A stretch of 64,000 nucleotides of DNA. Source: Laetmonice hystrix. Taxonomy: Eukaryota. Below the pieces are notes generated by a model. The model worked only from the letters and a program-made list of their open reading frames with translations. It had not been told where the DNA came from and searched no databases. The translations under genes and the position numbers were made by a program. The stretch covers positions 11,718,001-11,782,000 of the forward strand of contig OZ249445.1 in NCBI GenBank assembly GCA_965235115.1, in the 5' to 3' direction. Within the stretch, counting starts at the first letter, position 1. The number at the start of each line of letters is the position of its first letter. Positions 1 through 64,000 of the stretch are shown one piece after another.

Positions 1-976
1 GCCGGCTCCGAGCCCGCCCCTCCCCGGCCAGCCCGGGGCCCTACCCACGGCGACACACCGCCTGCACCCCTCCCCCTCCCGGCTAACTGCGTCCCAGTCG
101 TAATCAAAGTTCCACAATTTACAGAGTAAAATGCTTCATTATTTATGTCACGCCATGTCGTATCTTCAAATGACCGCAGTGCCACCAACACGTAACCACA
201 ACCTCGGGGAGTATTGTATTTATGTAACAAAGACCAGTCTATATTACTTTTGTTAACTAACTTTCACTTAAACTGAAATTGGTATGGTTGAATTGGTAAA
301 TTACATAAGGGTAAAGAAAACAAAACTCCAAGTTAATACGTCATGCAAAAGTCTTTCAAAACAAGTGTTCCGTTAAATAAATGGGCGTCTCATGGCGTAC
401 GAACCTGTTATAGGTTAAACAGTTCGCTGACACTTCTCAATCTGAACGCAGCACTCAGCAAAATGCGATTTTTCTATAGAAGGAAACTTGGAAATGCACA
501 AAATTAATGTTAACGCACTACTCATGCAGCCAGACAGGATCACATACACGCACAACAGATCCCTGCTCATAGTAATGAGTATGCCTATACCTATATATAA
601 AGCATGATTATGTAAGCGACAAAATCGTCCCGTTTTGACATTAAACTCTGTCAACAGTCTATAATAACGGACATATTCTAAGCATTAAAAGCTTGCCACT
701 AAAAGTATTCAAAATATACATGTGCATATGTATACCTGAATGTATACGTGATTTTGGATACATGTATACATGTACATTCATGCATGTGCATTTATGTACT
801 ATTATATGAGCAAGAGTATGAGGCCAATGTATACGTGTGATATACCATGTACCTATATACGACCTATAGGCCGAACTGATGGACGACCTGCAGTCAGGTG
901 GCCCGCCTCATATTACAATCTCAGTCTCTGACCTGTATAATTGTGGAGGACAGTGTTCCCTGAATCTGATCCAATT

Positions 977-1063
977 CCCCAGTTCGAGCCCTGTACGGCC
1001 CGATCCAGCCGGTCAGAGAATATTGAACTGACACTGAGGTTTGACCACTGACCACGGCCTCCC
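977..1063 (-). mobile_element. Possible degenerate tRNA-derived SINE head
   Basis: Minus strand begins GGGAGGCCGTGGTCAGTGGTC (A-box-like); a B-box-like GGGCTCGAACTGG follows ~50 nt later. Confidence 0.3.
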
Positions 1064-4000
1064 ACTACACCCATCTATTTCATTATTGGAGAAGATGACA
1101 CCCGTCAAGCCCGGGTCTGTGGCACGTTAGTGGTTCTTCCTTTCCATCATTATTCATAGCGTCCTCAAACAATCACGGCTGGGCCCACCCACTAAAACTT
1201 AACCCTTTGAGGCGCCTTTCATGTATAGAGTTGGTCAGTGCTGTACAAACGACCAAACACGACTGTTAATTAATCACAATCCATGCACGGTCTTGGGCCA
1301 GTCAGATTAAGGGACGCTATTTAAGAATGATCCGGTAACTTCTTTTTTTACCTCCGAGTCACAAGACCAAGGTGTTCCGTAAAGCAAAGATACCGTTTTA
1401 TCGGGGTAAGGTGTTTTCCGGGCGATATGCTGAGGTTGACCTTACCAACTTGGGTGTATAGTCGATAGGTCGGCTTGCACGGCAAGACTTGGACGCTGGA
1501 GAACTACCCCGCACTGAATACTGATGAGAACACCGCCTTGACAATTAAACCAGAAGTAATGTTTTAATGCAATTTCCATTATAATCTTATCGCCTAATCT
1601 TAGTTTTAGACAAGCGAAAAAGTACAAATTACATTCCCGACTCTAACTGACTCGGAGGTGACTTAATTACGGGCGTAATGACTTGATGAAACATTCATTA
1701 GGCTGAGTCGAAACAGGATCTGGGCGCGCGGTCGGGTGTTGGCGGTGGGGCGGATGACGCGATGTGACAAGGCGGCCAGTCGGTGGGGCCGTTCAGCCAG
1801 GGCCCGTCTATCTGGGCCCAGATTGAGGGCCTCGTGTGACCGACGATAACGCCGGTGTGCCGCTATCTGATCGACTCGGGGCCGTCCATTTGATGAGTTC
1901 ACTGCCATCTAACGTCCCTCTGGGCTGGCCTGTCGCTGTCTTGTGTCTAAAGGCCGAGGCCAACCATGTAGCAGGAAGAGAAGGACACCGTACCACAGGC
2001 AGGAGTCTGTACCAAGTCCTATTTCACTGTTTGTTTTCTCCCCTGTCATGGTCATGCAGGCGAGGGAGTCTGCCCCGTTTGACCTTAAAATCATGACGGC
2101 AGGTAACCGTGTCAGCGGAACCAATATCCATGTATGTTAGGATTCAGACAGGTTCACATCACCGATAGGTAATATATCTAATGTATATTATTTTGGGGAA
2201 TGTTGTACCTCCGATCTCATAATATACTACTTCTCCCCAGTGGTATACACTGGAAGGCAGGGGAAAATATTTATATTGGTGAAACAGTATATCAGGGTTG
2301 GGGTTGGGGGGGGGGTCAAGGTAAATCTGATAAACTTTCACAGGAAACCTCCCTTTCCTTGACCATCACGAAATATTTTTACGTACAAATATTAAAGGGT
2401 CTATCAGTTATGGAATAGAAGTTTCCAAGGAGATTCAGTATTAAGGACTGATGTAAACGATAAAAGCTAACTTCGAGAACTCATTGTGGTCTGCCACCCA
2501 CGTGCGGAGACAGATGTTGGGAGATCAGGGGTGACTCTCGAACCGCTCGGAAACTGAAAGGACCATCGGTTGGTCCAGCACCAGGGATCAGGCCATGACA
2601 AGAGCTCAGTACTTGTTAGAGTGAAGCCTAATGAAGAGGCGCTAACAAGGACCAACAGTTGTAAACAGCGGCCCACTCAAAATCCGTCAAGTGCAAACGG
2701 ATGCATCGCGCCGAAAATGGCAGCACGGGGAGCGACCACAATGAACGCACTTTGGGAGGCAGCATCCGCCACTCGTAGCATGGTAACTTCAATGATAACG
2801 TTTATCACACAAAGTACGGTGAACGGACAAAGGATCAATGTTGAAGGGAAAACAAAGAAAATGGATCAAATCTGTGCACTGCGTCAATATAGTTACTGTT
2901 TCCAAAACAAAGTTGTATAGTTGAGATATTCGAGATTATTATTTTTTCCATTTAGTCGGCTCATGGGTGTGATTTATTGTTTTCCACCTCCCTCAGCTTC
3001 CATCACTTTAGCCAAGTCAGTGTATATTTCTTCTGCAATTTCCTTATGCCTTACGGGGGAATGCATCCGGCGCGCCCAAATCGACAAGTGAGATTAGCCG
3101 TGTACGATTTCAACCGGAGTTGCCATGGACACTAATCCTTGCTCCCACCGCCATTGTTCAGGGGCCATCAATCTCATGTTTACCGTTAAAAATCCCTCGC
3201 TAACAAGAATGAACGTCTGACTTAGCCAGGCCTGAAATCAATGATAAGATTATCCCGCTGTTTCGTCATATGGAATTTGCCCGCGGTTGAGCGGCGACGG
3301 TGGCTGTGGCTGTGGCGGCGGTGGTTGTGGCTGTGGCGGCAGAAGCGGCAGCGGGCCGCGGAGTGTGAGACCTCGCCACCTTCAACACCGGATAACTGTA
3401 CCCACACGTCACAAACACCTCTACTATTGCTCTCAGTCCGCCATTTTACTCCTCCCAACGTTAATATTGACGGCCTCCTGACAACCGGAATACTCTACAG
3501 CCAAACTGCGAGTACCCCTACAAGTGACACATCACCCGGGGACGGGCCTCAAGAGGAGGTGAACGATTCACGACACACCCCTGCACAGGTATAGGCCTAC
3601 ATGACATGGTAGATAGAGGACGAGGCGCCTGATCTCATCACCAAACACGTCAGATGAACGGAGTATTCAAGGTGAACAATCATAAGGAATTCCTCCAACA
3701 GTAGACTCTAGGCCTACCAATGTCGGAACGATATGTGTTTAAAGATGACTATCTGTGAAATTCACCGAGATATTCATCTACCAGAAGATAACAGGCTTAT
3801 TAAGGTGGGTTGCTGGTTATAATGTATAGTTAAATCGATGTCTGGCATAAAAGCTAGCTATTCCGAAGAATAAACAGGAGACTAAATAACCAGACAAATA
3901 TGAAGAGTATAATAATGATAGAAAATGGGTACATATCACATGCCACTTTTAGCCTTGAAATATCAATCCACAAAACCACAAGAACATGTTCAAACATTGC

Positions 4001-4319
4001 ATGATATAACTATAGGACGTTCGCCTTTATAATGATATGTAGACATTTCCAGTGACCCTTTGCTGTTTGCCTCGATTGTCACCGTTATCTAGGAGCCAAG
4101 ACAGGTCTGCCGGTGCTGTATAAATTTGAATATATCCATAAGGAGGCTGACAATAGCCTGGAGGTGGCGTGACGGAAATGGACTGTGAGATAGTCGGCGC
4201 TCTAACGTTACCCCACTGTGGGCCATGTAGTACCCGATCTATATAGACGTCTATATAGGGGCGAGGTGGGAGGCGAACAGCGGTTCTAGGTTGGGGTTGG
4301 TTATTTTAATGCCCTCTGG

Positions 4320-4354
4320 GGTCGTTCCACGGTCGTTCCACGGTCGTTCCACGG
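4320..4354. repeat. 11-bp tandem repeat (GGTCGTTCCAC)x3
   Basis: Three perfect adjacent copies. Confidence 0.95.
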
Positions 4355-6535
4355 AGAAATATTTGTTTTTGTCTAAACTAAGATGAGCAGATATAAATCC
4401 ATATCGCTGGTTCTTAATGCCCTTTCCCTTTTCACTTATAAACGGCCATTGCAAGTACCCCGGGCCGATTATAATATGTCTTTGAGAACTCGTTTCCACA
4501 GCAGCGAGGATGATTCATTTCTTAAACTAAGTCCAATACAACCATAAGGAAACCTCCACCCTGTCCGACGTACCCATGACGACTTATTCTATACCCCGCA
4601 TGGTTTCCACACTGCATGCATGGGTGAAGTGTGGAAGGGTGACAAGTTGATCCTTATAAACAGCCAGTACTATATAACACCTCCTGACTTACACTTCTAC
4701 TTTACACAAGGTTGGCCACTTAATTGTCATTCCTAAGTATATCGTCAATACATGCACAATCTATGCTTTAAAATTCCCTCGGTCTCTTCCTCATTCCATA
4801 TTTTCTAAATGTGACAATCGATCTATTCATATTTTAGGGAACAAATCTCAAGTCCCTGGCACTTCCCGCCCCTTTTCCCTCCCCAAAAAAGATATGAGAC
4901 CATTTATTTGAAGCCATGTGCATGTGATTCTTACTGCAGTCTCATCAACTCAACAAAACCTTTCCACTTGGCTTAACTCCGTCCCTTCGAATCGATCTAC
5001 CAGCTCCCTCACTTTGGCTATATCTTGGCGAAGAATCGTGCTAGTTGACAGCCTAATGAGCTAGGTATTATAGTTATAAATACAGATGGTGCAGGAATGT
5101 TGAAGAAGTGGCTATATGCCTATCCCAGCGGAGGTAATAGCAGCCGTATACCGTCGGCCGTGGGTGGATGCATGGGACGGAGCTGATTGTATATAGAGTG
5201 TGGTCGTGATATACTGTGCGTGCCTTCCGCGTCTTGGTTTTCTTGATGTAAATATTTCAATCAGGACCCTGACGGGTGGACGGAGTAAAGGGCAGGGTAA
5301 CGGAGGGGTGTGGTTGGGGTGGGGTGGGGCGGGATGGTACGGACCTGGAGGTGGGAGACACAGACCACTGAACAGACTAGTGAAGATGTCACTAATCACC
5401 TCCGTCACACTCCGACAGTAATGTTCTGTCTAGGGGTGACATCTGGTTTATGGAAATCATTTTTTCATATTTATATAGAAAGTATATGTATACGAGTAGG
5501 CCTATATCAGCAATCCTTTTGTCTCAGCTGTATGCGATGACTTAATTGTACATGTATTTCTCACCTTTTTACATCATAGCATGCCCCCTGTGTATGTACA
5601 CATGCACATGCTCATTGTGATGTGTACAATCAGCCGTCATTCCATACAGCAATATGATGTGGGGTACAGAATGAGTGAAATAGTCTACTCGTTCAGAACA
5701 TCGCGGAGCAGCTGAGTAAATACATGCACCTGGACATGGGCAGATGGAGTAAACATGACACAGCACGTGCGATTATTACAAAAATTCCAACAATCTGAAC
5801 TTCAACATTTTGGTGAATTGTATATCGGCATATATCTTAAATAACCTTGGTGCACGGCTGTTTCATTTTCACGGCCTTACCACGGCTGCAGACAGAGAGA
5901 AAGGGAAGTTTTTTACCTTCACCGAAAACCTAAGTGAATAGCATGAACAGATGCGAGTTTTCCAAGTGCACTGATCGAACACTTATTGATATTGTTAAGC
6001 CTAAATCAGGCAAGAAGGAACCCTTTGGACAGTAATTGTATAAGCGTGTAAATGAGAATTGACCACGTGTACATTTTTCTGGGCTGACCCAAACCCGTAA
6101 CTATTACAAGTTCCCATCTGCCCTGGAGCGACAAAATCAGCGCCAGTCCTGAAGGTAGTGTAGATCTAAACGCCATTTAGCCCTGCTGAGGTTTGGTGGG
6201 CGTGGCTGGGACGATTTTCTCACGGTGGGACGCTAAGAACTGGCTCCTGCAGCCAACCAGGTATCTATTGGGGCGCTAAGTGCTGGGGCTGGTCCTGCAA
6301 TTAACGCAGGCCCCTGGGGTTCAGAGCGGTGGGCGCAGCGTTCCGCCCAACACCTGCCTGCCAACTTCCAACCCTCAATTAAACAATCCTTCCTGCTCTC
6401 GGACAACCAGAACACACTAATTGTTAACTTCTTAGTGCAGCAGTGTATACATATTGGTTTTCAGTTCAATTCTCTAATATTTCATGCATTGCCACTGGTA
6501 TTTCAATACGAAGGATGCAATCATATTCTCAGTCT

Positions 6536-6628
6536 GAGAGAGGGGGAGAGAGAAAGAGAGGGAGAGAGAGAGAGTCACAGAGAGAGTCACAGAGACAGAG
6601 AGACAGAGAGAGACAGAGACAGAGAGAG
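6536..6628. repeat. Compound (GA)n/(GAGACA)n microsatellite
   Basis: Visible purine-rich dinucleotide tract with gagtcaca and gagaca variants. Confidence 0.95.
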
Positions 6629-7460
6629 GGCGCTATAATGCCTCAGGGCTAACACAGTCGGTGGTGGCCAAAAAGCATTATGTGCGAGGAATGACTGTTG
6701 ATAGCTCTAAGTTTATTGATCATGGAAACCTGTAATTTGGACAGACGTGCGACCACAGACAAGTCACACCACAAGTGTATGGGGGCTTACAAATCGCTGA
6801 ATTACGAAAGCCCAGAAGGATCATTCGAGATTCAAGATTCGAAATTCGAGATTCAATATCTGAATTTCGAGATTCGAGATTCAATATCTGAATTTCGAGA
6901 TTCGAGATTCAATATCCAAAGTAACCAATCAGAGGAAAGCTCTCAAAATCAGGTGACTCGTGACCAATGAAAGGCTGCGTCTATACGCACAAGATCGTGG
7001 ACATATCGGCTCATGTGGGGTAATGGCCGTGACGTCACGGGTAAGAAAAAATATTATCGCTCGGGTCCATAGCGTTATGGAAGGGAAGTACCTACGCCCG
7101 GACTATTTGGCCACCGGCTGACTTGTGCCGACATATCAGTCAATATACACAAGGTCGTGCTCACTGTTTCGTGTACGCACGACCTTGTGCGTATACCCGT
7201 GTATACACACGATGTCGTGGATTCACAGGTGTATAAACTTATATCCACAATAATGTGTGTATATTACAGGCAATATCTTGTGCGTGTTGGTGTTACGCAT
7301 ATATGTGGCCTGTTTCCCAGGGGACGCGTTTTATTAAACTGTCAATAGTCTATAGTATATATCACTAACCCTGTATCCCACAAACAGTTTTTAAAAGTTT
7401 TGTAATATTCCCTGTCCTTATTAAATATAACGTTAACCCTTTGTGAAAAAAGCACATTTA

Positions 7461-7533
7461 CACTGGGGTTCGAACCCACGAGTCACGAACCTCTGATCAA
7501 TAGCCAGACACGCTACACAATACGCTACACAGT
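7461..7533 (-). pseudogene. Degenerate tRNA-derived sequence inside the transposon (not a functional tRNA)
   Basis: Minus strand reads CTGTGTAGCGTATTGTGTAGCGTGTCTGGCTATTGATCAGAGGTTCGTGACTCGTGGGTTCGAACCCCAGTG, with an A-box-like TAGCGTATTG, an anticodon-arm remnant and the B-box GGTTCGAACCC. No proper acceptor stem. Confidence 0.55.
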
Positions 7534-7562
7534 TATACGGATAAAGCTGACACCAAATATCA

Positions 7563-7680
7563 CTAACCCTAAACCTAACCTTAACCTTAACCCACCCTAA
7601 ACCTAACCTTAACCTTAACCCATAGGAGACCTAAAACTAAATATAACTAACCCTAAACCTAGCCTTAACTCTAACCCATA
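7563..7680. repeat. Telomere-like (CCTAAC/CCTTAA) degenerate tandem repeat, about 3 units of ~30 nt
   Basis: ctaaccctaaacctaaccttaaccttaaccc is repeated with variation; a partial copy tatcactaaccct also occurs near 7358. Confidence 0.9.
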
Positions 7681-10600
7681 GGGGATTGTCCCCTCCCCGT
7701 TACCCTTTCCGTTTGCCAGAGTGATTAATATGTCACACGACATTTCATTGGCCGTGTTATAATATAGAAGCGTACTCCCGATTGGTTACTTTGGATATTG
7801 AATCTCGAATTTCGAATCTCGAAATTCAGATATTGAATCTCGAATTTCGAATTTCGAATCTCGAATGATCCTTCTGGGCTTTCGTACTGAATAGCAATAA
7901 AGGTTGCAATGCAATGCAGCGATGACCGCACACATTAAAACTGGCCGTCAGAGAAAGGAGAGCTAAATCCAACAGTCCAGCCAGATGCCCATCATAAACA
8001 GCGGCACTGACCGCCCATGGGACGAGGACACAAAAACCGACCCCATTGCATTACACAAACCCTCAAAGAGTGTCACTGTCAATGGTAATATTAACAAGTC
8101 CTTGCCTGGCGTTTTCCTGCATAAAGAACAGCTTATACCTGCCGTCATTGAAATTCCTTCCCGGCAAGTTTGAATTCGGTAGATGGGACAAAAAGTGAAT
8201 TCAATATCTCTGGATGGGGGCCGTTCCGGTAGTGTGTGCGACAAGTGAAGCCTTAAACACTGATTGAATACGGGGACAAAGGCACGGTTGCGACATTGTG
8301 GCATTGAGACTATTAGTAAACGTCCCAACAGAGATGGACCGTCTTTGAAGTAGACAGGTTTCACGGGACCAGTACGAGCGAGCTGGCACCACTAGTGATC
8401 GCCACACTGATCGAATTCACACCATCCGATTGGGTGTGTAATCGATTGCCGACTACCAAACGTGTTTCTTTGTTCTCATCGACTCCTAATTGGATTAAGA
8501 TGCGGTGTGAGTTCTTCCAACACGGAGTCTACGTCAAAAGATACGACTGTGGAGGATAAAGGCGTCGTCCGCATCACGTCAGTGGAGACCATGTCCCATT
8601 CTGACGTGCACGTGCCTATTCTGCCGACTCTACCACCGTGAACGTCCCCCTCGTCCCTTTCTATACGACGCCTTCCAGTAAGAAGGCCCTCAAAGCGTCC
8701 CATTTAGGTTATGCAACCTTACATTCGCACCGGATTAAACATTTTCAGCCCAAGTACGCCCGGCCGAACACTGCGCGCCCCGCCACATGATCTAACCGTG
8801 TGAATCAGGCGCAAACTCCCGCCATTTGTCGCCAGCGCCGAGGTGTTGAGGGGAGAAATGAAATTGATAGGAAGCCACCTAAAGAAAACATATGCCGACT
8901 TTGATTTGACGTCCTCTTTGATGGCGTCTGACGGTTCAGAGCCGGGGTTTTCTATTGAGGACGAGACAGCGTCTCGGGGCTGCAGCGTCCGACTTATCCG
9001 CTTGCCTGGAAGGTACCATTCTGTCTGACTGCCTCCGCCTCTGGCCCCTCCGTCAGACCAACAACAAAACAGCACGTTTGTCATCCACACACCCCGAGCT
9101 ACAAGTCAGGCGAGAGGAGGCCTACACCTCCCGCATCTTCCCGCATCTTCTTACATCCTAGCAAAGGGCAGGCCCTGGAGGGAGAAATCCGCGCAGCCAA
9201 TGGATTTCACGGTCGGACATTCCGCCGGTGCACACTGTCGCCTGTGTGGTAGTGGGGGTACGGGGAGTTGGTGTTGTGTACTCGGGCTGCTTATTGGTTC
9301 CCAGGGCTCCAGGGGTTCACGGGGAGGATCGCTTGGAGGATGCCGCCCGGCCCGCAACTCGTCCGGGGCCAGTATCCGGGGTCTCCGGGGCCGGGTGGCC
9401 GGGGTTGGCACGGCTCCACGGCCCGGCACGGCCGTGAACCCACATGTGGAGGTCACTATAAGGAAATCGGTATATAGCCCCTCCCCCACCCCCGGGCCGA
9501 TCCCTACCTATCACAGCCCAGGGGAGACTGACCAACTTACACAAAAGAATGGAGAAAATCTGGAAAATGATTTTAAAAACTGTATACACCATACTGATAA
9601 AAATTATAAGGGGTTATAATCGATGGACTTGTATACAGATCTATATCTTCTGAAAAAAATTAACTACATGCATTTTTAAAATTAGTGGATCCGCATTATG
9701 TTACTGTGCACAAGGTACGAAATAGGGTAAAACCTATTAAAATAATACTCATTTATTTTGTCCCGATGCACATCATGGCAACGTGTTCTTCTAAAGTGTA
9801 ACAAACACCGTAAGCCCCGCGGACATGCCCTCATGCCTAAGTCAGCATCTGCCAAATGGATTGACAGTGGGTGTGGATAGACTAAATTGTGAAATGATAT
9901 ATTGTTTGACTGGTGTAAATCTGCAGAAAATGGCTAAATCGGCTGTTGCCACCTCTGGCTGCCAGGTTACCTAATCTTTCACCCTGATTGGTCACAATGG
10001 CCGGGCAGCGGAGTGGGGAGTCCCGGGCTCCTGGTATCACTTTCACCCGGGTGGAGATCGGCCGCGCGCCGGCTGCACAAACTCTGAGGCTGGGTGCTAG
10101 CCTGGAAAACGGTCTTTACGTGCCCTGAATTTCCCTGCCAGTAGTGCATGGTGCTTGGAATTGCAAATCCCTTCGTATACCAGTGGGGAAAGAGTGGACT
10201 TTCGCTCGAATCTACATGGAAATGAACACGTAATGACGAGAGCGGGGATTATCGCTGCTGCTTCATTTCACAGAGCAGACGACATTTTGCGTCAAGCAGA
10301 CGACATCGAGCACGGGCACTTAGCGCGCGCGGCGTGGCATCCTGTGGAAATCTGCAAGTCAAAATAATGGGCCCCGAGTTAAATCACCAGAGTGCACCGT
10401 ATTGGCTGGCAGTTCGTTGTTCCTCGGGCCAATAAATATATTTTCCTCTCATTACTGGGGGTATCGAACGACGCCATTTTACACACCTCATTTCCCCTTG
10501 CAGTGAATTAACTTGAAGATAAATCCACAAACTATAAAAACACGAAGTTATTCCACAGTACAATGATGGCCCAGTTAGTATATACTTACAATCATTGCTC

Positions 10601-13600
10601 TTTTTTCTATTATTCAAAAACCTTTAATCATAATCAGTCAGAAAGGCTGACAAAATCTTCCGGCGATAGGCCTATCTATACGTTTCATCATACAATATGC
10701 TGATATGGCATAAACAATTCCAGAATTATTCAACATGTTATCGGCCATCGCTAGAGTATATTTTTGAATCACACCCTTAGAGGCTGCAGTACATATAACT
10801 GTATAGCCAATTATTATCTGCGTGTATATGTTGATATGGAATATCGATCATGTGGCTTCACTAAAAAAAGTTATCTGAAGAGGGAACAGTAATGTTATAA
10901 ATCACTGAAGGATAAAGAAGCTGTCATACGATATTAAAGCATATTTTTCAGCCTATGAAAATCAGTAAAAGGGATTTGATGAATATCGTGTAAGATTCAG
11001 ATGAACGGACGTATACGAACGGGCTGTTTATATCATTCCCGTTTAGAATCCCTATAGATACAGTTTGTAAACGTTAAAGTAAAAGTCCCTTCGGCAAATG
11101 TGTTTCCATGTGTGCTTTGTGCATACTTTCTCCATTCACTTAATACTTTTTGTCACATGCACGCTTATCGTATACAAATGGTGCCGCATTCGGAGGAGGT
11201 GTGTCAGTAATTACAATTCCCTACGAGCAGGAGTAACTCAATAAGAGCACCTCCAATCTGTTAAAGAGCAAGCCAAGACTTTCATTACTAAAACAGACTA
11301 TATCGTCTAGTCCTCTCTGATACCTCAAAACACACTTCAAAAACACCTTTGGTCCCATACGAACAAGGGGCTCCGTACCATTCAGGCGGTTTATGATCTA
11401 AAACATCAAAGACTAGTTTTAATCAGGAAAATGTTTTCGTTGGTTTTATCGGCTTTTGGGACCAACAGAGAAGTTGGCGGTTGAGGCGCTGACCTCTGAC
11501 CCTGGTACATTTTGATGACCTTAATATCCTCTTCCTTTGTATCTAATGTTGGCACTGCCTTTCTGATGTTTCGAGGCACGAATACAATCAACAAGATGCA
11601 TAACTAGGACCCTTCTCTATAAGTTACCTGTTGATAAACATTACTGTAAACATAACGGTCCATATTTACCTTTCCTCCCAGTCGTCCTGCTGTTTTGAAG
11701 AAACCGTTTATTAACGTTTAATAATTTAATACGTGATGGTGGATCAGTGGTTGACCGGCGTTCGCCCGTGTTAGAATCTGATGATAACACCTCACATGAA
11801 GATCTACACGCGAAATCTCAAGACGTACCTTCAGGCTCTCTCATGCGTTCATCATTAATAGAAACTTTATATTTCAATAAATACGAATGCCAGTTGAGAC
11901 TAAACATATTCTCACTGCACACCAGCGCACTGCATCAAATAAATTGAAGTAAAGCGTATGGAATGACGATATGCCATACTAATGATGCAGTAATTCGCAA
12001 TCGACGACAATTCTTGTTGAAATCGCCCTCCCATAACGTAGTAAATTTGATAATCTTAAAATGTTGAAGAACACCATGGGAAGCGTTTCCATAGACGGAG
12101 TTCTCGATAATATTGCAGGTTGATTGTGATTTAGCACCATACTGCACAACTGAGCGCACTTCATTTCACGCCACAAACTAACCGCGCGTGCGCAAACAAT
12201 GTCACTAGCTCAGCGCACGCGCACTGGACATTTCTCCTATATGCCCGAGTAACGACGATTCTGGTTTTCTTTCATCAAATCCCAATTAAAACGGAAACTA
12301 TTGTCTGCAGCAACATAAAAGCTGGCAAAGTTGCGATCGATGTAAAAACTACAGTAACCACTGTAGCAGAAAAATGCATCTGAAAAGTCGGATCATACTG
12401 TGTAGCCAGCGGTAAATTGATTTGCCTTAATAGATCCATGTGCCGAATGATCTCAAAATATCGCCAAATCCTCCGAGAGACGAGACATACGGCGAGTTTG
12501 TTTGAAAGTCGACCATGTGAGGGATTGGGAGATTTCTGAGCCAGGTGGAATGGACAGCCAAGACACGTGTGAGGACACTGACAAACGCGGAGGGACACGT
12601 GGCGGAAAACGGACCGCATCTCGCCAGATTACTTTTCACCGCCATCTCAGCGCCCGCCTTCTACATAAAAAGGGATGAACCAAGTCGACGCATCTCCTGA
12701 TGTGCCGACATTTAGCATGAGAAAACTCATAAATAAATATATGGTGCGCGTTTGTTATAATTGCGAGGTAAACATATCTAGGTATTATGCAGAGATCAAC
12801 ACGCTGGGAACGATTCATTCCAGCCAGTGTTGAAGGCATAAACCACCAGAAAAAGCTCTGGTTCTACACCCACACGCTCGGTACCGCATACCGCCGGCCC
12901 AACGTCTCGTCTTGCCGGGACCAAAAGGTCAGTCAGCAATGGCCTTTCTCCGGGAAGTACCGCCCCGACCAGCGGCCTACATTTCCCGGTTTTCGATCCC
13001 CATACATGCCACAGCAGCGAAAACCACATAGAAAAAATGCTTCGGTCCGGAAAACAGCTCAGGCCAAGCAGAAGGAGGTAACGCGGCCAGGGATGAAGAC
13101 GGGGGTAAGGAACGACCTTGGCCTTTGCCCTCAGCTCGCTGAAGGAACACGCCAGGGGGCCACGACTAGTTGAGGTCCTCACAGTGAAAGGCTACCGTGA
13201 TAGGATTCTCTTGCGCAACCCGGCGTCAGCGCGCAGTCTCTCAATGGTGACCGTTTGGGTTGGGGCGGGGGCGGGCGGGCGCCGGGAGGGCACGCCAGGA
13301 CCTGGCGGCGCTGATGAGATTGTGGGGCGGGGACGGGTTGATTTTCCACCGGTCTCTCCTAACGCTCACACAATTTCACGCCGACTTGCGGCCCCAATCC
13401 ACCGGTATTAGAGGGCGGGATAAGCGGGTAGTCCTTCATGGCAAATGTCAGACGAACGTGGCCAAGGCCCGTGAAAACGAATTAAGCGTCATCTCCGAGT
13501 TGGCCTGGGAGCATACAACAAATAGTGCGACGCCCGATAGGCAACCGGAAACCCTAACATTAATCAGAAAGCTAAAGGAAATTGCACGAATTAACAACCT

Positions 13601-15233
13601 GTGCAATGCACCCCTACCTTGGGATAAGGAGACAGGATATATTCCTACAATCTCCTCATTGGGAGAAGCCGGGAAACATCGGGCATGATCATATCCAGCG
13701 CTTTTTATTCATTACGAGTCTGCAGGCACAAACATATTTCCTGGGGTCCTTTGGGGCGTTGGGGAACCCGTAATTTTTCATTTCTGTTTTCTGAATTGAT
13801 TTCAGCTACGAATTTATAATAGAAATGCAATATAATCTAGCGATAACAACACAAAATTTACTTCCGAAGAACTTCTCTCTGTTTTAAAGGCAATCTGACT
13901 GTCATGCCAACGACATCCACTGACAGGCCGACGTCGACGTATAGTTTTGCTGATAAGAGGGGCAGGCCTGTTTACGGACGGGGTCCATGAATAACAAGTT
14001 TTTTTCATTATGTTTGTGCACAAGGATGGCGGTGCCATATACTTTCATGTTTCCGCTCCTACTGATGGCACAGCCAATTAGACACGGAGCATGTATTTAG
14101 GATGGGAATCCGACAGCGCGCGCCACCTGTTGTCGGTCCTCACAACCACTTGGACATACATACATGTACAAATGTATATGCGTGGTCGCACCTTTCTGGA
14201 CGAGTCTCCGTCAGAAGGGCGGGCGAGTATCGAATTTGATTGCTTGGGCGATCAAACCCCCTCGCACGTCGCGTCTCAATCGCTGTCTCAGCAGGGCAGT
14301 ATTATGCGCGTGATTCCACGTTTTTCACGCTCGCCATGCATGTTTGCAACACCTTTGAGCCCGTCACGTCGGGTTCGGTAAAAGCCAACCAACAGCTGCT
14401 GAAACCGGCCGACCTTCCGTCAATTCAAAGTGCCGGCCGCGGGGAGGCGCTGGGTCTGCCCTATGAAGTTGGTCATGTCGCCCAGCGGGTCACCCCGTGA
14501 GAAAGGTCTCCCCTTCCCCCCACACACCCCTTCCCGGGTCCCCCTCGCTTCATTCTTTATCCCTCGTTATTTCAATCCAAAGTCGTCCTTTAAGACGTAC
14601 GAGCGGGGCCGTTCAGGCTGTAGATAACGCCATGCGGCCGCCTTTAATAGCGGCATTAATTTACAGCTTTATGAGATGTCATTCGCTATCGGTGGACGTT
14701 CGTTATGCTGGTCTGGCTTCACGTCGGCTCCAATGATCCTAACCGACAGCACCGACTGACAGTCGTGAGACCCAGGCTTCCACCTCCAGATAAACCCAAC
14801 TCGTTAAACGACGCTCGATTTATTGAAGAGAGCCTATATAATGACAAATAAAAGCGCAGCGCCATGAATAAGTATGGCTATCAATTTCAAGGTTGAATAT
14901 TTGAGTAGGAAGGCTGGGGATGCCAAGTCTCGGAGGGTAAGAGTGTGGCAGGCTGTGGATCAAGGCCGGATTGGGCGGGGAGGGCCGGAGGATTCCGAGG
15001 TCCTACCCGGCCACCCACAACTAATACCTCCCCACCACCGTCCACCTATACTTTCAATCACTTGTGAACATTTGTTACTTCCGTCATGATGATGGAACTC
15101 GGCAAACATGTAAAATCAAGTCTACGTGCAAGTAAATGGTACAGTTACAATGTTGATAAGAATTCCCTCTAAAAAACTAATAATGTCTTATCTTTGCACA
15201 TTTGAAATACTTTTTTGCGCTGTATTATCCTGT

Positions 15234-15311
15234 TCTCTCTCTCTCTTCTTCTCCTCTCCTCTCCTCTCTCTCTTCTCTCTTTCTCTCTCCCTCTCTCTTT
15301 CTCTCTCTATC
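15234..15311. repeat. Imperfect (CT)n polypyrimidine microsatellite
   Basis: About 78 nt that are almost pure C/T. Confidence 0.95.
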
Positions 15312-17499
15312 TAATAAGAACCCCCTTTCGGCTTCATGTTCCTGGTGACCTTCCGACCTTTGAACGTCACCAATTAATCCCCCTTGTTAAAGACCCTAAG
15401 CCTTTGAAATGACCCAATGAGAGGACTTTGATATGTAACAGGATCTGCTTACATACTCTTACAAATTGAGACAAGAGTACATAACTTGCCATATGGCGTT
15501 CGTCCGAGGCTGAACGTCTCCAACCTGACGTCCGCGCCTTAATATAAAGGTTCGCTTTCCGACCACTGCCGATCAAAGAATCTTAATTCGGTCGGCGATG
15601 ATCAAAGAGGTTGGAAGGTAATTGGTGCGACACAACTAGGGCAGCCATCAATCCTACTGCTGCCGGGACCCCATCGATCTGGGAGGGAAGTCCTCCCCTC
15701 TCATTATATTATATGGTCGACATAAAGACCAATATCGTGCACAGCCATCCTCCACCTCCGAGGATGTTGCCTGGGCATGCTGGTTCCATGGCCTATGCCT
15801 ATGCAATCATAGTTAAAAGTACATTTTACCATCTTAGAACACGTTAAAATGTGATCATCTTTGGTCGCTACCAAACATAATACCCTCCGTTAACTGTTGT
15901 TGATGGTTTGGGGGTACGGAACAATTGAGGGACTGAACATCACGGGGCGTTATCCCAAGATAACTCTCGTTACGAGATGTTACATGGATGGTATAGAGAG
16001 AGCAGCTTTACATACAGCTTGTATCTCGTTAAAGGAATCCACCGCTGAAAGGTGTCTTCGGTCATTGTTACTTTGGAGGCTACAAAAATAAAGGATGGAA
16101 TTGACATCCACCAAAACTGACCCCCAAATCCTTTCGCTTACAAAATGTCAACTGGATATAAATGGTCTATACCCAACCAGAGGCGGCTGTTCGAAACTTT
16201 AAGTTATTTTTATCTACCAACCCAAATATCATGACACTCTCCTTTATTATTCTAACATTCCACAGGCATGTCTACTATATACTGTACTTGGTCAAGAGTG
16301 TATGGTATCTATATCATGCAGGCCATGTTTATCGGTGAGGACAAGTCGTTCTGTTTCAGTGTACATCAATTTCATAGTCACTTGGAACTTTCCATCGGAT
16401 TAGTTCACGGGCCGACAGAGGTCTCGTCATGTGACACCAAAGCCGGGAGATCTAATCTAGACCGACAAGCATTACGTCAACGGGAAATAAAGCACAGTTC
16501 GGCACAATCAGAGCAGGACGGATTGTGATTGGTCGGCGTTTAGAAGTAATCTACCGGATAATTCTTGTCATGGATGGCATGGTTTACAACGGTCGAGTTT
16601 TCTATCCTTCACTCAGAGATTATGTCCAAATAAAGATTCTATATTATATAGTCCAGATAATTACCAATACCAGAAAAACAAACATGACAAGAAAGCAATT
16701 TGGTCATCATCATTATTCCAGTAGCATATTTTCATGAAAAACTAAAAACCCAGGGTAGATCAGCTACAGTTTAAACCTTCCTTATCAATATTCGCATTTT
16801 GGATCCAAAATGGGGACACCATGCACAAGTCGGTAAACAATGCGCCACAAAAGGCAACCATTTTCTATCCAGATTGAGGCACCTGTGTCTACCTAAGTTT
16901 ATAATATGGTGATGACCTTTTCAACGTAACTTTGTTTATAAATAGATAATTATACAGGCAGTTTCTACATTCTCTAATGCTTAATGTCCACCGAATTGCA
17001 TGTATTATTTACCATTTTATCCTATGATTATGATGAAGAAGTGCCACACTCATTCTCCTTCCTTGTATTCCACGTGTTCAAATAAAACGGGAACGGTTGC
17101 CACTTTATTCCGCCCGCCAGATAACGTCTCTGCAGTGATTGATTAAATGCATCACAACGTTGAATCCAGAGAGCCACTATTGAGTCAGTGATCCAGACAC
17201 ACACACGTGCTGTGCCCTCGTCCATGACATATGCAGATGGCCACGGTGTGAGCACATCATTTATTTTGAAACAGATGTTAAGACACACTAAACGAGAATG
17301 TGATGAACCCAAGCCTTGCGGGAGGGGCGTACGATTTCCTGCCTGGATGCATGGCTTCAACTCGTCAATGCAGCCGTCATACTATAGGATACCCTCTGTG
17401 TTGAAGAACTGGTTATCTTCGGTAGGATATTATGTTATCACTTGTATACCGCTAACATTAGGGTAGATCATATGCTGTACTTGTATGCGCCACCTTTCC

Positions 17500-17790
17500 A
17501 GGTCATTCAAGGTCACAAATGGTGTAAAAAAAAGCACATATTTGCCTCGCCGCCATCTTTGATCTGTATGTTAAAATATAATGCATGACAGATATTATGT
17601 ACCCCGACATCCTCTGTCTCTGTGGCAAGTTTCAAAAGAAACGGTCGTCTTCTTTGAGGCCTACATGAATGTTTTCTGTCAAACGTGGGCCGGCCGCCAT
17701 CTTGGATGAGATCAGAAATTCCTTTGACGTGCATAATCCCGAGAGGGTAGGTGATCTTTGGCCAGAGTTTCATGAAGATCTATGAATGCG
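17500..17790. mobile_element. Probable relic of a non-autonomous DNA-transposon internal repeat
   Basis: Motifs ggtcattcaaggtca, gccgccatctt (x2), caagtttca and gagtttcatgaagatc resemble internal modules I associate with invertebrate DNA-transposon repeats. No termini identified. Confidence 0.4.
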
Positions 17791-17804
17791 TTTTTAAGAC
17801 ATCG

Positions 17805-17892
17805 CTGTCTATGGAAGCACGGGCGTAACGAAGGGTACATTAGAAGCCCTGTTGGGGGCTAAAAATCTTGCCGAACGTGGCTCCATAGACAG
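17805..17892. repeat. Short inverted-repeat element (17-bp arms)
   Basis: CTGTCTATGGAAGCACG (17805-17821) pairs with CGTGGCTCCATAGACAG (17876-17892) at 15/17. Confidence 0.7.
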
Positions 17893-20140
17893 ACTGCCCT
17901 GGTTACTGGCGTGCATGACATTCCATCCTTTCATGAAGCAGTGAAGTATATGAGCCAGGTAAAAACGGTTGACAATTGGGTAATATCTCTTCTCTGAGGG
18001 TCCCATACCATCCTCGTCAACCATTTCACCTATCACGTCTAGGTGATATAACCAGGTCTAACAAGTGAAACGAGTATATAATAAAACCTGCTGGTACACC
18101 TACCATTGTCTGCGGCACGAGCGATATGGGCCTACATTTTGTCAATCACCCTACCGTTCACGACCCAGTGGCATTCTAAAGACCTCCTATCTTTGTATAG
18201 AAATTAGTTATCATCGCACCCTAACACCGATTATTCTTCACATCCCATATTACAACCCTTTCTTATGGCATGAAGGAGATCTAGCTCTCTGCAGAAACTG
18301 GTGTTACAAACATTGGCGGGGAGCGTATCATTAAATGACGAGGTCTCAGTGTGGCAGGCTGTCCCTGTCAGGTGGTGCCACCATAGGGGAAGCTGTTGGA
18401 ACCCCTGGTGTCAGGAACGTGGTGATTTACCGCAATGGTGTATCAAATATTGTGCAACTAACGCTTTCCCATGGCTAATTATTATGACCTTACTTCTATG
18501 TCATTACTGGTTTTAGCAATAAGATGTGCGCCCTACTGGGTTAACAAGCACACCATGTTTTACTCTGAATCAAGCACGAGGCGGACTGTCGTGCTTAGGG
18601 TCGTGATTAAGTATCATGTCATGCTCGAATACCTCTGATAAACGCTGTCGATCACGACGTAATATGTACAGCTCTAGTGGCAGCAGACATCTCGTGAAAT
18701 CTATCATTTTAAAGGTTCGGGTACATTAGGTTCACTTGACGGGATAGAGTAAGCTAAAAAGTTCGTTCTAAGTGACTATGAGACAAGCCATATTTCTTTT
18801 CGATTTGTCATCTATAATTATAAACTTCTCAAGCGTGGCAGAGACGTTAAAACAATTTTCACTCAGCATACGAAACTTTCTTTTCTGGTAAACATTTTCT
18901 CAAACACCAGAATTTTACAGTCTTGAAAATAGGGTTCTATGCTTCCAATTGTATACTTGTATACTATGTTTCTTCAAACTCCGGCATACTGATACGACTA
19001 CAGTATATACTGATTACTGGTGACTGTAACGTAGAAACTTTCACACCTTGAGTAGCACGTTTAAACTTGTCAGGAGACAAGTGCTTACAGGTGCCAACAG
19101 ACGGTATCCCTGGGTGGTTGGCACCGGTTCAGCATATGTTAGGGGTAATCAGGGCGGTGGGGTTACTCCAAACTGGCTCCCGTCCCAACTCACCAACTTT
19201 TTGGGGCAGTGGCAGAGGTTGGTCAAGGTTACACATCACCATTGACCAAGTGTCACCTCCCGCAGTGTCACAAGCGGCGTCCCTTTCACGACCTTTCACC
19301 GCCATTTTACCGAACGCGCTAATGTTGCCGACGCTGGGCTGCCTTTGAAAAGACCGCCTGGCGGGATCGGGCGTCCGTACGTTACTGTCCGCCAGTCTCT
19401 CCTCAATCTGGTGTCGTCTGCCATCAGAAAATGAGCACCACTTACACCATCTGCTGGACACAGAGAGCCGGTGTTTTCATGGCGGCCCAGGCCATCAGCC
19501 TCTCTCCATGTGTCAGTCACGTTACGTAAAGCCATAATGAGCAATTTGGACGCAGGCGATTGGCGGGCTGAGTGACCACAGATTATGGAACCTTTTCACA
19601 TCGGAACCTTTGCAGATCCACAATTTTCAACCTCAACCATTGTCTATTTCCGTGGCTTCCGGAAAAACACAACACAAGCAATAAAATCGGCGAGAACCGT
19701 GTTTTCTCTGTTAATATTCAGGTCATTGAATCTAGAATTGTCCTGAGATTATCCCTGGCTTTGAGAAATCTGAGACACAACATTTAGGACGACTGCCAGT
19801 CACAACCAACTCCTCGTCCTGCTTTGACGTGGGTAGGCAATGAGATAGGATTAAGACACATCAAAGAGACAATCATTCAAGCTTTGAAGAGGTTGTGAAC
19901 GTGTAACCTTTAAGTCGTATATGTGGTGGAGTATAGGCACGTATAAAGACAAAGATAAACTGTCACGAGACAAGCATACAACCTGCAAAATTCAATGTTC
20001 TGTGAAAGAGCAGCACTGCTAAAGTAGATTCCAATGACGTACCAATTTGTGGCGCGCCGGGAGACTGCCTGGGTCGGTAAACCTCATCCTCAAATATTAC
20101 AATCCGAGGACATCCAGGAATCGGAACCCGTACAGAACGT

Positions 20141-20154
20141 GTTCCTATGGCAAC
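20141..20154. promoter_or_regulatory. RFX X-box consensus
   Basis: GTTCCTATGGCAAC matches GTYNCYATRGNAAC exactly. Confidence 0.35.
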
Positions 20155-21410
20155 CGCTTATCTGCTTTCATCAATAGGAGAAAATGTGTCCTCCTCAAGA
20201 CGACCTTCCCCATCCATAATGGCTGGATTAGCCGGCTTGGTAATGCTTATCTCCGCCCGTCGTCCCGTATCTGTGCAGCCGAGCGTCACTGAAGCCGCCC
20301 TGGTCTAATAGGTTACGGTGTGCAGTAGATAATTATGTAAAAGTTATTGCTCCCGTCAACCAAGTTTCGCGACAGGAAGGAAAGTTTGCCTCCGCAAAGA
20401 TTAATTAAACAACGTTTTATTTTACGCTGGCAGCTCCTGATAAGATGATATCTGGGCTATGATTTGCCAGTCTGTTGACAGGTAGTTAATTTGTCTTCAG
20501 CATACAGCGGCATTGGTCTGGATGAGTTTGAAGTCAATACGTGTATATATATTATTCAGATATATGGAAACATACTTACAGGAGCATAACTACACGCATG
20601 TCGAGCACCATAACATTGTAATGTCACTTTAAATATCCCACAACATTAACATCTGCTATATATAAATGAAGAACAGAGACATAGGCCTAATCCCTCTCCA
20701 GATCTGTGTATAGATGCATGGTCCAATGATCACGTGATCAGAGGATGCCATCTATTCTCGCGCAATTACTCCTCGATGTAAACCTGCCGGCTCGGATGAC
20801 TTTTCGAGTGCCATTTTTAAAGTGCGGCATCAACCGAACGGGTGGGCGGGTCTTTTTAATTATGGCCGCTTTAGGGGAGTTCAATTTTTACGCACTGGCG
20901 AGAAAAGTTCGTTTTGCTCCTGTTTAGAACAGGTGATTGTGAGGGGGTACACCTTACGCCATCAATAAGCTCACGACACGAGTACAATGTACACTGACCA
21001 GTGATATTGCCTAACTGTCATCCTAGAAACAAAATTATAATGTTCTCAATGCTCTACATTGATGCCGCATGTAGACATAATAATAAAATATTAATAATAC
21101 AGACTTCATGTTTAAAGCACTCGTATTACGAGGCTACAGACATATACAAAGGCACACGAGTGCTTTGGATTATGCCCGATAAATTTCAATGTTTTTTTTC
21201 CACAGTTTTCAAAGTTAGATATCTGAGGGCCTGAAATGCCTTCACTCATGATGACAACCCTTCCAGCGTGGAGAATCATTATCTGCTTTGCCCCACTTGT
21301 GACCTGTCACAAAAGAAACAAATGGTGAATCTGTTGCTATGCAGTAACCAAGGTATGGTTTAATGAAATCAGAGGCCGATGTGACATATAGCTCCGCGGT
21401 TTGGGAGGAC

Positions 21411-21481
21411 GTCACGTGACATGGACGCCCCTAGTGACGGCCGTCTGCGCATGCCGCCTCGCTCCACGCGCTCACTTCCGC
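21411..21481. promoter_or_regulatory. Cluster of promoter-type motifs (palindromic E-box, NRF1-like, ETS)
   Basis: GTCACGTGAC at 21411, TGCGCATGCC at 21446 and CACTTCCG at 21473, within 70 bp of CpG-rich sequence. Confidence 0.35.
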
Positions 21482-23338
21482 CACACTGGACCAGGCCAAA
21501 TAATACCGCGAAATTGGCGCACTGGCCAACACCGAGCAAACACTACGGCCTGGACAGCTCTCGTCTGATTAACCTGCTCAGTGGGGAGACGGCCCAGAAT
21601 CCCGCTCCCTCCAGCAGCCCATTTGTCTCCGACAATAGCCGACTCTTACGCCCCGATACTGGCCAGAATTTTTAATCTAACGCCAAGCGCTGTGTGCATC
21701 CATGAGAAAGAATTCGTAAATTTGACGAACTGATTGATGTAAATTGCACAGATTAATTGTTGGGAACGCACTGTTTGTTTTCTCCCACGCTGGCTTGACC
21801 CACTTTGCGTCTGCAGGGAAAGGGAAAAAGTTTTCGGGGTGATCAACCTGCAGGCTAACATGGCCTTCTCAGGGTTCCGTGCTCCGGTGTACAGCCGCCA
21901 GACACTGCCTGATCTTACATTAAATCGTCCTCTCTCCTCGGGCCAGAATATCCTTGATAATTAGACCTAAGTAGCATTATAATCAGGGGCTGTCTTGTAT
22001 TAGCCTATTTAACGTGGTTAAAGCTATTTGTAAGCCTTTCAGCGAATTTATCCCTAATCGAATTTTGTAATCAATGCCACGTCGCGGCCGCTCGGCTGCA
22101 GTCAGCGCCGACAAGATGAAAGTCGGGAGAGACGACCTCGCTTTGTTCACCAGAAATTGAATTACAGCGGCATAAGGACGAGCATGGATCTGATGTTGAT
22201 ACCGGATAGTGCGACAAGCGGTAGAAATCTGAACATTTGCTGGTATCATCGTGTGATCTGGGAAGGGTCTCATTAAACAGCTATCGCTGCTGGCGCGAGG
22301 GCTAACATCTCCTACACCCTCGCCGTCACACCACACCCCGTCCTATCCGGCTTCACCACTCCAGGCCCATCACGCAGTAATTAGGCTCCCATATCGGCAC
22401 CGACCCGCCAATTTCTAGGATTTCACCCGCCAGTTTGACAGTCAGGTGCCTGAGCAGCCTTCTGACAGGTCGATGGCGCTGTCCGCCTGCCACTTTATTG
22501 TAAAGTTAATCCGTTAATAGGAGGGTCCTCCCATATGTCAGACTGCTAACTCAACAACAGATACGGCGGCTGGCCCTCGCCTGGCCTACAGTGGCCGTGG
22601 ACTGGATCTAAACACCAAACATCTACACATGATTACATTATCATAGAAAGGGGAATATCTGTAAGAGTTTTCATTGCATTTTGTTGCGCATTCATTGAGG
22701 CAATATGTCAAGACAACCTATCGTAGTCGCGCAGAACGGAATAATGCAATAGCTTGGTGAATGTAAGTAGTATATGGAAATGACTCCAAGATACAGGCAC
22801 CACGACATTTAGCTGGTCTTAATGTCCGATATACAGTGAAGTGGGCTCGTTTATCTCACTGCTGCTTCTACCTTTTGAAACAATACTTGTATACGTGAGC
22901 TCCTAATCACATTTCTCGTTACAATTGATACTGGTTAGGCGACACAAGTGGAGGCCTGTGTAAATAGCTGGGTACAACTACCAACAACTATACAGTATAT
23001 GTACACTTACAATCGATAAATACATATTGACTGCCAGCTAATAGAAAAACAATGATACTATAGGTTACTATTCATGGAAAATGGCATTTTCATTTCTTAG
23101 CCTATACTTGCTGAAGAATTTCGAAACAAACAGTGTGACCGGGTTTTTCAAAATGCTCTCTGATCCAAGCTGATCTATCTGTATCCCTTCACAACGAGGT
23201 TTCTAAATACATTCTATTCTGAGACCATCCCCTGTCGCCAATAAATACAGATTATTCAAGTAAGTCATTATAAATTATATAACGTAATGTGTCAAAGCGA
23301 AGCTAACATATTATGACTATTTGATTACTCTATCACTT

Positions 23339-23420
23339 GCGGATCCAAGTGGGGGTTGTGGATTAACCAAGCAAATTCTTCCCCTTAACCCCCCCCCCTT
23401 TACTAAAATCCTGGAACCGC
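23339..23420. mobile_element. Decayed mini-element with GCGGATCC-type terminal inverted repeats
   Basis: GCGGATCCAAG...CCTGGAACCGC (9/11 inverted match) flanking G-run/C-run internals. Confidence 0.3.
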
Positions 23421-24941
23421 CTAGGCTGTGCATAAGACTTATCGTATACTTGATCTAAATTACCTAGTCACAATACGTTTTTCTCGGTTACATTTTTCTG
23501 CATACAGTGCAATCAAATTAACTTTAGATCATCTTCACTAAAGTATCATTTCTATCAACTAAAACATCGATCATCTTCATATTTTCCCCCCGTTACATTT
23601 TAAACGTTACTTTTTTGATTATTTAATTGAATACCAAACTCATACGATCCATTGCAGAGAAAGGCATTCATGGTGCTATTGTCCTGGAGCGTGTTTTTCT
23701 TTTTCCAACGCTTTGAATCATATAGACAGTTATTACTCCTTTTTGTTATTTATTCTCCGTTTTTATCGAATTCCATTTCACACTGGAGTAGTGATATGTG
23801 ATTAAGCGGGTGACTTGATATTGCCGGCCCCGATATTGACGGCAAGGGGAGTCAGTCCTCCAGTTGGAGCCCGCCACTTGGGCCCCTTCCCATATACTAC
23901 TACCGATCATTTCACGGCATCATCAGTATCCCCTGTTTACCTCGGCAGAAAATTCTGATCATCCATGCATCGGGTCCGTTTAAACAAGGGCGATCTGCTT
24001 TCAAATCCTGAATCACACGCCGTTTGAGTCGGAGCGTGGTCGGGTTGGGAGCTGGGGCGTGAGGAGGACTGAGCTCCGACTGGTGTTTCGTGAATATCGG
24101 CCGCTGACGCAATCACCGCGGCAGACGACACCACGCTTACTTACGGTATATTTCGCGCCAATCGCACCACGCACTGTAGCTTGGCTCGTGGGTTAACCAG
24201 CCACCGTGTGTCTATCAATTATTTGTGACAGTCGATATACAGTGGGGGCCGACCACCGCCAACGTGGACGCCGCCGTCGTGGTATTCCGCATGCCTTAGA
24301 AATGGGCGGGAAAGAATCTGTGGCGCGTGTGAGCAAACTTTCCGCGCCAACACTTACACGCGTACAGTACGAGCCACTACCTGCAGTTATGTCAACCGAA
24401 GCCGTGTTGGGTTTCACATTAATTCCTCCTCGCCTTCATACGCATGATCAACCACTCGGTCGACTTCGGTATTTATACCTTTCATTGTTATTGCCCGGAT
24501 AGACTTTCGGTCAGTTGAGACTCGGTGACCAAGAACGAGGAGGCTAACGGGCCGATTTGGCGTGTTGTGTCAGTGCACTGCAATAAGCAGAGTTTGACAA
24601 CCTTTAAAAAGGCTTTGGGTTTAACTGTAACTCGGAAAATACGTTACGGATTTGCCCACAATTGAGTGGTTAAATGGTCTGCCACTTCGACATAATGGCG
24701 CTATTATGGCCAATTATGTCGGCGCACCTTTGTTTTGTCCATCCCGCTAAAGTTGTTACTGGCGGGTTACACGTATTTCCAATTACCGCCCTGAGTTGGA
24801 GCCACCTACTAAAAGAAGTGGTGTGGAGTGATTTAGGGCTGACTTGTAACCCTTCCTTTTGTGCGGGTTGGCGTGTGCTATAGGTTGGGTCTGGGTTGGA
24901 TTGCCTGGTCGGTTTACGTTCCCAACCGGCGACTGGAGACC

Positions 24942-24994
24942 GGGGGCTGGGGGCTGGGGGCTGGGGGCTGGGGGCTGGGGGCTGGGGGCTGGGG
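24942..24994 (+). repeat. (GGGGGCT)7 heptamer repeat with G-quadruplex potential
   Basis: Seven perfect copies plus a partial one; eight G-runs of 4-5 nt separated by 2-nt loops. Confidence 0.95.
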
Positions 24995-27693
24995 CCTAGG
25001 GCCTAGGGGCTGGGTACGGATCGACCGCCGACCTAGGGTGGTAAGCCCCTGTGACACGGGGCCAGCTCCCGAGGCAGGTTTTACCGCACTGGTATATACT
25101 AATATGTGTATAATGTGGGTATTGATAGCGGACTCTTCTCGGCTCTCTTACTGCCTGCCAACTGTTTCATGTTGCTTACACCGCTATTTTCCCCGTCCAA
25201 ACAGGGGATGATGGGGAACTTCCAAAGGGGGCAACCCCCTTTCATTCTGTTAAACGGGGCCGAAACCGACCACTACACCCGAGGGGTATGCGGACATCCA
25301 CGCTCAATGTTTGCCGCGTGTCGCCAGCTCGTCGCTATTGTAACCGCAAATCACGCAGCATTTTGCCTTAATTGAATCCATTTTGGCAGGTGAAGTTCTT
25401 TCGTTTGGGACATTTGAAGAAGCAAAGTCTCAATCGGAAGGGAGGCTGCTGAAGCGGGCTCTTGTCATCGCTGTTGGACAAGTCGCGGGCCGCCATGCTC
25501 CTTCCCGCCTGCCAATCACAGTCGCCTGTCGTCTGCGGCGCGTGTGACGTAGTCGGGCGGCGCACACGTGATTTACGGTGTATTTGTGGCGAACCGAGAG
25601 AAGCGCTCACATCGGCCTAAGCTGTCCATCCGAGCGCGAGCGTACGGCCTACCCTGCTCACCACACCGACAGGTAATCAACCTTTCCAACTGTTTGCCTT
25701 CTCTTTCCCCTTCACCCGACACGGCTCCACCGCTTTGGTCACCCCGCCTTCGATCTTGAACTTACTTGGCCACTGGGTCGCAAGACACAGAAGCAAAAAT
25801 AGGGGGCTATCTGATGGACAAGTTAATGAAGGGAACCGGATCGTATGAAAAATTAAAAAGAAAAGGCATTGGTGCCTGTGTGTTCACAATTAGACACGTA
25901 ATCAGGCTCGAAACGCGGTTCCGTAAGCAACTCACCTTGCCGAATATAATCACATTTGCATAAGTGACCAGCGTCCTCAGTCAGGCTTGTAACTAATCAC
26001 ACGTTGTCCTGAGTCGGGTGGATGGACTTTAACAATTTTGTGCAATTGTTGACTTTTCGTTCCAATTCTCCTGGGTTGTGCTGTCAATATACGCCAAGGG
26101 AGGCATTGCCGTAAGGAGAATTTGAACGTCTTCATCGGATGTGTTGTGTTATATTGGCCGTGAGTCGGTGGCCCGTACATATATACTGTTTAATGTTTAG
26201 TGAAGAATGTTGTCTGTGTAACTCAGCATGATACAGAGGGCACGTGTCATTTAGTAGATAAAGACTTCACTCTCCATCAATCTCTCACGTTGTACCTGGC
26301 ACGGTTACCGACAGCACTGGTCTATACCAACATCCATCCCGTTTTACCGTTTGCCTCAGTGATGCGCTCAGCCACACATATACAATTATTGCGTATACAA
26401 CGAGGCCTGGATGGTACTACACACAACACTCTACATTCCACTGCCTTTTCTTTAAACCTCATGCCATTTAATGCATTATGCATCTGCTCTATACAGGACG
26501 TTCACTGCCTGAGACTATAAAGGCAAGTAGGAGATTGTATTTTGAGAGGTGACACTTAGAGTGGAGTCGAGCTGGTGGATGCCACAGCTCAACAAGTACG
26601 ACGGTGTCCTTGCTCTTCATGTCGTCTGTCTTGTTGTGATGGCAGGTATCTGCATGACCGTGTGGTTGTGGTTTATCACACTCACGCACACACATACGTA
26701 CAACATTTTGCCACGTTATCTGTAGACGATGAAGCCTTCTAGTTCACATTCACTTCAAAATAAGCGTAAGGACCGCGCATGGACAATGCTAGCGGTTCTT
26801 CATTTTGATCTGGCGCTGCACTCGATGGCACGCTGGTTGTGGGTGCGGTGGTGACGGGGCAGTCAATCCATAGACCGGGCCCGCACCCGGGGCCGGGGCG
26901 AGCCGGGGCCGGGTCGGTCGGACCGACTGACCGGCCCCTCGGTCCCCCGATAACGTCCCCGGAGTCGAGTGACCGTGCTGCCGTGAACTGACAGCCGATT
27001 TATCAAGGCCACTGCCAGTCTCTTCGTGGAATGTCGCACGACTTTAAAGGGCATCCACGTAATCAAGGAGTAGCGATAAAACAAGCGAAAGAGGCGGTAC
27101 CGTTCGATAAGGCGACTCTAGTTCAAGTACGACCACAACATAAATATCCGCTTACCGACGGGGTACAGCTCCTATAATACGGCAGTCGTCCTCGAGTATA
27201 ATATACAGTTACTAGGACCACTCCTGTTATATTGGCGTGTGCCAATTAATATGTAATATAAAACTTAAATGCCGACTTAACTATAATATTGCCCTTTCTG
27301 TGCTTAAACATGGTTTTCACAAAACAAACATGGTCATGTCCATCAACAATATGGGTTATGAGTCTACATTATGTTAGTATAACTTTAGTATAACGTAAAA
27401 TATAACACATTTATAGATAACATTAACAGTGCACTAATAGAGATTACTTTAATGTCACTTCTATACACATAACTCTCAATCGCTATCTATGGATCCCCAT
27501 GCATGTATTATTATACTAAATCACTAATTGAAACTACTGAATCCCTAAAAATTAATATTAACTGATACTTATAACAAATTCCATTCTTCCCATGCGTTAC
27601 TGTCTGGTAAACAGCCGAATATGTCGTGAAGGGACCGAAAATGTATCTTCCTTGCAGCCATGGGCTTCAACCTCCATTTAGTTAGCGATATCA

Positions 27694-27709
27694 CCACTAG
27701 GGGGCAGCA
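27694..27709 (+). promoter_or_regulatory. CTCF-consensus motif
   Basis: CCACTAGGGGGCAGCA matches CCASYAGRKGGCRS at 14/14. Weaker 12/14 matches on the minus strand at 38092-38105 and 47334-47347. Confidence 0.4.
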
Positions 27710-29852
27710 CTATATGAGTGGCAGGCCAAAATGCGCAGTGACTGCGGCGCAATCACTAACACGAGAGTTGGGCCTATTTATACACAAAAATACAAACATT
27801 TGTCACATTGAACTTTCATTTACATACAGTTATCTTAAGACGTCAATGAAAACGTCTTGTATTGGGTCTATGTCAGCCTATACGGTGAGAAGGTATTTTC
27901 CCGAGATTCAGACCTGTGTTTGATATTGTAACCTCCGGAAGCGCCATCTCCAGTGTAATACGTACACAGATGGCAGGTGTGTGGCTCGAGTGCTTGCCTT
28001 CCACTTGACCCACCGAGTTAGTTCCGATCCATTGGTGTAGTGAGCCGATCACCACGAGAGGATCCATAGCCAGCCCACTCGGCGTGTTGAGGTAGGCAGG
28101 GCGCGTGACGAGAGAACACGTCACATGGCACCAGTCACTAGCGTCACGTGCTGATGGCAGGTTTGTGTGGGGTTTGGCTTGGATCGTTACTACTCGAACC
28201 CCACCGGGCTGTGCCGGGATGGCGGGCCGGGGAGGACAGCCGAGGGGGGCTCGCTCACGGGGATCGCTCGTTAAGGCGACAACACATTACACACGTGACA
28301 TAATAGGTCACCTTCGATCTGTGGCACGCCCCACGTGGTGACTGCGAGAGTGTCGACAGGTCAAGGGGATGATGGGGACGCCAAACCTGGCTACACCTCC
28401 AGTTGGGTGTGGGTGGAGGGGTTGGCATGGAGGAGGTGAGCACGCCTTCACTGTCCTTCTATACCCAGGTCATTAATCGTGTCGTTTACTTCTCCGACTA
28501 ATCCAGGCTCATCATTACAACCAGTCGGTACCAGGTGGCAGGCAAACCACGTCCCCGTTGGAACAGTCGGCGCGCCAGCTGCCTAGTTCTGCCACACGGG
28601 GTCAGATGTCGCCTCTGTCGCCCGTGGCCACCAGGCGCTCGGCGGTGGAGCTCGCTGCCTAATTAAAGACTAGGTGGTCTCCGTCCCTGGTCGGGTAGGG
28701 TATAGTAGACGGGTACAGGGTCAGGAGAGTCACAGAGGGGATTAGTGTCGATAACACCATTAGAAAGGCTTTCCTCACCGCCATGTTATACGGATTAAAT
28801 ACGAGTCTCACTGAATCCGGTGAACCCACACTACAGACGACTATTAACGACACACCCACAGTCAAAGTAGTCTAAACCGCGGGAAATTTCCTATAGCTTT
28901 ACGAGCGCCTCACCGAGGGGAAAACGTAACACAGATAATATAATTCACATGGGAGTAAGATATCAGAGAGGATTCCTTTCATATAAACACTCATGGCTTC
29001 CAACGTTACCTCATCCTGATTAACGCCACGCATGCGCGCTAAGCGACAGATGGCTGATGTAGAAACGCTAGCCATATGTCGCTCAATTTAATTTCTTGAC
29101 CTGGGGATGTACTCATTACAAAATCCACTCCCGATCTCTTCAAAAAAACCTCGTTAACTCATCCAGCCTAATGACTGATAATTGAATTCCGTGTTCAGTA
29201 ATATTAAGAGCTCATGATGCAACCATTCTCCTGTAACTCAGACCTGGAACTGTCAGCTTGACTTGGTCGACCAACATTGTGATGATAACCGGGCGATCGA
29301 CCTAACGTGATATACATACATATTCTAACAGATTACTTATGATATACCATGTAAAATACAACATAACAATTATAATGTTTTATCGGGGTGTTGCTTACAA
29401 ACAGATACCAATATAGTCATCAGGTGGAGAGTCTGAGTTCAAATTTATATATTCCATGCAGTGAACGAATAGGGTGAATAGTGAATAGTGAACAAACACA
29501 GATTGAATCATGTAAACATTAAAAATACGATCGAACCTCTGGAGTATCTCTGTGTAAATAAGAACCACAACCTGCAGAGCGATTACATGAATGTTAAATA
29601 TCTCCCATTGTATTTAAGGAGGCCCTGTTCTGTCGTGTAGTGTTGTGGTACTGATGTACAGTTGTATCTTTCCCACATCGGTTATGGGCCTTATTAGGGC
29701 GCTCTAGGCAGACAATGAAAACGCCCGCCTCCCGCTATCTCCGAGACAATGCATCTGTTTGTGTGGTCACGTGCACCAAACGCTGGTCCCAGCGGACAGA
29801 GATAAGATCCAAGAGCGATCGTCATCACCGCCACAAAGGGCTGGGTTCGGAT

Positions 29853-31096
29853 CCCCGGACTCCTGGCGGCGGCGGGCAGAGTGAGAGTTAGGACTCCTGT
29901 CTTACTGCGTGCCCCGGTCTCCTGGCGGCGGCGGGCAGAGTGAGGGTTAGGACTCCTGTCTTACTGCATGCCCCGGCCTCCTGGCGGCGGCGGGGAGAGT
30001 GAGGGTTAGGACTCCTGTCTTACTTCATGTCCCGGCCTCCTGGCGGCGGCGGGCAGAGTGAGGGTTAGGACTCCTGTCTTACTGCATGTCCCGGCCTCCT
30101 GGCGGCGGCGGGCAGAGTGAGGGTTAGGACTCCTGTCTTACTTCATGTCCCGGCCTCCTGGCGGCGGCGGCAGGGAGAGTGAGGGTTAGGACTCCTGTCT
30201 TACTGCATGTCCCGGCCTCCTGGCGGCGGCGGGCAGAGTGAGGGTTAGGAATCCTGTCTTACTGCATGCCCCGGCCTTCTGGCGGCGGCGGGCAGAGTGA
30301 GGGTTAGGACTCCTGTCTTACTGCATGCCCCGGCCTCCTGGCGGCGGCGAGCAGAGTGAGGGTCAGGACTCCTGTCTTACTGCATGTCCCGGCCTCCTGG
30401 CGGCGGCGGGCAGAGTGAGGGTTAGGAATCCTGTCTTACTGCATGCCCCGGCCTCCTGGCGGCGGCGGGCAGAGTGAGGGTTAGGACTCCTGCCTTACTG
30501 CATGTCCCGGCCTCCTGGCGGCGGCGGGCAGAGTGAGGGTTAGGACTCCTGTCTTACTGCATGTCCCGGCCTCCTGGCGGCGGCGGGCAGAGTGAGGGTT
30601 AGGACTCCTGTCTTACTGCATGTCCCGGCCTCCTGGCGGCGGCGGGCAGAGTGAGGGTTAGGACTCCTGTCTTACTGCATGTCCCGGCCTCCTGGCGGCG
30701 GCGGGCAGAGTGAGGGTTAGGACTCCTGTCTTACTGCATGTCCCGGCCTCCTGGCGGCGGCGGGCAGAGTGAGGGTTAGGAATCCTGTCTTACTGCATGC
30801 CCCGGCCTCCTGGCGGCGGCGGGCAGAGTGAGGGTTAGGACTCCTGTCTTACTGCATGTCCCGGCCTCCTGGCGGCGGCGGGCAGAGTGAGGGTTAGGAC
30901 TCCTATCTTACTGCATGTCCCGGCCTCCTGGCGGCGGCGGGGAGAGTGAGGGTTAGGACTCCTGTCTTACTGCATGTCCCGGCCTCCTGGCGGCGGCGGG
31001 CAGAGTAAGGGTTAGGACTCCTGTCTTAGCATGTCCCGGCCTCCTGGCGGCGGCGGCCAGAGTGAGGGTTAGCACTCCTGTCTTACTGCATGTCCC
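29853..31096. repeat. GC-rich minisatellite, 59-bp unit, 21 copies
   Basis: Consensus GGCCTCCTGGCGGCGGCGGGCAGAGTGAGGGTTAGGACTCCTGTCTTACTGCATGTCCC; 21 units counted; head-to-tail with no unique spacers. Confidence 0.98.
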
Positions 31097-34000
31097 TGGC
31101 CCACCACCGAACGACGGACAGGCTGGCGGACGGACCGACCGACCGACGGGCCGCCGGGTGCTGCCTACTACACGATTAATGCTTGGTTATCTCCACCAAT
31201 TCTCCTTCCACTTAGACCACAGCACTTTAGGCCAATATTATATATCTAGGAACTAAAGGTGCTCTCTTTACCTTTAGAAAGAATATTAAATCTTAGACTT
31301 CAATTTTACAAGAGGTCATCAAGGTCACACGTCTTGTATTATTTCCTGCTCGTTCCTTGTCTAAAGATATAATTATATGCACATACTCAATAAGAAATCC
31401 TGCTGCTTACAACATATAGGCAGTCGGTTATACCGTTTGCACCCCTCTTGAGTTATTGTTAATACTCCTGGTATAAAACAATAGGATTATCATGCCGGAG
31501 GCATAGTCCTGTAAACAAAAGAGATGTATAGCTTCAATGCCATGTCAGGTTAAGCAAGGGTTAATTATTGCGCCTGGTTTGACTGGCAGTATGTGCAGGC
31601 CTGGTGGTGGATGGCCAGTTCCATTGTCTAACCTTGACTTGCATACAATTATACTCTATCCCAGATTAATAATCAAGCCACAGTGAAAGGCCGCACTAAT
31701 CCCGTCTGAATTATTCATGATGCTAACGGCCAATTAAAAGTAGACATTTTGTTGTCTGAAACAACAGATCTGGCATGGGGGCACGAGACACGGATAAACA
31801 AAGGAATGTGGTCTTGATTTGAAAGCAATCGACAGGTTTAAAATATTGGTTGTTCATCAAGTCAAGAATGTGAGGGTAAAACGGCAACCCCTTGATTCCT
31901 CAATGTGAATAAGAAAAAAACATAATGATGAATGCATGTTTCATCATAGCACCTAAATTATCGGGTGACTTCAATGAATGTGTCTCCGGCAGGATACCCC
32001 GGCAGGCTCTATCCTAGCTGGCTTCACATGTATGTTTATCGCAACTTGCGTAAGGCCATGTTGATACTTGGTACCAGTACTGGTAGGTGTCCAGTCTCCA
32101 ACCCGGCCACTAATTGGGCGCATGCTGCACTACACAGTTTCTATCATACGTCCTATTTACCAAGTCGACTTAGTTCTAACTCGCCTTCCATGGGGAAGCA
32201 TGTATACCTCTTCTGACTGACTTTACTCTTAAATTATCACGTATTTGCCTTTGGAAATATCTTTGCCCTGTGTTTGCACTGTGCAAAAGGTTCTTTATGT
32301 TTTGTGAGGGATTGGATTTCCTATCGGAATATCGCAGACACCATGCATTCTGGATGATTCAACAAAAAGGTAATTTCCCCCTTTCTTAGTCCTCATGTCT
32401 TAATATAGCCGTTGGTTTGACTTTTTATCACTGGAGACAAGCACTGTTTTGAAGGTACCTTTTTTCTAATGCCAAAGGTCTTGTTTTCACGACACGATAG
32501 GTTTGTTATATACCTATAACTTTGAAGTCGGACCGCCAAACTGTCGTTTTTTTATACTGGTGAGGTTTATCCACAGTATATACCTCTCGGCAAGCGGGGG
32601 TTGAAAGTTGCCGCCGCTCTTTACAACTGTCAGATTTCTAATACAAATTCACACAAAGCGAATGAAAGAGCAATAATTTCATACCTGAATGGAGGCGAAA
32701 ACTTCCACATTTTCAGAAAGGATTTCACCCAGTCCGTATTTAATCAGATATTCATTATTTCGGATTTCAAACCGAGTCGGCAAACCCCCAATCTGGTGAT
32801 TTGCCTGCTTTATAGAGCGATGTTGGAAGCAAATACAATATCGTCAATAAAGATCGCCAGGCATGCATTCATAGGCGCTTACTGTGCGCCCATCAAGCGT
32901 TATTGACACTCGAGCCAAACGTTAAAGGCCGTTTGATGTGGCTACACTCTATAAAAGCAGACTCATCTATTATTTAATTCACTCTCATCTCAACTACGAC
33001 ACCTTTAAGCTTAAACAGCACAAGCGCGGTTAAAACGGCTCGTTGCCTTTGTCCCATGCTGAGCAAACAGGTCTGTACAATTGGAAACGGTGTAGCTTTG
33101 GCGTCATCACCCAAAAGAGAGACTAATTTGTGGGTATCATTCCCCACAATCCCAACCCCGATGCAATGTATATCATAGTGGCCGACTTCACCTGCGAACA
33201 TGTCGGGTATGCATTGCAGGCGCTGTTGTGTTTATTTGCTGGACAAAGAAGTGCGCCAGGGCTGGACGACTCGATGGTATTCTTGCTGCGTATTTGACGA
33301 GAAACGATACATGACATAGCCCGCGGGAGTCTCTTATCCAACCTAGCTTAATTCCCTGTCAGCGTTACTGTCAGGGCTCCCCAAGACATTACAGAGGGAG
33401 TTCAGTTAGGCAAGGAAAGGACGCACCTGTGCCGTGCTATACCGCCGGCTACATTGTCTGTGACCGTCGGGCGGTTGATCGGGGCGTGCCCTTTCACCCC
33501 GCCCATTTCAAAGATCTCTCCTCCGGAACAAGGCACTCGGCCGCCATCGGAATGTACCCCTCATCCACCCCCACAGTCTACCCCCTGCCAACCCCACCAA
33601 CTCAACCTTGCCCACCAGTATCCTATAGCCGCAAGAGATGAACTGCCACCCGCCCGGCGTGGCTAATAGTTAAGTCCCGACCTGATTGCGTCACCTATAA
33701 AACCTCCACTCCTGCCGAGCCATACTTACCATCTTGATACCACCCCTGACGTGAGCCGTTCACAGCCACAGCAGGCGAGCTCGTCTCAAACTCCAGTCTC
33801 CGTGTCAACCAGCGGATGTCTGTCTCCACTCTCTGAAATTAAATATCTAATTAGACGCGCCTGATTAATACCTTGACGTGAATATGTTCACGCTATAGAC
33901 TGTAAATTGGAAATCATATTTGAGCACAATGGTTACGCAACACAATCCGATGTAACACGATTCCTGTATCAGTGTCAATGGTTGGGAAGGCTTGGAATGT

Positions 34001-35177
34001 GGGGCTTAGGTTATAGGCCTACTTTTAGTGGTGATTTATACACTTCAGGCTGATGATGGTATGCCTTATACTATATCAACAAGGGTGAGGGTATGAGGAC
34101 GGGGGGGGGGAGGGGGGGTGGACGTACGTGTGTGTAACTTCAGACGATAAGGTCCATATCGATTTTTACAGTGCAATTCTCAAATCGGAGCCAGAAAATA
34201 GCATCAAGCTTATAGCTAGATACACGTTGGGAAATAAATGATCCAATGTTCCAAAAAAGGTTGATCAATTTTGGTCGATTGGCTCTAATGGAGACTACAT
34301 GTACCCCATCAACATGTGCATCATGACTGAGCATACCTATCGACGATTAGACGTTTTTATTTATCTTTTAATTTTTTATTAGGGTAGGTTGTTGTTATGA
34401 GCATTGCCTTTTAAATGATGGTTTTATCTAGTTGAAATAATTCTTCATAATTCTTCTGTATACTTTCAGATTGCACGCTTGAATTGTGATTTGAAGGAGA
34501 GCCACGTATATGCATTCATTCCCCCACGAATATGGTCGTATACCACAAACTCTGACCAGATATAGAAACATCCAGAAAACGGGCCGCCGAGCCGTGGCCG
34601 GAGAGAGTAGGGCGCTACCCTGATCGCCAAGCTGTCCGTCCCCCTCCCGCCCGACCTCCCGCCCGGAGGCACCGCTCTCTATGTGAGCCACTCCAACCAA
34701 TTATCGTCAATACCACCCGGCCTGTCTTCTAACGGGATCAATCCAGGTAAGGTATTCCCTTCTCTCACTCAACTAGTCAAACTGCTGGCCCAGTGGGCCT
34801 ATACATCAACCCAGGATAAACGTCGTCAAAATCATTGTAACCTCTCCTAGTGATGACTGTGTGTGCAAATATAGATGGACATGTACCATCTATATACTTG
34901 TCTATAAACGTCTAGAACACGTGGTACTTTATATGTCTGATACACACCTATAGAATAATCACAATAATTATGTAGGTAATCTAGATAACGTGAACATAAT
35001 TATGCAGATTATCACATTGAAAGTATGCATTTTCGTTAGAATCTATTTGATCAAACAAATGTATACCTCGATCTGTCTATAATCTGTTTATACTATATGA
35101 TTACCTGGTTACTATCGTTATGGTTAGCTTGAGTATAACAGTTAGATTATGTACATAATATTTTGTACATTACTCTT

Positions 35178-35206
35178 ATCATCGCCATCATCATCACCAT
35201 CATCAT
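35178..35206. repeat. Imperfect (ATC)n trinucleotide repeat
   Basis: atcatcgccatcatcatcaccatcatcat. Confidence 0.85.
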
Positions 35207-38200
35207 TACAAAAAAATCACAGTATATATTATATAGAGTAGGCCAGTGTATAGGTGTGCCGTGTACTCGATCATGAACACGGGAGTGGTTGATCGGAGAG
35301 AGTGAGCAAAGGTTGGATGTAACGAGGCATGAGAACGGCCAAGGTCGGTGTCCCTATACCCAACCCTTGCCTGTAGTCTGTGTATAATACCTGCGCTCTT
35401 TTATACACACCATCAACGTATAAATATACGCTTACACGGGACCACTTCACCGGGATTGCATTCTTGAGAAGCAAAATATGTATTTTCCTCTTTACATACC
35501 ATTTTTTGTAATTTTGAATATAGTAAAGGAGTTCAATAATTGTCCATAGTAACATAATAACGGAATAAGGTTAGGCGTCCACATGCAGTACACTCTATAG
35601 GAAACGTTTGCGCGTACATATAGCCCCTATTACATAGCCCCTGTATTAGTTCTATACACATGTATAGGTCTATATATGGAGCCGACTCTGCTCCAAGGAC
35701 ATGACACCGGGCCATACCTTGAGTGTAAATGGCTGGGCGGGGTAGTATTGAGTTATACCTCTAGGAAAGAGTACATCTCCCGATAAGTGAGGGCAAGGTT
35801 ACATTGTTCTCATTCCACCCCACACAATATCTCCAATGTCCTTCTATACAGCTAGATGTGCGGAGTACGGTGCTTGGTATCCTTCAAATCCCCTCCAGCT
35901 ACCCCTCACCACCACCACCCGGCCCACCCCACCCACAACCGCCACCACCCCACCACCACCCCACCACTAACCCTCTGCCGGTCGACAGCTGTTCCGCCTT
36001 GTAGGCCTCTTTGCAGACCACGCCAGCAGCAACGCCAATTAAAATATTACTTCCTCGGGTTAATATGTATTTGTCTCTGGTGACCCTGGATACAAGTAAT
36101 TATTTTTCTTGGTCTGCCCACCACCATGCTCCAGCGCACCTATTAAAGCCTGCCCACGGCGTGGTAATCGTAAATGAAAGACTGCCCCCTGCGAAACACG
36201 TCTCGCCATGACCAGATTCGGCGAGAAGAAAGGAAAGTTGCAGCCGGGCCGACTTAGGTGCACTTGATTTCATGAAATTGATACTGGGCTGGCTTCTGAT
36301 CAAGGGATATTGTTCAGCTGGGCCGTCCTGTCTGTTTCTTGTGAGGGTGCTGTGTAAGATCTGCCGACATGATGAGTTGTCTGAATGTTTGCGACCATTT
36401 TTACTCTTTCAAGTGTTACACAGCGCTTGGTGGCGTCATAACCAATTACACGCAACTCCAGCCGTGTTCGGATCAATCAAGGAGTTATTTGCCCTGTTTC
36501 GCGTCACTGAGGGTGTTTTCTTTCTCGCCAGAGCGATTTGAGATTAAAAGCAAACGGTTGCGTATGTCAAAGTTGGGCGTGTCGTTGGTGCTCATATCGG
36601 CAAGCAAAATAAACCTGAATATCGGGCAGGCGTACACAGTGGAGCAGGCTGCTATAAATTAGGGGAGATTATTATACACTACATACAAGTACATGTCTGT
36701 CGTTGGTTTGATGAGGCGATCGTGGCTGATCATTACAGGGACAGACCGCCATAAGACGACATCATAATACTACCACCGGGCGGCATGCTCTGTGCTGTCG
36801 GACGATCGCCAAGGGCGCAGGAACCTTTTAAGTGTTCAGTTGGTTCACACGGGAAATTATCGTCAGGGGATAATCACAGAACAGAATACATACAGTTTAC
36901 GGATTCTGCTGCGGCTAGCAGTCCGAATCGCGGCCCTTTTTCTAGGGCCGCGCGCGACACCAGGGCGGTAGTCGAGTTCGACATCGATTGGTCCCGCATG
37001 CCTCCCCGCACCGAGCGACCTCCACTCTATTTTCAAGAGTGAAAAAAATGAAAAAACAAAAAACCACACACACGGGTAGGAGACATCAAAGAGGGTCCAG
37101 GTCAAGGGTTGTGACATTCCGATACAACTACCTCGCATCCCCTCAAATTAGACGGCAGTGTATGCCTTAATGTGGCGTGGGGTTGGTGCCCCAGCCCGGG
37201 CGGGGCGGCGGGGCGGAAAACAAGCTCACTGCCCCGGCACACACGACTTAGCATCGGCCCCTTGTGGCGGGCAGGCCGGGCGGCCCTAAAGCCTGCCCAC
37301 CTCTACCGCAAACAATTCACAAATAACGCCACGTGAATATACATGTACTTCTTGCTCTTTTAAAACTCACTCAGACGGGGTTGCTGAAAGACTTGTCTTT
37401 TTTCGCGCCCCGTCTCCCATGTCGGGGGCCGACCCTGCAGCCCTCCACCCCAGCCAGGCCTCCTCCCCGACACGCATATCGCCACAAGCGTTTCCTTGTG
37501 CCCAGCTCCCCTCCCGTTTGTACCCACAATTTGAGCTGTATAATATTTAACACTACGCAAAGGTCCTATCTATGGTATTTATGGATGTCTTCATATCGGT
37601 CTAAACTAGATGGAAAGTGTTTGTAGCTTGCCGTTTGTAAAATTTCGTTAAATTCTCTGAGAGCTTCCCGAGACTGCATGCCTAGGTTTTTCACGGACAG
37701 GCCGGGTGAAGATAACGAAGCTCCCGGCACTGTGCCAAGGGTGGAACCATTGGATCTATTCCAAATAGGCCACTATTGGACCCGTACACATACCATTAGT
37801 TCCCCTATATATATTTCCGACAAGCTATCTCACAGCCAGAATATATCTGGGTTACCCCATTCCCAGCCGTTTCATCCTGTGAATAAAATCACCTCCGCCA
37901 AACAATTTCCACGAGCAAGTAAAATTTGCTGACACATTTATATATAAAAATCAAAGATTGAATTTTGTGTGGATTTTCTGTATGCCAGACCCCAGTTGGC
38001 AGCATGGTTGGTGTGTAGAGCCACCCAATTTCTGCGTGTTCTTTGTTCAGTAAAGATGGCGACGTTGATGATTCAGAAGTCGTGTAATGTTACGCCCTCT
38101 GTTGGTAAGGGAGAGCGTAGAGTGGGCGGTTTCCGTCCCACATAACTTGCTGTCTGTGAATCACACTTAGAGTAAATGGTGCCAATTTTTCCTCGTCAAC

Positions 38201-41200
38201 ATCACAACCATTGTCAGTGCTCGTTACCATCTCTTTACGAGAACACAGATCGTTATGTCGACCATTTCCTGTAGCTTAATTTCTTCAAATCGATCCAAAT
38301 GTTCCGTAATATTCGAAACAGCGACATTTGAGCCTGCATAGAAGCGTTTTTATACCGTGAGTTGGTGACGTTGCTATCACTCTCCCTGCTTGTCAATCTC
38401 ATCATCTTTATAATTTATAATCAAAGAGCTCAGAATGTGCCAACTATAATGCAGTAGACCACTTTATATTTGTTTGGGATAATAACTCACGTTTTTAGCA
38501 ATAACTACCCCGTCCCTCTCCCAAAGTATGCCAATTCTACAAAAACATACTCGAAAATATCGACGGTATGTTATCGGTAAACAACCATGTAGCTCGATCA
38601 CTCGCTGGTGTTTGTTTATAGCAGTTCATATTTCCTATGATATAATATATTTTTAATTCAAATGATACAAAAATGACTCCATTTGTTCACAGCCGTGTCA
38701 TACTAAAATGAACGTTTCGCCTATAGTCTAAATCTTCCACGAAAGATAACCGAAAGATTATATTTAATCTATTTTTCTCCTTCTTTAAAGTTGGATAGAA
38801 AAATGCAAGGCATTGGGGACTGGACAGCAGAAGCTATATTGCATATAAACAAGACGATGCCATATTGAACCGCGGCAGTGCTACTGATGGTGGGTAGGTT
38901 TGGAACCACCCTTGAGCTCTGCCATCGACTACCTCCGACCAGCTGGTTCCCTGTGTAGTATGGGTTTAGGTCAGCCCCGGGGATGGAGCTGCCAGGGGCC
39001 GGGCCACAGATGAGACCTGAGCCAGATGCCTGCCCGCCTGCCTCCTTGGTTGCCAGGCCCCTCCCTCCTGCCTGCCAGCCAGCCGGCCGGCTAGCCAGCC
39101 AACCAGCCAGTCGAATGTCATGTCCCTGACCCACGGATCGGGGCTGGTCGGCATTGACAACAACGATCGCTGATGGTAGTGGGAGAATAACACGGCAATG
39201 AGGCCTTTGATCTATTCTGGTCTGTCGGTGCCCGAGGTTCAGGTGATCCTTCCGCCCGGGGACGACACAAAGGCCGACTTGCCCTCCGTCTTTGGTACAA
39301 TACCATCTGATGTACCAAACAGGGCGGGCATTGTTAGCTTCGCAGTCATCTGAAGAAAATGTCAAATACACTCATGTTTGTTTAATCTCATTGTTCGACG
39401 GGGTGGACCCTAGGAAATCCTACGCATTATAGTAGAGCTATACTCTCGTATATAACTGGCGTTCTCATACATAATACATGCTCGAGAATACAAGAGTGCG
39501 CTTGTATACTCTATAATTGTGTAAAAAATATAGTGTATATGTTTTGACGAAGGAAACCCCCCTTCCCTATAGTATACACAGCAGAAAATGGTTTATATTA
39601 ACGAACTCTCCCGTTGCACTTGGGTTAAAGATACAAACCAAACGCATGAGGGGACAAAATAAATTCGGAGTTGATCTGCAATCGAGCAATTACTAATGCC
39701 TTAGATCTTCGCCAGGCTTGCACGCATCCATATTTGATGGAAGTTTTGGCGCGCTTTGAGCAGACGACAGTGGCCGCCATCTACAGTGCTACTAAAATAT
39801 TCAAGACAACGCTCCGCGTTCATTGTCCCACGTGCGCGGCAAACTGAATGGCTAATTCCCCGCCGAAGGCGAAGTCGCTGTCCGTTCTCTGTATAGGTTC
39901 TTGCCGCTAGGAACTGTGTAGAAAATGCAAGGAAAATGAATTAAATTACAGTAAAACCGTACCATTCGACAAAAGGGGTCGGGTCAAGTAAGGCGTTTTG
40001 GAGAGGGATAACTCAGCGTGGGATGATGAGCGGGTTGGGCTTCAGGAGACCCTGCATGTGTCATTTCACGAGAAGCTCGCTCATGGACAATGAGTACAAT
40101 ATCGAAATTCACCAAAAAGTTCAGTTCTATACCCTCTTCACCTTTGATTCAACGTGTTTCTTCCTTTGTCCCTCCCAAGAGAAGATCGACGAGAATTGCC
40201 ATTGTATGTCATAACCCCGAAGCACATTTTTGCATTGTGTGTGTCTATTTATTCCTGTCATTCTGCGTTTTTCTTCATTTTCTATTTTTTATGCTATATA
40301 CCTTTCATCACTTCTGCATGGGCGATCTGACTTCATTCATATGGCTTCATATTTAGCATCTCCGAAGCCATTTTCAAAATGATATTGCCAACACTTTATA
40401 TGTGCTACACATCTCTTGCAACTGAGTATTAAGACTTTTCTGTTATCAAACCGCAGAGAAAACTCTGGCATCATGTTGGGTATGTATATGGCCGGAAGCA
40501 GGGGTATAGACATTATTAGTCAGTGTGCTCCACGCCTACAATATTACATCACCAACTATTCCAGATGTCAACCATACAATACCGGCAGTACAATACCATC
40601 TCGACTCTCAAACTTACAGGATATCACACCACCCCATACCTTGAATAGTTCACTTTCCTTTCTGCCTCCCTAGAAAACAAGGCTAATAATTGTGCGTCCA
40701 TGAAATAACAAACGGTTGCAGGTGCGTTATGACTTTTGAAGTCCATTTTATGTCAAGGTATTCACTCTAAACTTAGCCTGAGGCACGAGGCTTTCTTATC
40801 AGTATACTTGGGTCGGCCTGGCAATTATCAATATAGTTTTTACCCCCAATCCATGGAGGAGGGGAACAGTGGGGAGTTACCTGTGTCGCCCACAGTTGTA
40901 AACTCCCTGCGTGACATGGCGTATAAAATCAGCCATGATCAAGACGAAGGAGTTTGTATTTCGTTAGTCAACCATCTAACCGTCACAGTCGATCATTTAC
41001 AATCTTTCGATCGTAGAAGGGCCACACAAAGTTAGATAGCAGTATAAGTAGGCTGGGAAACTACATGGATCGGCTACACGCATTGGGAGGGAATCTCGTT
41101 ACCCTCAGAGTAAATATTCTCCATGGCAGCACTAGATCATGCAAACGTTTTATTTGATGTCGATGCCGACATATGATTACCCGTAATTTGGCAGGAGGGA

Positions 41201-44200
41201 AATTCGTTGCCATTATATGTGCTTACAGGCATGAGGGGAGGCGGAGACAGTGAGGAGACGAACGGCGCACTCAACGACCTAGGCGGCCATATCGATCAAG
41301 CGGCCACTCAGCCCAAGGGCACGCCTCCCGAGCGAGCCCATTGGCTGCCTAACAAATAAGTACCCTGACGTCACACCCGCCGGCAAATCAGGTTCAACAG
41401 CGACTTGAACCCGACAACCATACCCCTGCCCACTCGCTCAGCTACTCGTGACTCGGGCCCTCAAGTTGTGGGCGCACAAGGGGACTCATTGAAAGAACAT
41501 CCTAACCCTTCCATCCCACCAAGCCCCACCCCTATAACGCTTTGTGTTATATTTTACACAATGTATTGATTTTTGAATAATCCCCAAACGCCAACAATTG
41601 TAATGTTGAGCAGGATTTCCCGCCATCAATGTGTGGAGAGAACGGTACAGAATTAGCGCCAGTTCCGTTAATTGTGGTTCCTATTGCTCAACACAACTGT
41701 GGCTACATAAGAGCTGTTCTCTGATCCCTGAGTAGGCTCAGTTTGGCTATAGATCCCAATTGTACCTTCCATTTGGTAGCTGTTATCAGCTCTCCACACG
41801 CAACCCTTGCTCACCGCAATCCTCACTCATTACATCCACAAGCTCAGCCCACGAAACAACATCACAAATTTAACTCCATTTCCTCGCAGTGGGATTGTCT
41901 GCATGCTAATATTGGTCGCTTTGATCTTGGCATGGATATTGCATAATGGCCTGAGAGGCGGTATTAGAGTTGCATTGGATTTCCTGTTGCGACCGGCCAG
42001 ATGGAATACGGTACGCCTATTATAAGAGCATCACAAGCTCTTAACATTACACGACAAAATTGTTGGCATCCATGTGACTCCTCCACCATGTCAAGGACAA
42101 ATATATACAGGCGGGTTGAACACTGGTTCTGATCTAGAATATATCACATTTTAGGTAGACTACAAAATATTCCTGAATTTATCAAGTATAGAATTAGAAA
42201 TTAACAAAACTTTCTAAGGTCTGTATATATTTTACAAAACTGCATAAAACAATCGCGAACTATAATTACCCACAAACATTTTCAGAGACATAATTTACCA
42301 ACGTGTTTTATCTGCAAAGGTGCAGTATATTATAGGCCGAAGAATTCATGTGTATAATGCTCTCGCTCTTTCACAGAAAATAGTGCCAAGTATCTGTATC
42401 CTGCACACTTCATGAGCTAGATTATCTCCACATTCAATTTCCATTGGCTAGTTTTCAAATGTCATGTTTTGTCCCAGTTATCTGGGCGGCTGGACCAGAT
42501 TGGTCGGGGTCCGATTAGCTGTCTTCTGACTCACCCTTTGATCTTACGGATGAATCATAAACGGATGTTATTCGTCTGAAACAATGAGCATAGACCCAGG
42601 GACTGATAACCCATTCTACTTTTTTGTATTTGTCCACTATGCATGTCTCTGGTATAGGGAGGTCTATATTTATGTATACATAATTTCAGTCTCTTATAAT
42701 TATAGGACATATCTGTATACGGTCAAGGCCGACAGAGGAGTATTAAAACGAGTCATCAGTACTTAAGTAAAGTATAGGCCTACACAATTTAGTACATACT
42801 ATATCTAAATACGATATACATTTTATGTACAAGCTATTATATGTGAATGTGCAAACATAATTGTCATTCTTGAATGCACGTTGGCACGTATATCTTTGCC
42901 CAATTATACATTATAAGTGATATAACCCCCATTCCTTCATCTATCTATAGACGCACATAAATCATATATAATCATATGTATAATATAGCGAGGTATTACA
43001 GCCATTCGCAGATATATACATAGATACATGAATACATAGATCTATACGTGTATTCAAGTCCCCATGTATTACAGTACACGTCTAGTATACAATGTATACT
43101 AGACTAGTATACTTCCTTATGTAACAAAATCTTGGGTATAGACTCTATCTATTATTGTATCCAGTAACAAACCAATTATGTGTTATACAGTTTGCTCGGA
43201 ATCCTAGCGTGTGATATCATTATTCGCCTTCACCATGTTCAATCCAGCATATCAGTACCACTGGCTTGTCCACCACTGTGGCTTCCCTGACTGGGCGGGT
43301 GGTGGCGCGAGTCGCGGCCTGTTCGCGGGGCAGTGGCCCGCCCTTGTTACTGAGGACTGCATGCACAGCCAGTGTTGGTTGGACGTAGTCCAGGTCGGAT
43401 CACCGACACTCGAGTCGCCAGTCCCGCCAGCGTTCAGTTGCCTGGCGGACGCCCATGTATTGTCCACACCTTGGACTGCGACTGGTGGAGCGGAAGACCA
43501 CGTGGTGTCCCATATGTGGAAGTTGCTAACAATGGTGGAATCAACAATTCCATGCACATGTCAGGCCCCCTCCTGCTGGCTTTGTCAGCCAGGGCCTGGG
43601 AATTCGGCTGGGAACAGGACATATGGGAGGGTGGCGAGTTTCACTGTATGTTACACAACAGGGACGATATTACTGATTTTCACAACATGCACAACATAAT
43701 GGTCCTACAGAAAACTACACAGCATCACAACTGCACATGTATAAAACAGTACTTCAAATTGCATGGTGAAAATATACATGCACCGTAAGGGCCCGGGGTG
43801 TACTTTTATAAAAGTATAATTTAACACTAGGCCTAGATGTCTTTATATAATATACTGCTGTGTTGGATGGTCCAAACCCCAGAAAAACGGCGCTATTTTG
43901 TCAGCTGATGATCTGGCTGGTTTGTGTAAGCCGAGCTCGGACCACCTCCCATTTATTGAGGCTGCTCGAGGCAGCCGTAGCAGCAGTCATTAGGGTGTGG
44001 GCTACAGTCAAGTCGGCCCTCTTTACCTCCTATCTTCCTACACACAAGCCAACGTAAATTGAATGCCATGCCCCGGCGCACATTGTATTTAAGCCGACTG
44101 GCCTGACATTCATTTTTGATTGTCGCTGTCCCCGCGCCAGTCAAGTGGATTTCGGGTCTGGCTTTAAAACAAGACGGGGGAGTAAAGACTGGATGTTGGG

Positions 44201-45428
44201 CGGGGAAGAAAGGCAGCCTTGATTGTCCAGCTTTGCTCTTATCAGCCCCAGACCTGCTGACCAACGGCGGCCTACTGCAAATCCGGCAATAGATGAAGGC
44301 CTGGAGGCTCGCGCCATGATGGCATAATGAGAGCACTTGGTGCTGCAGCAAGACAAGAATAAGGAAGCCGACATAACTGGCTCCGTAACGCTCGCACTTG
44401 TCCACACAAAGGCTCCTCTTCACCACCTCTTACAATTAACGGACGATTAAGCGGAATATTTTTATTTGAAAAAGCTACTTAAGCACAAAGGGTTGGGGAC
44501 TTTCACTGTCGAACACAGAGTAGGACTACTGCATGGTATATAGTTTTATTTCTTCCCCATTTCATTTATTTTCAAATACCTTAGATTTTCAAGAACACAG
44601 AGAAAACGAATCTATACATATATAGTTCAGTTGACCAGTTGAGGCCATGCAGAAATTCTCCCAGATATACCAGTATACCAACAAACCCTTACCGAGGGGT
44701 AGGGTAAGGTCAGGGCCTGCCAGGAACACGACACTAAAGCTTTCCTCAGCCGAACTCGAGATGCTTGAAGTCGGCACCGCTTGGGGGAAAAGGTTGTCCG
44801 AGCGGCAAGATTAAATGAACTAGGCCGTCAGCTGATATTTATTGAATAAACCTAATTAATACGTACAAGACATGAGGGTGGAGGCCTGGGAACAGGCCAG
44901 CCATATAATATACATGTGATGAAAGTAGGAAGGCTATTCACTGGTGGGACGACACTCCCAGGGTAGCCACCATAACAGCGCATTGTTGCATGCATTGCTG
45001 CAATAAACAAACACTTCAACTTTATAACACGAGAATACAAGAAGTGTGAGAGGTGGGGGAGAGGGCGTGTGTGCCATAGCTGCATGGGAACCTGAGGTTA
45101 TTTGCGCTTGACTTTAACACTGCGAGAGATACCCCAAGTGTATAACTTCTGTTTGTGTAAGTGAATATACAGTGGTAGTAGTATTTATTGACGTGACTTA
45201 GGCTATGTACATCGATTCCTTCTATATTATATTCAGAGTAGATCTACATGTATTTCAGAATGAAACAGAAATCTTATACACCTAATCAGTTGATGTGTGA
45301 CATAAGGAAAATGGTGGACGTAAGGCACCTCCAGAGTTTACCTATTATGTCGGAATGGCTAAATATTAAAGCCATTCATGATTATCTCTTAGTTCAATGA
45401 CTCTAAAATGAAGACATTGGCTGTAAGA

Positions 45429-45782
45429 TAAGGCCTTAGACTATACATAAATCAATAAATGTATACCCACAGAAATTGAGAAATCTAATGAAAGCGAACA
45501 TTCTAGTTGCCTGTTGTCGCTATGAAGCGATCGGTTTATATGGCTGATTGTTGACAAAACCGTTGACCTGGCATTGACTTGAACAGCCGATTAAATGCAT
45601 TGGTTCATCGCCTGAAGAATTTCATTGGCTGTTCAAGTCAATGCCAAGTCAACAATTTTGTCAACATCCAGCCATAAGATGATCGCTTCATAACGACAAC
45701 AGGCAACTGGAATTTTGAATTTAATTAGACTTCTCTATTTCTCTGTGTATACATTTATTGATTTGTGTAGTCTAAGGCCTTA
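45429..45782. mobile_element. Foldback MITE (~350 bp, almost entirely palindromic)
   Basis: Ends TAAGGCCTTAGACTA... and ...TAGTCTAAGGCCTTA. Arms of ~165 bp align throughout in inverted orientation (e.g. agttgcctgttgtcg, tatgaagcgatc, ggcattgacttgaacagcc) around a short central loop. TA (or TWA) at both ends. Confidence 0.8.
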
Positions 45783-46556
45783 CCTAACCTAACAGCCCAT
45801 GTCCTCATTTGGGAGTCTTTGAACTAAGCGATAATCGTAAATGGCTTTAAGGCCAAAATACAAAGAAAGTTACATATATTGACATCCTCCTAGGAATACA
45901 TAAGTCAATGTCAAAAGCACAAACGTTTAAATCCACACATGAACGCAGACGGGGTGAAACCGCAGACTTCCGATTGTTTAACATGGTGAAAGTTGCACTC
46001 AAAAATCCGTGAAGGATCTGTAGCTTGGATCTCTCGAGGAAGCACCACATGACCTGAGACTAGCACCCTTGAAAATCACGTCCCATCCGTGTTGGACCAG
46101 AGGCCGTACTCAGCGTACAGTGAACACTGAAGCCGTATAGGGAGTCCATCATTGCACGACCTCCACCAATAGAACCGAGGCTGGCACGTTGATCCCTGCG
46201 GGACCTCGTTTCCCGGACTTATCTAACCGTCGTACTGATACCAGTTACAACGCGCAGCTGAGGATAAGATCGGCAGATGAAAAGACAGAGCGCTGCCAGT
46301 GCCGAACGTCTGTCGCCAGTCTCCCACCGAGGGAGGAGGTTACAGGAGCATCTGTCAAACGGTGCGTCCGTTACGGCTCCACGTGACGTCTTCCTGCGTC
46401 CTCTATCCAACATGGCCGCCTCCTACTCCCACTTCACTTCTCATAGAGGGCGCTGCCGTCTATCTGAAGTAAATAAGAAAACAACATTGTATTTTTGGTT
46501 TGCCGAAAGTACAGGCAGCAAACATTTTATGCGAACTGTGATGATCAGGGGCGCAT

Positions 46557-46607
46557 GGGGGTCGGTGTATGGGGGTGGGGGTGGGGGGGGGGGGTCGGGG
46601 GGGGGGG
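46557..46607 (+). repeat. G-rich low-complexity tract (G4-capable)
   Basis: Multiple G5-G12 runs. Similar tracts occur near 2296-2315, 5305-5333, 34100-34120 and 47034-47046, with a C-rich one at ~35900-35965. Confidence 0.85.
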
Positions 46608-48994
46608 TAAGGACCTATACTTACTTGACAGCTACCTTTCTCTTTTATCTCACAGTGTCCTGAAATTATCCGACTTGCATCCCTTTTGCCAGATCCAACC
46701 CTTCGACCCATCCCATTCTACATTATACCTTCACCCCTTGAGTTTTATCAAATAAAATGTTACATATAAAACTAAAATGACAGTGTTCACGCCATTATAA
46801 GAGCTCAATAACCGTCTTCTATCCTTATAGATGTTCCGATCAATTACTATAAGTACATTGTATGTGAATTCCTAGGTTTCATTTACAACAAGACCAAGTC
46901 GAAGAGCATCTACCCTCCAGATTATCTTTCAATCGGCCTACATTCCAAGCCGACACAATGAACATGTGGATTTAGAAACCTGCCGGGGCGTAAAGAGGAC
47001 GGCACACGATCCACCCCCGGTGTGTGTGTGTGTGGGGGGGGGGGGGTAGAGGCGTGCCTGACAGCGCCTATATCAGTCAGACGTCCTTCTGGCTTGTTCT
47101 AATCCCGTCATCTGTCCTTGCCTCCGGCTCACAGTGCTTCAGTGCCGTATCGCGATTACCAACCAAATAGTCTAATTACGGGACAAATTGCTCATATTAC
47201 ACGACATTTGTGGCTTTGTTGAGAAGCCCGACACGAAGGTGTGGGTACAGCCCACCCTCGCTCCATTTCTCTGAACAAACCCACACTGAGACTATGTCCA
47301 TACATCACTTGTTTCTGTTACTGGAGAACTATAGCGCCACCTATTGAGAGTCCTACCCAGCGGCGTAGTCGACTGCCCTGAGACAAAGGTCTTAACTGGT
47401 GGCTTCAGTATCGGCAAGCCGTATGTGCCCTTCATATATCTCTATTATAGTACTGTCGGGTAGTCGTTTATCACTGACAGTAAGTGTTTGGTAGTCAGGT
47501 GTTGAAAGCTACCGGTCGGGCCACTGACACGCTCACAACGTGTGGTATTCTATTAAAGGTGTCGCAAGGTGAACCTCAATGTCATGGCTGACAGTCATGT
47601 GATTAATGACCTCATTACGTATGCAAAGTCTAGCCCGCCGCATGCTACATACACTAACGCTCTCCTACGTCCCGTCATTGTTGTACCCCGAGCGCGCTCC
47701 TCCCACCTGAGGCTCCCCTAAGCACCCAACTTGCACTTTTGTCTCTTCATAACATTCAGCTTTTCTAAGAAGGTCTCGCCTTTTTTAAGCGTTTTTACGA
47801 CTCTGTCATTTGTCATGCGCACTGGGGCGAATTATTGGCTGGCGCTACCATCAAGCTCTGATTGAAACTGACGATAATGACGCACAAATTGCCGCCATAA
47901 GTTTTCAGTGTCAAATGCTTTCGAAAGTCAGTACTTTAAGGGAGGGACGGAACTAAATGGAGACCCACGGATTGCCCTTGAGTGCGAAATGGGGAATGGG
48001 CGGGGAAAGGCAGACGGCATTGAATGCTCAGGCTGGCCTTTGACAACAGATGAGTATCCGGGCCCTTGTTTCTATTCGTAAAAGATATAGATTAATGTGC
48101 AAGGAGTTCTCAAACTTTGATGGCTTCTGTATAGCAGATGCCAGAAGCACTTTTCAAATTTGTAACGGATTTTTGAATTTCGGCACTGTAATTCTGCCCT
48201 GTCAGTATATAGTAGAATTCAGTTAATACACATCATGCTGATTAATTCCATTCTCAACAAGATATAATATTAGAAAGGTTTGGTACCACACAATGAGGTT
48301 CAACTTTTCTTGTTCCGAGACATTGTGGCACACCGTCTTTCCCACCATCAAACATGCATGGCGACAGTCCCCACTGCGAGCTTCATACGCCGAAGTGTGC
48401 AAACACAAAGTCGTGTCAGTAAACAGTTATATGCTTGAGACGCTCTGCAGACAACGCGTGTGCAAATAAGAGGTCAATGCGACGCTGTCATAACGTCACT
48501 CGGCCGTGGCTGTCCAATCACGGTGGGCGTTGCATGGAAGATTTGAACAATAAATCGTCCAACAAAGACTCGCCAGAGAGGCGTGGATATTTGCGGGGTC
48601 GAAAAGCCTCCTTGCCTGTGCAGTATATTACCTGAAGAGACCCAATTTTCATTGTGTGGTCAGCTATGCATGTACAAAATTTGAGGTCATTCTACTTTCC
48701 TTGCACTTTATATAGGTCCCAACCACCTGTATGTTTCTCATACCATTTTAGGTCATATATAATGCATCGCTTATCTCCAGTCTAGAAAGATCTGTATACT
48801 GTAGGACCTACAGTCAGCATCAAAAAAGGTAAAAAAAATTCATATATAGTATAAGCGTTTCTGGCTTGTTCTGCCTTAGCATACTGCGACTGCTTCCCCT
48901 GCCCTCTTTTTGCCCATCACTCTAGATCATTACATCATCAGCCATTCCAAAACCAAACTGCATCAATCGGGATTTCGCCAGTTTCAGTGCTTAA

Positions 48995-49440
48995 ACAATA
49001 ATTGACGCTGGAGATAATGATGGACAATGATTTACTCGGCAGGGTTTATAATCAATTTCATCCCTCATTATCACGTGGTCGCTCAGTGAGATAACCCCTC
49101 CTCCCCCGCAAGCAACCCTCCCTACCCCTGCCCTGATTAATGGTCGTCTCATTGACTCCCCGGGCTGGCTAATTAGGATCCGTTAATTAATTGACAAAGC
49201 CTGACCAGGTTTATCTATTGCTACCATCCTTGGTACCATAATTGCTCGGTTTGCTGGATCTGCACGATGTCGTCATGACAATGATCCGGGTGGACCCTCG
49301 CTAGAACAGTTCGGCAGTGGCGAAGAAGGTGTTTTATATCAACACAACTTAGTTAGATGTCATTAACGTAAGGTTGTCGGAGTACGCTTTGTCATGAGAC
49401 GATTAATGCGCTGTCATGACCTCAGTCCAATTAAAAGTTC
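48995..49440. promoter_or_regulatory. Homeodomain-site-dense candidate enhancer
   Basis: About ten TAAT/ATTA cores including TGATTAAT, GCTAATTAGG (49168) and TTAATTAATTGACA (49183), embedded in otherwise mixed-GC sequence. Confidence 0.4.
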
Positions 49441-50330
49441 ATTTGATCTGATAGACTGGCTCAGTGTTTGAACCTACTCCTCCATACCCATGCATTCTTT
49501 GTCTCCATCTCCTGCACGGATTCAACATAATCAGGATTGGTATAAAGTGAACAAATCGGCCACATAATATCCCTATAACCTATACACTGAGATGCAGTGT
49601 AATCCATCGACATCAGCTGCCTAAGAATGGAACTTTCTACTATTATAAGATATTGCATTTCTCAGAGAATGGCTGGGAGCTAAGATCTCAACCGGTAACT
49701 TTCTCAGTGGTGACCTTTCAGCACATTCATCGTCGATGATTCCACTCGGTAATATCGCCCAGTTCCCACGTGGTTTACTCCATGTCTGACACTGGATGTG
49801 ACCTCATACCCCCCTGGGGTAGTCGCCTGGCCCCCCATCTGCCCCCGGGTCACCCTCACGTGGGGCTACGTTCATCACGTCACACCATTTCGCCCGGTTT
49901 ATTAGATTACGTCCTCGCGGACGGCACGGAATGTCATCAGAGGAGTGGCGATTTCTGGGAAGTTTAATCAAGCCAGGTCAACCGGTGGGGACTTAAGAGG
50001 CCGTCCTCCAAACCCAGCGTGTCTATCAATCGAGCCAATGTCACGTCCTTTATCTCTGAGTCTAACCTCTTGTCCACTCCGTGTGGAATAACGGATCAAA
50101 ACAGAGCTGTATCCATGTGACAACATCACTGCTGCAAAGGTCAGGAGTATGGGTGTGTGGAATCCACAAAATATACGACGATAACTAAGCTACGTCATAT
50201 CTTATATATGGCAATATCAATCCAACTCCTTCATTCTTTATCATTAAACGTCCCTAACCCCTCCTGACCCACCCACCACCCTTACACGGGAGTACAATGG
50301 GTGAGCATAAACAAGTAAATAAAATCTTCC

Positions 50331-50682
50331 TTAAAGCTGCGGGAGAAATTCCTCAAAAAGTTACCCTTTACCCTCAGCAACACCATGTTAAAAGTTCATG
50401 TATTAACGATGAGTGGAAGTATAGTAAAATGAAGTTACAACTGGCTGTCTCGTTACCGTTCGGACCGAACGCATCTGCGAGGTGAGGCTCGTAGGGATTG
50501 CCCTAAATACCGAAAGTACTGCGTGCATTAGTCGGATGTGGTACGAACAGTAACGCGTCGGTCAGTTGTAACTATAATTTTTCATACTTTCACTCATCGT
50601 TCAAACATGAATCTTTAACAAGGTGTTGCTGAGGGCAAAGGGTACCTTTTTGGGAAACTTCACTTGCAGCTGGGAGCTTTAA
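50331..50682. mobile_element. MITE with TTAA target-site duplication and AG-starting termini (Kolobok-like ends)
   Basis: TTAA|AGCT... at 50331 and ...AGCT|TTAA at 50679-50682. Inverted arms of ~120 bp (ccctcagcaacacc / ggtgttgctgaggg; aacgatgagtg / cactcatcgtt; agttacaactg / cagttgtaact). Confidence 0.8.
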
Positions 50683-53600
50683 GACGAAGTAGATTTTCTT
50701 CTCTCAAAAGGCCCCCGGCAAGTAGTCCTGCATGGTCTGACTTCATAAATAAAAATTGGACTTTGTCAGAACAACACATACAGTTAGTTTACGAGACAAC
50801 TGGTGTTGGATCACAGGTCAAATTTCCTTTGAAATTGTTCTCTTTTATGCGAACATAATATAGGTCATCAATACCTGTATTCAATCAGAGTAGATAAAAG
50901 AACGTTTGTAAAGCTTACAGGGGGATTTACCAGGACGTATAGGGGCTACCAGCCGGTATAGTCCACTTATATATGTATGTTATGCATTCAGATAGCATTA
51001 CCAACATTCACATACTACAAGCTAAAACCGTATGCAGATATAAGAACATGATAGTGTGGCAAGCATATAGGCTGGGGTCGAGAGTAATTATCACCGGAAT
51101 AATTGTTGATAAGCTTATTTGGGGGGACTAATCCCCCAGGAGTGTTCTGTTGAGAGGCTCTTCAGAGCATTACTGCTGCTTTGAAGTTGAAACCCTACCG
51201 AGGATTGATCAGAAATCGTATTTCCCTACTCATGTTTAAACTCTGTCGTGTATAACTGTCGACCCATGGACTGTCCCGTCCTACCACCGCCTTGTGTGGC
51301 CGGCTTAGATCGTTTCAGCCGCGTCTTTTTCACCTGTCAATAGGCCGTTTTGAGGGTCTATTCCGTGGAGGTAATGAAGTCATTTTGTGGAATGCGAACT
51401 CTATCTGATGGCTTAGCGGGAGTTGTATGACAGTAAGTCGACCTGACTGGCCGCGGCTGTTTGTGTCGCCGCTATTTGCATCATTCGTTATAATGGGAGG
51501 TGGTGGCGTGCACTGACGGGAGTCAACTGAGAATAAAGGGGGTCGATGAAAGCTCGTCTTCCGACCCAATACTGACACTAAGACCAGGTATAGAGCCAGG
51601 GTTGAGGCAGTTGACTTCTTGTAACAATTTAACCATTGACTTGGCCACCATCTCCGGACTGACCATGACGCTGCCGCCCCCGGGCATATCTTCTTGTCTG
51701 TGTCTCGACCCAAATCGATTTGCCGCGTAATTTGATCCCGGCGCGTCATCTCCAGGGACAGGACAACATACGCCACACAGGAGGCCGACAGGAGGCCGAC
51801 CAGTAGACAGACGGTCTTCGTGGACCAGGCAGACACTCTCTAAGTCTGTACTGCACGGCTTAAAAACCCTGCTACACTCACCATTGCTTCAATATTAAGT
51901 GCCCCCCTCCTCTATCGTTCTCCCCCACCAATTGGGAGGATGTAATAAATTCATAGTAAAACTTTATAGTGTACTGTCATCTTCTGAACTACAAGTCAAT
52001 GCATGGAGGACAATATCCTATTTCACAGCTCAGCGCTCAACACAAGGTGGCCGATTAAAATGTTGTAGGAGCTCGGCAGACGTTAACTGCCTACATAGCA
52101 TATACCGACTGCTGTCTCTGACCATTCTGTATAATTACACCTATCTCTGGTGGCAGAGACCTGCAAAACCCGGTCCCGGCCAGCTCATAGTGCGCTCCGA
52201 ATCGGTGACCGAACTGGGCTGGAAAGACGATCCGCAAGGACGGCGCCTGATTGGCTCTAAGTGTCAGGTATACAAGTACGAATCCATTCACCCATTTAAT
52301 CACAACTGAGTGAATTCTCTCGATGGGCCTCACCAGGGGTTGGTCGAAACGGGGGCCACGACGGTTAGGGTGCCTCATTAGTATGCATGACGTCACGGGG
52401 TCGCCGTGAAGGTAACCCCGATGCGCACTGGCGAGTGACGTGTAGGGAGAATCTCCTTGTTGAGGCCCTCAGGCAAAGCGGCAACTTCAAAGAAACCCCG
52501 CCTGTCAAACGTCTTCACATCCTTTAGCCACGCCTTCATCGGGGGTAATGCAATAAACCGTCGCTTGACGAGCTCTCGATTAGAATGGCTGCTTCCATGA
52601 TTGTCGCTCAGTCTTTATCCGGCGAGCAGAGGTGGCGGACGTGAGCGTGAAAGGAGTCTCCGTCCCCAGTGTGATACCTTAATGTTGATCTTTTTCACCA
52701 GAGGGTGTAATTGTGAGCTTTAGGACGAGCTGTTCGGGAGGCATACCGATCGTACCGTCACTCTATCAGCACAGTGTTCCCGGCATGGGAAGTGGTTGCA
52801 CGGATATAGAGGATTCCACGCGTCAGGCCGAGCTTCCAGTGCCCGGCTTGTTTGACTTGCTACACTAGACAAATGTCTTCTGAATACTTCACAATTCCCG
52901 CAATTGGCAGGGCGGGAAACTAGTGGTCATCCGAGACCCCTTCAGTGCTACCTAAAACAATACGGTGCTTCCTAAGTGTTTACATGAGCACGAATGTCAA
53001 CACGGACGGCGGTACCAAAAAGAAGCCGCTGAAACAGAATACTCCAGCACGCTCCCCACAATAATACGCCCAGAAGTTACCAACAGACGCTGCCTATAAC
53101 TGGATACCCAAGGGAAACTGTGTGATTTGGGGGAAATTGTGGTCTGTACGTTGTAAACACTGCCTTTCACGGTGGCGACTACACTTGGAAACAACCTTAC
53201 CCCACCGCCAGACCCAGAGCAGGGTAAGTTGTTTGTTTATTTGTTTGCCTGTTTGCTTTAATCCAACAATTCACAGCAAACCCGGCGACTTGAGAAACAT
53301 CTCTACCAGCGAGGAATTGCTGGTGCTGAATATTTTCAACCTATTCAATGTTGGTGGTCCATAATATAGGCCTTCCTGCTGGATTTAGCTAGGTTCCTTA
53401 CGATCTCTCTCCTGGACACACGCTTTTGCCTCATGGATGAAGTTGTCAACCCGTCTGACTATATAGTGATGACAATATACATTGTACAAAAAAAGGAGTA
53501 CCAAGTGAAATGAACAACACTTTGAGGAATGTTGGCCGCTGGGCCGTGCGGTGGGTGTACACAACAGCCGGGTGCATGGCTGCACGTGCTTTGACGCCAA

Positions 53601-56600
53601 TCGTGTTTCATGTTGCCACCAATCTCCACCACAGGCTTACCGTTTGATACTCATCAGGACGGAGACCCCCATCGGATTATACATATCTCTTTACAACCTC
53701 TAAGCCATCTTAAATGCTATATAGTGTTCACGTCGTGCAGAGTTTGCTAGTCGGGGACGTCAATGGGGTTGGATGCATACCCGTTACAAGGTCATGGCTG
53801 ATGACTCTGCCCCAAAGGAATATAAATTGCTCTCCTACACCCCGGTGTGTACGAGGTGTTCAACTCTAGCTCTCCCCATCAGCTGTTTCACACGTCCCTC
53901 ACGCCCACAACTTACACCTATATACCCAAATGTATAGCAGAAACGGCCAAACGTTACGCACAGGTGCTGCTGACCCTTTGATGACGATACATATATGGGT
54001 CCTGTGGGACACGAGACAGGAGTTTGGTGGTGGTATGCCCCTTTATTGTCTGTCAACCTTCATTCCCCTAAATTACCCTTTATACGGAGTTAAACCTTCG
54101 CGCTAGTGTCTTTAAGCAGTTACAGTGTATTTCTATTCCAATGATCTGTCTTTTGAAGTTAAGGACATCGGGACCGTAGCAGATGCCCCGAATAGGGCTG
54201 AAAAGCAGGGACACACAAAGGCTGGGGGATTTAGCCGAACCCGTGCAGCTGCGGTGTCGACCGGTGGGCAAATTACGGCTGACACATGACGGAGCTTTTT
54301 CTCTGTCCGTGCGAGGCACGAAACAATGGATGCCAGCTCAGACGGGGTTAAGACTAGCCAGTCCATCACTCTCTTGTTCCCAAACCTCTGGCTTTATTTA
54401 CATCCACACCGAGATATATACATCAAACCCCATCCCCAAGCTATTTAGCCAGTCATGTTCGGCTGTCCACTTTTTTTCTGCCCATCCGTGGCTCATACTC
54501 GGTGGTCCATTCAGTATGGAATCACCTGCCGGATAAATAACTTTCAAATTGTATAAAGTAGAGCTGAGATAACGTGCTTGTTTGTACGCATCGACTTTGA
54601 CGTAACCATGTGATTGGGACTCACGGTTACGACCATTGTGTCCTTGACTGTCCCTTTCTGGGTAATTGGGTACGTAATTAACTTGGACTCCACTGGTCAA
54701 TGATAGATAGTCTATATCTAAAGAACTTAAACGGGCTTTTACCTGAAATAATCTACGTTTATAGAAACCCTCTGAGAGGTTCTCGACCAGGTTAAGCCAC
54801 ACTGTGCGTATACGCTCAAACATACGTTTGTGCCTACGTATAGGTGTGTACATAAGTATATATTTAGAATATACATTGGTATTCATGTTTGTATGTATTA
54901 TGTAGGCATATGTATCATACTGAGGGTTATAATACACCTCGATTATATTATAACGGTTAGGCTATGCACTCATAATACACAAGACGTATATATGGTAAAA
55001 CGAACAGGAAATATACACCTGTGCTTGGGAAGTATCAACTAAAGAAATCTGTTTTGAAACAACAGAGGGTTAGAATGTAATTGGGGTCAAAGCATAAAAT
55101 GAGGCAATCTATCTTAGGACATTGGTCAAACACATCTGAAAAGCGTGTAATTAAACGGAATAACAATAACTGTGTATAATATGCTAAACTTCCAGCCAAA
55201 TAAGTTTTGATTATAGTGGGAGACGACACATGCTCCCAGTGTGAATCCAATTATTGAGAAAGCTTCAAATCAAATAGGGTTCCAACCGGGTTGACCTAAA
55301 ACAACTACTTGAAACATTTGGTTCGAAAGAAGCGAACGGTTCCTCTTCAGTCGAGATGTGTTTGCGGTCAATGCAAAGGGAACTTCGCCTTTGTCCGCCC
55401 CACTTCCCAAACTGGCTTTCTGGTTCGGTTGAGAGGTGCTCTAGGTTGGGCTGAGAGGTAGGGTTTATAAATGTATGTCGGCGACATCACTTGTCACTTA
55501 TAGGTAGGCTTTCAGGGTCGTTCTCAGAGTGAGTTTGTGCTTTCTTATAGAGCACGTTTACAAAACACCTTGAAAGTTTAGTGCAGGCGGCGTTCACACG
55601 TCCGATATATAACGTGTAAGGGGGTCAGTTTGCACGACTGTCGTTTATACGGTGTACGGTTACACGACCGTCTGCCTGCATGATTATAAAGACACGGGTC
55701 ATCATTAAGGGTAGTTTTTCAGGTGCTGAAAGATCCTAAATGACAACAGCTCTCATCACTTCTGGCCTCCCCTTTATCACGCCATCCTTCCCGCAGTGCT
55801 TAGCACAATATAAACAGTTAAAAGCGAATTTGTAACCCGCATTGGCGTCATTGACCGCAGTGGCAAATCTAATGCGGTTTAAATGACGATTTATCATGGT
55901 GGCCGAAGCGCTGGTCATCTCGAGGTAGAGAAAGCACCAATGTGCTTTAAACGCTAACGTCGTTGGCCTATAGACTTGGAGACAATATCAGCTGAAGTGA
56001 AATGAGGAAATAAACGCACGCTGTGATTGCATATTCAAGTCTCTCCATTAGCCAAGAAAAAATACGCCATTTACTGGAATTCCTATCCCCGCCTCCACGC
56101 ATAGCTGTGTACTGTATGTGTATGGGCTTTGCTCTATGGCCTGCTTGGTTTGCGAATGGAGAACCTATATATAAAACTTCCTTATACCAGCTAAGGCCAT
56201 CTATAGCTTTCCGTTCTGGGGACCTACATTGAAAATTCTAACCGTCAGTGGCCGGTGTGAGTACTGCATTGTAAGCCCATTACGTGAACACCGATTTATT
56301 CTGTTTACATTCGTCTCAACGCGCTCTTGACGGCCGCTTAACTTACAATCACCAGCTCAAGGTGAACAGGACTCTCAACAAGCACGGCCACTAGTACCTG
56401 TAATACAGTCATTCTGATGAAAAACACAAACCGGTAAGCAAAGAGTGTGGCTTGTCGTCGACTCTGGCTGTATGTATTTAGGCTTGTTAAGCGGCCGACA
56501 ATGCAAACAGAAAACACCCGACAAGAAGCAGAACAGCAGCGCTGCTCGAGGCAATTGCGTTACTGACCGGCAGCCAAGTACAACAGCGCGGAAGCAGCGC

Positions 56601-57799
56601 TGGCGAGTAGGATGGTTGGAGACAATGATAGCAGCAGCATTGTCTCAGCATCTCTGGTCGGTGGATGAGGAGGAGAGTGGCTGACGGACTAAGACGCCCT
56701 CTGGAGATCGGCGTGACGATTAACCGTCCGATCGATATCCCAAGCCCGTCACACGGCGCTGGCTGCGGCGGGGGCTGGGGCCGGGGCCTGCCGAGCGGTA
56801 CGGTAGTTGGTTACGCATACACCTCCCCAGCCTCCGAGCCGTCCACACCCCCGCCTCGTCCGCTCCGTCTATCTATACAGGACATCCACAGCACCAGTAA
56901 AACCCACGGCCACATCCTCCAAACCACACCATATCATTGTTAACTATTACATGCCTCAAGGCAAATGCTTTGCAAAGTTTACACATTCCCGGTTTTTCTG
57001 AAGACAAAGACGCTTCTGTGAAGGGATTCAGTGTCTTCTTCATCTGTATAACGTTGCAAAAAATCCTCTTGTATCATTCTTGTTTTCTGGATGGGCAACA
57101 AGAACTGCACACCTAAGCAATTAAACTATACATGTACTAGTATAGACTACATCTATGGTTCTGCTAGAGGCCAATAGTATAAGACTAGCTGTCCGACCTC
57201 GTGGCCATGCATGCGTAGTGAGGCCCCCTGTAAAGACCGATGAATGAGCACTGTTTCGTGGATCACATTTGCATACGCTACTGGGTGTGAATATTTAAAT
57301 TAGCGGCCTGGGCCTTAAAGCAACGCGGTGAGCGGTCGTTTACGACATTTGCCGATGTTGGCGGGCAAGCGCACGCCCAGTGTGAGGAGGGCCGTGACTG
57401 GTCGGTGAATCGAGAAGAGGCCGTACGTCATAGGACGGTCCAAGTGTTACTCCAGCAGACCGTGCCAGCCACTAGCAGGGCCGCGGGGTAAGCCTTGCTA
57501 TAGTAGACACACATCCACTGGATGTGACGTGAACCCCACTTCGTCCACAGTATCATATCGTTGGCCGGCACCTCACCTCACTGGAGAAGGTTTAACATCC
57601 ACTTTTAGGTCTCAGTGCACAAATTCGGCCAACGCTTACGCTTGGACTCACTGGATAAATACAATAGTACGGCGACGATGTTGGCATTGAAAGGCTGAGG
57701 TCGAGCGTAAGTAAAATGGCCTTTCACGCATCTTGCTATGTCACCGACAGCCATCCCCTTCTTCCCACCTGGACCTGAACGGTGAAGGTACTTGCTTAC

Positions 57800-57965
57800 C
57801 CGGCGGCTGCTGAGCCCGGTTCCCGGCAGACGGTCCACCTAACCCGGGCAGGCACTACGGCCCGGGCGGCTGGACTTAGTGGCTCCGGGAAGCAGGAGTC
57901 AGGGGCTGGCGGGCCGGTCGGCCGCGCTCTCTCCCGGGCACCCCGAGCGGAGGGGTTCAAGTCAA
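57800..57965. promoter_or_regulatory. GC/CpG-rich island ~1.3 kb upstream of the candidate exon (possible promoter)
   Basis: Abrupt GC-rich block; a minus-strand donor-like CGG|GTAAGC at its left edge. Confidence 0.3.
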
Positions 57966-59214
57966 TTGGTCGTAAAGGAAGCTTAGAACGATTCAATCCA
58001 GGGACGACAGTACTGTGTTGCAATTAGGTATCAGTGTCCTTCTAGCTAAAGGAAATTCCACTGTGTTGCCCCGATGGGCCAGCCAAGGGCTGCTCTTTTT
58101 ACAGACAGCAACGAAAGGAGACCATCATACTATTCTTCCAGTACAGTGATTAAGAAATGTTTCTGGATGGACTGGCAAATCACACTGATCGACCCACTTA
58201 GGATTATTTTGTCTTGTAATGGGGTATAAACACTAGCCAGATAAGGTAACGTAGACTTACATTGTATGACAAGGGATGTGACATATCACCCATAGATTTA
58301 ACATACCACACTTGTATTAGACATTTCTGTAAACATAGTCAAGCATTGATGGTGTTTATCATTTTTAATTTACTTTTAGAAAGGCAACCGAAATTATTAT
58401 ATGAGACTTTATATAGAATATAGAGTATATAGAATTTAAGTCACCAATACTGACCCACATTTAAAATATACCTGAGCGAAAGACTCCACTTAATTCCACT
58501 TTCAGTATATCTTAAGATCATGGATGGGTCACTGCACACGATGCACTCATTCAAATTATAAAATGTTGAAGGTGATCCAAGTTTAGTACTGAGAGACAGA
58601 ATATGTTTACATTATCGAGACGGATCATCAATGATGGCGCCAGCAGTCTGATATATAGACATGCAGTTCCATATTTGGGTATTGATTTATCAAACACCTA
58701 CAGTGCATAACTGTATCATACATATGCACATATATGGTATGATGATGGGTGTGATCTAGAGATAACATCACATAAGTACAATATAAGTGTATTTATCTCA
58801 GTGGACGGGCCTATACACAAACCATTCCAAGTTTACATGCCCTTGGACTATAATACAGTGGCACTTGGTCCCAAGATGACACCTGTACATCCCTGAACAC
58901 GCTGGGATGTTACCACGTCGTTTGGTGGTCCGGGTATAGATGTATATGATCTATAACAACCCAAGTATACGAAAAGATGACACTGTCGTATCTATAATTT
59001 GTATGGCATACCAAATGGAAAACGATCCGTCAGAGCGCAGGGTGTAGGAGCACACCTAGGCCTACATACGATAGTATAAATATCGACTTATGCCTCATCA
59101 TCCGTGGTTCCATCCAACCTCTGTCACTTAGACCTCACTTTGACGACCTTTCAGTGAGTGTGATCACCACAACACCAAGCAAGCCTCAACTCGGCTTCTT
59201 TTATTTGATTACAG

Positions 59215-59488
59215 GTCCGAAACGAGAGTTATAACCAGTGAACATTCAATCGACGAGACTGAGAGAGAAACGTGTGCATCCAGACAGAGAGAGAGAGAGA
59301 AAGAGTAGCGAGAGGGACTCATTCCCCGGCTAAATAGTGGAAAGTCTAGAAGGACTCGTGATAATATATCACGTTGAACTTTCTTTTGGAGTTGTCCCAC
59401 CCAACCGTCAAAATTCAGCCCACGGTGGAGAGTCATTCTAATTCCACCTCTACCCCCTCTTCTGATTCCTCCGTCATGCCCGCTAAAG
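59215..59488 (+). other. Candidate 274-nt exon (5' UTR plus start codon)
   Basis: Acceptor cttcttttatttgattacAG|GTCCGA (AG at 59213-59214) and donor AAG|GTAAGT (GT at 59489). The interior is ATG-free until 59476 and contains a (GA)n tract. Confidence 0.55.
59476..59488 (+). CDS. Pax6: Short first coding segment (MPAK + 1 nt) ending at a phase-1 donor; tentatively the N-terminal M-P-x-K exon of a Pax6-type gene. Downstream coding exons lie outside the window.
   Basis: Sequence reads tccgtcATG CCC GCT AAA G|GTAAGT: G at -3, a perfect consensus donor, an in-frame upstream TAA at 59362-59364, and no ATG between 59161 and 59475. The architecture matches my recollection of zebrafish Pax6a (MPQK-E) and the end of human PAX6 exon 2 (ATGCCTCATAAAG|gt). 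The symbol rests on this motif alone; I found no paired-box exon in 59489-64000. Confidence 0.5.
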
Positions 59489-62400
59489 GTAAGTCCATTG
59501 CGTTTTTCTTCTGAAGGTTATAGGTTTTTTAAATAATTTGAAAGTAGTTTGGAGAGGTAGACGGGGTGGTGGGGTGCATGGGTGAATGCTGGGCCTGTTA
59601 CAGGCATGAGGCCGTTAGGCCTGCTGCGTTTGTTTTCAGTGAAACATTTGTTTTAGCACAACTACTTAGTACTTAGTGATCATGTATTATGTACAGTGTA
59701 CATAGATTAAAGCATGGGAGAGAGAGACAATCGTAGTGAAGGAGTCAATGATAGTGGAGAGAGGTTTTTAATGACAGCCCAGGCAGACAATGCGGTCCGG
59801 GGAAGGTGTGAGGCCGTGCGGTGTACGCCGCGGCAGGCACCGACCGTTAGAGCCGAGCCCGGCTAACCGCTGCTCCCCGCTAGGACCGGCCATATAAACG
59901 AACCGCCTGATCCTCGTCTCAATAGCCGCCCTCGTGGACCGATTGGACCCTCTTTGTAGCGGCTGTTGGCTGCAGCAGTTGCCATAATGGCAGATTTGCC
60001 GAGATTAGCGAACTACTATGGCGATCAAAGCCGCGGGTCGAGCCCCACTCGCCCCAACCCCCTTATAACCCTACGCTGACTTACGCACCGCAAAAATCCA
60101 TCCCTACTGGACCTCATTTTTTATTTCCATCCTCGTCTGCTGATCTTGACAAATGAAATACTCTGTCATCCGTCGAAAGCCAGAGGGATTCCCCGCCATC
60201 TTACCATGTGGCAAACTAATTATTAAATCAGACGCCATTTTAATTTGATTTTACCGCAGAGTAATACATACTAATTAATTTCGGCGGGAAGCATGGAGAG
60301 CATGGGCGTTGTGTTTGTTTGAGGTCAGGGGTTGGACGGCTGCAATATTAGAATCTGTCAGAGGCCTCGCCACTTGCCGGGATTACACACGAAATACGAC
60401 CGGCTGCATATTGGCCACTCGGGGGTCATGGCTTTCTCCAAATCTCCCTCTGAAAATTCACCCTGAAATATGTCCTGACCACCCTGGATGCTACTCTAAC
60501 TTAGAACGGGGCGCCGTTTAGATCATCTCAACGACTGTCTACGAGAATTAATTTCTGGCTTCTATATTTATGGGGCCGGTTAAGAAACGGTCCCGTCTGG
60601 GCAACTGAGGCTATAAGCTAAGCCCATTGCCGTGCCCGCTTAGCGGGAGGCCTCCATTTGACCTAGTGAATGTGTCGTGGACCATGGGGCTGTAGTACTG
60701 ACTGACTGACTGACCGAGCGGTCGGTCGGTCGGCCGGCTGACTGGCCGACTGTCGGCAGGCTCTCCCCGCCCCCAGTCGTGATCATCGCCTCGTTTGTGA
60801 ATCTCGGTCACAAAATACACCCTCAATCAACGAGCCGATTGACAAGATGGTAATCAGGACAGATAGAGAAATCGATGGTTGAAACTCGCCGTGCAGCCAA
60901 ATGATTTAAATTCTATCATTTATGGAATGCAGAAATAGCTGATCAATTTGACCCAGCAGTGGTAGGGTTGTGTGGGGCAGGAAGCAATGTTCGCTCTGAC
61001 TTGTCTCGGCATGTAACGTGAGGACGGTTGGATTTAGAGAGTATCATCTTGTTAGGGTTTCCTTATTGACGGCTGCGGTCGGAGCTGGCCGTGGACGGGG
61101 GGGAGCACGTATTAGGAGGGCGGGCTCGGGGGCGGACGGGGTCCGTTACGGAGCTTGCTGTGAGGTTCGCTGGCCTTTCGACCGATACGACCGCCGCTCG
61201 CATACATGTATCGGCCTTCACCAGCCCGCCCCCGCCGCCCGCTGAATATTGTCCCGTGTCAGCCGGGATTTCCCCAGTGCTCGTTCGAACCGGGACCTCT
61301 CACCTTCCATACTGGAGAAGTCGGGAAAGCAATCTACAAGTGTTGTCAGCGAATTGAGAAATGATGCGCAGATAAGGACTGCCAGCGATCTATTGCGGCC
61401 GGGGCCGAGCCCATCATCGCCCGGGCCGATAGTGATCACGAGCCGGTCACCGATCCGTCGAGCGCCGGCCCCAGAGCTGGGGCCCTTCCCGAGACGGACG
61501 CGTGGCACGACCTCACCCGCCCCGGGATGGCCGATCAGTCTTTATCCACCATGATCGAGGAAATTGTCTCCGTCGCTGTCCGCTTGTCGACAGCCAATCT
61601 GCGACTCGGCGCTCGTGCAGCATAAAATGAAGGCTGTCGGTGAATCTGAAATCAGCTTGACCGAGCTGTCATTCTCCTGTCTCCACTGATTCCCATGGCA
61701 TGCACACTCCTAACCTTAAGACCCTGGCCGGGAGACGGAACTTCTCCTGTTCACAATCATACATTTTAATTTCTGTCCACCCCACGTCTGGGGTAATTAT
61801 CCCTAAATCCGCACGTTAGCCATGGGCAGCACGGGAGGGCAGGCTCGACACTCACTAGCTAAGCTCGAGTAAGAGCCGCCTCCAACTCTGGCCTATACAG
61901 GAGTCCCCCTCTGGCTTCATTAAGGCAGTAAACAAAAGCCAGGATTTTTAACTACGCCCCTATTAGCTCTGATTGGCCGACAAATGAGGAAGCTATTTAT
62001 TTAGGTTATATTTCAATCAGACTGTGCCAGCATTGAGTGGAGTGGGAGCGCCACCATTGCCCTCGTCAGCCAACGGGAACTACCAAGCAATTGCCTACAC
62101 GTGGGTCTCAGCAGCGTTGATTCCCCAGGCATCATTGAAAGCCAATAGGGCAGTGACGCCGACAACTGATTATCTCTCGCCACCAACTTTCATGGAGAGG
62201 AAGCGTCATCATTGGCACTAAGCCTATCTGATTTAATGTTTTCCTTTAATTTGGAATTGGGTAACATCCAGGAAGGAAGACGGATTTAGTCCTCATTTCC
62301 ATTCTTGTAAAAACTATTGAGCAACTGTTTTTGATAGTGGTTGAGGTGTTGAAGGATATGTTACTTTGAATTCATGGGATTACTCTCAATAATGCAGAGA

Positions 62401-64000
62401 TATACATGGTTTCACATGAGAAGCAGAGTCTTACAAGCAGAAGTCAGATTTTACTTTGATGCATGCTTCCTTGAGTCTCCCACAAGACTGCACCACAGAC
62501 ATATAATTGCTGTGAATTGTAAACATATACATGAGACATGACTCTACATAGCCCTGATAGGTTCACGTACAGACGTAAACATGACCAATAAAAAGGGCTC
62601 ACCTTCCTGTCATAATAAAAGAGGCTCAGGAAGTGCTGCTCCCTGGAGCACGCCGATATACAACACATATACGGTTTGTGCCACGAGGTAATCAATAAAG
62701 CCCTGCGTTCTGATTACAAGGGGGCTCCTTACACACTTCACCACTTAGCTGGATCAAGGAAAACACCACAGAACCACCTATAACACTCCACCCCCTCACT
62801 GTGTCTCCTCTATATACCTTCTCCTATAGATTACATGCGCTAATCATAACTCGATCCCTTTGATTAACTTTCAGAGCATAGTTCAGAGGAAGATCCCAAG
62901 AAAAATAGACCAAAGAGAGGTAAGGACCATATGTTTTCCTTTTGGTTCATGTTTGAATGCTATAGGGAAAACATGTGGACGGCCGTACCTTTCGGGAGTA
63001 TTACAACGTATACCATCTTCAGTCTCTAAAATATTTATAAATATTTTTCATCATCCTCTTTTATACAAGTCAAAACATTGAGAGAAATTATAATCCTCAA
63101 GGAGGACATCCTGGATGCTAATATTCTAATCTCTGTTCGGTTCAGTAGATTGCCTTGACGTATGTATATACCCCGAATGCAGCCACCCACTCATTTATAG
63201 GTCCTATGCTATATATTTACAGTATATGGAGCCTATATTGCAACGTGTCTATTTTTCTATGGTTTTTTCCTTATGCTTGTTTATGCTTTTGCGGTGCCTC
63301 TATGCAAAGTCTTGTGTGCTTAGAGATGTATCGGTTGTGTATAGTCTAGTTGTATCTGATATCAGATATTGTGTGACACAACGTTTGAAACATACATGTC
63401 TATGTTTACAGTTATAGCCATTCATGCAAACATGTATTGTGTGGATTTTTAATCCCATATATTATGGTAGACACGGAAGTATTTGTTGCTATGGTATCAC
63501 ACGCCCCTCCGCCCTGTTAGATACATCGGTCACAAGCCTGGCGCTATCAGATTAATGCTCGACAAGCGCCAGCAACATTGTCCATTGGGCAGACAGGTTG
63601 TTTGTGGTGTAGAGGCGCCATTTGGAAACATGTGCGCTGACCCATTTCTGTCTGATTGAACACGGTTAACACAGGCAATGAGAGCAACCGGTGAGCTTTC
63701 ATGTGGTTGTAGAACATCTACGTCCCACTCTCACAATGTTACCGCGTATACTTCCCAATGTCATTGTCTCTGACTACTTCATCAACAATGTCTCTGTGTA
63801 AAAGGATCCTTCTGATAATGACGGGCTAAAACTGTTGCTCAAATAGGATGATTCATATAAGGTCATATTCCAGTTGTAGATCATTTCCCCTCGCAACTGT
63901 CAATCTATAATGTCACACAGACGCAGACATAAACACACAGACCTATTCATACACATTTAGTGATATCCATAAGCTTATAGGCCTGTATGTAAACTTCCAT

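What the first reader, a model, noticed from the sequence alone, without database searches (positions are those of the whole stretch)
59215..59494. M-P-x-K micro-coding exon with phase-1 donor: probable 5' end of a Pax6 gene
Seen: a strong acceptor, an ATG-free leader, ATGCCCGCTAAAG and a perfect GTAAGT donor. Recalled knowledge (to be verified): zebrafish Pax6a starts MPQK, human PAX6 exon 2 ends ATGCCTCATAAAG|gt, and the paired box begins after a phase-1 intron (G|HSGVNQLGG). Inference: this is the homologous exon with an unusual Ala at position 3, and it would splice to give MPAKGHSGVNQLGG. That would identify the locus although no homeobox or paired box is in the window.
Basis: partly seen in the sequence, partly recalled or inferred. 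Interest (0 to 1): 0.7.

Follow-up and report, generated by a model that had tools for sequence, protein, structure and literature searches.

The report
First coding exon of Pax6
The flagged stretch is the ordinary first protein-coding exon (start codon plus four codons) of this annelid worm's single Pax6 eye and brain control gene, built as in molluscs, other worms and a scorpion, so it is correct gene annotation and not a discovery.

Summary
An acceptor-like site lies at 59214/59215, the leader has no ATG, ATGCCCGCTAAAG ends at 59488, and GTAAGT follows.

The genome's best paired-box match lies 18.4 kb downstream on the same strand and starts in phase 1 (cag|GG CAC AGC). It is about 95% identical to the human PAX6 paired domain. 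Behind it come a linker exon, a three-exon homeobox and a C-terminus ending SQYWPRIQ. Together they give a clean 411-residue Pax6 that groups with annelid Pax6 in a tree.

Two details of the reading are wrong.
- Ala at position 3 is not unusual. MPAK starts Pax6 in gastropods and a nemertean; Owenia has MPTK, and chitons and bivalves MPSK.
- The window also holds a 45-nt phase 1-1 cassette exon (62875-62919) encoding EHSSEEDPKKNRPKR. It matches the extension exon of other lophotrochozoan Pax6 genes, so the main product is probably MPAK-EHSSEEDPKKNRPKR-GHSG.

No RNA data exist for this organism, so no splice is shown directly. The scan has no other note on this locus. Ordinary; low interest.

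The parts
59075..59082 (+). TATA-like box (TATAAATA), a candidate core promoter about 25-35 nt upstream of where the ATG-free leader begins
   Evidence: Read directly from the sequence. The last upstream ATG is at 59090 and the ATG-free stretch begins right after it. Its function is inferred and untested.
59196..59214 (+). Acceptor-like polypyrimidine tract plus AG (cttcttttatttgattacag). It may end a 61-nt leader intron starting at a GTGAGT at 59154, it may receive upstream non-coding exons, or it may be unused
   Evidence: Sequence. No RNA data exist to decide.
59215..59475 (+). 5' untranslated leader of Pax6. It is ATG-free and contains a (GA)n run at about 59285-59305
   Evidence: in-frame TAA at 59362. 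There are no haplotype differences anywhere in 58957-59731, although the 5.9 kb laid carries 30 substitutions and 5 indels.
59476..59488 (+). Start codon plus 3 codons plus 1 base: ATG CCC GCT AAA G (M-P-A-K, then the first base of a G-initial codon). The exon ends in phase 1
   Evidence: The same ATG CCN NNN AAA G|gt exon starts Pax6 in Haliotis, Owenia and Lineus and the scorpion Centruroides.
59489..59494 (+). Consensus splice donor GTAAGT
62875..62919 (+). 45-nt symmetric (phase 1-1) cassette exon: ...aactttcag|AG CAT AGT TCA GAG GAA GAT CCC AAG AAA AAT AGA CCA AAG AGA G|gtaagg, encoding (E)HSSEEDPKKNRPKR(G). An in-frame alternative acceptor at 62887 would give a 33-nt exon encoding (E)EDPKKNRPKR
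   Evidence: Found by motif search and read. It is the top hit in the 18.4-kb intron for the N-terminal extensions of Acanthochitona (E 5e-4), Liolophura (0.002), Owenia (0.008), the unnamed protein P0177 (0.012), Bugula (0.035), Lineus (0.077) and Platynereis (0.093). Exons at the equivalent position and in the same phase exist in Haliotis, Owenia and Lineus.
62920..62925 (+). Splice donor GTAAGG of the cassette exon

Best explanation
Positions 59215-59488 are the first protein-coding exon of this annelid genome's single Pax6 orthologue. The exon carries an ATG-free 5' leader, the initiator ATG in a purine -3 context, and the codons M-P-A-K. It ends one base into the next codon at a consensus donor.

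That phase-1 end can join either of two phase-1 acceptors. One belongs to a 45-nt cassette exon 3.4 kb downstream (62875-62919), which adds an acidic stretch and a basic KKNRPKR motif. The other belongs to the paired-box exon 18.4 kb downstream (C11:11795918-11796264). Because the cassette is symmetric, both routes stay in frame. They give MPAK-EHSSEEDPKKNRPKR-G-HSGVNQLGG (probably the main form, by analogy with relatives) or MPAK-G-HSGVNQLGG (the skipped form).

Six further exons supply the linker, a homeodomain split over three exons, and the PST tail ending SQYWPRIQ. The skipped form totals 411 residues.

Shown: the sequence elements, frame compatibility, Pax6 identity, and identical exon architecture in a mollusc, an annelid, a nemertean and a scorpion. 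Inferred: that the sites are used, which isoform dominates, and where transcription starts.
For: - Paired-box exon on the same strand with a phase-1 acceptor.
- Pax6-type domain: 241 bits to 6PAX against 198 bits to Pax5.
- Eight coding exons, all GT-AG, assemble without a stop into 411 residues.
- The three homeobox pieces cover PF00046 positions 2-17, 19-45 and 46-57 collinearly.
- The model is 68-78% identical to named lophotrochozoan Pax6 proteins.
- It groups with Platynereis (support 98/92) and then Owenia (90/86) in an ML tree.
- Pax6 proteins across Bilateria start M-P-x-K followed by G, D or E. All three have G-initial codons, as a phase-1 split after AAR G predicts.
- The genomic structure (micro-coding exon, phase-1 intron, phase 1-1 extension exon ending KKxRxKR G|gt, paired exon) was read directly in Haliotis, Owenia and Lineus. 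The micro-exon and paired exon were read in Centruroides.
- RefSeq predicts both forms in relatives. Haliotis has MPAKEED...KKHTRKRG|HSG and MPAKG|HSG; the oyster has ...MPSKG|HSG.
- The motif is rare: 0.01 expected per window and 16 copies per genome.
- The region is single-copy.
- The promoter, leader and micro-exon (58957-59731) and the cassette with its flanks (62806-63096) carry no haplotype differences, although the flanks are polymorphic.
Against: - There is no transcript evidence at all. The only public runs holding this DNA are genomic contigs from one sample.
- The 59214/59215 acceptor is unverified. A TATA-like box at 59075 and an ATG desert starting at 59093 fit equally well with transcription starting near 59100 and no splice there.
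- Non-coding sequence does not align with Owenia, Lineus or Haliotis, so conservation of the leader is untested.
- Support for the cassette from each single protein query is only moderate (E 5e-4 to 0.09). It is convincing mainly because all the queries hit the same spot, with correct splice sites and phase.
Confidence: 0.88

Rival explanations
1. The exon has the same coding function but is the true first exon. Transcription starts about 59097-59112, just downstream of the TATAAATA at 59075. The acceptor-like site at 59214/59215 is then either unused or only closes a 61-nt leader intron (GTGAGT at 59154 to AG at 59214), and does not receive far-upstream non-coding exons.
For: A TATA-like box at 59075-59082 is followed by an ATG-free stretch that begins at 59093, well before 59215. 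ATGs are dense (about one per 27 nt) immediately upstream, from 58500 to 59090. No haplotype variants occur in 58957-59731.
Against: The polypyrimidine tract plus AG at 59196-59214 is good. Owenia also shows an acceptor-like site about 100 nt upstream of its ATG. Vertebrate Pax6 genes use upstream non-coding exons (established knowledge; PMC3554528 describes several promoters). A 386-nt ATG gap is only the fourth longest in the window.
Confidence: 0.4
2. The exon splices only directly to the paired-box exon, giving MPAKGHSGVNQLGG, and the 45-nt segment at 62875-62919 is not an exon.
For: The direct splice is in frame. MPxKG|HSG is the only or an annotated form in Haliotis isoform X4, oyster X3, the scorpion, a crinoid, a tardigrade and an acoel.
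Against: The segment has a correct phase-1 acceptor and a GTAAGG donor. It is a multiple of three in length and has no stop. It encodes the EED...KKxRPKR motif that sits at exactly this position in Platynereis, Owenia, chitons and Lineus. Most predicted isoforms in lophotrochozoans include such an exon.
Confidence: 0.1
3. The motif is a chance match. The real Pax6 start lies elsewhere, for instance in a proximal first exon such as the candidate at C11:11792634-11792676 (MPDEGENAAKKKRR, G|GTAGGT), 3.3 kb upstream of the paired exon.
For: That candidate has an ATG, a basic run and a phase-1 donor. Lineus has an annotated alternative first coding exon 3.1 kb upstream of its paired exon.
Against: The chance expectation for the MPxK-G|GTRAG motif is about 0.01 per window. 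MPAK is the lophotrochozoan Pax6 start. The alternative exon's similarity is weak (E 0.16-0.85), and it would be an additional start, not a replacement.
Confidence: 0.03

Closest known systems
Lophotrochozoan Pax6 genes: Haliotis cracherodii/rufescens XP_046376055 and XP_046376060, Owenia fusiformis CAH1785258, Lineus longissimus XP_064634859, Platynereis dumerilii Q2WBY2
   Same: The 5' architecture was read in genomic DNA of the first three (Platynereis was compared at the protein level only). It consists of an exon ending ATG CCN NNN AAA G|gt, a phase 1-1 extension exon ending in KKxR(P)KR G|gt, then a paired exon starting in phase 1. The MPAK start is the same in gastropods and Lineus. Overall protein identity is 68-78%. 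The nearest tree neighbours are Platynereis and Owenia.
   Different: The extension here is short: 15 residues, or 11 with the alternative acceptor. It is 30-45 residues in gastropods, bivalves and Owenia, and closest in length to chiton (10) and Platynereis (12). No second cassette was found of the kind seen in chiton, scallop, Physella and Lineus, and no tandem donor as in Owenia. Platynereis has LPSVK in place of MPAK and starts further upstream.
Teleost pax6a/pax6b exon-2 start (MPQKEY...MMQNS|HSG)
   Same: The protein begins M-P-x-K followed by a G-initial codon (E), upstream of the paired domain. PMC3554528 reports that translation can start in exon 2.
   Different: In fish the extension runs on into the MQNS exon. 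PMC3554528 calls the extension teleost-specific, whereas the MPxK start seen here is spread across Bilateria.
Tetrapod and lamprey Pax6 first coding exon (exon 4, MQNS)
   Same: A first coding exon of only three or four codons lies directly before the paired domain (PMC6925180).
   Different: The peptide is different (MQNS). By my recollection, which I did not check, the codon is split in a different phase. It is probably not the same exon as the MPxK exon.
Arthropod Pax6/eyeless-type genes (Centruroides XP protein P0200 MPHKG, Hymenoptera MAHKG, Limulus and spiders MPHKD...)
   Same: The scorpion gene has ATG CCT CAT AAA G|gtaaga and a phase-1 paired exon (cag|GC CAC AGT) about 17 kb downstream.
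   Different: Position 3 is His where this gene has Ala. The scorpion isoform examined has no cassette.

Membership tests
Pax6 (Pax4/6 class) gene | Paired domain of Pax6 type | tested here: met
   PF00292 scores 233.5 bits, the best in the genome, and 225.8 bits on the exon alone. The closest solved structure is human PAX6 6PAX at 241 bits, about 95% identical, against Pax5 at 198, Pax8 at 194 and Prd at 162.
Pax6 (Pax4/6 class) gene | Complete paired-type homeodomain downstream on the same strand | tested here: met
   Three exons cover PF00046 positions 2-17, 19-45 and 46-57. They are 60-90% identical to the homeodomain exons of named Pax6 proteins.
Pax6 (Pax4/6 class) gene | Linker M(Y)DKL motif, no octapeptide, and a PST-rich C-terminus with a conserved end | tested here: met
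   The model contains SMYDKLGLLNGQ and ends GLISPGVSVPVQVPG...SQYWPRIQ. PMC5333810 names the MDKL pattern as characteristic of Pax4/6. Absence of an octapeptide was judged by eye only.
Pax6 (Pax4/6 class) gene | Orthology: groups with Pax6 of related taxa and is the only such locus | tested here: met
   The ML tree places it as sister to Platynereis (98/92) and then Owenia (90/86), inside Lophotrochozoa. The next best paired box, on C3, is Pax1/9-type; the remaining paired-box hits score lower and were not classified.
Pax6 (Pax4/6 class) gene | The gene is transcribed and spliced as modelled | not testable with these tools
   No RNA run holds this DNA. The three runs found are genomic contigs from one sample.
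MPxK micro-coding first exon of bilaterian Pax6 | ATG CCN NNN AAR G followed immediately by a GT donor (phase 1) | tested here: met
   ATG CCC GCT AAA G|GTAAGT at 59476-59494. It occurs once in the window against 0.01 expected.
MPxK micro-coding first exon of bilaterian Pax6 | Lies upstream, on the same strand, of a paired exon whose acceptor is phase 1, so that joining directly or through symmetric cassettes stays in frame | tested here: met
MPxK micro-coding first exon of bilaterian Pax6 | The same exon and intron phase occur in relatives' genomes | tested here: met
   Haliotis, Owenia and Lineus, Centruroides.

The most novel reading that the evidence does not exclude
The M-P-x-K start exon with its phase-1 split is the ancestral bilaterian Pax6 start, not a teleost peculiarity as PMC3554528 suggests. 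The exon and its phase-1 intron were read in genomic DNA of lophotrochozoans and one chelicerate only; in insects, a tardigrade, an acoel, an acanthocephalan, a crinoid, a hagfish and teleosts only the MPxK-type N-terminus of predicted proteins was seen. The conserved Pro at position 2 would be exposed after initiator-Met removal. Together with the optional KKxRPKR cassette, it could form a regulated N-terminal module, for example a signal for protein turnover or nuclear import, or an extra DNA-contacting arm in front of the paired domain, switched by exon skipping. The evolutionary half is well supported. The functional half is pure inference.
Probability: 0.15. Interest if true: 0.4.

Novelty: already known. 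Interest (0 to 1): 0.12.

Why it matters
The result fixes the 5' end and start codon of Pax6 in this annelid genome. It shows that the 59 kb of apparently gene-free DNA upstream in the window is probably Pax6 regulatory landscape. It also adds a 45-nt cassette exon that ab initio gene callers could easily miss. That helps anyone annotating this genome or designing probes, morpholinos or CRISPR guides against Pax6.

It does not change what is known about Pax6. The same exon architecture is already predicted in RefSeq for molluscs, nemerteans and chelicerates. One small comparative point follows: the MPxK start is far more widespread than the teleost-specific label in the literature implies.

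Tried and rejected
- **RNA evidence.** The look-up of sequencing runs returned no RNA run. Laying the three runs it did find showed only genomic contigs from one sample and no splice joints. The single joint listed (59584 to 60310, 21-nt sides) is a repeat artefact on short contigs.
- **Non-coding conservation.** blastn of 55000-63500 against the 5' regions of the Owenia, Lineus and Haliotis Pax6 loci gave only chance-level matches. A closer relative's Logan contig (L025, paired exon 89% identical at the nucleotide level) is only 1.7 kb long and aligns no further than about 20 nt into the introns. The contig of P0004 could not be fetched.
- **Fragment alignment as a query.** Aligning separate exon translations to a full-length scaffold, to build a full-length search query, misaligned badly and was dropped.
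- **Second cassette exon.** A search for something like Owenia GEDAY, chiton ECSTSHSYQTEF or scallop VLRLEEEEN found nothing convincing in the intron.
- **CpG-island signal.** There is none at either candidate promoter. CpG observed/expected is about 0.85 across the whole region.
- **Literature.** 'MPHK' with Pax6 found nothing relevant. No paper read here describes the lophotrochozoan N-terminal cassette.
- **Second MPAK motif.** A second MPAK-G|GTAAG motif at C1:28405616 is 7 Mb from the nearest paired box and was treated as chance.
- **Human exon-2 string.**
Full report
**Observation.** One search shows the elements as described.
- The acceptor-like site reads ...cttcttttatttgattacag|GTCCG at 59214/59215.
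- A leader without any ATG follows.
- ATG CCC GCT AAA G occupies 59476-59488.
- GTAAGT occupies 59489-59494.

It runs from 59093 to 59475; the 386-nt gap between the ATGs at 59090 and 59476 is the fourth longest of 1101 such gaps in the window. ATGs are dense just upstream. An in-frame TAA at 59362 closes the frame upstream of the ATG. The motif ATGCCNNNNAARGGTRAG occurs once in the window against 0.01 expected and 16 times in the 627-Mb genome. The window is G000:C11:11718001-11782000, and the stretch is single-copy.

A search of the whole genome with the Pfam paired-box model puts the best hit (233.5 bits, full length, one exon) at C11:11795917-11796288 on the + strand. That is 18.4 kb downstream of the donor and 13.9 kb beyond the window's end.

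The acceptor is ...cttgtccacag|GG CAC AGC GGG GTG AAC, which is phase 1. The G left over at 59488 therefore completes GGG, and the junction reads MPAK-G-HSGVNQLGG. The exon ends ...NIPS|gtgagt. Its 115 residues score 241 bits against human PAX6 (6PAX, about 95% identical), against 198 for Pax5, 194 for Pax8 and 162 for Prd.

**Rest of the gene.** I fetched 80 kb downstream and found the remaining exons by motif search and tblastn with Pax6 proteins.

| Exon | C11 coordinates | Content |
|---|---|---|
| Linker | 11808409-11808655 | VSSINRVLRNL...MYDKLGLLNGQ |
| Homeobox 1 | 11818123-11818266 | first part of the homeodomain |
| Homeobox 2 | 11819519-11819601 | middle part |
| Homeobox 3 | 11820785-11820957 | last part, start of PST tail |
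| PST | 11821183-11821286 | PST-rich region |
| Last | 11823978-11824102 | ends SQYWPRIQ-stop |

All junctions are GT-AG, and the eight coding exons assemble in frame into 411 residues. The three homeobox pieces match PF00046 positions 2-17, 19-45 and 46-57. The model is 68-78% identical to named lophotrochozoan Pax6 proteins. In an ML tree it is sister to Platynereis (98/92) and then Owenia (90/86). This agrees with earlier notes of this scan that call the genome probably annelid. The second-best paired box, on C3, is Pax1/9-type.

**What relatives show about the N-terminus.** A library-wide phmmer search with the paired exon and a word search seeded with a whelk Pax6 fragment gave many named Pax6 proteins. 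Their N-termini fall into groups:
- MPHKG|HSG: scorpion, mites, tardigrade, acoel, acanthocephalan, crinoid, hagfish.
- MAHKG|HSG: Hymenoptera.
- MPQKE...: teleosts.
- Lophotrochozoa: MPAK (Haliotis, Lottia, Gigantopelta, Physella, Babylonia, Pomacea, Littorina, Lineus), MPSK (chitons, bivalves, Antalis), MPTK (Owenia), MPVK/MPIK (bryozoans).

So Ala at position 3 is the common spiralian state and not an oddity. The residue after K is always G, D or E. All three have G-initial codons, as a conserved phase-1 split after AAR G predicts.

In most lophotrochozoan proteins MPxK is followed by an acidic or Ser-rich stretch ending KKxR(P)KR-G before HSG. Predicted isoforms that skip it exist: Haliotis X4 is MPAKG|HSG and oyster X3 is ...MPSKG|HSG.

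**The cassette exon in the window.** A motif search of the 18.4-kb intron found KKNRPKR once, at 62898. The DNA reads ...ttgattaactttcag|AG CAT AGT TCA GAG GAA GAT CCC AAG AAA AAT AGA CCA AAG AGA G|gtaagg.

This is a 45-nt exon at 62875-62919, phase 1 at both ends, encoding (E)HSSEEDPKKNRPKR(G). In tblastn searches of the intron with the N-terminal extensions of eleven relatives, this spot is the top hit for seven:

| Query | E-value |
|---|---|
| Acanthochitona | 5e-4 |
| Liolophura | 0.002 |
| Owenia | 0.008 |
| P0177 (unnamed) | 0.012 |
| Bugula | 0.035 |
| Lineus | 0.077 |
| Platynereis | 0.093 |

An in-frame alternative acceptor at 62887 would give MPAK-EEDPKKNRPKR-G.

**Genomic structure in relatives.** I read the Pax6 loci of four species.
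- Haliotis (L022): ATG CCT GCG AAA G|gtttgt. The extension exon is ...ctccag|AA GAA GAC...AAA CGA G|gtaaga, 3.4 kb downstream. The paired exon is tag|GC CAC AGT.
- Owenia (L023): ATG CCA ACA AAA G|gtattc. The extension exon has two donors 15 nt apart, which explains its GEDAY variant. The paired exon is tag|GA CAC.
- Lineus (L024): ATG CCA GCC AAA G|gtaggt. It has an extension exon, two further cassettes, and an alternative first coding exon 3.1 kb upstream of the paired exon.
- Centruroides (L026): ATG CCT CAT AAA G|gtaaga, with the paired exon cag|GC CAC AGT.

The architecture in this window is the same.

**How it most likely works.** The exon supplies the leader, the start codon and four residues. 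Its phase-1 donor joins the 45-nt cassette or skips it to reach the paired exon, and both routes are in frame. By analogy with relatives the cassette-containing form is probably the major one. Neither form can be shown, because the only public runs with this DNA are genomic contigs from one sample.

Those contigs add one small point. The laid 5.9 kb carries 30 substitutions and 5 indels between haplotypes. None falls in 58957-59731 (promoter, leader, micro-exon) or in 62806-63096 (cassette and flanks). By my arithmetic the chance of a 775-nt gap is about 0.01.

**Where transcription starts is open.** A TATAAATA at 59075-59082, the last upstream ATG at 59090, and the ATG desert beginning right after it suggest a start near 59100. 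The acceptor-like site at 59214/59215 could then be unused. It could close a 61-nt intron from a GTGAGT at 59154. CpG content gives no help, and non-coding DNA does not align with the three distant relatives.

[quoted passage not shown] PMC6925180 notes that lamprey and mammalian first coding exons hold only a few codons. PMC5333810 and PMC3942700 describe Pax6 isoforms in lophotrochozoans. In the passages I searched or read, none discusses this N-terminal cassette.

**Verdict.** The claims of an unusual Ala and of an obligate direct splice are corrected. The feature is ordinary and already predicted in relatives' annotations, so interest is low.

Noticed in passing
L017:634-676 (C11:11792634-11792676, 3.3 kb upstream of the paired exon, outside the window): This is a candidate alternative first coding exon. 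It reads ATG CCA GAC GAA GGT GAG AAT GCC GCC AAA AAG AAG CGA AGG G|gtaggt, giving MPDEGENAAKKKRR-G-HSG in frame. An earlier phase-1 donor after MPDE (G|gtgaga) is also present. Similarity to relatives' extensions is weak (E 0.16-0.85). Lineus has an annotated alternative first exon at a similar distance.
   Followed up: partly
G000:C30:1559723-1563132 (L009, L013): About 20 head-to-tail partial paired-box matches (PF00292 positions about 22-62) sit at roughly 170-180 nt spacing on the minus strand, some with stop codons, next to fuller PAX exons. This looks like a tandem amplification of one paired-box segment.
   Followed up: no
window 59090-59131: The last ATG before the leader opens ATG CCT CAT CAT CCG ... 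TAG (MPHH..., 13 codons), 15 nt after the start of the TATA-like box. It echoes the MPH start of other Pax6 genes but has no Lys-Gly and no donor. It is probably chance, or an upstream ORF if transcription starts further upstream.
   Followed up: partly
window 1-59000: There is no convincing protein-coding ORF on either strand in the 59 kb upstream of the Pax6 start. The longest ORFs are low-complexity or look non-coding by eye. This looks like the gene desert expected around a developmental regulator.
   Followed up: partly
window 58957-59731 and 62806-63096: These stretches are free of haplotype differences, in a 5.9-kb region that otherwise carries 30 substitutions and 5 indels between the assembly and contigs of the same sample.
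   Followed up: partly
G000:C1:28405616-28405633 (+): A second exact ATG CCT GCG AAA G|GTAAG (MPAK plus a phase-1 donor) occurs elsewhere in the genome, 7 Mb from the nearest paired-box hit. I treated it as chance.
   Followed up: no
L023:10231-10280 (Owenia Pax6 locus): The Owenia isoforms with and without GEDAY come from two donors 15 nt apart on the extension exon (AGA G|gtgagg... and ...TAT G|gtgaga), not from a separate cassette.
   Followed up: yes
G000:C3:21743801-21744169 (-) (L003): The second-best paired box in the genome lies in a 404-codon open frame and is Pax1/9-type (YGEVNQLGGVFVNGRPLP...). The paired domain and a long C-terminal region sit in one exon.
   Followed up: partly
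window 59272-59311: A (GA)n-rich run lies inside the Pax6 leader. The reads tool skipped it as a repeat.
   Followed up: no
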